DNA from: Lama guanicoe
Lineage: Eukaryota
Length of the DNA: 64,000 nucleotides
NCBI GenBank assembly: GCA_013239625.1
Contig: MU053365.1
Coordinates: forward strand, 2,018,115-2,082,114
Reading direction: 5' to 3'
The position numbers and the translations under genes were made by a program. Shown here in pieces: positions 1 to 64,000 of the stretch. Numbering within the stretch: the stretch's first letter is position 1; each line of letters begins with the position of its first letter. A model generated the notes under the pieces. It had not been told where the DNA came from, did not search any database, and was given only the letters and a program-made list of their open reading frames with translations.

Positions 1-1281
1 AGCTTCTCATTATTGCAGTCTCAAAGAAATCATAATTGACTATCCTATCTAAATCAATCATTTCCCCAGCTAATCCCTGATTAATTACCACAGTCAATTT
101 TCTTCCTAGCACTCTCTGAAGTTTTCATATTTCACTTTAAGAAAAAATATGTGTTTATTTCTCTTCCCCTCCAACTAGAATGAAAATTTCACAGGAGCCA
201 GATACTCATGTATCTTTTTTTTATCCACTGTTGAATCTCCAGCACCAAGGATAGAGCCAATTGGGCACTCAATTGTAAACGAATAAACTCATTGAGAGAG
301 ATGAACTTTTCTTAAAACTTAATCCTAAAATCTCATAAATTCTTTAAAAAAAAGACTTTGAAAACATGACGTGATATGGCTTTAGCATCTACATTTAGAA
401 TATGCAGCCAGTATAGATGGGGTAATATCAAGAGAGCGTTCATGGCATAATTTTGAGTAAACTAATATATAATTGAAACCCAACAAAATAAGAGCTTTGA
501 AGGAAACTAACACAAAATGTGTAGAGACAGAAAACAAAACAAAACAAAACAGCAAGGTTAGTGTTACAAAATCAAAGTGACAGGAATATTTTTAAAGCAG
601 GTCATGAATAGTGTAAATGTGTGAAAAGTATTCATTGAATTTTTCAACAAAAATGCTAGTGGTAACCTTGGCAAAAGCAAATTCAGGGGAGTGGCAGTGG
701 TGATGATAAAAGTCAGATTGCAGTGGATACATGGGAAAATGTAACATGGGATTTCAACATGAAAAATAGATAGCATGATTTTGTGCTAGACTTTTTCAGG
801 GTATATTTGTACTTATCGGATTTGACCTCCTAAAGAATTTCAATTTAGCTCTGCTCAAGCATCTGTATTAAAGGAGCACTGCCTTCTGATGAGATACTGA
901 ATTGGATATTTGCAAATATATTGGACTTTTTTCCTTCCAGGCAGGCTTTTAAATATTTGGATACTTACATACTGTATACCTTAGATCTTCTCTTCTATAG
1001 GCTAAATATTTATAGATTCTCCAACCATTCCCACTTGTAATCTGGCTTCAGACCTTTTACTTGCATCCATGTTAGCCTTTGACCACTGTAGTTTGTCAGT
1101 GTCATCTTACAAAATGATTTCTAGAAATGCTTAAGAACATCATTCACCTTTCCAAATATTTGTAATAGTTCCCCACTGCCCCATTCATTCTGACTTGTAA
1201 GACCTTTAACATTGACTTTAGCAGACATTCTTAGGCATTATTTCCCTTTCCCCTCCATTATTTATAATACACGGTCTAGAG

Positions 1282-1520
1282 CAGGGGTCTGCAATCTGTT
1301 TTTGTAAAGGGCCAGATAGTAAATAGGTTTTCTTTGCAGACCATATGGTCTCTGTTGCAACTACTCCATATATGTTATAAATAATACAGCAGATAATATC
1401 TATACAATAGACAATACATTAGTGAATGAATGGCTGTGTTCTAATCACACTTTACTGGAGAAAAAAAAAAAACGTCAGCAGGCTGAATTTGGTTCACAAG
1501 CTATAGTTTGCCAACTGGTG
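1282..1520 (+). mobile_element. MER58A-like hAT-Charlie MITE
   Basis: caggggtctgcaa..tgtaaagggccagatagtaaata..tagtttgccaac; 8-bp flanks gtctagag/atctagac typical of Charlie target sites. Confidence 0.85.
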
Positions 1521-1599
1521 ATCTAGACAAACAAACTACCTTGACATTCTTTGGCATACCTAAGTTACTTCTGTGGATTTGTTCACGCTTCCCCTGCCC

Positions 1600-1984
1600 C
1601 AACATTAGTTAAAGTAAAGGCTATGCTGATGTAACCAACAGACTCAAATACAGCAGTTTACATGAGAGGAGAGGTTTTTCCTTCTTACATATCAGTCTGG
1701 CATGAGTGGAACAGATTGGTTCACAGCTCTGTTCTATAAGATCACTCAGTACATGGGCTTCTTCTTGCTAAATGTAGCAAGCACTTGTTAACGAAGAGTA
1801 ATGGGCACACTAGCACTCTTTCTCTTGATGATCACTTCCCCTAGATGTATAGGCTTATATATCTTTGTTTTAACTTATAAAGCATTGAAAAAGATAGTTT
1901 TGCCAAATTTTTTGACTCTACATAACATGGAAGTCCACTTTCCTAGCCTGGTACATCTTTTCCTATCCATGAAGCCAATGAATC

Positions 1985-2015
<31 letters not shown>

Positions 2016-2480
2016 TATATATATAGCTACAGTAGACCCTCTCTTCTGAAACAAATTTCTACATTAGAGTACAGTAGTGTGTGTTAAGTAAATCAGAACA
2101 CATGAAAAAAGAACCCACAACTTAACATATTAAAGGTTCATTTTTCATTCATTTAACTGTCCAGGGTGGTTTTGGGTTGTTGAGAGACTACTCCACAGTC
2201 ATTAACAGACCCACTCTGCCAAATTCAACGCATAGCTTCAATGTGAATCTAGGTGGTTGTTGTAAGTTTGCTGGACAAGGAAAAGAACAAGGAAGAACTC
2301 ATGTAAAAATTTTTTATGGTCCAGGACATTATTTTCCCTAATGTTACATTGGCTATAACTCTGTCATATGGCCATACCTAACTGCAAGTGTGGCTGGGAA
2401 ATGTAGTTCACCTATGTGCCTAGGAGGAAAACAAAAATAAATTATGATAAACAGTCTGCAGTTTCTGTACACCATCTGTC
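1600..2480. mobile_element. Fragmented MLT1 (ERVL-MaLR) LTR
   Basis: ttagttaaagtaaaggctatgctgatgtaaccaacagactcaaa start; tgtcatatggccatacctaactgcaagtgtggctgggaaatgtagtt motif near 2360-2410. Confidence 0.6.
1985..2025. repeat. (TA)n(CA)n(TA)n microsatellite
   Basis: Seen directly. Confidence 0.95.
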
Positions 2481-3589
2481 AAGACTCTGCAGTATTGCTT
2501 CATTCATGTTTTCTTCTCTTAGTCCTCTTTTGTATAAATTGCCACAGTTTTGTTTGTCCACTTTTCATGGTACACAAGTTTCTCTACTTGAACTACAGAT
2601 ACTAGTGGGCTTAGATTTGATGATCATTAAAGGCAGGAACTCTGAAACTCTGCCTTCTGGCTGTAGCACAGGAATCTGGAAATGCAGAAGAAGGACAGGT
2701 AAGCTTTATAAGCTTTTGTGTGTCTAACTCATCTTTGCTTCATTTACTCCCAGCACAGGGCATTGGGATAAATGAAGACCCAGTGAGTGTGGCTGAACTT
2801 GTCTTACCATCTCCCAGTTGTCTTGGGCTTTACCTAAATCTTGTTATTTTACTTCCAACCTGAAGCACACTCTTCTTTGGGTAAACAACTGATTCATAGC
2901 ATTCCTCCTTTCCCTCAGAAAAACCTCAATACAAGGAGGAAACCAGTACTAATGACTAAATGAACTTTTAATCTGTAACCATAACTGACTGAGCCATAGA
3001 CCAAATCTCTATGGAGCATTTAAAAACATTGAAACAAAGACTGGGAGTCTTCAGAGCCAAATCATGTCAGTGTCAGAATGTTAGGGAGAAGATTCACAAT
3101 TTTCTGCTGTTGAAGTTCCAGATCTACTATGATTCCAGCCCTTCCTGAGTCTTGGCTATTAAAATCTTCCATTGAAACTATAAGACAAAACAGTACTCTT
3201 TAAGTGTACTTAACATTTTGCTAAAACACTCAGATAAGTTTTCGCTGCTTGCTACTAAAAGAAACTTGCTATTCCCTTGTCATTGTTAGCTTTTCACTTT
3301 TCTGGGGTAGAGGAAAGGACAATAGTATTTGGGTCATTATTCCTTCCCTTAGGCATATGTTGACATCATAGCCATGCCACAAGCCATTGGCCTAAGTCAT
3401 TTTATCATGTTCTTGCACCAAATAAAACCCTCCATATTGTAACTGTCTTTGAATGTGATATTTTTTGTAGTCGGATTTTAGAACTCTAATATTGTTGTTA
3501 AATTTTCTATTATTATTTATTTCTTATTTCATTCATCATTCCAGACTATTAAAGTCATTTTTAGTTCTGACAGAGACATACCTCTTTCT

Positions 3590-3920
3590 ACCTGAGACTG
3601 CTTCTATACTACATTTTTTAGGGCTCTTGCAGGCGGGTGGTTGAGTTTTGGCCAATGGAATGTGGGTAAACACGACGTGTGTCACTTGTAGGCTTGAGCT
3701 GTAAACCCTCATTTGCAATCCTTCACACTCTCTTCCCTTGTCCCCTGACCAAACACAAATGATCCACTGAAGGACTCCAAAGCCCTAAAAAACCATGGGA
3801 CTAACAGACTGAAAGAACCTACATCCTTGGAAGTGTGCCTGAAATAGATCATTGGTCTGTGATGTGTGAGGGAAAATTAAACTTTGAAATTTAGAGATCG
3901 TTTGTAGAGCTGTCAAATAG
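3590..3920. mobile_element. MLT1-type LTR fragment
   Basis: gagttttggccaatggaatgtgggtaaacacgacgtgtgtcactt and gtgtgagggaaaattaaacttt motifs. Confidence 0.6.
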
Positions 3921-6900
3921 CAACAAATCTGTACTTTAGTAAGGAAAGACTGTGTTCAAAAAGACTATTGCACTAAGGAGAACATGCTGACCCCAGGATC
4001 TACAAGTGTCTCAAAATCAAACAGTAGAAGGCTTTTTTTTTTTTTTAAACAGGAAGGGCTAAGAGAACTAGCCAGAACTTTCTGGAGGAGAGAGGTAAGA
4101 AGTTGGGGTGAGAAGGTAGAAAAATCCAGGACTTCCACAACAAAAAAAAATTTGTTTGCAGTCAGCCAGTTCATAGGATGAGTCATAAAGAAGAACATCT
4201 GCATCTTTCTGCTTACTTAAACAAAGGAGAACCAAAGCTCAGGGACTTGTATGTAAGAGGAAAGACTGACTAAAGTTTGGTCAAGTCAGTGGTTAGGTAC
4301 TGGGAAATTGTGAGCATTTGGTCACAGACTATGCGAATTAAGATAATTTCTCTCCTCAGTTTCATGTAGCCTATGAATTAAGTCAACATGCAATCGGGGT
4401 ACTTGTTAAACTCCATAATGTACCTCTTCTGAGCCGGCTCGGCCCCTTCTATAGGAGCAAAAGTTTAGAGAGCTATTGTAGCAGCAAGCTTAGACACCCA
4501 AACCTTTTTGCAAAAGCCTCTCTAAAGAATGACTTCTTCCATTTCCCGTCTCAGGGTTGCCTCCTCCTTAGGATGCCAAGAGATAAAAGAAGCAGGGTAA
4601 CAGAGCTCACGTTCACATGACAGAAGAGACAAACAGCAGGCATGGCAGAAATAGCCTAAGAATGTGTTTCACTTAGTCATGTTCCTACCGATTTGGCCAC
4701 TAGGCTTTTCAGCTCATTTTTCGGGTTCCCAAAATGCAAAATCTATACAATCTCTTCCTGCTTATGTTGCCTGTATCTTCATGAATCTTGCTGACGAAGA
4801 TTGAGTCTTTACGTTTATCTAATCCCACTAATTCAGTACACTTATTTCTAGTATTTTAATTCACAAAGGATTTTCAAATATAAAAATGTATGAGGATACC
4901 TTCTGGTTTATTTTATATAATGTATAACCAAATAGAGTGTATAAACTTTTACTCAATAAAATTTCCTATTTCAGCACGTTTCCCTTTGGGGAAATATGAC
5001 CCATTATTTTCCCATTATCAATTACATGTGTCTTTTACAATTTATTTCCCTATAAAAAGAGGCCTGTTTCTATATTTTCCCATGCCCTTCACTTCTTGGG
5101 TATTCTCCTGCTTATATTTAAATGATTTTAATTTGCTAAAATGTATATTAGTTTTGTTTTGTCGACTATAGAAAAAGAGATCAAGACAGCTTGGATAATT
5201 TTACTGATTACAGAGCCAAGTGATGATACACTGAGTTCTAACCTAACTTTACTTAAGTTCTTTCTTCTAATATGAGCACTTTCAATTAATTTTAAAGTCT
5301 CCTTTTAAAATATGCACATATCTGCTTTTTAACTTTTCAACTTAACTACTTTAATATGCCATATTCAGAATTCAATTAACAGTTTGAAATTGGAACTGGC
5401 TTAAATGGTATTGGCCCAAAAAATCCTCCCTGTCAATATCATCTTAACACAGCATCAACCGTCTAAAAAATAAACATATTGCAATTACCTCTGACCTCCT
5501 ACATTCAGAGAAGAACTCCAGCAAAATAAGAGATTTAAGGTACCTAGTATTCAAGAGAGTCTATATTATTTCACTGAGATTTTAACTGAAATTGTATTTT
5601 TAGTGATGCCACTAAGCAATTCCTTTGTCTGAATTGCGATGACACCTGAATCACCATAATTTTAGACGTTTTTTGATAATACATATATACATTACCTAAT
5701 GTTAAGCCACCCTAACACCACAAAACTAGTTTAGAATGTCAAAAATTCAGTTAAGTTAATAAGAAGAATCACCAGAGAAATAGTTTCATTTTATAACTCC
5801 AGACCAAGAACCACAAATAAAGTTATTTGTATATTCGAGTCATGACTACTAAGAACCAACTCATAAAAGACACACCTTGAGTTGGAATGCAGTGCATTCT
5901 ACTTAAATTCCCTTATTCACATTATATTTACAAACAACTCCCCAAATATCATCATAAATAAATCATAGATATTTTCAATATAGCCCAAGATTTTTTCAAA
6001 TAAGACAAATACTTCAGAAAGTTGTCAAACAGAAATTTATAGCAATTTAGTTTTAGTGCAAATAACCAACATTTCAGACAGATTAAAATACGTTGGTTAG
6101 AAGGCAGTTAAATACAGCAGAGTAAGAAGATCATGAACTAAGCTCCTCCCATGGGCACAACAAATCTATAGCTACGTATGGAACAATTCCCTCTGAAAAG
6201 AAACAGAACTAGCTAAACACCTACTCCACAAAAAAGAATAAAAAGGTAACATCATGACAAGTAGGAGAAGCAGGGTCACAGTCTCACCAACCACCCACCC
6301 CCGCCGCCCCAGTGCGGTGACCTGCAATCATGAGGGATCTCATGAATACAGAAGTTCTCCCTGAGTAGTGAGAAGTCTGTACCTCACATCAGGCACTCCA
6401 ACCTTTGGGACCTGCACCAAGGAAACAAGTCGTCAAAACATTTGGCTTAGAAAAGCAATGAGGCTTAAGTCTGGGAGAACTATAGGGCTGTAGAGAATTT
6501 ACATTCTTCTCTTAAAGGGATCACTTGCAGACTCACTCACCCTAGGACCCACAAAAGCAGTAGTTTGAAAAGAACCTAGACCATCTGTGAAGGATGTTCA
6601 TGTGCTCATCTTTAAATGTCTGCCAGAGGATGAAGACACTGATGGTCACCCTTTTAAAGTTCTCTTCTTACCTTGCTGGCACTTGCTGATGACAGGTGTC
6701 ATTTTTGCTCTCTCACTCTAACCTGCTAGCACCTGTCCCCCCAAAATCCCTGCTGTAGGCCCGCCAGAGGCAGCAGGTGAACACTCCACCCACCTGTGCT
6801 TCCTCCACTGCCCCGCTACAGGTGACAGGTGGGAGCTCCACCACCTCCCCTGCCCCCGAAGCCAGTGGGTACACAAACCTACACGGGACAACCCTTGAAA

Positions 6901-8453
6901 CCAGAAAGGGCTCTGGAGGCCAAGGGGGACTGCATTTCTGGGCCTTATGGGTCTGAAATCATCAGAGACACATTTCAAGAGACAACAAAGAATGAGGGCA
7001 AGAGTAAATGATAAGGTTCATTGCCTACACAGGGCCACAACTTCAAGACTGGGAGAGATAGCTCTTTCACCTAACACATGGAAACAAACAGAGAACCAAG
7101 CAGGAATGAGAGAATAGGACTATACTCCAGAAGAAATACCAAGCTAAACCCCCAGGAAAACACTTAAAGAAACAAAGACAAGTAAATAACTTGATAAAGA
7201 GTTCAAAATAATGGCGCTCACTGAACTTGGGAAAAGAATGGATGAACACAGAGAAAATGTCAACAAACAGATAGATAATATAAGAAAGTACCAAACAGAA
7301 GTCATATAGCTGGAGAATATAATAACTGAACTGAAAAATACACTAGAGGGTTTCTGTAGCAGACTAAATGAAGCAGAAGAATCAGCGATCCAAAAGACAG
7401 GGCACTGGAACTCACACAGACAAAGCAGCCAAAAAAAATTTTTAAGTGAAGATCATTTGAGGGGCTTATGGAACAACATCAAGTGGAATAACATTCACAT
7501 CACAGGGGATCTAAGAAGAAGAGAGATTAAAAGAGGCAGGAAACTTATTTAAAGAAATAATGTCTGAAAACTATCCTTACCTGGGAAAGGAAACAGAAAT
7601 CCAGATCCAGGAGACCCAGAGAGTTTCAAACAAGATGAGCCCGGAGACCCACACCAAGACACGTTATAATTAAAATGTCAAGAACAAAAAATAAAGAGAG
7701 AATCTTAAAAGCAGCAAGAGAAACCAACTTGCTATCTCTCAGCAGAAACTTTGCAAGCCAGAAGGGAGTGACTTGATACATTCAAAGTGTCAAAAGGGGG
7801 AAAAAAACTTTCAGCGAATACTCTACCTGACAGGGTTATCATTCAGAATGGAAGAAAAGATAAAAAAGAGTTTTCCAGACAAGCAAAGCTAAAGAAGTTC
7901 ATCACAATCAAAGCAGCCCTACAAGAAATGTTGAAGGGACTCCTTTAAGCTGAAAAGAGAGGACACCAATTAGTAACAAGAAAACGTATAAAAATAAAAA
8001 TCTCACTGGTAAAGTCACATATATAGTAAAGAAAGTGGATTAACCACTTATAAAGCTGGTATGATGGTTAAAAGACACAATAGTAAAAATAACTATAACT
8101 ACAATAATTAGTTAAGGAATTCACGAAATAAAATGTAGCATATAACATCAATAAGAAAACATGGGGTGGGGGCAAAAATGCAGTTTAGAATGCAGTCAGA
8201 CTTAACTTGTTATCAACTCTATAAAATAGAGTGTTTTGTATATATAGGCTGTTACATGTCAGCCTCAAGTAACTACCAAGCAAAAACCTATGAAAGAAAA
8301 AAAATTATCCTTGAGTGATTAGGAACTTGAAAACTGGGTATCTTTAAAAAGTATCCCTAAACATTCTCACTTAAATAGATAGGGCATTATTGATTTTTAT
8401 TAATATGAAAAACAAGCTAAGGCAAACTCAAACCCAACCTTTGATTTTGAGAC

Positions 8454-8457
<4 letters not shown>

Positions 8458-8492
<35 letters not shown>
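8458..8492. repeat. (CA)n microsatellite
   Basis: Seen directly. Confidence 0.95.
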
Positions 8493-8494
<2 letters not shown>

Positions 8495-8662
8495 CCCACA
8501 CAAGATGATAACTGTGTGAGGTGACTGGTATGTTAATTAGCTTGATTGTGGTAATCATCACACAGGTATATTGATATCACAATACCACACTGTACATGTT
8601 AAATATACACAATTTTCCATTCATCAATCATAACCTCAATGAATCTGAAGAAAAAAAAGAAG
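8495..8662 (+). mobile_element. L1MA-type 3' end with A tail
   Basis: gataactgtgtgaggtgactggtatgttaattagcttgattgtggtaatcat; same type of terminus as 58850-59012. Confidence 0.8.
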
Positions 8663-8819
8663 ACAAACTATGAATAGACACACCAAAGATAATGAGAAAG
8701 GAATCCAAGCATAACACCAAAGAAAGTCATCAAACCACAAGGGAAAAAAGTCAGTACTGTCTCCTTAGGTTATCCGTAAATCTAAAATTATTTCAAAAAT
8801 TAAATCACACTTTTTAAAA

Positions 8820-10822
8820 AGTACATTAATCCAAGAGAAGATAGGAAAAAGAGAAACAAAAAATAGAAAACATAGCAAACAAAAAGAAAACAAACAATAA
8901 AAGAATAGATATAAATCCAACAATACTTATAATTACCTTAAATGCAAGTTCATGTACACTAAATAAATAGAGATTTTTTAAGATTAAAACCGACTATATG
9001 CTATCCATTAAAAAACTCATTTAAAATATAAATACATACATTAAAAGTAAGAGGAAGGAAAATATATATCATGTAAATAATGATAAAAAAGAATGAATTT
9101 ACTATATTGATAATCAGAAAAACAGACTTCAGAGAAAAGTCTTAGCATGGATAAAGAGGAACATTACATAACTGTAATGAGGTCAATGTTTCAATAAAAC
9201 ATAATCTTGAAGAAGTATGCACCTAATAACTGAGCTTCAAAATACATAAAGCAAATACTTATAGACATGAAAGAATGAACAAATCCATCATTATACTTGG
9301 AGACTTCAGCATTTCTCTTTCTCAGCATTGTTCTCTCTATAAAGATACTTGGAAAATACCCAAATATTTGTAAATTTAATAATAAACTTCTAAATAGCAC
9401 ATGGGTGAAAGATCAATTCAAAGGCAAATTAGAAAATACTTAAAAGAGGATGTAAATGTGTGTGTGTTATAATCAAAGCATTGCTTGGAAGTAATTTATA
9501 GCATTAAATATGTATTTTAGAAAAGAAAAGTCATCAAATCAATGATCTAAACTTCCACCTCCTTCATTTATGGTGAGAATGGGAAATGGTATAACAATGT
9601 TGGAAGGCACTTTATCAGTTTCTTTGAAAATTAAATATAAACTGATGATATGACCCAGCAATCATTCTCCTAGGTTATCTATCCAAGTGATTTGAAAACT
9701 CATGTCCACACATAAACTGGTATGCGAAATTTTTACTGTAAGTTTATTCATAATAGCTAAAAACTAAAAGCAACCAAGCTGCCCATCAACACAAGATGGA
9801 TAAACAAACCGTGATGTAGCCGCCAATAGTACACTATTCAGTAATAAAAAGGAATATGCTATTGATTCACATAACAGCATGTATAAATCTTAAATGCATT
9901 TTGCTAAGTGAAAGAAGCCAAACCCAAAAAGCTACATATTTCATGATTTCACTCATGTGACATTGTGGAAAGAACAAAACTATAGTGACTGAAAAGAAAT
10001 TAGTGGTTGCCAGTGGTTAGAGGACAGGGAAGTGGTGGTCTCCAAAGTGATTCACAGAGGAATGTTTATGGTAAAAACAAAAAACAAAAAACTGTCCTAT
10101 AAAGCACCAGGGTGTGGATTCATGACACTATACATGTATTGAATCTCACAGAATCATATATTGCAAGGAGGGAACTTTAATGCATGCAAACCAATAAAAC
10201 AGTCAAACAAGAAGCAAGGATGTCTGGGGGTTGACCCTAGGATGACATACAGACTGTGACCAGTGAACTGTGTTACAAATTTATGACATAACCACATTGA
10301 AGGATGTGCAGAGGAAAGGTAGCTGACTTAAGTATATTATGAAAATGATGATTTGACTGGAAATTGCAGAGCTCAGGACACATGGAATTGTGCATAAACA
10401 CTGTATTTTAACTGGTACAGCTGTTTCTCATGTGAGTACAGTTTAACAGCCCCCAAACTGCTTTACATGTAGACTGTGGTTGAACAAATAAATAAATGGA
10501 TGGTGGATAGTGGCAGATTTTTCACCATTAGGGAGGGAAGTTACTAATAAACAAGACTAGAATGAACACTGATGTATTAGAATTAAAGACATCAGTATGA
10601 ATTCATGTTTGGCTATATATACATACATATATATATATATATATAAAATATATGTGTGTATCACACAAGATGGATAGATACAGGAACACAAGAATTACAG
10701 ATATGTGTATACATACAAGTTAATATACACACATACATTACCTAGGTCTGTCTCTTGCCTAGAACCAAGACTACTCTGGTATTAATGAGCACACCTAGCT
10801 TCCAGATCTTGGTTTCTAAAAC
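8820..10822 (+). mobile_element. Old L1 (ORF2 endonuclease fragments + L1MC-type 3' UTR)
   Basis: gtatgcacctaataactgagcttcaaaatacataaagcaaa (VYAPN motif); tatgacccagcaatcattctcctagg; gagcacacctagcttccagatcttggtttctaaa. Confidence 0.8.
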
Positions 10823-10823
10823 A

Positions 10824-11000
10824 CCAGACCCCTCCTTATCCACAGGGGTACGTTCCAAGACCCCCAGTGCATGCCTGAAGCTGTAGATAGCTCCAAACCC
10901 TATATATACTATGTTTTTCCTGTACATCCATCCATATCTATTATAAATTTTATTAATTAGGCACTGTAAGATATTAATAACAATAACTAATAATAAATAA
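10824..11000 (+). mobile_element. MER44-like TcMar-Tigger fragment
   Basis: ccttatccacaggggtacgttccaagacccccagtgcatgcctgaa..ccctatatatactatgttttt..aattaggcactgtaagatattaataa. Confidence 0.8.
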
Positions 11001-11021
11001 ATACATATATTATATATATTA

Positions 11022-11625
11022 TATCCCCATTCATCTATTGATGGACACTTAGTTTGTTTGCATATCTTGGCTATTGTGAAAAATGCTGCAACAAACAGGA
11101 GGTGCATATACCTTTTCAAGTTGGGGTTTTCATTTCCTTCAGATAAGAATCCAGGAGTGGAATTGCTGTCATACTGTAGTCCTATTTTTAATTTCTGAGG
11201 AAACTCCATACTGTTTTCTATAGGGGTTGTATCAATTTACATTCCCACCAACAGTTCACAAAGGTTCCCTTTTCTCCATATCTTTGCCAACACTTGTTAT
11301 TTCTTATCTTTTTGATGGTAGGCATTTCTAGCAGGTGTGAGGTGACATCTCATTGTGGTTTTGATTTGCATTTCCCTGATGATTAGTGATGTTCAGAATC
11401 TATTCATGTACCTATTGGCCATTTTTATGTCTTCTTTGGAAAAATGTCTATTCAACTGTTCTGCCCATTTTTTAATCAGACTGGATTTTTTTTTTTGCTA
11501 TTGAATTATGGAAGTTCTTTAAGTATTTTGGATATTAGCCCCTCATCAGATATATGATTTGCAAATATTTTCTCTCATTAGCAGGTTGACTTTTCATCTT
11601 GTTGATGGTTGCCTTTATTGTGCAG
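11022..11625 (-). mobile_element. L1 ORF2 C-terminal fragment
   Basis: Track ORF 10742-11209 contains [12 protein letters not shown] and LFVAAFFTIAKICKQTKCPSIDEW, typical of the ORF2p C-terminus. Confidence 0.9.
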
Positions 11626-12189
11626 AATATAGGGGCCTTCTTTGGATAGCAGGCTGGACATGCATCTGAGAGAGAATAACCCCATTATGTAACATAATTG
11701 TAGGTTGGTCAAAGAGAAGCTAGGGAACACCAACTTTCTTTAAGCAACAAGAAATACATCAGGGGTCTGCAGGCCCAGGAATAATGCAGGATAATACACA
11801 AACCAAAGAACAAAGTCTTCATACTGTTGCCCTGGCAAGAGCCTTGCAGCCAGGAATGCTGACATCAACCAAGTGCCAAGTTTTAGATCCAGCTGAGCTA
11901 CTTCCCCATGAGTTTCCAGGACTATTAGAGTTTGTCTCCACCTTTCTAAACTCCACCATTGACTTTGTTCTGGAGACAATCTTCACAAAGGCTGCTTCCC
12001 CTTCTTCATGCCTAGATGTAAACCTCAGTGCTTTAACTATCTTGGAGATACCCTTTGACAGTTAATCTGAAGACCCTGTCCCATAGCCTGACTCTTCATG
12101 TTAGATCAGATTTTCTATGCCTTGTCCAGCAGTTAATTCAGCTTAAAACTTACTATGTTTCAGAGTCTATTATTCTTTTATCCCAACAA

Positions 12190-12960
12190 GCCAAGATGGA
12201 TGATGAACAGAGTTAAAGCATTTAAAGCCTTATAATGTTGAGAAGAATGACTAACTTTAGAGCTCAAGTTAAGTAGGGCACTTTAAAATTACTAGTGTAA
12301 AAATTTATAGAAATATATTATATATTTTCAGAACCAGTAGATAGGGAGAAGAAGTGAAATGAGAGAAACAGAACACCACTTCGAATAAAGGCTAGAAAGA
12401 AAGGAAAACAATCAAGGAAAAATTTTAAGATGATAAGATAGAAATTCAAGTAAGTTAGAAAATAAAATCATAAATCCAAATATATTAGTGATCACAATAA
12501 GTACAAATGGACTGATAATGATTTGGACAACAAAACTTACAAGCTTACTTCTGTACTCCCAAATTAGAAAATTCATTCTTTTCAAGCACATGTGAAGCAT
12601 TTATAAAGGTTAACCTCATATTAGGCTATCAACCCCATCAACAAGTTTCAAAGTATTTAGTAATATCCCAAACTGATTTTTTTTCACTTTGATGCATCCC
12701 AATTAGAGATGTTGTAAAAAGATGACATTAAAACGTACACTTGGAAATTTAAAAACACATTCATATCAAAAACAAATTATGATGGAAATGAGAAAACATG
12801 CAAAAGTAGAAATATTTAAAAGACCAAATACAAAATAACAGAACCTGTTAGATGTAGATAAAGCAGCTCTTTAAAAAAAAAGTGCATTAGCTAAAGAAGT
12901 TAAAAAAGAAATGTAACATTTAAGTCAGAATAATGAAAATAGTTTTTAAAATACTGAAAC
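12190..12960 (+). mobile_element. Ancient L1M fragments
   Basis: A-rich; attcattcttttcaagcacatgtgaagcatttataaaggttaacctcatattaggc resembles the ORF2 endonuclease region. Confidence 0.6.
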
Positions 12961-12984
12961 AAATATCAGAAATAGAATATAGCT

Positions 12985-13580
12985 AGGAGATCAGTATGGC
13001 TGAAATGAAGAGAAGCAAGAGTGTTGTAGAAGATGAAATCAGAGAGGTAAGGGAGGGAAGGGGACCGGACGGTTCAGAGCCTTTTAGGTCATAGTGAAGA
13101 TTTTGGCTTGTACTCTGAATGAGCTGAAGAGTCATGGGAGGTTTTTAAATAGAGTAGTGACATTATCTGATTGATACCTTATATTGAGACTAGAATAAAC
13201 TGAGGCAAGGACATAGTCAGGGAGACCATTTAAGAGATTACTCCAATAACCCAGGGAGAGACGGTGGTGGCTTAGACCAAGTTAACGGCAGTGGGAATAG
13301 TTAGAAGTAGTCAAATCTGGAACATATTTCAGGGATAGAGCCAATAAGATTGGCTGATGGACAATACATGGGGTATGAGAAAGAGGTCAAGAATGATGCC
13401 AAGAAGATAATTTGACCTGAAGACTGAAGATGTCATTGATTAAGATGGGAAAGACTATAGGAGTAATTTACATGGAGTGTAATATAAAGAAATTGGTTTG
13501 GTAAATATTAAGCTCAAGTTATTATCAGATTTTCAAATGAAGATATCAAGGAAGCAATTGGAAATATAGGTTAGGATTCA
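12985..13580 (-). mobile_element. L2 LINE fragment
   Basis: Purine-rich antisense L2 motifs: gattttggcttgtactctgaatgag, ggtggtggcttagaccaa, gaggtcaagaatgatgccaag. Confidence 0.85.
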
Positions 13581-14263
13581 GAAATATATTATTTCTAACA
13601 TGGTCAAGCCTTTACATATAAATTGAGTCCAAAGATTAGTGAATTAGATGACAAGCTAATTTATAATAACACTGCAATTAATTATCCTCATCCCATTCTG
13701 TCTTAGTATATATACTAAGTGGCTCCTCAAACTGACACCATGCATAGCCTTTTAACTCTTCTGACACAGGATCCAAGTATTTAACTGGGCAGGACATTCT
13801 AAAATGTTACAAAAACAATGTTTTGAACCAGTTTCTTAAAATAGTTTCAATAGAAATTGTATTTTCCTAATTAAGTAGTTTTAATTGTTGGTTGAAATGG
13901 CACTTTCCAAGTTGGTAATTAGTTTTGAAAATCTGAAATTTCTAAACACACTTTTAAAACCAATTATCACTCAGTAAATTGGTCCAAGTTATTGTTTCAT
14001 GGTCAGTTCTTTTTATTTAGATTCCATCGTTGTTTTCCTGCAAGGAAAGATCAAATACATTTTAAAAACTGTTTCTCAAATTAAAGAAAGAAAACCTATG
14101 ACCAATACAGGGCCTAAATTTATTCATTGTTTTCTAATATTTACTCTTAATCTTCTTCCTCTCTTTAACTGTTTTTCTTGGGATAGTCAATAAAAAACTC
14201 TCCTCCCCATTATCACTCCCGCCTTGAAAAGACTTGGCCTCAGCATCTTTTTTCTTTTGGTAC

Positions 14264-14398
14264 CTGATGTTACAACTTCAAAATATTGCCAGAATTTGCC
14301 ATTTAGACTTGAAAGTCCGTGGTGCACTAAAAATCCTCTTAATTTTCTCCACTTTCCCTTGATGGTATATTTACTTGTAAAAGGGTCAGGTTTTACAT
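14264..14398 (-). other. Candidate internal exon (135 nt, phase 1-1)
   Basis: CAG|GTACCA donor and a weak atatctAG acceptor; open frame DVKPDPFTSKYTIKGKWRKLRGFLVHHGLSSLNGKFWQYFEVVTS. Confidence 0.22.
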
Positions 14399-14657
14399 CT
14401 AGATATCTTAAGTTTTCCATGTGACTTTAAATTCAAATCTTCAATTACCTGATGCTTCCTCCAGCTCTGCACCCAGTTAATTTTCTTCCTCAGATGCCTA
14501 TCTTCCCGTATAATCCAAACAGAGCCCAGCAGTAAAATCTGTTTCTTTATTTCTTTCATAAAGATAATCCTACTCTACCCATCTGGGCATCACCTCCTGG
14601 TAACCTCTGAGAAACATAATATTACTTAGCTCATTAATAACCCAAGTTGATACTTAC

Positions 14658-14762
14658 CTATGTGCTTTGTCCCATGGAAAAATTCCATCCAAGATTGTCC
14701 ATATTTGGTAGTTTCCAACGTGGTCCCATTCTTTTTAGTGAAAGATGGGAGGGCTTGATCTT
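14658..14762 (-). other. Candidate internal exon of an unidentified gene (105 nt, phase 1-1)
   Basis: ctcttgttctcatAG| acceptor and TAG|GTAAGT donor; open frame EDQALPSFTKKNGTTLETTKYGQSWMEFFHGTKHI; lies in sequence I do not recognise as repeat. Protein not recognised. Confidence 0.35.
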
Positions 14763-16597
14763 CTATGAGAACAAGAGGTCATAACACAATTTTAGGCAGT
14801 AGAAAAAAAGAAGTACAAGCAAGAGAATCCAACAGATCATAATAAAGGGAAGCAGGAATTCTAATGCGTTGTAGTCTAGGGTCCACTCCATGAAGAGCTG
14901 TGGCTAGAAGTTAGACGATGCAGACTTTAGCAGGAAGAACAACGAAACCAAATCTCACTCCAATGTCAGTCAAATCCTTCCCCTTGATGAAAGCTTATGA
15001 GGAATACATGTGACTTCACACCACATCACTACTTATCACTGGCTCACAGCTTTGTTCATTATTGTGTCATGAGCATAAAGGGGCTGTAGTAACTATGGCA
15101 ACCTAGGGTGGCACATGCACAGTTTATCATTATCAAAACCTCTTTTCCATTTAGTTTCCGATTTTGTTCCTTGTTAATTTACTTCTACGGTCACACACAT
15201 ATGGAAGTATAAAGTCTCTTCTTCCTTCTTTTGCCTACTTCTTTACACCTTGATGACAAAGATGTGTTTTTATTAATAAAGTCCTAGTTATCTAATTCAA
15301 CTGACAGTATATGTTTTTACTAACATACAAAACATATTCAGTCATACTCAACATCATGATTATACCTCTCTCCTGTCCACAAGATCTCGCTAAAATGCAT
15401 GAACCTATACGTTTTCCTTTTCCAGTAAAATAGTTTTCCCTTCTGCTCAATACTATAGACAGAGACTATGGTTAGGCAATATAAACTATACCACATTCTA
15501 TATCAGTTACATTAACTAGTCATTCTGTGTATTCATTTAATCAGTAATTCACATGACTATTTCAATATAGCTCAGATTTAGCCATCTTTTCCATAGCAAC
15601 ATGAAAACATTGAGTAAACTCATCCCTAAAATTCAGATCCAGTATATTTCTATTAAGAGTTATGAGGGAAGATACAGACTCCTATTCATTGGTCTTCAGG
15701 CAAAGAAAAATAATAGTTATCCTAGAAACATCATGAGCGACCAAATTAAAGTAGGCACCACAAGAGATCAGAGAAAGAGGTCGATGAAAGCTATTCTGGG
15801 GAAAGATTCCATAGGCCTGGGAGTGGGGGTGACTTGCACATGTGGGGGAAATAGAAAGAAGAGCTAAAGGTGACATCCAGGTTTCTGTCTTGTGTAATGA
15901 GGTGCACTGGGACTGTGATCTCTCAGTCCCCAAACAATTCTCAAATCCAACTATTTCCAGGTCCCAAATTCTGATTGTCGGCAGCCTAATGTCTGTGTTG
16001 ACTCAGTAATCTAGTGAAATTCTGTTGCAATTCATGTCTCAGCCTGCCGGATTACAAAATGCACCCTCATTCATATGTAGGCTTAGACTCTTAAATCTGC
16101 TAATAATTTCTCTGATCCCTAACTCTGTGTTTCTGATGATATGCTTTTTTTAAGACTTACCCAGACTCAAGGCACCTCTGGTCAAACATAAAATGCCTTG
16201 GACTCAGGTACTCAGTATACTGATATCAACAGCTAACCTCAGAAAACAGGAAAGGGCAGGGGGAAGATATACCCAGGGTCTCTACCTTCTGGAGTCAGTG
16301 ACTCCCAACAGGCCTTGTCATCACCAAAATTAAAACAATAATGACAAGAATTCCTAGTAAGTTACAGCCCTTGTCATTACAGCTATCAGTAAGCAGGACA
16401 GTCAGCCTTAGCTCAACTAAGCAAGGAAGAAAATAAATAACCTCTTTCAAAGTCTTTTGTCACTGCGTCAGGGAACATTTAAAGTGTTGATCACACACAC
16501 AAATAAACAAAAAGCAAACAAAAAAAAACTTATGTTCAAATCATCTATTTAGTAGTTCACTGCAAAAAAGTGCTACGTTAAACCACTTCTCACATAC

Positions 16598-16648
16598 CTT
16601 GTAGACATGCTCCAGCCAATACCACAGCTAAGTGCTGACCAAAGAGGC
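16598..16648 (-). other. Candidate internal exon (51 nt)
   Basis: cataattctatAG| acceptor and AAG|GTATGT donor; open in phase 1 (LFGQHLAVVLAGACLQ). Confidence 0.28.
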
Positions 16649-16707
16649 CTATAGAATTATGAATGTTAAGGGAGATGTTCCATCGCACATAGCTTGTAAA
16701 ACAGTCT

Positions 16708-17025
16708 AGCCCTTTGCGGTCAATACAGTAGCCACTAGTGACATATAGCTATTCAACACTTGTTAACATGGGCAATTCATATTGAGATGTGCCATAAATG
16801 TAAAGTATACACAGTATTTTGAAGACAAATTATGAAAAAAGGTAAAATATCTCATTTTTATATAGAGTACATGCTTTACATGACACTTTTGGATATACTG
16901 AGTTAGATAAAATAAAACATATTACTAAATAATTTTACTCATTTTATTTTACCTTTTTAAATGTGGTTTCTAGAAAATTTAGGATTGCACATGAGGACAT
17001 ACATACATATTGGACATTGCTACTC
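16708..17025. mobile_element. MER33-like hAT-Charlie MITE
   Basis: gtcaatacagtagccactagt..attgagatgtgccataaatgtaaagtatacac..tattggacattgct. Confidence 0.8.
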
Positions 17026-17261
17026 TATACTAATTTAGAGCATATGTCAGATAATTGTTTTGAAATGTCCTTTAACCGTCTGTTGTCTTCTTTGATATCA
17101 TTTTTTCCAAACTAAATTACTATGAAATACAGTTATCCTATTGCAATATGTACTAAACAGTTCCTCATTTAACTAGGGAATTTGTTTGACGTTAAATAAA
17201 TTTTTCTGTTTTATTTTCTCAGATTTCAAAACATGGTATTGGTAACTTTGATTAAATTCCA

Positions 17262-18690
17262 TTTTCACAGAACTAGAACAAATAATCCTAAATTTTATAT
17301 GGAATTGCCAAAATTGCCAAAATTGCCAGAATCGCCAAAGCAGCTGCATGTAAATCAATGAAGTTAGAACACTCCCTCACTCCATACACAAAAATAAACT
17401 CAAAATGGCTTAAAGACTCCAATATAAGACAAGACATGATAAACTTCCTAGAGAAAACATAGGCAAAACATTTTCTGACATATATCTTAGCAAAGTTCTC
17501 CTAGGACAGTCTACCCAGGCAATAGAAATAAAAGTAAAAATAAACAAATGGGACCTAATTAAACTTATCAGCTTTACACAACAAAGGAAACCATAAGCAA
17601 AACACAATGACACCCTATGAAACAGCAAAAAATATTTTCAAATGATGTGACTGACAAAGGCTTAATTTCCAGAATATATAAACAGCTCATACAACTTAAT
17701 AACAAAAAACAAACAGCCCAGTCCAAACATGGGCAGAAGACCTAAATAAGCAATTCTCTGATGAAGACATACAAATGGCCAACAGGCACATGAAAAAAAT
17801 GCTCAGTATTGCTAATTATCAGAGAAATGCAAATCAAAACTACAATGAGTTATCATCTCACACCAGTCAGAATGGCCATCATTCAAAAGTCCACAAATGA
17901 CAAATGCTGGAGAGAATGTGGAGAAAAAGGAACTCTCCTACACTGCTGGTGGGAATGTAGTTTGGTGAATCCATTAGGGAAAACAGTATATAGATTCCCC
18001 AAAAAACTAAAAATAGACTTACCATATGACCCAGCAATCTCACTACTGGGTATATATCCAGATATATATCTAGAGGGAACTCTAATTCGAAAATATACAT
18101 GCACCCCAATGTTCATGGCAGCACTGTTTGCAATAGCCAAGACATGAAAACAACCTAAATGTCCATCAACAGATGACTGGATAAAGAAGATGTGGTATAT
18201 TTATACAATGGAATACTACTCAGCCATAAAAAAGAATAAAATAATGCCATTTGCAGCAACATGGATAGATCTGGAGATTGTCATTCTAATTGAAGTAAGC
18301 CAAAAAGAGAAAGAAAAATACCATATAATATCACTCCTATGTGGAATCTAAAAATAGAAAAAAAAAAGACACTGATGAACTTATTTACAAAACAGAAACA
18401 GACTCACAGATATAGTAACAAACTTATGATTACTGGGGGGAAAGGGAGTAAGAAGGCATAAATTGGGAGTTCAAGATTTACAAATATTAACTACTATATA
18501 TAAAATAGATAAACAACAACTTTCTTCTGTATAGCCCAGAGAACTATATTTAGTATCTTGTAGTAACCTATAATGGAAAAGAATATGAAAATGAATATAT
18601 GTATGTATATGTATGACTGAACTATTATGCTGTACACCAGAAATTGATGCATTGTAAACTGACTATACTTCAATGAAAAAGTAAAAAAAA
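17262..18690 (+). mobile_element. Relatively young, 5'-truncated L1 (ORF2 C-terminus + 3' UTR + A tail)
   Basis: Track ORF 17809-18147 [42 protein letters not shown]; 3' UTR ends ctgactatacttcaat + A tail; possible 8-bp TSD aaattcca (17254-17261 / 18688-18695). Confidence 0.95.
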
Positions 18691-20066
18691 TTCCAGTTGG
18701 CATCATTAGATGATAATCATTGTGTGTGATTATCAACACACAAGAAGATGGATAACTTAAGTGAATGGTGGAAACATGGGGGAGATACTCCATCTTCTCA
18801 TTCAGCACTGTATTTTCCCTCCTTTTCAATTAGCACAAGCAATCTTCTTGAACCAGTAGCAGCACAACATGACTACATATGCTAAGTGATGTTGTGAATT
18901 CAGACTGTGAGATTTCCCTTAGAGATTAAATTACCTCTGAAATTCTCCAGCTGAAGCAGCATGATTTTCTCTTCCACTCTGTTCTTGGTGTGGAATCCTT
19001 AGTGATGTAATTTCTGCTCAGGGAAAATGCATCTAAATGGCTCTGTGGTACTCTCTGAGCTCTGCTTAAGTCCAATATCAACAAAGATAATGCATGATTT
19101 TTGTTTTAGCCTGCCCTGCCATTCATCCAGTTGTCTTCAGGAATTACAGACAGAAAGGAATTAGAGTTACTAGTGACCTCTTTCCTTGATATCAGCCTGA
19201 GAAAGTTGTTTTAAACAAAGACTTGAGTTCTGTTTTTAAGCTGGGTTTGTTTAAAGTTTATGGCTAAAGATACTCTATCAGACTCATAAAATGTACAGAT
19301 ACCTTGGCCAAGTGTATCTCTCCTACACACTTGTTTTCTCTGATTTCCTCTGATCTGTCCCGTACTGCTAGACAAAGCCTGGATCTGCAATATATTGAAT
19401 TACCTGAGGAAAAATGGAAAGTTCCATTGATTATCTAGACATTTGATTCACTCAGCTTTTACCATTTACTCATCCATCTAGACATTTCTAGACAATGAAT
19501 AAAAATTTTCAGTTTAGATTTATTAATTTAACTTCATCTAGGTCCTGTCATTTTTTTAAGCTCTAACTCACCATAAGGTTATTATGAATTGCCTGCTTTT
19601 TTTAATAGAGGGAAAAGTAAAACGTTAACAGCATCTATATTGTCAGACTTGGTTCCATATCAATATCAGAATCTGCATGTCCAACTAAAAGCAAAATGTG
19701 CACTTCAAAATCAGATTCGGTAGCCCTAAATGCCCTGTGGAGTGACTCCAGGGGAATATGGTGCATGCAGTTTCTGAATAATGACTGTTAAATATGAGTA
19801 GTAGTTACAAGACTTCGGGCAGTATGTAGTATGCTTGTGCATAAATGGAAGTTAAGATATTTGGAAGACATAGTGGTTATACCTAAGATTATAATAAAGC
19901 CAAGATGGTTTTTAAATCAAACATTCCCATAATAGACACTTGGAAATCTTAGTCCCTCTAGTATTCATCCAAAATCGTGGGTATGTTTCTTTGTTATATG
20001 TTTGCAATGATTGAGTTTCCTTTATTCAGTAGTTCTCAAATTTATTGTAACTACCGAATCTTGTTC

Positions 20067-20275
20067 CAGGGTTAGCAAACTTTTTCTGCTAAGGGCAGAC
20101 TGTAATGGGCAAATACTTTCAACTTTGCTGGCCATATAATCTCTGTTACAACTATTTACCTCTGCCCTTGTAGCATGAAAGCAGTAATAGTCAATACATA
20201 AACTAATAAAACTTTATTTACAAAAACAGCTGATGGGCTGAAGTTGGACTGTAAGTGGTAGTTTGTCAAATCCTG
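20067..20275 (+). mobile_element. MER58A-like hAT MITE
   Basis: cagggttagcaaactttttctg..tctctgttacaactatttacctctgcccttgtagc..taataaaactttatttacaaaaacag. Confidence 0.8.
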
Positions 20276-20724
20276 CTGCATTCCAATGAAATCTCACACC
20301 AAATCCCAACAGATTGTATTAGTTATGAATTGAAGTTCAAAAGTACAGGTAGGTAAGGAAAACCACATTAGTTTCTTCTAATCATCTTCCAGATAAAAAC
20401 TTCTGTAGCACCATTGGTGGAAAATTTTATCTCCATAATTCTTGAATTTTACCCTTCCAGTACCCTATGATCATATGTAGCAGCAAGACAAGAGAGTGGG
20501 TTGGAGTAAGTGGGCCCCATTATTCATAGCTTATCTGCTTGTACTTGTTACCACTTAAACATTCATTAGCAGGTCTCCTCAGTCCTCACTCTGTGGTATT
20601 TGATGCCATGCTTGAAGCATAGATATTGGTGGAAAGACTGGGAACCTCTATAGGAGCACCATGTAGTTACTACGTACAATCGCTTGCCGTATACTTGGTT
20701 GCTTCTAGGGTCCTTTTTTATGTA

Positions 20725-21110
20725 TTTTTAAATCCACTTTATTGATTTATTGACATGTAAAAAATGTACTTATTTTATGTATACAACTCAATGAATTTGG
20801 GTATAAGTATACACCTGTAAAATTATCACCACCACCTTGATCATAAACATATCCATTCCCTCCATCTTGATCATAAACATATCCATTCCCTCCCAAAATT
20901 TCCTCTAGCCCCTTTATTGTTGCTATTTTTGTGTGTTGTGGTAAGAACACAATGTAAGATCTACCTTCCTAGCAAATTTTAAGTATACAATATAGTTTTG
21001 CTAGCTACAGACACTATGTTCTATAGTAGATCTCCAGACATTATTTATCTTGCATAACTGAAACTTTGCATACTTTAACCATCCCTCTCCATTTTCCCTT
21101 CCCTCTCCCA
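20725..21110 (-). mobile_element. L1MA-type 3' end
   Basis: gtggtaagaacacaatgtaagatctacc..tagcaaattttaagtatacaata..tagatctccagacattatttatcttgcataactgaaactttg. Confidence 0.85.
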
Positions 21111-21381
21111 GCCCTGGCTTCAAGAGTTCTGAACCTACAGTTTGACTGCAGGCAGGACAAACAGATCTTTGTGTTTTTTCCAACTTCTGGGAATCTTTCT
21201 TTCTGCCATGCTATTTTCAATATCATTTTCTCCAGTGTACTCCCTCTTCCCCAGAAAAAGTTCTTCAAATGGATCAGGATTTTATTTAAGAAAAGAACCA
21301 GGGCTTCAGTCTGTTTCTGCTTAAATACTTAAATTCACTTGAAAAGTGAATGTAAAATATAGGAGTGATGAAACAATTTAC

Positions 21382-22228
21382 TTTTTTTAACTTTATTTTT
21401 ATAGTAGTTTTAGTTCACAATATTGAGAGGAAGGTATAGAGATTTTTCATATACATCATGTACTATGCATAGCCTTCCCCATTATCAAAACCACTCACCA
21501 GAATGATACCTTTTTTTTTTTTTAACCAAGGATGAACCTACACTGACACATCATAATCACTCAAAATCCATAGTCTACCTTAGGGTTCATTCTTGGTCTT
21601 GTACTTTCTGTGGGTTGGAATAAATGTATAAGGACATATATCCATCATCTAACATCGTACAGAGTATTTTCACTGCCCTAAAAATCCTCTGTGCTGTACC
21701 TGGCAACTACTTATCTTTTTATTGTCTCCACAGCTTTGCTTTTTCCAAAATGTCCTATAGTTGAAATCATTCAGTATGTAGCCCTTTTAAATTGGCTTCT
21801 TTCACTTAGTAATATGCATTTAAGTTTCCTCTGTGTCTTTTCATGGCTTGATAGCTCATTTCTTTTCAGTGTTGAATAATATTCCATTGTCTGGATGTAC
21901 CATTGTTGATTTATCCATTCACCTTCTGAAGGACATCTTGGTTTTTTCCAAATTTTGGCAAATATGAATAAAGCTGCTATAAACATCCATGTGCAGATTT
22001 TTGTGTGGGTAAAAGTCTTCAACTCCTTTGGATAAATACCAAGGAGCAAGATTGCTAGAAGGCATGGTAAGAGGATGTTTAGTTTTATAAGAAACTGCCA
22101 AACTGTCTTCCAAAGTGGCTGTACTATGCTGCATTCCCATCAGCAGTGAAGGAGAATTCTTGCTGCTCTACAACCTTGCCAGTATTTGGTGGTGCTAGCA
22201 TTTTGGATTTTGGCCAAATAGGTGTGTT
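21382..22228 (-). mobile_element. L1MC1/L1MB-type 3' end
   Basis: Track ORF 21771-22049 LLGIYPKELKT..TKICTWMFIAALF..AK.WK.PRCPS; gatgaacctacactgacacatcataatcac 3' UTR motif. Confidence 0.9.
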
Positions 22229-22359
22229 TCAATGTTTTAATAAGTTATCTTGTGAAATATAAAATATGGAAATAGAGTTACTAGAGTTGAAGTATCCAAA
22301 GGAGGTCTAGACCACTGACCTTTCAGCCAGCCTTGCTCACACAGAAATTCCTAAATTGC

Positions 22360-22850
22360 TTAGTTATCAGGGTCTCACAAGACTGTAATGAAGGTACTAG
22401 TAGGACTGCATTCCTTTCTGGATACTCTGCTGAAGAATTTTCTGCCAAGCCCATCCAGGTTGTTGGGAGAATTCAATTCCTTGCAACTGGAGGTCCAAAG
22501 TCCCTATTTTCTTGTTGGTTGTAATCTAGAGGTTTCTCTCAACATCTGGAGGGTACTTTCAGGTCCTTGCTATGTGGTCCCCATATGCAGTTCACAACAA
22601 GGCTATTCACTTTTTTCCAGGCGAGTAAGAACCTGTCTCTCTGACAGCTTGCTCTCTGACTAATAAGACCCAGATATAAAGGGCTAATGCGATCAGGTTG
22701 GGCCCACCTAGACCATCTCCCTTAAACTTGACTAGGCCGTATAACATAACCTGGTATCCCAGCATGGTCAAAGTCCCAGAGGTTATACAGGACATATATA
22801 TCAGGGGATAGAAATCTTGGAAGACATCTTAGAATTCTACCTATCACGCT
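22360..22850. mobile_element. MLT1-type LTR
   Basis: ccaagcccatccaggttgttgggagaattcaattccttgca and ggaagacatcttagaattctacctatcac motifs. Confidence 0.75.
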
Positions 22851-24019
22851 AGGGCATACATCAGGTACCGTGGAGTTCCTCAGATCCCAGTTTGAAAATC
22901 TCTGCCTTACTCAATCATTTTTGGCAAGGGTACTAATTTTTCAGGGATAATAAATGTGACTTTTCTCCAAAGTCTACTTTGTTCATCCTTGGTTGTCATT
23001 ATCTGTTATTAATCCTCTAGAATAGCAAGTTTAGTTAGAAAACATTTTCTTCCAGGATCCCTAAAAGTTTAAATTTCTTCTGAGTTTATTGAAATCAACA
23101 TCTTCTCTACTCTGTCACATTGTTCACTATTCGAAATACTTATAGCAAATTGAACATCCTGAATATGTTTAAAATCATTCTAGAATTTAGGTGTTCTCCT
23201 TTCTGTAGGTAGAATAAATATACTCAATTAAAACAATGTATATTAAAGGTACACTTTTTCTCTTCCCATTCAATTTTTTTCTCTATTTATGCATTCATTT
23301 ACATTTTTCTGGGCTAGAGATACAGATTTTTGAGATGGTGAGGGATAATGTATACAGTAAAAGAAGATGCAAGAATGGAAGTCAGGGGCACAAGAATATT
23401 TAAGAAGAGCTTGAAGAAAAAGGATCCCACACAAGCTCATGCTAAGCAGTGGCCAGGAGCAAGTGAAAGAAGGCAAATATCAACATCATCAAATGCAACA
23501 GAGAGGTTAAGTAAGTGGGGCTCTGTCCACCAGCAGTGGACACACAATAGTGTCTTTGAAGAATCTGTCAGAGTTGAGTCATGAGAATACTAGCTACCCT
23601 AGGTATTCTGAGCAAAAAGTCCTTTAATATAGGAAATTAGAGGATTATGTGACTCTTGAAAGCCTGGGGGAGAAAAGAGGGCCACAGCTGATTTTCTGGA
23701 AATCTGGAAGAAGAGAGGTTACAGCAACCATGCCACCAATAACTCCAGCTGCCTTCAACCCTGAAGAAGACGATCTGTAGGCTGCCAGTGTCTAGCTCTC
23801 TGCCTACACATGCCAGCAGGGAATAATGGCTTCTCTTTCTTGTCCACCTCCCAAATCTCATGTGAGTGGTTAGAAGAAGGAGAATATAATCCAGAATCGT
23901 GGATGCAAGTGATTCTGGAAAAGGCAGTTTTGGGTGATGTTGAGAGAAATGAGGGGGGGGTGGCCAAGCCTCCCAGCGGCAAAAGACATTCCAGTAAACA
24001 CATCAAGAGTCGATTACTA

Positions 24020-24220
24020 GCAGTTTTGAGTCTCATATACGCTGGCACTCCCTTAGACACTTTATATGCCTCCTCTCCTTTAATGTGAGGTAGGTATTAT
24101 TATTCTTGTTGTACAGATAGGAAATCTGAGACCCAATGGGTCAATGTTGCTTGAAGTTACATGGTTAATAAATGCAAGAATGGTGATAGGAATCCAGGTC
24201 ATCTTTAAAGCCTCTGAATA
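24020..24220. mobile_element. MIR SINE
   Basis: tgtgaggtaggtattattattcttgttgtacagataggaaatctgagaccca core. Confidence 0.8.
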
Positions 24221-24375
24221 TTCCAACTGATTCCCTACATTATTTTCAATAAGGTAAAAGACAATAGACAAAGTTTCATAAAATAATGAAAATTTCCACT
24301 ATCAAAATTTTAGTACTCTATAATGGTCAAAGATATCTTGAACAATATGCACTCTATTTTGTGTTTTATATTCTT

Positions 24376-24543
24376 TTTTTAAATAATGTAGTATCTTTTT
24401 TAAAGTTTTTTTTTTTGAGGGGGGAGGTAATCAGGTTGGTTTGTTTGTTTGTTTATTCATTTATTACTGGAGGCACTGGGGATTGAACCCAGGACCTTTG
24501 TGCATACTAAGCACATACTCTACCACTGAGCTATACCCTCCCC
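24376..24543 (-). mobile_element. tRNA-derived SINE, camelid vic-1-like
   Basis: Reverse strand ggggagggtatagctcagtggtagagt (A box) ... gggttcaatcccc (B box), then an A-rich/cctgattacctcccc tail. 16-bp TSD with 1 mismatch: tgtgttttatattctt 24360-24375 and tgtattttatattctt 24544-24559. Confidence 0.9.
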
Positions 24544-26388
24544 TGTATTTTATATTCTTGATAACTACAAGCATGAACATTAAATCCTTGTAAATGACAA
24601 GTGAGCTCTGACAGGCCTTAGCTCCTGAGCCTGCCCCACAGCTGGGACCACTGCAGTCACGTGAGTTCTCCAGAAGGGGAGACCCTCTAAGTTTACCCCA
24701 ATCCCAGCTTTACTATAAAATCCTGGATCTCAGTATACGTCTTTAAAAAGAGGCTTTCATGATAGTACAGATTTTAGTATAACTTGTTATTAAATCAGCT
24801 GCCAAAAAATTAGGGTTGATTTCAGTCTTCAAAAATCTTTATTGTGACCTCACCAAGATAAATGCATGTCTAGTATGCCCCATTAAGTTAAGTATATAGC
24901 TTGGACTATATTGTGAACCTGCAACTTGGCCACGTTATATTGACTAGACGGTCCACAGTCCCTTACTGAATTTTCTTGCTTATATTATTAATACATAAAC
25001 ACAATATTACTCTTGCTATTGTAATTCTTAAAGCATAAACTATTTGCATATCATTATGATTTTGATACTTTAATGACTTGCTTTTTAATGTATTTTTAAT
25101 GGTACAGGAAACTTTTCATCCCAATATAAATATGGAAATCAAAGCTAAAACTGTCTTTCAGTCAGATTATGACATTGTTTTTCATAAACACTGCTTCATT
25201 TTCACAAGATTTGAACTATGGTTATATTTAGATTCCTCTTTAGCTCTTTCAAAGTATATATTTCTATTGATACCAATAATTTAACCTTATAATTTTGAAG
25301 AATGTTTAAATTCTCTCAATTTATATAGACGATTAAGTTGTAAACTAATTCAAACTGAATTTTAAGGACTGGAGAGATTATTGGGATCAAAAAACCCTTG
25401 AATTAAAACAAAAAAGACTTGACATTGAATTAGATCTATTGGTAGAAACCCCACAGGATGAGCAGAGAACCTGATGTAAATTTAATTGCAAGATACAATG
25501 TTCATCTATAGAAAAATACATCATCAGACAGAAGCCCAATAAACCATAAAAGTACATTAGATTTTACTTGATAATTAAAAATGATTTTACTTTATTTAAT
25601 TTTCAAATTGATTTTGTTAATTTTGACTTAATTCTGTTTTGTAAGACAAACCTTCAATATCTCCTTTCTTCAGGCTAATTCAGCATGTCTTTGCTGCCTA
25701 AGAAATCCGACAGCTCTATAGAGAAAAAAAGTGTGCATCAAATTCCTAATGAGTGCAATTTACATTATAAGGAGGAAGAATAGCATTCAGCACTTTCTTT
25801 CTAAGGAAGTGACCTGGGAATTCCTTAGAAAAAGATCCAGTGACTTCTAAAACATGCGATGTTTCACTATCTAGGCTTATAAAGAAATAAGAGTTAAGAG
25901 AGTTCCTGGTTATTCTGTAACCTCACTCAGTTCCAATAAAATCTCAAGTTATATTTAGCCCTGAAATTTAAAATTCCTGTAAGTGCTAGTAACCATTAAA
26001 TATCTCTTTTCTATGTATTATTACTGATATAAAAACGACTCATGTGATAATTGGCAAGATATTGCACATAGATGATGACTGAGTTCCACTTATGAGAATC
26101 CTTGACATTGTATTAATTCATTTTGACATGAATTTTCTTGACTAAGTCTTCAATCAAAGGATGACAATCTACATCTTGTCCATCAAAATAATTATTAAGA
26201 AGTATGACATTTTTATTTTATGTCATTAGTTTGCTAATTTCTCTGATGTTTTGTACAATCCCTATTAATTATATTTTCCTTCTTGAGTTCTTCATCCCAA
26301 TTATTCTGACAAAATTCTCATAAATATAGAACTGTGTCAGAATCACAGCCCACTCTGCACATTTAGTTTCAACAGTAATGATTAATAG

Positions 26389-26737
26389 TGATGACAAAAA
26401 ATTAATTAATAGTCGATCTATGAAAGAAATGGAAAATTTTATTTGAGCCAACCTGTGGATTATAACCCCAGAAACAGTCTTTTGGAAATCTCTGAGGACT
26501 GTCCCATCCATTAGAGATCAAAGCACAGTTACATAAGTTTTTGAGACAAAAGGTTATACGTTAAATGTATTATTGACAGTTTACACAATCCAGCTTTACA
26601 TGTAGAAAGTGAGTAGCGGGCCTTGGGTCATCATGTCCCGTTGCAAGATTAAGAAGGAAGGTTATCTGCCCAAAGCTGCAGACAAAAATTTTATGTTTAA
26701 ATTTTTTCATCTTGCCATAGAATATGAATTTTCATCA
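26389..26737 (-). mobile_element. Solo LTR, ERV1-like
   Basis: Inverted termini tgatga...tcatca, minus-strand AATAAA near 26437, 4-bp flanks atag/attg. Confidence 0.7.
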
Positions 26738-26849
26738 ATTGTATATGTAAATACATTTCCTTTATGACCAAATCTGCAAAGACATTCTCTACTTTTCATT
26801 CATCAGATACAGCTACCCATTTACAAAGAACTTAAAGACAACACAATCT

Positions 26850-27215
26850 TGCCATTGGTGAACACGCCAGGCTTTTACTCACCTCCAGGTGTTTGACTTG
26901 TCTACTCACTGTGCATAAGAAGTGCTTATCCTTGCTCTCTCCACAGCTTACTCCTTTATCTCTTTCAAGTTTTTGTTTAAATGTAACCTTCTCAGTAAGG
27001 CCTACACTGGCGACCCTCTTTAATGCTTCAACTCCCCCTTCTCAGTGATCCCAGTATTCCTTCCCGTGCTCTATTTGCTTTCATCTCTAAAATATACACC
27101 CAGAAAGGCAGTTATTTTTGTCCGTATTATTCATGAATGCATCATTGGCACCTAAAACGGTATCTGACACATAATATTTGCTCAATAAATTTTTTTAACA
27201 AAATGATTGAATTCT
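26850..27215 (+). mobile_element. L2 3' end
   Basis: aaatgtaaccttctcagtaaggcct..ggcacctaaaacggtatctgacacataatatttgctcaataaat. Confidence 0.75.
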
Positions 27216-28741
27216 GCATTGAAAGTGTGACCTGAGATGGATTTGGAGATCCATCCTAAAATGGATTAAAAATCTACATCACATTTCATGATTCCTTGTG
27301 GCCGACAATGATTACAATTCTCAATTACACAAAATCTACCATTTTGTCAACTCTTTTCTATTCCAGGTAAATAAAAAGTTAACTCTGCTATTTCCTATGT
27401 TATTATCTCAGCTTAATAATACCAATTATTCCCCTACCTCTATACATCAACCAATTACTTTTGATATACTTTCCAAGCAATTTCCTTTAGAAATTTAAAC
27501 CATTTAAGCCCTAAGAAAACAATGCATTGAACTTGAGAAAGAGATCAAATGTTATTATGTATATCAATTGTTTGCCTCTTATTTTCATGAGCCTAATACG
27601 CTGGCAACAATATGACAATAATTCCCTTTGGTAACTAACATATAATAAGAAATGCATAGGTCTGGCATAATGCCCCCAAAAGGTAATCTGAATGAACTCT
27701 CATGACAGAAATCCAGAAATACTAAACAGCAAAATGACAATTTTCTAAACCATGCATAACTGAATTTATAAGAAAGAAATAGAAATTTCCTGTGATACAA
27801 ACAAATAGGGGATTAAAAAACCAGAAGAAGCTGAGTCCATTCAAGCAAACAGAAACCATTATTTTTTTAAAGGTAATTTAATTAGGAAATCGGTTACATA
27901 AGGGAATGAAAAAGCTGAAAGGCAAGTAGGGTACAGTGAGTAAACCAAGAGATGAGCTGCATCAGGAAACTCCCTGCATCCTAATTTTCTGGCTGAGGTA
28001 ATGGAGGCATCAAGAGAAGTAAATTGACTGAGTTCTCATAGTTAGTAAATGGTGGAAACAGAATGCATACCAGGCAGTTAAGCTACAGAATCCTATGTTC
28101 TTACCCACTGCGATACAGAATCTCATCAAAGGATAACAGGCAGATATGGAAAGCAATCAGACTGATCTTTTAAAAAGGAAAAATATATATAATAATTCAA
28201 ATAAAAAACTCACCAAACATAGATATTCAAAAAAATACTGAAGTGGAAGCTTCGTGTAATTCAGTTACCCAGAATACGTACTGGAAAGTAAACAACTAAA
28301 CTACAAAGTTAAGAGATACGAAGGCAAGTATCATAAAATAATCATCCTTCCAATCAAATGCCAGAAACAGACAACAGAAAGAACAAATGATTTTTTTTCC
28401 TGAATTGATGATATAAATGATTTTTTGGAAGGAAGAAACAAAGTAGGTAATCCTAGCAGGATAAATAAAAATAAATCCACATTTGCCATAATATATATAG
28501 CCCAGCAAAAACAGGTAGAAAACCTGAAAAGCAACTGAAAAATATAGTTTATCTACAAATGAATGATAAACCAACAGCAGCTCTTGCAATGGCACTAACA
28601 GTGTCAGAGGGCAGTGATTGATAATAGAGAATAAATCTTTCAAGTGATGAGGGAAAATGATTGGCTTCCTAAAATTCTACACCCAGCTGAGATCTTATGC
28701 AAGAATGAAGGTAAAAAAGAGCATTTTCAGGAAAATGCACG

Positions 28742-28747
<6 letters not shown>

Positions 28748-28787
<40 letters not shown>
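28748..28787. repeat. (CA)n microsatellite
   Basis: Seen directly. Confidence 0.95.
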
Positions 28788-28789
<2 letters not shown>

Positions 28790-29219
28790 TCTTTCTTGTT
28801 AATTATATTTTTAGCATTTTAGTTTGTTCTTGTCTTATTTAATGTTCTGGAGGCTGGGATTACACTGATTTAATATTAAGATAGAGAGATGTGATTTTTT
28901 TTTCTATTTACTTGGTATATATTTGGCCATTATTTTAACCTTTCAAAATAACATTTTTAAAAACTATCACATGTACATTATAGAGTTGGATTGGTTTCAT
29001 GATATAACATAAATTTTTTGCTCTTAACAAGTGAATTAAGTCCAATTAAATTTAATAATATGACAGATATGTTTGCTATTTGTTCTGTCATCTGTATGTG
29101 TACCTATGTGGCCTTGCTACTTTTTTTAACTATAGTCTTCTAACAGTTAGGAATTTATGTATTATTTTAAGGGTTATCTTTATAATTAAGCTTTTATATA
29201 ATACCCTTGCCATACTATG

Positions 29220-30699
29220 TTATTAAAGAGAAGACTCAATATCAAAACAATATCACTCCTGCTTAAAGGATTCTTAATTAGTACATGAGCTCAATAAACT
29301 ACACGGTTTGTTTTGTGGGGGTGGGCACCTAGACAAGCTGATTGTAATATTCATATAGAAAATTAAAGCAGCAGGGATGTACAGTAAAGTCCTGAAAAGG
29401 GAGATCAATGAGGGGAAATTAACCTTACCAGATAATAAAAAATTTTACAAAAACCTCAATGATGAAAAATAATATAGAGGACGTACAAACAGAACAATGT
29501 AACAGAACACAAGTTCCAGAAATACACAGATTTATATGGAAATGGCATCACATATCAGTTTGAAAAAGGGCTTTTTAGTAAGTGATTTTGAAATAGCTAT
29601 ACAGCCACATAAAGTTGAATCTACTTCTTACATTAAATGCCATGATCAACTCTACATGTGCTAGATATTTTAAAAAAAAACAGTGAGACATAAAAGAAAC
29701 AGAAAAAAATGGCAAATTTCTGTATAGCCTTACAGTGGAGAAAGTCTTCCTAATGATTCTAAATCCAGAGGTCATTAAAGACGGATGAAGTAAACTATTG
29801 AAACACCTGTTAACTTCTGCCTAGAAAAAAAAGATCAACATCAAATGATAATGACATATTTGGAAATAATGTGAAAATTACACTACATACAAAGGTCTTA
29901 TCTTCCTAAGGTTGTATTAGAAAGACAAATATTCCAATTAAAGTGAATAAAGTATATGAATAAACAGGTTACAGACATTACAAATTGCCATTAAACATAT
30001 AAAAGGTCATCAGTTTGACTCAAAATAAAATAAATACAAATTAGAAGTTCAAATTTTGTGGATGTAATGTACTTTACCTATCAGACTGACAATAATCAGA
30101 TTGACAAATAATCTAAAAGCTTGACAAGCCTGTTGTCAAGTCTGAGGGAAAAATGCATTCCCATGCGCTGCTGATGGAAGTGCAAAATGGTAGAATTCCC
30201 CTGAAGGGCAATTCGTAAATATCTATTAAAATTATGAATGCATTTACCCTTTGATGAAGCGATCTCTCCTCTGGGAATTTATTCTACAGATATACATGGA
30301 AGAATTAGACTTCAGAAAAGCATAAGTTTATTCACTGCTACATTATTTACGATGTGGAAAAGAAGAAGCAATCTGAGTGTTCATCCATAGGGAATAATGA
30401 AATAAACTGTGGCAAATCATACAATGGAGTACTCTTCAGCAATTCAATGAGCGAGCTCTCTATACACGTATATGGGAAGCTCTTCAGTATACCATGTGAG
30501 ATTCAAAAGGAAAAGGCACTGTCCAACAGTACAGTATAATATGCAGAGTGTATGCTACCTTTTCCAGAACAGAAAGTAAGAAAATCAGAACATATATTCA
30601 TATTGTCTTATTTTTGCTTAATAAAACTCTGAAAGAACGGACAAGAAACTGATAAAAGTAGTGATCTACATGTGTGTAGAGAAGAATGAGACTTTTTAT
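29220..30699 (+). mobile_element. Ancient L1ME-type ORF2 3' region and 3' UTR
   Basis: agacaagctgattgtaatattcatatagaaa; ctttgatgaagcgatctctcctctgggaatttattctacaga; tcatacaatggagtact. Confidence 0.75.
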
Positions 30700-30711
30700 T
30701 GAATCACTTTA

Positions 30712-31058
30712 TTTTTTTTAATAAAATTAGATTTTTTTAGAGAGATGTACCAGGGGTTGGGGTAGTTAAAGTAAAGGTAGATACACACTCTGCAGAGTGT
30801 GGGCCATCTTGGAAGGTGGAGGAGCAAGAGAGCGACCACAAGGTGCAGTGTTGCCAGTTTTTATATGCTAACAAGTGAGAGGATTATTCCAACTACTTTG
30901 GGGAAGGGGCCGAGATACCCAGGAATTGGGGCACCACCCTCTCTTTGACCTTCCATGCTTAGCTTCACAAACTTCACGGTAGCTATGGGTGTGCCATTCA
31001 CCAGGCTAGGACATTACAATATGTATAATGACGCTCAAGGTCCACTGGAGGTCAAATC
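30712..31058 (-). mobile_element. ERV LTR-like (U3-R) sequence with poly(A) and 12-bp TSD; retroposed LTR transcript
   Basis: Minus strand has a TATA-like catataaaaa, a degenerate polyA signal and an A tail; flanked by tgaatcacttta at 30700-30711 and 31059-31070. Confidence 0.7.
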
Positions 31059-32525
31059 TGAATCACTTTAGTATTGTTTTGCTAACTATATAAATGTCTT
31101 ATTTATTCAAATGTAAAACTATTTTTTAACACTGAAAAGACATAAACACACAACAAAAAGGAGAGGAAGTAACAAACTTTTGAAGGTTGGAAAGCACATA
31201 ATACGGGAATACATGATTTAAGCTGCCAGCAATACAGAAAGCCAAGAGGCCAGTTGATCTGGGCCACAGAATCCCGGAATGATTCAGGATTGAAAGTAAG
31301 AGTAAATGAGTGGAACTGAACACTAGAAAATCAACTAAAAGTCAGTTAAAAAAAAAAAAAGTAGGTCCACATACCTATCCCACAAAAAGTAGGTGACTAG
31401 AGCTCCATCAACTTGGTAGAAGTGTATACTCTCTGGAGATGTTAAAGCAAAGAGAGTATGTAACACCAGGCACAACGGATAGGAGGGGCACTGTACTAAA
31501 AATGGGGAAAGAGAAGAGGGAGCTCTGGTGGGAGGAAGGAGGAAGAAAAAAAAGAGGTCAAAGAGGTGGAGAAGGAGAACCAACAGTCACTGAGTAATTT
31601 TTATTTTCCAGAAGCTATTGTAGCATTTGAATTGTGTCAGCTCATTTAATCTTCACAAACGCTCTGTGAGTTATGTGCTATAATAGTGTCTACATCACGT
31701 AGGAAGAAAGTGTGGTACAGTGAGTTTAAATCATTTGACTAAGGATGCAAATCTACTAAGTAATAAAGCTGGGAATTAAGACAGTCTGCTTCCAGAATGC
31801 ATAATTTTAAACACTACACATATTAAAAGGTAACAATGATGGGCCATTCCCCATCTTGGTTCTTAGAAAACTCATAGCTGAGACTACATGGCCCTAACTC
31901 TCCCATTCACTGCCACTGCTGCTGGTGAGACTGCCAGCACTTCTCTGGAGAATATGATCAGTTCCAAAGAGACCAATCGATTCTAGCAATTTTGAGTCTT
32001 GCAATGAACGACTTCAGTCCCATCCATGCACACAGAGGGAACTCCTCCAACTTATTTTGAGGCTAGAGCAAACCTGATATCAAAACAGAGAAGAACCATA
32101 TGAGGAAAACAAATTATAAGTAAATCCCAATTATAGGTATAGATAAATCTAAATCACTAAATATTAGAAGTCATTCCATCAATGTATAAAAAATCATACA
32201 TTTGACCCCAGGAATACAAAGATAATAACAAAAAACCTTTTAATTTAAATCAGTGTATTACCATGTTAAAGAAAAAAAGTTTGAATTGTATCAATAGATA
32301 ATTGTTTTTAAAAACTAACATCAAACTGAAAACAGAAAGGAAAAAAATCCTTGACATGATAAAGGGTATCTACCAAAAATCAATAGTAAACATCATACTT
32401 GATGGTGAAACTATAGGAACACTCCCTTCTAAATCAGAAACAAGAGAAGTAAGTCTAATATTATCATTATCAACATAATACTGTAGATCCTAGATAATAT
32501 AAGACAAGAAAATATAAAAGAAATA

Positions 32526-32580
32526 CAGTCAGCCCTCCCTATCAGCAGATGCGGAACCCATGGACAAGGAAGGTTGACTG
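32526..32580. mobile_element. 55-bp TcMar-Tigger deletion derivative
   Basis: TA|cagtcagccctcc ... ggaaggttgactg|TA: terminal inverted repeats and TA duplication. Confidence 0.8.
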
Positions 32581-33184
32581 TATTAGATTAAGAAAGGAAG
32601 AAGCAAAGGTATAATTATTCCTAGCTAAGTTTCTATAAGAGAATCTATAAAAAAGCATCTTGTATTAAAAAGATAAAAAGAGAGCTTCAAAATTTCCTGG
32701 ATACTAGACCAATCATTTCATTCATTTATTCAACAAATATTTATTGAAACTAACTATGTCCTAGGCATGGTTCTACACATTGAGGACCCAGCAGTGAGCA
32801 AAACAGACAAAAATTCCTTCCCTCGTGAAACTTGCATTCCATTAAATAGAGAGGAATCAGTAGTATTCCTGTATATCAATAAAAGGTCAAACAAATCTAT
32901 TTTAAATACACCAATTCATTAGCAGAAAGACAATAAAATACCTAGGAGTGAAATTTAAAAATAAAAGTTCAAGTCTCTTATGAAAAAAATCATAAATTTT
33001 ATTGGAAAACATGAGAAGACATACATATCTATGTTCTAGAATGAGAATAAATACGTGTCAGTTCTCCTCAGATTAAATCACAAATTTAATCTCTAAATCT
33101 CCATAAAATAACCCAACAGGTTTTCTCTCAGACTGAAAAGCTGATCCAATGATTCATATGGAAGAGCAGGGCAGGCTCTTCGCA

Positions 33185-33585
33185 GCATTACTCATGTGTC
33201 TGCTCAGCCATATTTTTCCTTCCTGCTTTCTCAGTAGAGCTTGGTTGGAAAATCCAAATACCCTCTTTCCCAGACTCCCTTCCAGCAGCGGTTGAATATG
33301 AGATTCTGTTTTGGCCAATGGTGTATAAAGAGCAATCTGCCAGGGGCTTCTCGTAAGGCTGTTGATTTCCAAATGAGACACATGGCAGGGGATACCCCTC
33401 CCTACTTCTCCCTGTCTTAAAAAGGATACTGGGAGCTTCAGGCAGACATCTTTCCACCCTTGAGGAAAAGATCAAGTAAATCATAGAGTCACCAGCGCTG
33501 ACAGTACCGAGCTGCTGAGACAATGCCAGCAGCTACCTACATCCAGGGTTCTGTTTATGTGTGAAAAATATGCTTAAATCATGTA
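33185..33585. mobile_element. MLT1-type LTR
   Basis: tctttcccagactcccttccagcag..gttttggccaatgg..cagacatctttccacccttgagg. Confidence 0.75.
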
Positions 33586-36061
33586 CCTTTGTCTCTTCCA
33601 ATACTTGTAAATAGAATTTTATTTATTCAAAGACTGAAGGGCCAAACATAGCCTAGATAATTTCAAAGAAGAAAATGGACAGCTTTTCCTACTAAAATCT
33701 AAGGCTTATTATAAAGCTATAGCAATTTAAATACTGAGATAGTCATTCAAAAATATGGAAACGAAGACAAATGAAATGAAATAATGAAAGTAGAAATAGA
33801 TCTGCATGTACACTTGGAAATCTGTGTATTACTGCATCCTTCAAATCAATAGTAAAAGCAAGGACCATTCAATAGTGACTTTGGATAATTTGTTATCCAT
33901 ATGTGAGAAGATAAAATTAGATCACGGCATCACATCATATATGAAGATAAATTCTAAATAGACTAAAGACAAAAATGAAAATTAAAACTCTGAAACTCTT
34001 AGAAGAAAATATAGGAGGATATCTTTACATTTATTGCTTCACAGTAGAGAAGCATTTCTTAAACAAGATACCAAAAACATGCAATTTATAAAAGGAAATA
34101 TTGATACATAAGACTACATAAAATTGTGAGACTTGTTTATCAATAGATGCCATTAAAATGTGACAAGTCACAGATTAGGAGGTTAAATTTGCAAATGATA
34201 TAAACTACAAAAGATTACTATCTAAAATACACAAAAAGTTCTAAAAAGAAAAAAACAAACATCCCATTAAAAACAGATCAAAGTGCATGACTCAGAAAGT
34301 CACAGAAAAGTTCTGAATGGCCAATAAAAATGGTATGTTCAAAGCCTTATTATTCAGAAATATACAAAATTGAAACAATACTAAGATACAATTTCTCACC
34401 CATCAGATTGGCAAGGGTTAAAAGGTCTTACAAATAACAATTTAAGGTATAAACGTGGCGAAGGGAGATTCATGTTTTACTGAGGCTGTAGATTAGTACA
34501 ACTCTAAAGAACAGTTTACTGAAACCTTCATATAGTGAAGAAACACACATCCTCCTTCCAGCATTTCATCAGGTATATGGCACAGAGAAACTCTTGCACA
34601 TAAGACATTTTCAAGGGCTTTCATTCACATTTGTCTGAACATCCAAAGAGGGAACAATGTGAAAGTTCTATCAATAGAAGAATAGATCAATTACCTGTGA
34701 TATTGGTATACACTGAACAATACATGGCACTGAAAATGAATGAAATAGGTTTACTTGAATCAACATGGATAATTCTTAAATTCATAATGCTGAGTAAATG
34801 AGGTTACAAAATGATCTACAAAGGCTAATGTTGTTTTTATTAGCCTTATTGGCTTTTATCAAGCTTATATAAGTTTTAAAATAACACAAAGTAATACCAC
34901 ATATTGTTTATAAACACATATAAATATATAGTAAACTTTTTAAACTTGGCATGGGGATGATGTACGACTTCTTTATGGGAAGAAAAGGAATAAATATTTG
35001 GATTCATGCATTAATTTCTTTTAAAAATCAGATACAATTAAGGCAAAAATTACTGTCTGTTAAATTTGAATGGGGGTCATATTTGTTTTATACTTTTGCT
35101 GTGTATCTGAAATATTTTGTAAAATAAAATGAAAAAAAAAGACAAAATTAAAATGGGAACCGTTTGTGTCATATATAACATCTAGACGTGGATCTACCAG
35201 TGAATAAGCACTTTCATGCCACCAGAACCCAATTTTGCTCACTATTGCTCCTGGATATCAATATTGTGTTTATGTGACACTAAAACATCCAGTCAATTCA
35301 GCTGACTTAGTCCATGATTAGTCAATACAGAAGGAAAAATAAACATGAGACAAAGCATCAGTTGGAGAATCGATTGCTTTTTGACTAGTTTATTCAGTCA
35401 AAATTATTAAATGGCTGTCATGGGACAGGATTTTGCAGATTTTAATAAGCTGTAAGTAACATTTCATAAGCAGCCTCATTAGAATAGCTTTGGCATAATT
35501 TTCCTTTTGAATAAAGGGTTTATCAATGGTCATCTTTCATAAGGTCAAATGGAGGAAGAGAATGGACAGATTTTCCCTACCTAAAATACTGCTTCATAAA
35601 ATGGTTTTAACTCTTAAAATAACAATATAACCATAATGAAAAAGAAGACAAACGCAGGCAAATGCAGGCAAATGCAGACTGATCCCATAAAAGGAGCAAG
35701 TACCCTTGCAACTACAAAGGAATTTGGGATCCTAAAAACTACGTCATCTTAGTAAACGTCAGCCAGTGAGACATCCTGATAACACAGGAGCTATCAGGGA
35801 GAGAACATTACTGACACTATTTTCTCCATTTGCATTGATGACACTGTGTATGGCAGACTGGGAAAGATTCAGCAGGGGCCTTTTTTCCAATGAGTCACAT
35901 GCCTAGAGGCCAATCAAAGGTGTCTCTGACAGGGAAGTTGATACTTATAAATCACCATTGCTTTTTAGAGATTCTCTGCTTCTATGGACATTCATTCATT
36001 CACATAAAGGAAAATACTTTTTGGTTGCCAACTCTTGCTAATAAATCAGACATATTCCCTT

Positions 36062-36590
36062 GCTGATTAGTTATCTATTGCTGCATAGCAAATAACGCCA
36101 AAACTTAGTGGCTTAAAATGACAATAAGCTTTATTATCTCTTATTGCTTCCCTGGGTCAGAAATTCCAGTATTGCTTCACTGGGCAGTTGTGACTCCATG
36201 TCTCTCAATCAGATGTCAGTAAGAGCTGCAATTATCTGACGGCTTCACTGTGGCTGGGAGACAATTTTCCAAGGTTGTTCAATTGCATGGATGGCAGGTT
36301 GGTACTGGCTGAGAACAGGAGAGCACTGTTCCTCTCTACGTAGTCCTCTCCACAGGGCTGCTTGCGTACTCTCACATGGCAACTGGCTTTTCCCATTGCA
36401 AGTGATAAGAAACCAATGTGGAAGCCACATTGCTTTTTATGACAACCTTAGAAGTCAAAAACTGTCACTTCTGCCATATCCTATTGGTTACAGAGTCAGC
36501 CGTGATTCACTATGGGAGAGGATAACATAGGGGCATAAATATAATAGACAAGGATCATTGGGAGCCACGGTGAAGGTTAGCTTCCACGTC
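36062..36590. mobile_element. MLT1-type LTR
   Basis: attagttatctattgctgcatagcaaataacgccaaaacttagtggcttaaaatgacaat..ctgtcacttctgccatatcctattggttaca..ggatcattgggagcca. Confidence 0.85.
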
Positions 36591-37974
36591 TTCTTTCCAA
36601 ACAGCTCACATTATCTAATTCCAATACAGTATGATAAGTGCTATGGCATACAATTTTTAACCTTTAGATTTGACCATCCCTAGAGAAAACTAAACTTTTC
36701 CAATTACCCTTTCCAAAGACCTAAGATACAACAGAGAGATACAACCTAAAATCACTGACCTTACCCTAATTTTGCTTTTGGATAAAGCTGACAAATCTTA
36801 AGAGTTGTTGTTTACAAATATTTTTTTTATTGTTTTGACAAGAAAGAAGTTAAATTTTTAATATCAGTCTTAGAAAAGATGACATTTGAGGTTAACACTG
36901 AAAAAGTCAAACCGAATGCTTGAGGCAAACCTGTATCTCAAAACTGGCAGACTGAAATATGAATGATGCTTTCGAATCAGATTTTAAACTTAACCTCGTT
37001 TTTAGTTTTGCTTACTGAAAATAATATTCCAATTTCAAATAGGTTTTATATTTACTCTTCAGAGGATTAAGTTCATGGCTGTTAAGAAAAGAATTATTAT
37101 TATTCCCAAATGCTGTACTATTCAAGTATCATGTTTTGAGTTCAAAGTATAACCATTTCTCACACAGGTTTCTTCTAATTGGACCAAACCATACAAGTGG
37201 ACAAAGGAAGACAGGGAGCATGATTTCTCCTGTTTTCCCCTCTCCAAGTTAGTAAGTGGGCTTATGGTGCTGAGAATGACAGATATTAAGTACATCACCT
37301 AATTAGGTAAAGAGAGTTCAAATGGGAAAGCAGGTAGTAATTATTGAGAAGTGCTTGAATGTGTTTTGAAGAACTTAGCTAGAAAGGAAGACTGAAATTT
37401 AAAAGCCAAAATGCCAGAGCTGTGCCCCCAGTACAATAAAGACTCTTTTACTGCTTTCATGCTCCTTTGTAATAAAGAAAGTTTTAATATCAAAACCAAG
37501 TTATGGTTCTGATCTAACTTAACCTAACCTCTTGCTATTCAGTTTTTGTATCTGCTGTGGGCAACTTCTGGAGTCTCAAGAGAGCTATCAAGTAGACTCT
37601 CCTCTGACTTTGAGTATGCAACCGCTTAGCTTTCCAGACAAAGTAGAGTGACATTCTGAGATTAGAACAAAGCTTGCAAAGCCTTGCCATTTGGTTATAG
37701 CCAGAGCCCTAACAGGCTGTTTACAGGAACCTGCTAACTTATGGGAACTGCGTTCCAATTTGCCTGTCTTTGCAATTTGGACTGAGTTCCAATTTTGCGT
37801 CCTATATCTGCTTGCTTTGTACATACGCTGATCTCTTATTTAGCTTGCTTCTCCCGATGCTCATCTTTACTTTCTTAAGGCAACTTGCTTCACTGCTTGA
37901 CCAATTCCTGTTGACATGACATACTAGGACTTAAAATCGTGTCTTTATTCACTGTACTTGTCATTTGTCACTTG

Positions 37975-39520
37975 TTTTTTCAGTCTGTTCTCAGCCACCT
38001 AACATCTAAACACACTTGAAAGCAAACCCTAGTCTTCTCGTTTCCTATGTATATTTTGAGGCCCCTTCTCCGTCCCTTGGTTAATTCTGTGAGATAACTG
38101 GTATCCTTTCAATATCTTTGACCTTTTTGTTAAATCAACTAGAGTTGATTTCTGTGATTTGCAACTAAGAACACCAACTGATACTGAGAGCATTGCAGTG
38201 AGTGTGTTGCACGCTGTAGATACCCAGGGATATAGGAAAAGTTAGGATGGATTATATTGTTTAGTGTGGATTGGATGCAATGAAAGATAATTATTAATAT
38301 TTACAGATAATCATTCAGTATCCTGTTGCACACAATAACAAAACAAATGATTAAATCAGGCATATCGGCACCTAGAATGTGGTGATCGTTGAAGGTAAAA
38401 TTTGGGGGGCATGGTTGTCACTTTTTAGGGCATATGCAGAAATTCAAGAACCTTGGGGTGGAGGTGGCTGCTTCTAACAGCTCGGGACAACTTATGGAAA
38501 AAGGACAAGATTTTCAAATCCCTAAATTCTAGAACCAAGGCAGGAATTTATATGGTCGTGATGCTAAGTGAATCTATTGTTTCTTACATTTATAGGGTTG
38601 AATAAAAGGAAAACTAAATACTTAATGTGCCCCTATGAGTTGCCAAACCCCAAGTTCAGTTAAATCCCAGCTTCACCAATTCTCTGCTGGGAAAGTTATG
38701 GCACTCAACTTAAACAAATTGGATATCGAAAATAGGGAGGGTAATATCAGTGCATACAGAGGCCTCAGAGTCCCAAACGCAAACTCCCACAGCCAAAACA
38801 TCCCTGATTCTCTGAATGACTATAAGTATCCGCTACGTACTCTTGCTTGCAGATACTCACACCGTCACTGGGGAGTTACTGACTGAGAACAAGCCAATAC
38901 TCCTCTTACCTTTAATCCTAGCCACGGTTGTCTCCTGGTCTGATAATAGAGGCAGATCCCAGTGTTCTCTGGGAAGATTAGTTTAAAAGCTTAAAGAGCA
39001 GAATTTACATTTAAAAGCTTAAATAAGAGCAGAAGTCATATACAACATGGACAATCAGACTTTTCTAATTGGTATTCACATAAATCTAGACATTAATTAT
39101 GAGGATGGTTTCTGAACATGATCAACCAAGAAAAGCAAAGAATTTTTATATTGGGTTAAAATGATGAATTTAGGTGGTTTTCGTAGAGAGGCTAGCAGGA
39201 AGTTAAGTAAAAGTTTCTGTTTGCCCAGTTGGTTGGCTAAAACCTCTTAGTGATGGTAGTCACACTAAATATAGTTGAAATGCTAGAAGTTTCTTTGCAT
39301 AATGTAGAGGAATGAACCCAATGAAAAAGATCTGCTTTGTGTGCCCTTCCCATGTGTACCTACTCTCTAACCCCAGAGGGAGCTCAGAATGAATTCTCTT
39401 CATCACAACCTTGAAAAATATATTCATAAAGGCATCTTTATAAAGATCATTATGAGCCTGCTCTTCATGGTAGCATATTAGACAAGACAACTTAAAAATC
39501 ACTCCAGTATAAAATGGATA
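37975..39520 (+). mobile_element. MaLR LTR 3' end followed by degenerate MLT1 internal region
   Basis: ctagagttgatttctgtgatttgcaactaagaacaccaactgatac LTR end (~38183), followed by ggtggctgcttctaacagc internal-like motif. Confidence 0.55.
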
Positions 39521-41040
39521 TATAGACCATATAAAATACCAAATACAACTTCTTAATGCATATCTGATTTTGCAAGATATTAATGAAGAATCAAATTGAA
39601 GACACTGAGAGCCAGCGTATTAAACAAATGCCAAAGCCACGTCTGTTGTTGCTCTCTGCAGGTGTTTGTCTAACTGGGTGAACAAGAGGCTTTTTCTTAA
39701 GCAGCAAAGTGAAGGGAAGTGTTCAAGCATTGAGCCCTACAACTAAGGAATTCAAACTAGAATCCTCTGCATACATTTAGGATTGTCAAAACGCTACACC
39801 TTCAGTGAGAAGATGGAGTAGGGGGTAAATCCACAAGATGGTAAAGAAAGACAATTAAGGAATGTCTGTCTCATATTGGAGTCTAGTCGAAAAACTCTCC
39901 TATAAAAAGTCCTAACATCGGCACAGCGCTTCCGCAGGTGAAGGGGCTTGAATCCCCATTCCCTCTGCGATACGTGAAACAAGCCAAGAAATTAATGTCA
40001 AGTGACCTCAGTTGCACAGCAATCTGATAGTTTTGGAAGAAATAAATGTTAACCATTTCAGGAGATGTGGGTCCTCATCTCAGATTCTCTGGGATCTCCG
40101 CAGACAGAGCTGGACGCTACATGAGTTTTCAATCCTCAAATACATACTAGGACAGAAAATAACCCACCACCAACCAGAATCAGCAGGAAAAATAATCTCC
40201 ACAGACAGCCCCAAATCTGTACCGAACAGAATTATTGATACTAGACATCAAATTCAGTGTATTTATATTTAAATAAATAAAAGAAAAATGAAATATATTA
40301 AACAGAAGATATTCTTTTTTTAAAAGATTATTGAGTGGAGGGTATAGCTCAGTGGTAGAGTGTGTGCTTAGCATGCATCAGGCCCTGGGTTCAATCGGTA
40401 GTGCCTTCATTTTTAAAAAAAGTTAAAAATAAAAAAGATTATTGAGATTTATAAAAGAGCCAAACAGAACTTCTAAAATTAAAAAAAAAAACCTAATAAT
40501 TAAAAAGACAATAAAGAGATTTCTTTTTGTAGAAACCATGGTCTAGGTTACTCGGTCCAACATTCCAGTAACCAAAGAGGCTGGATCTATACACACAAAC
40601 TCTATCTTCTGTCACCACATCTCCTTGTTTTATTGCTGTATTACTGACATGTGACATGCATATGTTTAACTTAGACAATGTGATGACTTGATATACATAT
40701 ATAAAATGAAATGTCCCACATTTTCTTAAAAGCATCAAATAACTAATGAGAAAGTATAGAATTAAATAGGGAAAAATGTGAACCCTGAAAATAAACAAAC
40801 AAAATCTACATTTGTCCTAAGGGCACCTGGCGACTTTGGAAAACTTAATTTGAACTTTTATTTTGAGGATATCATTGGTCTAAATAAAACATAGGTCAAA
40901 AATGAAATAATAACAATCATAAAATATTTTAAACTGAATGTTAATAAAAATACTGCATATCAAAATTTGGGGGTTGCAGTTAAAATATTACTAGAGTTTA
41001 AAGTTTATTGTTACAAATTTGTGTATTAGAAAAAAAAGTA
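39520..41040 (+). mobile_element. Old L1 5'/ORF1/ORF2 fragments (host of the SINE at 40336)
   Basis: gagccaaacagaacttctaaaattaaaaa; aaatattttaaactgaatgttaataaaaatactgcatatcaaaatttggggg. Confidence 0.55.
40336..40432 (+). mobile_element. tRNA-derived SINE, camelid vic-1-like (short form)
   Basis: ggagggtatagctcagtggtagagtgtgtgcttagcatgcat..ctgggttcaatc plus A tail; perfect 14-bp TSD aaaagattattgag at 40322-40335 and 40433-40446. Confidence 0.9.
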
Positions 41041-41041
41041 C

Positions 41042-41458
41042 TTCAGTGAAAATGACATATTGCAATAAACTGAGTACAAAAAAAAGATATGTGAACCAAA
41101 TTGGCTGCTCTCAATCTAGACATTGAAAGGTACCTGTAAAATGTAAAACAATGCCATTCTTCCCACTAATTTTTTTGTTTCGAAAATATAGTTACTTTTT
41201 TATTAGAATACATTACTATGGTGCCATGTCATGGGTTTACTGTTACTTTCAAATGAAGTGAAATACATATTGATTTTGCAGTTTTACTGTTTAATATAGT
41301 GTACATATGTGTATATATACATATATGTGTGTATACATATACATGTGTGTATATGTTTGCATGCATGTGTGTGTCTCTCTATATATAGTGCTTTGGAGTC
41401 CTCAGTTATTTTTAAGTACTTAAAGATGTCCTAAGTCCAGTGTTTAATAACCACTACC
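41042..41458. mobile_element. Charlie1-like hAT terminal fragment
   Basis: aaaatgtaaaacaatgccattcttcccactaatttttttgtttcgaaaatatagtta..ctttggagtcctcagttatttttaag..tttaataaccact. Confidence 0.75.
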
Positions 41459-44400
41459 CTACCCTAGAAGAGACTCTGGACCAAGGGTACATGTTATACT
41501 ATGTCTACAGCAATATTTATAATAGTCCTGCCAGAAAAATGGATATGAACAAATGAAAAATGTTGATATATTTTGCCACATTGTCTTCCAAAAACCTTAT
41601 ACAAATTTACATTTCCCTTAGCAATGTATATAAAAGGACCCATTTTTTTCACCCCCATGCCAACCTTGGGCGCTATTCTTTATATTTTGTGGGGTTTCAA
41701 ATGTGATAACTGTTGTTTTAATTTTCATTCCAGTGATAACAAATGAGGTTGAGCATTTTGCATGTTCTTCCCGATTATTTGTATTTCTCCCTTTCTGAAC
41801 TGTTCGGTCATGTCATTTGCTGTTACTCTGATCAGGGCGCGATGTGAAATTGCACTAAAAAAAATTTAGAATAAATAACCCATAGATAGGGAATTATGAT
41901 GTTAAGATGATTAAGCCCCAATGCTTCACTCACCACATACTGAGAACTACACAGAGAGTTCACCATTAAGTGCTGTTGAGGAAATTTACAGTTAGAGAGT
42001 CTTCAAACTTAAAACAAATTGAAGTTGGTTATGAAACTCTGTCAATGTAAAAATAATTATTAAAGAAGAGATGTATAATGGAAAAACAATTATTTAATGA
42101 TAATAATAAGGGTACTGATACCTATATTATATTAATATAATCTAAGAAATCCAGAGGTTGATGAGAGGGGGAAAAAAACATATAAGAGAAATTAAATAAT
42201 TACAGAAATAGAATGCCTTGAAACATAGCAGCTGGAATCTCCATTCAGCTCTCTAGCCTCCTAGTTGCTCATTTCTGCTTGGTTCTTTAGAGTCTCGTCT
42301 GCTTTTGTGCCGTTTTAAAGCGAGCCAACCATATCCTTTATGAAGAACACATATTGGGGGATTCTCCATTCTGTGGTTCTCTCCGCTCTGAAGATCGTCC
42401 CCTTCAGTATCCATTCACCCTGCCAGCCACATACTCTGACCTCCGTCCCCTCAGTCCAGGAAGACTGCCGCTTGTTTTCAGCAAACTTGGAGGTGTTTTC
42501 AGAAAACCTTCAAAGGCAGAGCTGAGTAACAGTGAAGCTGTTCCTGTGTGCTTCCCTTTTTTCAGGGGTCACATCCCTTAACAGACTTTCCTTTTCTCCT
42601 TCTGTTCCAGAACAGTTCAGTCCTAAAAATATTAGATGACCCAAGCAAGGCAGGTCCCCATGCTTGGAGTCTGGAAGAAGCTATGATGACACAGATAAGG
42701 GTGTCAGAGCCCGACTAATGTAAGGTGGGCATTCCCATGGAAGGGAGGCCCGGCACGGGGCATCGGAAACCAAGTGGAGGAATGAGGGGATCTGCAAAAG
42801 AAAGATGCTCGCTGCAGTTTGTCAGAACACAAGCAGAGTGAGGACAGCATCCAACGTGCATTATCAGCATGTTGCCGTAAAAGACCTTAAAGACAAAAAT
42901 CTGGATCTGATCCCTGGCTCTATTTCTTCAGCTACGACCTTGCCAACATCATTTAATATCTTGGCTACTTTATTAGTAACACTGAGCTCAATATACTGAC
43001 TTAATCTATCTCTGATGGTTGATAGGAGTTTAAAATAAAATTGGGGTAGTAGCAGTATGTATATAAGGTAGTATAAATAAAAGTACTTTGAGAATGGTAA
43101 TGCATTATGCAAATAAGTTATTGTCTATTGGCAATAATGGGTTTTTTCATAATAATCAGAAAACATCTTGCAGAACACATCACCTATCAGGACTGAGTTC
43201 TTTTTCAAAGGTTTGTCTACCTCCACAGCAGACAGATCACAAGCTTTGGAATTTGTACCCCAGCTCTGCCAGCTACATGATATTGAGCAAGTTATTTACC
43301 ATTCTGAGCTTTAGTTTTGACATTCGAAATAACTACACAGCTTCACTGTGAGAAATAAATGGTAAAATACATGCACTCAGGAGTAAAGGGAAAATTATTA
43401 TCAACTTAGGAAAGCTAATATCAATTTCTCAAAACCTTAATACCACAGGGAAATTTAGGTACTAATTCATTTTTATAGAGGTTTTTACCTTGCTAATTAG
43501 TATTTGAGTATTTCCTTATGTGACATTGTCTTATATTTGTAAATGATCACTGTTTTTAAAACATCTTAAGAAAATAAAACATGATCTCCTGTCTTTAAAG
43601 ATTGAGAATTTGTAGGAGGCCGTTAGAAAAAGGATGCCTTATAATTGATTAATCTCAGTTTAAGTTAAATAGACCACATGAGCGGAGTCAAACTAATAGG
43701 AAGGAAATAATGTTTTTCATACCTATTTTTAAAATGCCATTTGTGGAAAATAACAAGAGATCAACCACAATTTGGCCACCTCATCATTTTGGTAACTGTA
43801 AGTCTGTCCATTTAAAATGTGAAAGGCTGACATTTCTAGTCAATAGTTTGAAATGTTAATGTTGTGTTAATGTGAGAGCAAATCATTTCCTATTTAAATG
43901 GATCGATTTTGTCCAGGAGAGAGTTGTAATCTCCAATGATGTGGTAAGTCATTTAGAAATAATTTGAGTAGCTGTGGAACCAAAGGGGCTGTCACCGAAA
44001 GAGACCAGGCAATAGTTTCAGGAAAAGGTTTAATAGAAAACATGTCAGTTGGTGAACATCTATTGTCCTTTGTTATAAATAATATCTCTTTATGCTAATA
44101 ACATGGTTCTAAATAAATACACACAACCGTGGCAAGGAAAATAGTAAAGATGAGTATACTTGACTGACCTTCCAATAAAATTTCTCTTTCTCCCAGAAAT
44201 CGCAGCTATTCTTGGCAGGAAGCTCTTAAATTGTTAGATTATCAGAAGGAGAAAGGAGAAGCAGTCCTTATAAGAGATGCACGCTTAGTCTGATGATGCA
44301 GCCTTTAAATAAATACTTTACCTGCACAACATCTGTTTGGTTTATCTGATTTTCTGTTTTAATTGCCTCCAATTCTCATAAAAATACCATAAAGTTGTCA

Positions 44401-44514
44401 TGCTTAAGCAGAAAGGAAACACAAGTAATTGTTTCTTATAACAAGCCTCCCCCACATAACCTCTATCTAGTACCAGCGACAGAGCCAGAGACAGCAGGTG
44501 AACTGACTCAGGAA

Positions 44515-44708
44515 AGGGTTGTCAACACATAGATATAAGAATGTCCCATGGCAATATTTGAGACATCCTAACACTAAAACAAAATTATTGTGTATCTGAA
44601 ACCCAAATTGAACAGGCCACCCTATTTTCTTTTTTGTTTGTTGTTGTTGCTGCTACTCTGGCTTTTGTTTTGTTTTATTTTGCTTTTTGGCTAAATCTGC
44701 CAACCTTA
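44515..44708. mobile_element. MER53-like hAT MITE
   Basis: agggttgtca...tgccaacctt termini; tgtcccatggcaatatttgagacat core. Confidence 0.7.
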
Positions 44709-45149
44709 ACTTGGACACTTTAGTTCTATTCTAGTGTTGGCTCTATTGCTTATTAATACTGTGATCTTGGTTGAATTACTTAGCCTTGGATTTTCAAATT
44801 CTTGAGCCAAAGTTATGATTCCCAGTTTCCATTTTTGTATTTCTACTTTGAGGAAAATCTCCACATTTAATAAATCACTTCCAGTTCACTCATGGATGAC
44901 TGCTAAACAATCAATTGATTCTCTGAAAAAAAGTTACAGTTTGGTAACTGAGAATAAAGATAATCATCGTGGCTTCAGTTATTTAGAGGAGGATGCTAGT
45001 ATCAGATGAATAGTCAACATTCTGTCTTTGTAATGACCTTGAAAATGGCCAAACTGCCCCCTCAAACTCTCTATATAGTATTTTAATTATATTCCCTTCA
45101 TCTCTGCCTAAATCTCCTTGCTTTGAATGTCATATTATCAGACTAATCT

Positions 45150-47700
45150 ACTCCCTGTCGCAACCATTTACAGACTTCAGTGTCACTCTCCATCATTTCC
45201 TAGAGATTTTATCTCTTGGCTGTCACTCTCTCCAATACGACTCCAGCCATTATAATTGGTAATTTCATTATCCACATGGATGATGTTTCAAACACCCTGA
45301 AATCCACATCTTTGACTTCCTCTCCCCAAATGTTCTTATCTTCCACCCTTTCTCATCTCCTTACTCCTATGGGCATACCCAAGACCCTGTGAGAACTAAA
45401 GATGTAACCACTCCATAATTTCAATTTCAAACATCTTATTCTGTCTACCATATCCTATATGTGTGGTTCACTTCTTCCAGTACCGGTACCTCAACTCTAA
45501 TCATGCCCTACCAAGGCCCGTTATCCTTGGCAACTTCTCGCTATGCCTTTCCCCCTCAGGTCCTCATTCCCCTCTAGTTTAAATTTCAGAAGTATGTTAG
45601 ACATTACAATTATTTATTAATATTGGATTTTCTTCCATTTCTGGAAACCTAGAAAGATTATCATTCTAAACCTCTCAAAATTAGGCAAGGCCCTTAATGC
45701 TGTTAGGCAATTTTTTTTTCGTATGAAAATTTATTACTATCATTCTTTCACCATCAAAACTTGGTCTTTCCTTCCTGCCTTTGTATAAGGCCAAAGGAGA
45801 GACATTGGCTATTTTGACAACCTTAAAGTGGACTCCAGCAGTGACCAAATCCAGCAACAAGAATTTCATCATTTTCCTCAAAAAATTCAAATAACTATCA
45901 AAGGCTGTGATTTTTAGGCAATTTTAAGATATTTCTGTAATTCACCCCTTCCTCTACTGTTAGTGAAACTTACTGTACATTATCCTTGTACTTCAAATAC
46001 CTAACACTTCCTTCTCAACTTTTACTCAGCTGATGGCATTGCTTGAAAAAAAATAAAGGAGAAGGGATAGGGAGAGAGACAGACAGATGAGTGCAGGAAA
46101 GAACCTCACAAGTTATAACAACCTACATCATATACCATCCCATAAATGTGCACATACGCTCTGCCTTTCTTCCTGTTAATACTGGCACATTGTGATCCAC
46201 TCTAAGATCATCTCCTCCACTTTTACCTAAGACCCTAACTCAGGAAAAGAACATCACTCTTTCAATTCTCCCCCCTCTTTCCAGAATCATAATTTTCTTC
46301 TCTGTTGGATTTTTCCCATCAGAATACAGACAAGCTATCATTTTTCCTATCATCTTCAACACTTCTGACCCTACATCCCCTTGTAGCTACAGCTCTTCCT
46401 CTCTGCAAAGTTCCTTAATGACTTGCCTGCACTCGAGGTCTGCAATTCCTCTCCTCGCATACTTTCTTAGAACTGTTCCTTCAACCAGACCTACAGCACC
46501 CTCCCCTTCATGACACCCAAACCATACTGGTCAATGTAACAAATAACCTCCATGGATTTTAACCCAGTCATTGCCTCACTCCTCATCTAATTTGCCCTCT
46601 CAGCAGCATTTGACATACTTGATCAACTCCCTGTGCATCGTCTCTTTACTTTGCTTGCATGACCTCACGCTATCCCAGCATTCATTCTATGGCACTGGCC
46701 ATTTCTCCTCAGCCTCCTTAGCCAATTCCTCAGGATCTCACTAAACTTCCAAGGGTGCAAGTACTTCAGGGCTCATGCCTTGAATGTTCCCTCCCATTTA
46801 TTTATTGATCCTGTCTCTTCTTATAGGTTTAAATGTAACTACACACAGATAACTCCAAAACACCTGTCTCCATCCTAGACCTCTCCTCTAAAGTCAAAAC
46901 TCATATACAATCTTGGATAAATAATGGCATCTCAAATATAACCGGTACAAAATCATGCTCGTTATCTTGCCCTCAGGTCTGTCTGTTTCTCACACAGGTT
47001 TCACCATCTCAGCTCCATCCTTCCCATTTCTCAGGCCCCAAACTTGGAGCTATTATTAACTCTCACATCCCACATCCAATTCGTCAGGAAAAGTATATTT
47101 GCTATACATTCGAAATGTCCAGAATTTAATTGTTTACCCCACTTCTTCCACCAACTCTGTCTTCAATCTAGCCATCACTATTTTTCATCTGGATTATTTT
47201 GGTACCCTCCTAACTTCTGTCCTTTCTTTGATTCTTGTCCCTTATAGCATATTCTAAAGACAGCAGCCAGAGTAATGCTTCTAAAACTAAGTTGACCTAT
47301 ACCATTCCTCCACATAAAACCATCCAGTGTCCCTTCATCTCACTCACAAAGACCAGTCTTTACAATGTATAAGGCCTTATGTGATCTAGATGTATTGTCT
47401 CTTCCACAACTCAAATGCTTACTCACTTTGTTTCAGAAACACTAGTTCCTGATGTCATTCAAGCATTTCAGAAACTTATTTCTCTTTTGTGGCTATTGCA
47501 TTGCCCTTCCTTATGTCTGAGAATGCTATTCCTCCAGGTAGCTGCATGACATAGGCGCTTGCCTCCTTGAAGTCTTGTTCAAATGCCAACTTCTCAGTGA
47601 GGTTTTCCTTGGCCACCCTATTTACAATTTGATGGGGACTGGCACTCCCTATCATTCTCTACCTCACTTCAGTTCTCTCCATAGAACCTTGTATTTATCA
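45150..47700 (+). mobile_element. Long L2 LINE remnant (interrupted)
   Basis: ctctcagcagcatttgacatacttgatca (RT LSAAFD motif), gataactccaaa, acagcagccagagtaatgctt, aaatgccaacttctcagtgagg. Confidence 0.85.
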
Positions 47701-48615
47701 TACAAGAATAATACATTGTGGATAAGTTAGAAAGAATAGACAGAAGAAAAAAAAACTTCAAAGAGAAGCTATTATCCTCACCACCAAGACATAACCTTAC
47801 CACCCAATATTGCCTTCAGTCTATAAAATTGATTATATCATAAACACTTTATTAATACTGACTTTTTGTGTTAATATATAATAAAAAATCTTTCTATTTG
47901 AATAAACATTAATTTATTACATCATTCAGTCCTCTTAAATTGTGGTAGATTATGTTTCAGCATATAATTGCCCTACACAGTGTCCTAGCTTCATCCCCTG
48001 GATACACAGGTCATCTGTCAAACTTTAAAAAGGTTGAAATATAAATATCATTTGAATATAAATATATAGAATATGATATACATGATATATAATACAAACA
48101 TAAATAAAATAAATTGAATATAAATATGATTAGACCATTTGTATGCACCTTATGAAGCTATTCAACTATTAATACAGGTGAAATTGATGACTTGAAGGTA
48201 TTCGTGAAGTGGGTATTGAATCTGACTTCTGCATACTGAAATGACCGTTTGTTGCGATGCCTCATTTTTTCAGTCATACACTGCTGAATATATTCATCAT
48301 TAATGAGACACACACTACTTCTTAGCAGTTATAAATAATCAGGGGTCTTTTCAATAAATCATTCATGTTTATCAACTTGGCCTTTTTCTATTTATGCATT
48401 TTCATTATTCTAGTGTTGGACAATATGACACAGAAATGTGATGAACCAAACTCCAGAGAAGGTTCTCTCTTGGCAAGCTAATGGTGCTAGCTTGATAACT
48501 ACCCTCACTCCAAGTACCAATTCAGGTGTAAGGTAGTGTGACTGAGTAAGAGTAACATCAGAGTAGGAGTCAGGAGGGCTAGACTCTTGCCACAATCCTG
48601 CTGTGTGACTTAGGC

Positions 48616-48833
48616 CAGTGGTTCTCAATTCGAGCCTATTTTGTCCCCTTGGGGACATATGGCAATATCTGGAGACATTTTTCACGATCGTGACTGGGGT
48701 TTTGCTACTGGGATCTGATGGAGAGAGTCCAGAGAGGCTGCTCAACATCCCACAATGTGCAGGACACACCTACTCCCATGTCGAGGAATTATCCAGCTCA
48801 AGATGTCAATAGTGCTGTGATTAAGAAACCCTA
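48616..48833 (+). mobile_element. MER20 hAT-Charlie MITE inserted in a MIR
   Basis: cagtggttctcaa..ggggacatatggcaatatctggagacattttt..gatgtcaatagtgctgtgattaagaaaccct. Confidence 0.9.
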
Positions 48834-49049
48834 AATTAAGCAGATCACTTTATTTCTCTAGGTGTTGATTTCCTCACCTGTAAAAAAACTGTCGTCATGT
48901 CTCAAAGACTCTCCACCAATAAGCTCAATATAATGAATTCCCCTGTGGAAGAGTACCAAGACGTTCAAGACAGTTCGAAATGGCTTAGAAAGAGCATTTA
49001 TTTTCAAAACTATTTCAGAAGAATCTGAGACAGAGACAGGGTACATGAC

Positions 49050-49380
49050 TTGCTTGAGAAAATCTGGCAAAGGAATAGAATACTGGTCTCTGGGGTTCCC
49101 AGTTAACTGGACTGTCAACCTCATCACACAGCTTCCGAGAGACAAAGTGACATTGTAAGAAATGCCTGGCTGGAAATATTTGCTGAAGTTTTGGTCACAA
49201 ACTACAGCAAAACCTTTAAAAAAATTTTTTTTTATCTGTATAGGTTGCTTGAAGTTTTTCTTCTCATTTTGGGGTTGCCTTCAGAGACCTCAGGCACTTG
49301 ACTTCATCAAACAGTCCATTTGATTTTCTTCTGTGTTGCTAATTCAAGTGTTTCTCTGTAAACCCCAAGCCACAGTACTA
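49050..49380 (+). repeat. Copy 1 of a diverged ~330-bp direct repeat
   Basis: Shares collinear anchors with 51568-51895 at a near-constant ~2.52-kb offset. Confidence 0.85.
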
Positions 49381-51567
49381 TTAAATAATTGATTGCATAG
49401 ATCTACCTTTTGAGTTTTACAGATCAATATCAAAATTTTTATGTCCCATGGAGATCTCTTAAGGAAAATGATAACACTGTGTAGCATATTTTATTCATCT
49501 AGTACTGACTTGATTAATTTCTCATTAGGGAATTAACCATATATACAGGAGCCTATAAATTGTAATCATTTTAAAAGTACCTCAAGAAAAATAAGTCCAA
49601 ATACACTGCCTCTTTCCACTATACTAGCAGAAGCCCAGTGAAGATACAGTTTGCACTGCTTAGATGTTCAAAATGTTTGTACTGTTTATATGCGCTTTTG
49701 TTGTGAGAAGCAGATGAGAAGTTTTCAGAAGTCTATCGTATCCAGGTAACCAACCTTCTCTGATGGCTTCACAGGAAGCATAGGTTACTAATTACCATCT
49801 CTATATTGGAGCTGAATTTCCCTTATTGAAAGTCTCTTTTTATTTGACAAAAAAAAGTGTCACTGAAACAGGTAGGTGAGACTATCACTATTTCTCCTCT
49901 TTTATTTTTAGGCTGAGGTTAATTTGAGATGTGAAAAGCAAAGGCAAAGACATACTTTTCTGGTTCAACCCCTTTAATGAATGAGGAAAGCCAATTTTGT
50001 ATCAAGTAAGTGCCCAATTAGACAAATGGCAGACAAGGACATGGATCTGAGAAGGGTGATTTTAAGTCAGGTTTTGATATCTCATCTTCTTGAGAGGAGG
50101 ACAGACATTCCACTGAAGGGAGAGCTTGTTGGGCTAACAAAGATGTCACTCTACACCTCAGCTATACCTGGGAAAGACTCATGTTTGCTTAAAGAGAAAA
50201 AAAATTCATTGTGTTTATGATCAAAGATTATGCCAAATGAAATTAAGAAGTAATTTACTTCTAAAGTGTAATGCTATATTTTGCACAGAAGTGTCAGCTT
50301 AGACTAAAAAGAGCTTACATACTGATTGCTCAAATGCTTTAAAGTCTTGCAAAGCATATGAGAAGCAGTATGTTTGACCAACATTATAAATACCTCATTT
50401 TAAAGGACAAGAAATTAAAATGAAAGTGGGAAATATGTGATTAGCAATTCACAGAGTATACTAGGTGCATTTCCTGCTAATATCTTAAAATTATTTTCTG
50501 GGAATTAGATACTTGACAATGCTTTTTCATTTCACACTCTGGCCTCAACACTTTCGAAATATTACTTCATTCCAAGAATATAACACCAGCAACAACAACA
50601 AAAACAGTCCGTATTGGTGACAGTAAAAACTATAGTGATGATAGTGCCAACATTTATGAACAATTTCTTAATCAAAAGAATGAAGTGAAAGTTTGATGAA
50701 ACATATAAACAGAGCAGATTCATCATTCACGTAAATTGATTATCTTTATATAAAATAAAACCAGCACACACATTCTAGACATCAAATAAATTCCACTTTG
50801 GCTGTCCAAATCATCTACTCTGAGAAACATTTCTTAATCCACCAAGAGAAAAATGGAAAGTTGAATATCCCATGTGTTTATACCCTTCAGATGGAGGTGA
50901 TCATGTCACAAAACATTCCAAGTTCTTACTAACTAAGGATCTAATCCACCTAAGAATAGTCACTTATCATCAACTAAAGTACTGAAAATTTCATGTGCAA
51001 TTCACATATTTCATACCTTTTTAATGAAGTAAATACATTGAGAGTCTCTGGAACTAAAATCAGTGTATGATTTTTTTTTCCAAGTTATAAGCCGTAACTG
51101 TAGTTGATGTTTAAATGTATGATTTTGATTTGTGTTGGGGAAGCATCAGGGATTCTAATAAGAGTTGGCCAGAATCTCCATAGTTCTGCATCTTCATGCT
51201 GCAATGTGGGGAACTGAACTTAAGCATCTTGAGTTCTCTGTTTCATTTGAAACTGGATTACCTTCTTGCCTGGGTCGTAACCACTGATGTTTTCATTCTC
51301 CTCTGGCCATTCTCTGGCTTCTGTTCCTTTTCTTATTCCCTAAATGTAGGTGCCTTTCCCAGGACAGGACAAGTCATTGACTTTTTTCTCTATATTGTGT
51401 TCCTTAGCAATTATTTTCTCTTATCTCATAGCTTTAACTACCATTACTAGCAATGGTATATCCCTCATGCCACCTCACACGGATAATCCATCTATCCTAG
51501 CTCTTCCGTCTAATGTGGTCACCACTACATCGTCAGATCAACATATCCCTGATAAATGTCTCAGAGG

Positions 51568-51895
51568 ACCTGAGAAAACTCGGCAAAAGAAAACAGAATG
51601 CTGGTTTCCTGAGTCACCAATCAACTGGACGGTCAACATTATCATATGGCTTCTAAGAGGTGATGTGACACTTTAAGAAAATGCCTGGCTGGCATGCTTT
51701 GCTAATGTTTTGGTCATGGACTAGAACAAGATCTGTTTGTCTTATTTTATCTGGATAGCCTAGGGGAAACTTTCTTCCACAAATTTATATCGACTTCAGT
51801 AACCTCATGCACCTGAATTCATCAAATAGTCCACTTGGTATCTTTTCCAGGTTGCTAACTCAAGTGTTTTTCTATGAATCCCAAGCCATAGTAAA
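51568..51895 (+). repeat. Copy 2 of a diverged ~330-bp direct repeat
   Basis: Anchors aatgcctggctgg, gttttggtca, ttcatcaaa.agtcca, gttgctaa.tcaagtgttt, cccaagcca.agta. Confidence 0.85.
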
Positions 51896-52304
51896 TAGTC
51901 CTAGTTCTGCAGGTAACTTTGAAGATAATCGTGCTGCCCACCAATTCATAATACATACATGCCCATTTTTGTTGTCCACATCTAACAGAGAGAAGTAATC
52001 ATACATAACAAGATCAGCTCTCTTTCACTGAGCGCTTACCTTGCACTAGGCACAATCAGTCTAGGAGGTGAGTATTATTACTACCAGGAAAACCAGTCTC
52101 CAGTGTTATCATGTGACTTCTCCAAAGTCACACAGAAAGTGGCAGAGTCAGGATTCAACTCCAGCTATGTACGCAAAACCTAGTCTCCTGCCACGATCCA
52201 ATAGAAGGCAAAGAGTCTTTGTTGTGAACTGTTTTGATTCTTTGCTCATTTACAATCTCGCTCAGTAGCCTATCTGCTTGGACTTCCTTGGGTAGACGTT
52301 TTAA

Positions 52305-52505
52305 ATTAGACAGACCTGGGTTTGAACCTCAGGTCTTAGTACCTAGCCCCATAAATTTGGACAAAATATTACAACTCTGCAAACCATAAATTTTTCCTCT
52401 GTAAATTGACATAATAATACCTACCTCACGGCCTTGGGATGAGAATTAGATCTGAATATTATGATAAATAACTGAGCATAGTGCCTGGAATATGCTGCAT
52501 GAACA
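52305..52505. mobile_element. MIR SINE
   Basis: agacagacctgggtttgaacctcagg..ctctgtaaattgacataataatacctacctcac. Confidence 0.8.
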
Positions 52506-53389
52506 ACTCTTATGATGATAGTTCTCCACCCTTGTCCCCCAGAATCATCAGCTCCCCCTTTGTCACTGCAGCCTACTCAATTATCTCTTTACTTACTCTA
52601 TGAAGTCTCCCCGAAGGGAGGAACTGCGTTATTAACTAGTTTTCTGGCACTCAGTACATTTTGATATAATTTCCCCCCCCGGGGAGCTGGCATTGGACAC
52701 TTTGGACATGAAGACTCTACCTTTATTTGTTCGGAATTTCAGGCTATATCCACCACTTGAAGCAATTGCTGGCTTCTCAGTCTTTTAGCTAATGGAACTT
52801 TGTGGTGTTAAACGCTGATGCCTCCGACCAGTCCCTCCTGGCAGGATTCTCCTGACCAGTGATTGTCCCTGAAACACACAATGTGCTCCCCGTAAGGGAG
52901 CAGCTATGGAACGTGAGAAGTAAGCAGAGACTGCAGAGGTCAGATGGTCCTGGGTATAGCATCTTAACCTGAATTTAAAAAGCTTGAATGAGATCAAGCT
53001 AAAATCTCATCTTGGAAAAAGAAGGTCAAAGCATATAATGTGTCAAGCAAAATAAGCCACCTTGCCCTTTCAGAAACAGCATAGAGTTTTTATTAAGCAC
53101 ATCAGATAATTTTTTAAGGTCATTTCTAGGGAATATAAATATAAACGCTAATAAATGAACATGTGGCCCAGGTGAATTCATATGACTTTTCGATGAGTAA
53201 AAGTAATTCAGTCAGTAAAAGAAGTATTATTTTATTCTAAAAGTGAGGGTGATTTTAATCAATCATATGCTAATAAAGAATTCAGTGCTATTGCTATACA
53301 CTGATTTAAAGAACATTAAATAAAAAAGTGTTTCCAATGGAAAATTCATGTAAACCTAAATAAATATTGATCATACAGAAACAATAATA

Positions 53390-53988
53390 AATTCCTAGGG
53401 AGTCGGTAAAATATAGAAAATGAATATAAGAACACAGATGATGGAAAAGGGTAAATGTGTAAAAGAATGTTCACAGCAACATTGTCTGTAATAAGAAAAA
53501 AATGAGAAACAACTCAATCTCTAATAACAAGAGAACGGGCAACTAAATTAGACTGAGGTCATATGATGACCCAACATATAACTGAAAAAAATCAATAAGA
53601 TACAGATTTACACATCAGCAAAAATAAATCCTAGAAGCGTAAGGTTGGCTGAAAAAACAAGATGACAATTACACACGGTGTGACATCATTTTCATAAAAA
53701 TTAAAAAAGTGAATCACAGTATAATTGACTGTACTTCAATTTAAAAAAGTGAACCATACACTGTTTAAGGATGCTTATAAATATAGTAGTAGTATTTACA
53801 AAGAAAAGCAAAGGAAAGATAAAAGTCAATTTGGGGACGTGTTTACCACTTTCGGGGAGGCAGGGGCACAGGATGGATGAGAAGAGAACAGAGGCAGCTT
53901 CTTAAGTTGGCTTTTTAAGTTCTTAAGTGTTCATTTTACTTTTAGGCTTCCTATTGCACATAACTGTCACTCTTTGCTATGTACCAAC
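53390..53988 (+). mobile_element. L1ME-type 3' end abutting the retrocopy 3' end
   Basis: aagaatgttcacagcaacattgtctgtaataagaaaaaaatgagaaacaactc..gtgtttaccactttcggggagg. Confidence 0.7.
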
Positions 53989-54771
53989 TTTCTTTTGGAT
54001 GGTGGAGACAAATATTTATGAAAGACAATACTCACATTTTGGAAAACATTTAAAAACTTAGATTTGTAAACATAATATTACCTGTTTCAAATGACAGTAC
54101 TTTGAAGAGAGAACATAATTTGAACTGTTACTTCAAAACCTGTTCATGTTTGACCATTTAACTTGTGTTCCCTAAGATAAAAACAAGTCTCAAGCAATGT
54201 CAACAAATAAACTTAATGAAAAGAAAATGTGTACTACTTGAAGACTCATAATGTTTTGTACAAATTTCTAAACGTCTATGTTTTAAGGCAGAATTTGAAT
54301 AAATGCTAAAAAAGAGGCTATGTTTACTCATTACATGCTTTTATTTTTTAAATGTGCACAATTTTGATTCAAAGATGCTGGATCCCCAATATTTTTTAAG
54401 AAGAGGATGAAAACAAATTTTGGAGGTAAAAAGGAACAGATGGAATAGCTTCAAAAGTACAGAAAAGCAGGGTAAAATAAAAGAAAAAGGAAATAATGAT
54501 AAATAAAAATAAACTTAAAAACAAAAACAAACATAAATCAACATAGAATAAAAAGAAAAAACATAAATCAACATAAAAGAGAAATAAGTAAAAATAAACA
54601 TAAAAACAAAAAGTTAAAATAAACATAAAAATAAAAAGAAAGAAAAATTAAAATTAAATAGTAACCCTGCATGTTTCAACAATGAAGTTTCATCCTTTTA
54701 GAATCTTAAAGCAAGTAATTTGGAATTTTTGATAAATAAGCTTCTATTTATCAAATACAGGATCCCTGGTA
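53989..54771 (-). other. Probable ELL2-derived 3' UTR of the retrocopy, with candidate polyadenylation signals
   Basis: Sequence after the stop (aagcttatttatcaaaaattccaaat..agattctaaaagg; tattggggatcc) resembles the ELL2 3' UTR as I recall it. Minus-strand AATAAA at 54340-54345; CATAAA at 54015-54020 followed ~18 nt later by an A-rich remnant at 53989-53996. Confidence 0.5.
54475..54660. repeat. A-rich low-complexity expansion inside the retrocopy 3' UTR (U-rich in the transcript)
   Basis: Degenerate aaaata/aaaaca units with a duplicated aaacataaatcaacata block. Confidence 0.85.
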
Positions 54772-56664
54772 CTAGCACTGCTCTAGTGCTAACTCTATTT
54801 GCTGCTCGTCATAATTATTTATCAACTTTTTAATGTGAGACAGCTTTTTGTAAAGATAATGGCATCTTTTTTTCTCTGCACAGTAAGTGGGATTAACCTG
54901 TTTCATCTTCTGATATTCCAGTGAGATTTTTTTATTAATAGCCTGATATTCCTTTGAGTCTGGAGAAAGGTACTTCCTTTTTGAATTTAGGGAAATATAT
55001 GTCTTAGATAAAGTCATTATCTTGGTATACAGGGCCTTGTATTCATCATATTCTACTCGAAATATCTGCTCATAGCGCTGACGTTGCTCAGAGGAGACTA
55101 TGGTGACGTAGTCAGTCAGGTAATCCGGAAAGTCAGACGTTGAGCAGGTGTTGTCAGAGGCAGTGCCAACGTTTTGAACTTCTTCACTTGAATTCAGGTT
55201 TTCACCTTCACCTTGTCCTTCGCGATCTGTCTTCGGTTTCTGTGTAATCTTAATAGTGTACTCCTGGTTCTTTACTTTATGTTCCGTAATTTTACACCTG
55301 AACTGCCCATCAGACAAAAGATCTTTCGAACACTTCATTTGAATTGAAATAGAGGCTATCTTTTCAAAAGTGTATTCACCCTCTTGGCCCTCAGGGGTCG
55401 TACTGTTTTGACTAAAACTGTCAACATCTGAATCTTGAGCCTCGGGTCCTTCTGTAGAGCTGCAGAAGCTGCAGCTGGAACTTACAGGCTGAGGAGGACT
55501 CCAAGTGGGAAGGTAGGCTGTGGGCGATGGTTGCATGATGTGATCGGGGGCAGCTTCCAAGGGTGGTGAGTGACCCGCAGCAGAGCTGTTACTGGTGTCA
55601 CTCAAATGACCGCTTGACGTTGTCTGTACTGTAGTTGTCACGTGAGATATTCTAACTTTTCTTTTCTTTGAACAATCAATAACAGCTGAATCGAGAAGCT
55701 GTTCCTCAGAATGAGACAACGTTTCATCTCTACTGGAAGCTAGAGAAGCTTCTGGGGGGTTGGTGCCAGTAGCATTCTGAAATGGACATAGTTTTCTGGA
55801 AAGCACCAAGTCCAATGTCTGCCTATCTAGTTCATTGTATCCAGGCCAGTCTCTTTGGAGCTCTTTAAAAGCATAATCCTTTAAAGTATATGAAAGAGTA
55901 CGAGGATTCAGACTGGCTACCTGCTGCAGAATTTTTCCAAGGGAGTTCTTGTCACTTTTGGGGATGCCATCTTTCTGAAGTCGAACAAAGAGTTCAGGTT
56001 TCTTGTAGTCCCTCAGCGCCAATAAGTGAATTACCCTGTCCCTTAATGGCCGCATGTGGACCCTGTTGGCCACGCGTGATTTTCTAACTGTATATGCAGG
56101 GTTAATGGGAGCTGTTCTTTTTCTCTCAGGTACTGGATCTGGATTGGCTTGAGGCGCTTTCCGAACTGGCCTTCTTTTCTGTGTATCTGGTCTTCTAAAT
56201 CTCCTCCCTCTGTTGCAGGGTTCCTCCTCTCCCTGGGTCTTTCTTGTTTGCGACGTCTGGTAAGAGTCGGTTGTTTTACATTCCGTCATTTCATCTTGCA
56301 CCAAGTGCCAGCCACTGGGCTGTGAGGGACTACAGCTTGAGACTGTTGGTTGGGTATGATGTTGATAATTGTCTTCATGCACATTTGACAACTGATAGTC
56401 AAAGTTGTATATATCAGTGGGTGAATTGTCTGGGGGGATTATGAGAAGCCCTTGGTGTCCTTGGAATTGAAAAGCAGCTTGAGGGGCTACTGTGTTCTCA
56501 TGGTTCCCAGAAGAGTCAATTGGCTGAATGGCTGGGCTGGTAAGCTGCCTGGGCAGCACAGAGACATCGCCCTGCCTTGGCTCTATGCTGGCTGTCTCCT
56601 CCATGACCGCGTCTCCATCCTGGTGTACCACTGCCCTCACTGCTCTGCCTCCATAAACTGACAT
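54772..56664 (-). CDS. ELL2-like RNA polymerase II elongation factor; intronless retrocopy/retrogene with intact ORF
   Basis: Single stop-free frame. The track start at 56706 is GTG; the first ATG is 56664 and the second, 56604, lies in a strong gtcATGG context. Collinear ELL2-like motifs: FQFQGHQGLLIIP, RKAPQA..PERKR..PINPA, RPLRDRVIHLLALRDYKKPEL..RLQKDG, YTLKDYAFKELQRDWPGY, VDSFSQN, PDYL..Y..I.S.EQRQ.Y...F..EYDEY.AL, RCHYLYKKLSHIKKLI. Parental ELL2 is multi-exon and near-invariant in mammals, so this is a derived copy and no symbol is given. Confidence 0.9.
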   Translation of the reverse strand: MSVYGGRAVRAVVHQDGDAVMEETASIEPRQGDVSVLPRQLTSPAIQPIDSSGNHENTVAPQAAFQFQGHQGLLIIPPDNSPTDIYNFDYQLSNVHEDNYQHHTQPTVSSCSPSQPSGWHLVQDEMTECKTTDSYQTSQTRKTQGEEEPCNRGRRFRRPDTQKRRPVRKAPQANPDPVPERKRTAPINPAYTVRKSRVANRVHMRPLRDRVIHLLALRDYKKPELFVRLQKDGIPKSDKNSLGKILQQVASLNPRTLSYTLKDYAFKELQRDWPGYNELDRQTLDLVLSRKLCPFQNATGTNPPEASLASSRDETLSHSEEQLLDSAVIDCSKKRKVRISHVTTTVQTTSSGHLSDTSNSSAAGHSPPLEAAPDHIMQPSPTAYLPTWSPPQPVSSSCSFCSSTEGPEAQDSDVDSFSQNSTTPEGQEGEYTFEKIASISIQMKCSKDLLSDGQFRCKITEHKVKNQEYTIKITQKPKTDREGQGEGENLNSSEEVQNVGTASDNTCSTSDFPDYLTDYVTIVSSEQRQRYEQIFRVEYDEYKALYTKIMTLSKTYISLNSKRKYLSPDSKEYQAINKKISLEYQKMKQVNPTYCAEKKRCHYLYKKLSHIKKLINNYDEQQIELALEQC

Positions 56665-56674
56665 ATAGTCATGT

Positions 56675-56700
56675 CTGCAAAGGTCAAAGTTTAAATAGTA
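56675..56700 (-). promoter_or_regulatory. Candidate 3' splice acceptor immediately upstream of the retrogene ATG
   Basis: Minus strand reads tactatttaaactttgacctttgcAG|acatgactatATG; the exon would begin at 56674, 10 nt before the first in-frame ATG. Confidence 0.5.
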
Positions 56701-58037
56701 AAACACTTTCCTTGGTGAAAATTGAATCTCTTATTGCTATTGTTTATAAAACTATAATTATGAAAGTTTTTTCCCCCAGTGTAACAAAGGCAAGACGTGT
56801 CTCTGGTTGAGATAGAACTTGGGGAGGTAGAGTTGGTTGTAAAGATAATCACTTCCCAATGTTCTTCCTTTCACAGTTTTACTTTCTCTTCAGGAGGAAG
56901 TTAACCCTAAGTCAAGAGTGCTAAATCTTTCTCTGAGCCCAGTGCATGACCTCCTCCCACTAAATCCAACATCAAGTAGAGGTACTTATGGGGAGATTAA
57001 CAGGTGCCTCGAGCTTATGGAAACTAGAGGGGAAGGAGTCCACAGAGCATAATTAGCATTAACTTTGCCCTATATTTACTCTGGCTTGCAAGTGGGCTGT
57101 CAAGTCCTTCTTGGCATTGGAGCCTGGCCTATCATTAAGGGATCTCATTTAATAGCTGAACACATTATTGTGTTTTAATAGTGGGTAAAAGCCAACATTT
57201 TAGAGGTGCTCATTTCTCTTTCCAACTTTCTAACCAGCACCAATGAGTGGCAGGCATTTTCATCTCCTGAGCTTACCACTGATGTCCACTATTGTGCTTC
57301 ACTGCACCCCCCCCCCCCCCTTAGGAGGGTCCTCAGCAAATCACAGGATTAGCCAGGTAAAATTGCCCATACTGAAAGAAATCTTGTACCTAGGCATGCT
57401 AGACATGTACATTCAATCATAGAATAAACACAGATTATCAGAAACTCCAAGCAGTTCCAACTAGTTTCACCCCAAAAGATAAAAGGCTCAATTCTCTCTC
57501 CTTACCCTCTTCACACTCCCAGTCCATCTTATTCTCAGATTTCCCAGCCTTTACTCATGGCAGCACTTTCTACCTCATCACACAACTAGAAAACCTCAGC
57601 ATCATCTTCCACTAGTCCTTCAAACATACTTGTCATTAATTTTCCTCCAAAACAACTAGTCAGCCACCACATATGTCATTCATCCACTAGACAGTTACCG
57701 AATACTGATCACGTGCCAGAAAGTATTCTAGGTGCTTGGGAATACTGCAACGAACAAAATAGAAACAAACAAAAATCCTCAGTCTCATAATGCCAACACT
57801 CTTGTCAAGTTTTTCTACCAAAAATTTCAACCCCCTCACCATTCCTCTCCCATACTACAGTCTTTGTCCTAATTTAGGCCCAAAGTATCTTAGCCAATGT
57901 TACATGCTCTCTTCCTAGCTTGATTTCTTGCCTCCAGTCTTTTCTTCTTCTATATCATTTTCTAAACTGACAGCAATGACTCCGATCAACTTTACTTTAA
58001 AACAAGTGATAGTTCCCATTACTTCAAGAATAAAATT

Positions 58038-58441
58038 AATGAAAATGTGCTCAACACTACTAATCATCAGGGACATGCAAATCAAAACCACAATAAGCTA
58101 TCGCTTCACACCTGTTAGAATGCCTAGCCTCTGAAAGACAAGAGATAACAAATGTTGGTGAGGAAGTGTAGAGAAAGGAACACTCAGGCACTGTTGGTGG
58201 GAATGTAAATTGGTGCAGCCTCAGTGGAAAACAGTATGGAGGTTCCTTAATCAATTAAAAATAGAACTACCATATGATACAGAAATCCCACTTCTGGGCA
58301 TTTACCCAAAGGAAATGAAAATGGGATCTCAGAGAGATATCTCTACTCTCATGTTCATTGCAGCATCATTCACAATAGTGAAGACTTGCAAACAACCTAA
58401 GTGTCCATCAATGAATGAATGGATAAAGAAGATGTGGGGTG

Positions 58442-58493
<52 letters not shown>

Positions 58494-59012
58494 ATATACA
58501 ATATTGTCCAGCCATGAGAAAGGACATTCTGCTATTTGTGACAAGATGGATGGACCTAGAAGACATTATGCTTATTGACATAAGTCAGAGAAAGACAAAT
58601 ACTGTATGGTATCACTTATATGTCAAATCTGAAAAAGCCAAATTCATAGAAACAGAGACTAGAATGGTGGTTACCAGGGGCTGGTGGGTAGGGGTAAAAA
58701 GGAAATACTGGTCAAAGGATACAAACTTCCAGTTGTAAGATGAGTAAGTTCTCAGGATCTAATGTAAAGCATAGTGGTTATTGTTAATAATACTGTATTA
58801 TGTGATTGAAAATTGCTAAGAGAGTAGATCTTAAGTGTTCTCACCACAAAAAAAGAAATGGTAACTAGGTGACATGATGCAGGTGTTAGTCAATGTTTTA
58901 TGGTCCTAATTTTTTTAATATAAAAGTGTATCAAACCAATATGTTGTATATCATAAAGTTAGACAATGTTATATGTCAATTATATCTTAGTAAAGTTGAG
59001 AAAAAAGAGAAA
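58038..59012 (+). mobile_element. L1MA-type 3' fragment inserted into an L2
   Basis: Track ORFs give LIIRDMQIKTTISYRFTPVRM and VQPQWKTVWRFLNQLKIELPYDTEIPLLGIYPKEMK; gctaagagagtagatcttaagtgttctcaccaca; contains (TG)n(TA)n at 58448-58490. Confidence 0.92.
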
Positions 59013-59019
59013 AAAGTAA

Positions 59020-59510
59020 TACCCTTTGGTGTGGCATACAAGACCCTTCTAACTCTGTTCCCAATTCTGTTCTAATTCTGTTCTCCTAAAGCGTGTGCTA
59101 TGTGTCTAATTGCTGCATTGATCTATTTACTATTCTCTGAATATTCTCCCCAACTTTTTCCTATCTGCCTTTCACTTGAAATTTCTTCTGCCCTCTAATG
59201 CTCTTCCCCCAGATCTTTGCTTGCATTTCTCCTTTATTTACCGTCTTTGCACAACCACTCTGTCTGAAGTCGTGACCCATACACACACACACTCCAGTGA
59301 TCTTTCTACTATCTTGTTCTGCTTTTCTTTATAGAACACTTACCTATTCAAAATTATATTACATATATTTGTTTAATATGGGTCACCTTCACCAGAATAT
59401 GAGGTTAACGAGGGCTTGGGTTTTGTCAGTTTTTGGCATTGCTGTATTCCGAGTGCCTGGCACACATAGTAAGCACTCAATACGTATTTGGTGAGCAAAT
59501 GAATGCATCG
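59020..59510 (+). mobile_element. L2 3' end
   Basis: gtgcctggcacacatagtaagcactcaatacgtatttggtgagcaaatgaatg terminus. Confidence 0.8.
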
Positions 59511-59639
59511 ACTCTCTCTGCTTTTAAATCTCACTCATATTGGGTTCAGCTAGTTAAATTTCTTCTCAACCTTAGAAGCTCAGCTCAAATGCCACACCAT
59601 ATGTAAGATCTTCCTCCATTCAAAAGTAATACTTCCCTT

Positions 59640-59779
59640 GGGGGGAGGGTATTGCTCAAGTGGTAGAGTGTGCGCTTAGCATGCACGGGGTCCTGGGTTC
59701 AATCCCCGGTACCTCCTCTAAAAGAATAAATAAATAAACCTAATTACCTCTCCCCCCAAAAAATATTTTTATAAAACCC
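59640..59779 (+). mobile_element. tRNA-derived SINE, camelid vic-1-like
   Basis: A and B boxes, aataaataaataaacctaattacctc tail; perfect 13-bp TSD taatacttccctt at 59627-59639 and 59780-59792. Confidence 0.92.
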
Positions 59780-60399
59780 TAATACTTCCCTTCATTATAA
59801 TCTCAGAGCACTTTGTATTACCCCCATGAGAAACATCACCCACTGCATCATATATTATTTATGTGTCTGCCTCCTCCATTAGATTCTGACTCCATATCTG
59901 TGGCAACTACATGCTACTCAAATTTGCAAGACCCTTCTTTTTTGTCCCCGGGATCTCACTCTAGAAGTAGCAGGTACATAGCAGAAGGCGTTCTTTAAAT
60001 ATTTATTTAAAGAATGAATAATAGTACCTTTGCTTTTCTCCTGGCAAAGATATATTACTGTCGCTTCAAGGAGTTATATTGTCTGTTAATGACAGGGAGA
60101 TGTTCTGTTCCTCTTTAAGATTTTTTTTCACGTTCCTGTTAGCTGCACAGTACATTTGTATTTTAAAAAGTGAAATCACTGTTTCAGGGACAATGTAAAA
60201 TACTTCCTCAAAAAACCAATGCACTGCTTGCTGAAGTACACTCAGCAATATAATGTTCTAAGGTATGCACAAATGCTTTGTTTCATTCTTCCTGGAGACC
60301 TCTAGTAGACACAGAAAGAAATAATATATCCTTTAGTATCTTTAACTCTGCAACCTTTGGGAGAATAAATAAAATATTTCTCGGCTAGGTCTATTCCCA

Positions 60400-61000
60400 T
60401 TGGAAATAACAACAATAAAATATCCCTTAGGAAGAGCCTGGGAAGGGGGGCATACTGCGACAAATACAAAATGGGATTGACAGATGTAAAAGAAGACTTG
60501 AAAACATGAAGAAAGAGTTCATGATTTCTGAAAAGAAAATTGAATATTGTCACGATGCCAAATATTTCCAAATTACTACATGCAGTTAGTCCAATCACAA
60601 TAAAAACTTGAGCAGGACTGTTTTCTTTAAGCCTGTCAAAACTATTATAAAATTCAGCTCTAAGAAGAGCTAAAAGAATTTCACAAAGGAGACTAACAGC
60701 AGGGAGTTACCCTCACCTGATATTGTAACACAAAGCTACTGTAATTAACAGAGTGAGGAACTAGCCTGAGAACAGTGTGAAAATGAACAGATAGCTGAGC
60801 TGCAGAGCCCAGAACGTAACAGATGATTTAAAAAAAAAAAGCATCAGTAATCAATGTAGAAAGGGTAGATCATTGCATGAACACTGTTTAGACAAGTTGT
60901 CAACATTTTAGCAGAAATATCAAATTGGAATCTTCCTACATAACATTATAGAATGAATTCCAGATGTATCAGAGTTTAAAAAAAAGCAACCATAAGATAA
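60400..61000 (+). mobile_element. Ancient L1M ORF2 fragment
   Basis: aaagaagacttgaaaacatgaagaaagagttcatgatttctgaaaagaaaattgaatattgtcacgatgccaa; caaagctactgtaattaacagagtgagg. Confidence 0.65.
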
Positions 61001-62467
61001 CAAATAACAGCAATAATCACAGAGAAAACAAACACGAACATAATTTATTGCATACACTGTCATTATCCTATTAAAGAGCACTCAAACTGTATGTCATCAA
61101 GCCCCCAAACTGGTATCAAAGTAAGGAAAGCTTGGGGAACAATACTAGATGTCTCTGTCTGGAAGCACACAGGAGAGTATCACAACTGCGGCCTGACCAG
61201 CAATGCTGAAGAGTCATTTGTCTGATGGGCTTTAAGAAAAAACTAACTGATCAAAGTATTGAATATTATCCTAACTTTCTTATTAAGTAGGTAGCAATAA
61301 TAAATTCTATTCTAACAAAATTGAATTCCCCTTCTAAATTGTCTAGCTTACCATGTTATTACCATGAAATAGATGTTTAGTTCACAAGGCACTATGTGAT
61401 TGGATGAGAATAACCAATAAAATGACTGCACACTGATGTATTTTGAAAGGTCACTGGTCAAGTGCTGTCCCATTTTGGCAAGCCGTTCATAATTCTACCT
61501 GGCTCTCCAGCAAATGCTGAAGCAGTTAAAATGACAAAACGCTATTCATCCATCTTATCATACTTTGATAATGCTTCACAACCTGCCTCTGACTACTGTG
61601 GTCACTCCACTCAAAATAATTAGGCCACCAAAGTCCAAACTCTGGACAATCCTCTGTGAGAGAGCAGGAGGCACAGGGAGCTGGGCCTGCTCATTTACAC
61701 CAGGTATCCTCACTGGTTTTGTAGTAAAACAAAGTCAAAAACAGTTAGATCCAGTTATCAAACCTCTTGAAGTCTAGCTGAGTTTAGGTCTAATTCTATC
61801 ATTTCTCACCTATCCATTGTTCATTGTCATCCTCCAAATGTCAAGCTCCAAGTGGCTCTACTGTCTTCTCCACCTGTCTTAACACTCCTCTGAACTGCCT
61901 TTGTTCTGTAACCATCCACATTCCTACCCTTCTAGAACTCTGACATCACAATTAGCCATCTCCTCTAACATTCCCCACCCCCAGTCTTAAAGTGAAACTC
62001 AGCTTTCTCCAAATATGCTACTTTATCCCTCTCAAAATGAGCCCACTTCTTTTCTCTGATTCCTTGTAATTCAACATCGGCAAATGAGAACACCCTTTTT
62101 GTTGCTGTCTAGTGATAATATGAGAATCATATTACTCATTGACTCATAAAGTTACCTCCTCCTCTGAGGCACAAACCGACTGATTATAACCCTTGTACCA
62201 TCAAACTCCTAACCATGGTCTCCTCTCTGTGGTGAATCTCACACACTCTTCCCTCAGCTCTGCTGGCTTCAGCCGTACTGACCTTCATTTGATCCCTAAA
62301 ACACACCCGTCTCGTTTCTGTCTTGAAGGATTTGTATACGCCGGTGCCCTGCTGGCAATATTCTCCATTATCAGTCTGCTTCCTGTGCCTCCACACACAA
62401 CTCTCACTGCCTATGAAGCCCCGAGTCATCCTCCTAGTCCCCATTTAAATACCCTTAATAGAGCATC

Positions 62468-62840
62468 TATTAGTCAGGAACTTAGCAAGAAACAGATGGC
62501 ATGTCCAAACTAGAATACTTAAAAGAGGGCTTAACTAAGACACTACTTACATAGACGTGGACACATGTAGGGAAACTTCAAGAGACTACAGTACCCTAGG
62601 GCAACTAACACCACTAGAGCAGGAGATAAGGGGGGAGAGAACTGGACAGTAAGAGCGCCATGGAGAAGTAAGTACGGTGACAGATGGTCAAGGGACAAAA
62701 CCAGCCCAAGACAGTCATGCGAGGAGGAGGGAGTTAGAGGAATAAATATATCTCCTTTTGATCCTTCCTTCCTCTAATCTACCAGAGCATCCCCACTGGG
62801 CAAACCAAACCAGAAGTCAGAGAACATCGAGTGTTCTGTA
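62468..62840. mobile_element. ERVL-type LTR fragment
   Basis: tattagtcagg..aagaaacagatggcatgtccaaactag..ccccactgggcaaaccaaaccagaagtcagagaac. Confidence 0.6.
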
Positions 62841-63799
62841 TCGGTCGGCTTCCTGTTACGGATCCTCGTTGGTACTCGGGAACAAGTCAGTTTTCCCTAT
62901 TAAACACCATGTAGTGCTCTGTATTTATTTTCTTTTCAGATAGCTAAGCCTATATGTTGTCCTTTTAGTAACAATCCTCCTCCTTAGGTTTTAAATTCTT
63001 GAAGAAAGAGTATGGCTTCTATATATTTTATAATATACAGCCTAATGTTATAGCTCACAACTCTGAATTTGCAGCAACATTCACATTCCTCTTGGTACAT
63101 ATGTGCCAGTAGTCAACGTCAAAGCCCTCCATGACACTACAGAACATGCTAACAATATGATGGCTTTGAAGGGCAATGTTTCCATTAAAATTTGAAAGCA
63201 CAGTCTTGTATGTGTTAGGTTCATGCTTCTAGTCCACACTTCTGTGTATCTATGTGCACCGATTATAGATTAACTTATTCTTCAGGTGACTTTGTAATAC
63301 TCCTTGTTTTTGACTCAGGGTTTCATAGCCTTATGGAATAAACTCTTCCACATACTCAAATTTCTTCTCTTACGATTTTCACAGTAATCTACATCAGTGC
63401 TGTGCTCTGTTTTCCTGAGAATACAATGAAATAGAACGTAAATCTACAAAGACAATTGGAAATGCCCTCTTTCAACTAGTGTGTGGAGTATAATGAATTG
63501 AGTACTTCCTCGGGTAGAGACCATTTCAAGGGAAGATCATGTTCCCACCTTCCTCCCTCCCTCAAATTCCCTTGACTTAGTGCTGAGATCCTTGTTCCTA
63601 CCAAAGCAGTGGTATAGCTTTTTTTCTATCTCTCTGGCCAAGTAGAAACTAAGAAAAGTCAGTTATCAAGACCTTCCCAGGAACCTGAGACAGTAGCCAT
63701 TCTCCTGTATTCTGACTGATCTCCTCAACACTGGTAGCCACTTACCTTTGGACTGCTCTCTAAGTAGTTTTCCTTTCCATTCAGAACAGAATATTACAA

Positions 63800-64000
63800 A
63801 AGAAGTTGTGGTGTATTTATACAATGGAATACTGCTCAGCTATGAAAAAGAATAAAATCATACCATTTGCAGCAACATGGATGGACCAGGAGATTGTCAT
63901 TCTAAGTGAAGTAAGCCAGAAAGAGAAAGAAAATACCATGATATCACTTATATGTGGAAGCTAAAAAAAAAGAGAAGTAAACTTACTTACAGAACAGAAA
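63800..64000 (+). mobile_element. L1 3' fragment of the same family as 17262-18690, cut by the window edge
   Basis: Closely matches ~18184-18400 (gccatttgcagcaacatgga..ggagattgtcattctaa.tgaagtaagcca.aaagagaaagaaaa). Confidence 0.92.

Follow-up and report, generated by a model that had tools for sequence, protein, structure and literature searches.

An ancient ELL2-derived retrogene, probably preserved by selection, in camelids and across placental mammals

The window analysed here, a 64-kb stretch of DNA from Lama guanicoe, was found to carry on its reverse strand a long open reading frame, which very probably represents the camelid orthologue of an old, single-origin ELL2 retrogene and would work as a nuclear ELL-type RNA polymerase II (Pol II) elongation factor with a specialisation in partner or tissue. 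Selection was shown to have preserved the reading frame together with about a quarter of the residues. The retrogene is ancient and placental-wide rather than a camelid- or lineage-specific copy; the initial annotation, which had read the frame as a retrogene under selection, was thus right but too narrow.

As listed below, the open frame extends from an ATG to a TAG within a stop-free span of 652 codons, and neither a stop nor a frame shift was detected within its 630 codons, which reproduced the ORF first described at its full length. The longest other stop-free frame in the 64-kb window (109 frames of at least 70 aa) amounts to 164 aa. The features of the locus and its product are as follows.

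54772..56664, reverse strand: reported ORF, 630 codons plus stop; M1 opens the sequence MSVYGG..., and TAG lies at 54774-54772
54772..56674, reverse strand: coding part of the main retro-derived exon, starting directly after the acceptor ttgcag (56680-56675)
56675..61809, reverse strand: putative intron of 5,135 bases with GT at 61809-61808 and AG at 56676-56675, proposed from the splice motifs and the annotated alpaca protein
61810..61817, reverse strand: 3' end of the putative 5' exon, ATGGATAG and then the donor GTGAGA, encoding M and D and ending with bases 1 and 2 of the R codon
55789..56568, reverse strand: ELL domain, residues 33-292, by Pfam
55789-56067, reverse strand: helical part of the ELL domain, residues 200-292, matching the solved ELL2 helical domain 2e5n
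55651..55668, reverse strand: basic cluster KKRKVR, residues 333-338, which aligns to K333/K334, in the second half of the nuclear localisation signal mapped in ELL2
54805..55110, reverse strand: OCEL domain, residues 519-620, which also matches 5jw9_B (E 9.5e-34)

Read in the same frame, the 10 bases preceding M1 give (R)HDY, which agrees with the alpaca record P0197, whose sequence begins with MDRHDYMSV. When ATGGATAG followed by GTGAGA (61817-61804) is combined with ttgcag followed by A (56680-56674), a protein starting with MDRHDY and comprising 636 aa is obtained, as in P0197, and the probability of a random ATGGAYAG plus GT on the same strand within the 7.3 kb of upstream space was estimated at ~0.014. 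Most likely, a small 5' coding exon has been gained 5.1 kb upstream, so that the CDS would start six codons before M1. The description of the gene as intronless therefore holds for the introns of parental ELL2, which are absent, but with the separate upstream exon (61817-61810) the ELL2-like gene as a whole would possess an intron. A weak TMEM128-like frame, with a sub-threshold Pfam match, sits on the opposite strand inside this putative intron. Meanwhile, the L1 ORFs said to flank the frame could not be confirmed, as Pfam transposon families were matched by none of the 103 frames of at least 70 aa in the whole window and by none of 116 frames of 48-69 aa (out of 117 within 40-64 kb).

A single HMMER alignment was shown to span residues 24-637 of the 640 residues of human ELL2 (7okx_M, E 1.9e-152) with indels that are all in frame. 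Along this collinear stretch the identity was 46-48%, and across true ELL2 proteins the identity of the window protein was 43-49%. The collinearity with ELL2, the frame-preserving indels and the match at about half of the ELL2 residues, all claimed at the outset, were borne out by these measurements.

In the FastTree phylogeny, 41 of the 121 rows grouped in a single clade with a support of 100 and a stem of 0.46; its sister group consisted of 38 rows of eutherian ELL2, and ELL2 of wombat and platypus fell outside the group comprising the ELL2-like and eutherian ELL2 sequences. The same topology was recovered with IQ-TREE (LG+C20, 49 rows), in which the clade received an SH-aLRT value of 100 and the sister relation one of 95. 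Branching inside the clade tracks the species tree (Afrotheria plus Xenarthra, Euarchontoglires, Laurasiatheria), the window sequence being placed as sister to Camelus (100), inside Cetartiodactyla (96-99) and inside the ELL2-like clade (100). Intact orthologues were found in about 57 genera, with cattle, pig, sheep, camel, dog, cat, rabbit, rat, elephant and sloth among the carriers, and a profile search brought 11 further muroid rodent clusters into the clade. No primate or house-mouse member was seen among the clade sequences found, and the 40 loci returned by a metagenome scan were exons or transcripts of ELL-family genes from other animals, none of them in the ELL2-like clade. Some of the member sequences are short or carry a flag: that of Equus quagga has 540 aa and no OCEL, those of colugo and Microtus have 535 aa and 486-487 aa, respectively, and that of Lutra is marked 'LOW QUALITY PROTEIN'. 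Decay is therefore possible in some lineages.

As for the time of origin, the tree favours an insertion after the split from marsupials, though not significantly, since a position of the clade outside therian ELL2 was not rejected by the AU test (p 0.34, lnL difference 6.2). In the history that we propose, a spliced ELL2 mRNA would have been reverse-transcribed and inserted into the genome ahead of the placental radiation, the retrocopy would later have acquired the short upstream coding exon and intron, and the ELL2-like gene would have been inherited vertically since the insertion. The guess that the gene might already be auto-annotated as 'ELL2-like' and yet uncharacterised proved correct; machine-annotated records exist, and literature searches on ELL2-like, Ell2l1 and ELL2 retrogenes gave no paper about these genes.

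Both ELL-family domains are present in the window protein. The Pfam ELL model (PF10390) matched residues 33-292 with profile positions 17-282 of 282 (E 1.4e-65; 222 bits, cut-off 22.9), and Occludin_ELL (PF07303) matched residues 519-620 over the whole profile length (E 1.7e-26). Conservation was shown to reside in the basic stretch and helical domain (residues ~161-292) and in the C-terminal OCEL domain, the fast-changing parts being the N-terminal third and the long linker. All 24 columns that are invariant across the 41-sequence clade alignment lie within residues 184-284. The AlphaFold pLDDT was 70-85 at residues 200-290, above 90 in OCEL and below 30 in the N-terminal part, the domain in which conservation is lowest (column mean 0.60-0.67).

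The OCEL domain of ELL2 is the AFF4-binding domain, and 20 ELL2 residues are listed as AFF4 contacts (PMC5290273). At these 20 positions the window protein is identical to ELL2 at 8, conservatively substituted at 7 and non-conservatively at 5; across 38 rows of the clade, near-fixed changes relative to ELL2 were H618Y (38 of 38), I600M and V589I (35 each) and L594S (32). The nuclear localisation signal of ELL2 has been mapped and includes K333/K334 (PMC11586470). Its residues K319/R320 are replaced by E/Q in the window protein, and KKRKVR occupies the half that is kept. ELL2 has been described as pairing through its N-terminal part with EAF1 at the lobe of Pol II (PMC10716050). When the first 150 residues of the window protein were modelled together with residues 90-205 of Camelus EAF1 in a run without controls, the scores were 0.40, 0.01 and 0.01, which speaks neither for nor against such pairing.

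According to the proposed mechanism, the window protein would serve as an ELL-type Pol II elongation factor in the nucleus, using its conserved central domain and an OCEL domain whose AFF-binding groove carries substitutions fixed within the clade. Such clade-fixed groove substitutions point to a partner or tissue specialisation unlike that of ELL2, which, as we infer, is most likely a specialisation in reproductive tissue. The same groove changes would also suit a protein that is functional but has ceased to stimulate elongation and might serve either as a decoy, competing with ELL/ELL2 for AFF scaffolds, or in another nuclear role via its helical and OCEL domains; both of these domains are retained, and among the folded parts the N-terminal region, which pairs with EAF in ELL2, shows the lowest conservation. 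However, that region is still collinear with ELL2 and is covered by the Pfam ELL match, which begins at residue 33, and the start MAA-GG-R is recognisably conserved clade-wide. We regard the loss of elongation activity as unlikely and retain the reading of the product as a putative elongation factor.

Within the camelids, the window protein was identical to the alpaca record at 625 of 630 residues and to Camelus at 604 of 630, and its terminal branch (0.035) was about four times longer than that of Camelus (0.008). This long branch, together with the 5 amino-acid differences from alpaca in 630 residues, might be taken to indicate that an old functional gene has recently lost its constraint in camelids or in the South American branch only, and has become an incipient pseudogene. 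Since only 1.6 stops are expected in the camelid crown (P 0.2), the stop-codon test is powerless there and the open frame proves little at this depth. Nevertheless, such a recent loss appears quite improbable, because only 1 of the 26 differences from Camelus falls within the 166 conserved columns and the other 25 replacements since the split lie outside them (Fisher p 0.005), because the start codon and splice sites of the two-exon model are intact, and because part of the sequence is present in RNA-labelled runs. The latter comprise four runs (X15-X18) from two studies, each of which contains 0.37 of the 194 sampled words, with the reservation that RNA libraries can carry DNA; two of the four are labelled as reproductive system. 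A Logan protein of 636 aa (P0200) was shown to have an N-terminus of the spliced type, with a start, MDRYDY, of a kind that no unbroken stretch of genomic DNA in the window could encode. This protein is of the Camelus type at 25 of the 26 sites that separate the window from dromedary, and of the ferus/bactrianus type at the remaining one, site 504.

Selection on a functional retrogene, as proposed in the initial annotation, was further supported by the stops to be expected under neutrality. The nonsense-to-missense mutation ratio of the window CDS was 0.058-0.070, and the neutral expectation for the window lineage was 18-20 stops from the clade crown node and 36-39 including the stem, against none observed (P 1.5e-8 to 9e-18). 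As a control, a genuine ELL2 pseudogene in the same genome (C5895:4825520-4826471, ~330 codons) was found to contain 8 stops, its sequence running through 3 frames with no fewer than 3 frame changes. Its divergence from ELL2 is similar to that of the window copy, and with 44-51% identity to ELL2 versus 30% to the window protein it is, judged by its sequence, a separate dead insertion distinct from the window gene. That replacements avoid the conserved columns, as described above for the camelids, is in line with such selection.

These results leave practically no probability to a neutral processed pseudogene, that is, a young or slowly decaying retrocopy whose frame has stayed open by chance. 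Such a copy would be consistent with the isolation of the ORF in a region poor in genes: on the 2.41 Mb contig, the 104 kb around it yielded no further gene recognisable by Pfam, and the 36 frames in the 40 kb beyond the window gave no Pfam match. It would likewise be consistent with the lack of a poly(A) tail or parental UTR similarity left to examine: the stop codon is not followed by an A-run, the 3' flank consists of low-complexity sequence rich in T, and the parental UTR pieces available for comparison showed no similarity to the window. The absence of these traces is, however, expected for an insertion this old, and the low identity to ELL2 indicates that the copy is old rather than young. 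Furthermore, a chance-open frame would account neither for the intact orthologues that track the species tree nor for the persistence of invariant columns despite a clade tree length of 8.3 changes per site. The retained retrogene has nonetheless changed rapidly; the clade was shown to evolve ~7.8 times faster than ELL2 (range 4.9-11.3, 28 matched species pairs), and much of the protein may thus be near neutral.

The retro-origin of the gene was assessed against ELL2 of the same genome, which lies on a different contig (C55230:35596398-35660993), with at least 9 coding exons spread across 64 kb. Six of the parental exons align end to end with the window CDS at 69-84% nucleotide identity and without gaps at the junctions, and each of the 5 parental exon junctions open to comparison proved to be exactly fused there, contiguous ones being found at CDS positions 746/742, 869/863 and 938/959. 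Reverse transcription is recognised by just such a clean simultaneous loss of at least 8 introns, and the alternative of an ELL2 duplication at the DNA level, followed by the loss of all introns, has a negligible chance of being correct, the one putative intron in the 5' part of the locus lying upstream of the ELL2 start codon and matching no parental intron position.

MAGE genes are mostly X-linked, and a search of the genome for them returned 35 matches, none of which was on the contig of the window. In cattle, the ELL2-like copy lies on the X chromosome, since the contig that holds Bos taurus XP_059739802 and the cattle X as tabulated in PMC11153504 have the same size, 139,009,144 bp. A broader interpretation, which is offered with considerable doubt, is that most placentals possess a fourth, X-linked ELL-family factor that was lost in primates and the house mouse, its AFF groove having been re-tuned and then fixed while the remainder evolves near-neutrally or adaptively; such a pattern would be expected of a reproductive-tissue factor engaged in recurrent conflict, for example over X-linked or transposon-derived transcription in germ cells.

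To our knowledge, ELL, ELL2 and ELL3 are regarded as the complete set of ELL-type elongation factors, an assumption made because human and mouse show only these, and the present analysis indicates that many placentals keep a further, undescribed ELL2-derived gene. If this gene is active, a component present in most mammals, farm animals and the laboratory rat among them, is absent from models of the super elongation complex, which were built on human and mouse, and the locus would be a clean case for the retuning of a copied core transcription factor after its move to a new chromosome. If it is only fast-evolving with a marginal function, it would be one more ordinary retrogene. The rat gene makes the ELL2-like function directly testable.

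Compared with ELL2 itself, the window gene shares full-length collinearity, both Pfam domains, the helical domain represented by 2e5n and the AFF4-binding OCEL represented by 5jw9. It differs in having a single large coding exon instead of at least 9, in its limited identity and faster evolution, in lacking half of the nuclear localisation signal, in its clade-specific groove substitutions and in the X-linkage of the cattle copy. From the 'ELL2-like' records, which are machine annotations (rat Ell2l1, UniRef F1LZB9; cattle G3X796; alpaca XP_072812663), it shows no difference in kind, as these belong to the same clade. The processed pseudogenes of ELL2, namely human ELL2P1 and ELL2P2 and the C5895 copy, are also retrocopies of ELL2 mRNA; the two human ones, on chromosome 1 and chromosome 4, respectively, were considered as relics of the ELL2-like gene and, given these chromosomes, are not obvious counterparts. 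Finally, Cstf2t (tauCstF-64), one of the testis-biased retrogene paralogues of core factors in RNA processing and transcription, resembles the window gene as an intronless copy of a housekeeping factor retained as a second gene. Cstf2t is, however, an autosomal copy of an X-linked parent, whereas the parent of the window gene lies on another contig and the copy in cattle is on the X.

The initial annotation had described a long stop-free frame collinear with ELL2, matching it at about half of its residues and carrying only frame-preserving indels. The frame is placed as follows.

54772-56664, minus strand: ELL2-like ORF, ATG at 56664, 630 codons, TAG at 54774-54772

The stop-free frame around it comprises 652 codons, and the runner-up among the 109 stop-free frames of at least 70 aa in the 64-kb window reaches 164 aa. 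Pfam assigned an ELL domain (residues 33-292, E 1.4e-65) and an occludin/ELL (OCEL) domain (residues 519-620, E 1.7e-26) to the encoded protein, and one HMMER alignment spanned human ELL2 residues 24-637 (7okx_M, E 1.9e-152), with further structure matches to 2e5n, the solved ELL2 helical domain, and 5jw9, the AFF4-binding domain. Identity to true ELL2 proteins was 43-49% and every indel was in frame, and the description was thus borne out.

In the same genome, ELL2 proper was found on contig C55230, where its nine or more coding exons span 35,596,398-35,660,993. Six of its exons were aligned to the window CDS with 69-84% nucleotide identity, and since adjoining exons abut or overlap there by a few bases (positions 746/742, 869/863, and 938/959), the parental introns are indeed absent from the ORF, as had been claimed from its intronless structure. 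Neither similarity to the parental ELL2 pieces compared in the 2 kb on either side of the ORF nor an A-run after its stop codon was found, as expected for an old insertion. A T-rich low-complexity stretch with repeated ttttatttttatgtttatttt-like units (54400-54660, minus strand) starts approximately 110 bases past the stop codon, and an AATAAA motif (54345-54340) follows 427 bases past it. A second ELL2 retrocopy in this genome (G000 C5895:4825520-4826471; scan loci L007, L013, and L020) crosses several parental exon junctions and carries eight stops, with its pieces in three frames. This dead processed ELL2 pseudogene is 44-51% identical to pig ELL2 and only 30% to the window protein; it is a separate insertion, unrelated to the window ORF, and shows the neutral decay of an ELL2 retrocopy in the same genome. 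A further OCEL-like exon (C9598:7494271-7494447, minus strand; 46% identity to ELL2 residues 531-589) presumably belongs to another OCEL-domain gene such as ELL3.

The ELL2-like ORF is not a camelid novelty. Protein search retrieved a Camelus protein with 96% identity and, among the listed matches, approximately 40 further clusters named "ELL2-like" from rhinoceros, hippopotamus, seals, deer, goat, sheep, bats, bears, cats, dog, hyena, moles, colugo, rabbit, hare, pikas, squirrels, mice, hamsters, dugong, elephant, and sloth. The majority resembled the window protein more closely (up to 61% identity) than did true ELL2 (46%). A profile from 41 members yielded 11 more clusters from muroid rodents, among them rat and Mus pahari, and a cluster look-up gave additional members from cattle, buffalo, pig, warthog, armadillo, mustelids, voles, deer mice, and alpaca, for a total of about 57 genera. 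Primate and Mus musculus members were not seen, rather than absent, because each list held the best 120 of approximately 620 matches. Two metagenome contigs of 2.7-4.5 kb (L022 and L023), with contiguous ELL-family matches over approximately 420 residues (42-47% identity), do not belong to the clade and seem to be transcripts, or ELL genes with few introns, from another animal.

FastTree, run on 121 rows, recovered the 41 ELL2-like rows as a single clade (support 100, stem 0.46) whose sister group comprised 38 eutherian ELL2 rows; wombat and platypus ELL2 fell outside both. IQ-TREE under a site-heterogeneous model (49 rows) likewise supported the clade (100), the sister relation (95), and the outside position of wombat (90), and placed the window protein beside Camelus inside the cetartiodactyls. 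Branching within the clade mirrored species relationships (Afrotheria together with Xenarthra; rodents and lagomorphs; Laurasiatheria), a pattern that argues for a single insertion followed by vertical descent. Since the members are distributed across all four superorders, the origin predates the placental radiation; insertion after the split from marsupials is the preferred but unproven date, because a placement outside all therian ELL2 was not rejected by the AU test (p 0.34).

The clade evolves rapidly. Over 28 matched-species pairs its paths were a median 7.8 times longer than those of ELL2 (range 4.9-11.3), with tree lengths of 8.34 changes per site for 30 ELL2-like rows and 0.64 for 12 ELL2 rows, and at this high rate large parts of the protein may be evolving almost neutrally; certain members are shortened or carry a low-quality flag. 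As the window CDS was computed to yield 5.8-7.0 nonsense per 100 missense mutations, the approximately 311 replacements from the crown node to the window predict 18-20 stops (36-39 with the stem; 12-13 on the camelid stem by itself), and none was observed (P between 1.5e-8 and 9e-18). The proposed survival under selection was thus supported, with no stops against 18-39 expected and eight in the C5895 retrocopy. Mean column conservation was 0.81 for residues 200-292, 0.75 for the OCEL domain, and 0.58-0.66 for the N-terminal part and linker, and all 24 invariant columns of a 41-member alignment fell within residues 184-284. The stop test is powerless within camelids, where 1.6 stops would be expected; of the 26 window-Camelus differences, however, a single one fell in the 166 columns that are conserved across the 39 non-camelid members (Fisher p 0.005). 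Most of these differences fall on the South American branch, the end branch of the window protein being four times that of Camelus (0.035 vs 0.008, IQ-TREE).

The alpaca record P0197 (636 aa) is identical to the window protein at 625 of 630 positions, differing at 33, 102, 113, 318, and 477, and starts with MDRHDY ahead of MSV. The bases before the window ORF, ...ctttgacctttgcag/ACATGACTATATG, form a good splice acceptor, so that MD is not encodable contiguously there. A candidate 5' exon was read upstream.

61817-61804, minus strand: candidate 5' exon end and donor, ATGGATAG/GTGAGA, 5.1 kb upstream of the ORF

A splice from 61810 to 56674 would produce a 636-aa protein starting M-D-R-H-D-Y-M-S-V, with exactly the start and length of the alpaca record, and the chance of a ATGGATAG/GT-type motif in the 7.3 kb available upstream was calculated as about 0.014. 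Since many members of other orders also start with MDR(Y/F), the added exon is probably old. Furthermore, P0200, a 636-aa protein from assembled public reads, starts with MDRYDY and most likely derives from mRNA, as this start needs the splice; at the 26 sites where the window and dromedary differ, it is Camelus-type 25 times and ferus/bactrianus-type once, at site 504. The acceptor region seems conserved between camelids and carnivores, because the 22 in-frame codons before M1 (56665-56730, minus strand; ...KVFYYLNFDLCRHDY) are similar to the read-through N-termini of mustelid models (...KVFY(H/R)LNFDLHRYDY). The inferred intron contains a run of approximately 15 G (57305-57320, minus strand) and, on the opposite strand, a 138-aa stop-free frame (58162-58575, plus strand) that matches TMEM128 below threshold (E 9e-4, 20.1 bits vs cut-off 23.9) and may be a remnant of an old TMEM128 retrocopy.

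Among 24 sequencing runs listed, 14 DNA-type runs contained 88-100% of 194 sampled words, and four RNA-labelled runs from two studies, two labelled reproductive system, each contained 37%, a share that fits a full-length transcript of a species approximately 3% diverged and equally a partial transcript. Given these shared words, the gene is likely expressed, its tissue being only hinted at.

The cattle protein XP_059739802 lies on a 139,009,144-bp contig, the size tabulated for cattle chromosome X in PMC11153504, which places it on the X. Contigs with other clade members (100-194 Mb) are compatible with X chromosomes; that bearing the window is 2.41 Mb, and no neighbouring gene was found in the 104 kb searched. 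As the placental X is generally conserved, we infer from the cattle copy that the camelid gene would also be X-linked.

AlphaFold with the clade alignment confidently predicted the helical domain (pLDDT 70-85) and the OCEL domain (above 90), and gave the rest, including the N-terminal 200 residues, as disordered; PMC10716050 describes the N-terminal part of ELL2 as pairing with EAF1 on the Pol II lobe and also contacting the external 2 and protrusion domains. At the 20 AFF4-contacting ELL2 residues named in PMC5290273 (its Tyr596/Ile599 taken as Y597/I600, their place in the alignment), the window protein has 8 identities, 7 conservative, and 5 non-conservative changes. At several contacts a residue other than that of ELL2 is nearly fixed across the clade (H618Y 38/38, I600M 35, V589I 35, L594S 32, H559Y 28, and H590N 27), which points to a binding groove altered and then held. 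Of the nuclear localisation residues included in the mapping of PMC11586470, K319/R320 are lost and K333/K334 are kept inside KKRKVR. The protein is best read as a putative nuclear factor of the ELL type whose preferred partner or tissue would be its own; action as a decoy is conceivable.

As the initial annotation had anticipated, the existence of the gene is already on record through machine annotation, here in many genomes, and no description of it was found in the full texts searched. It is a retrogene paralogue of a core factor with deeper ancestry than had been supposed, of the same kind as known retrogene paralogues of core factors.
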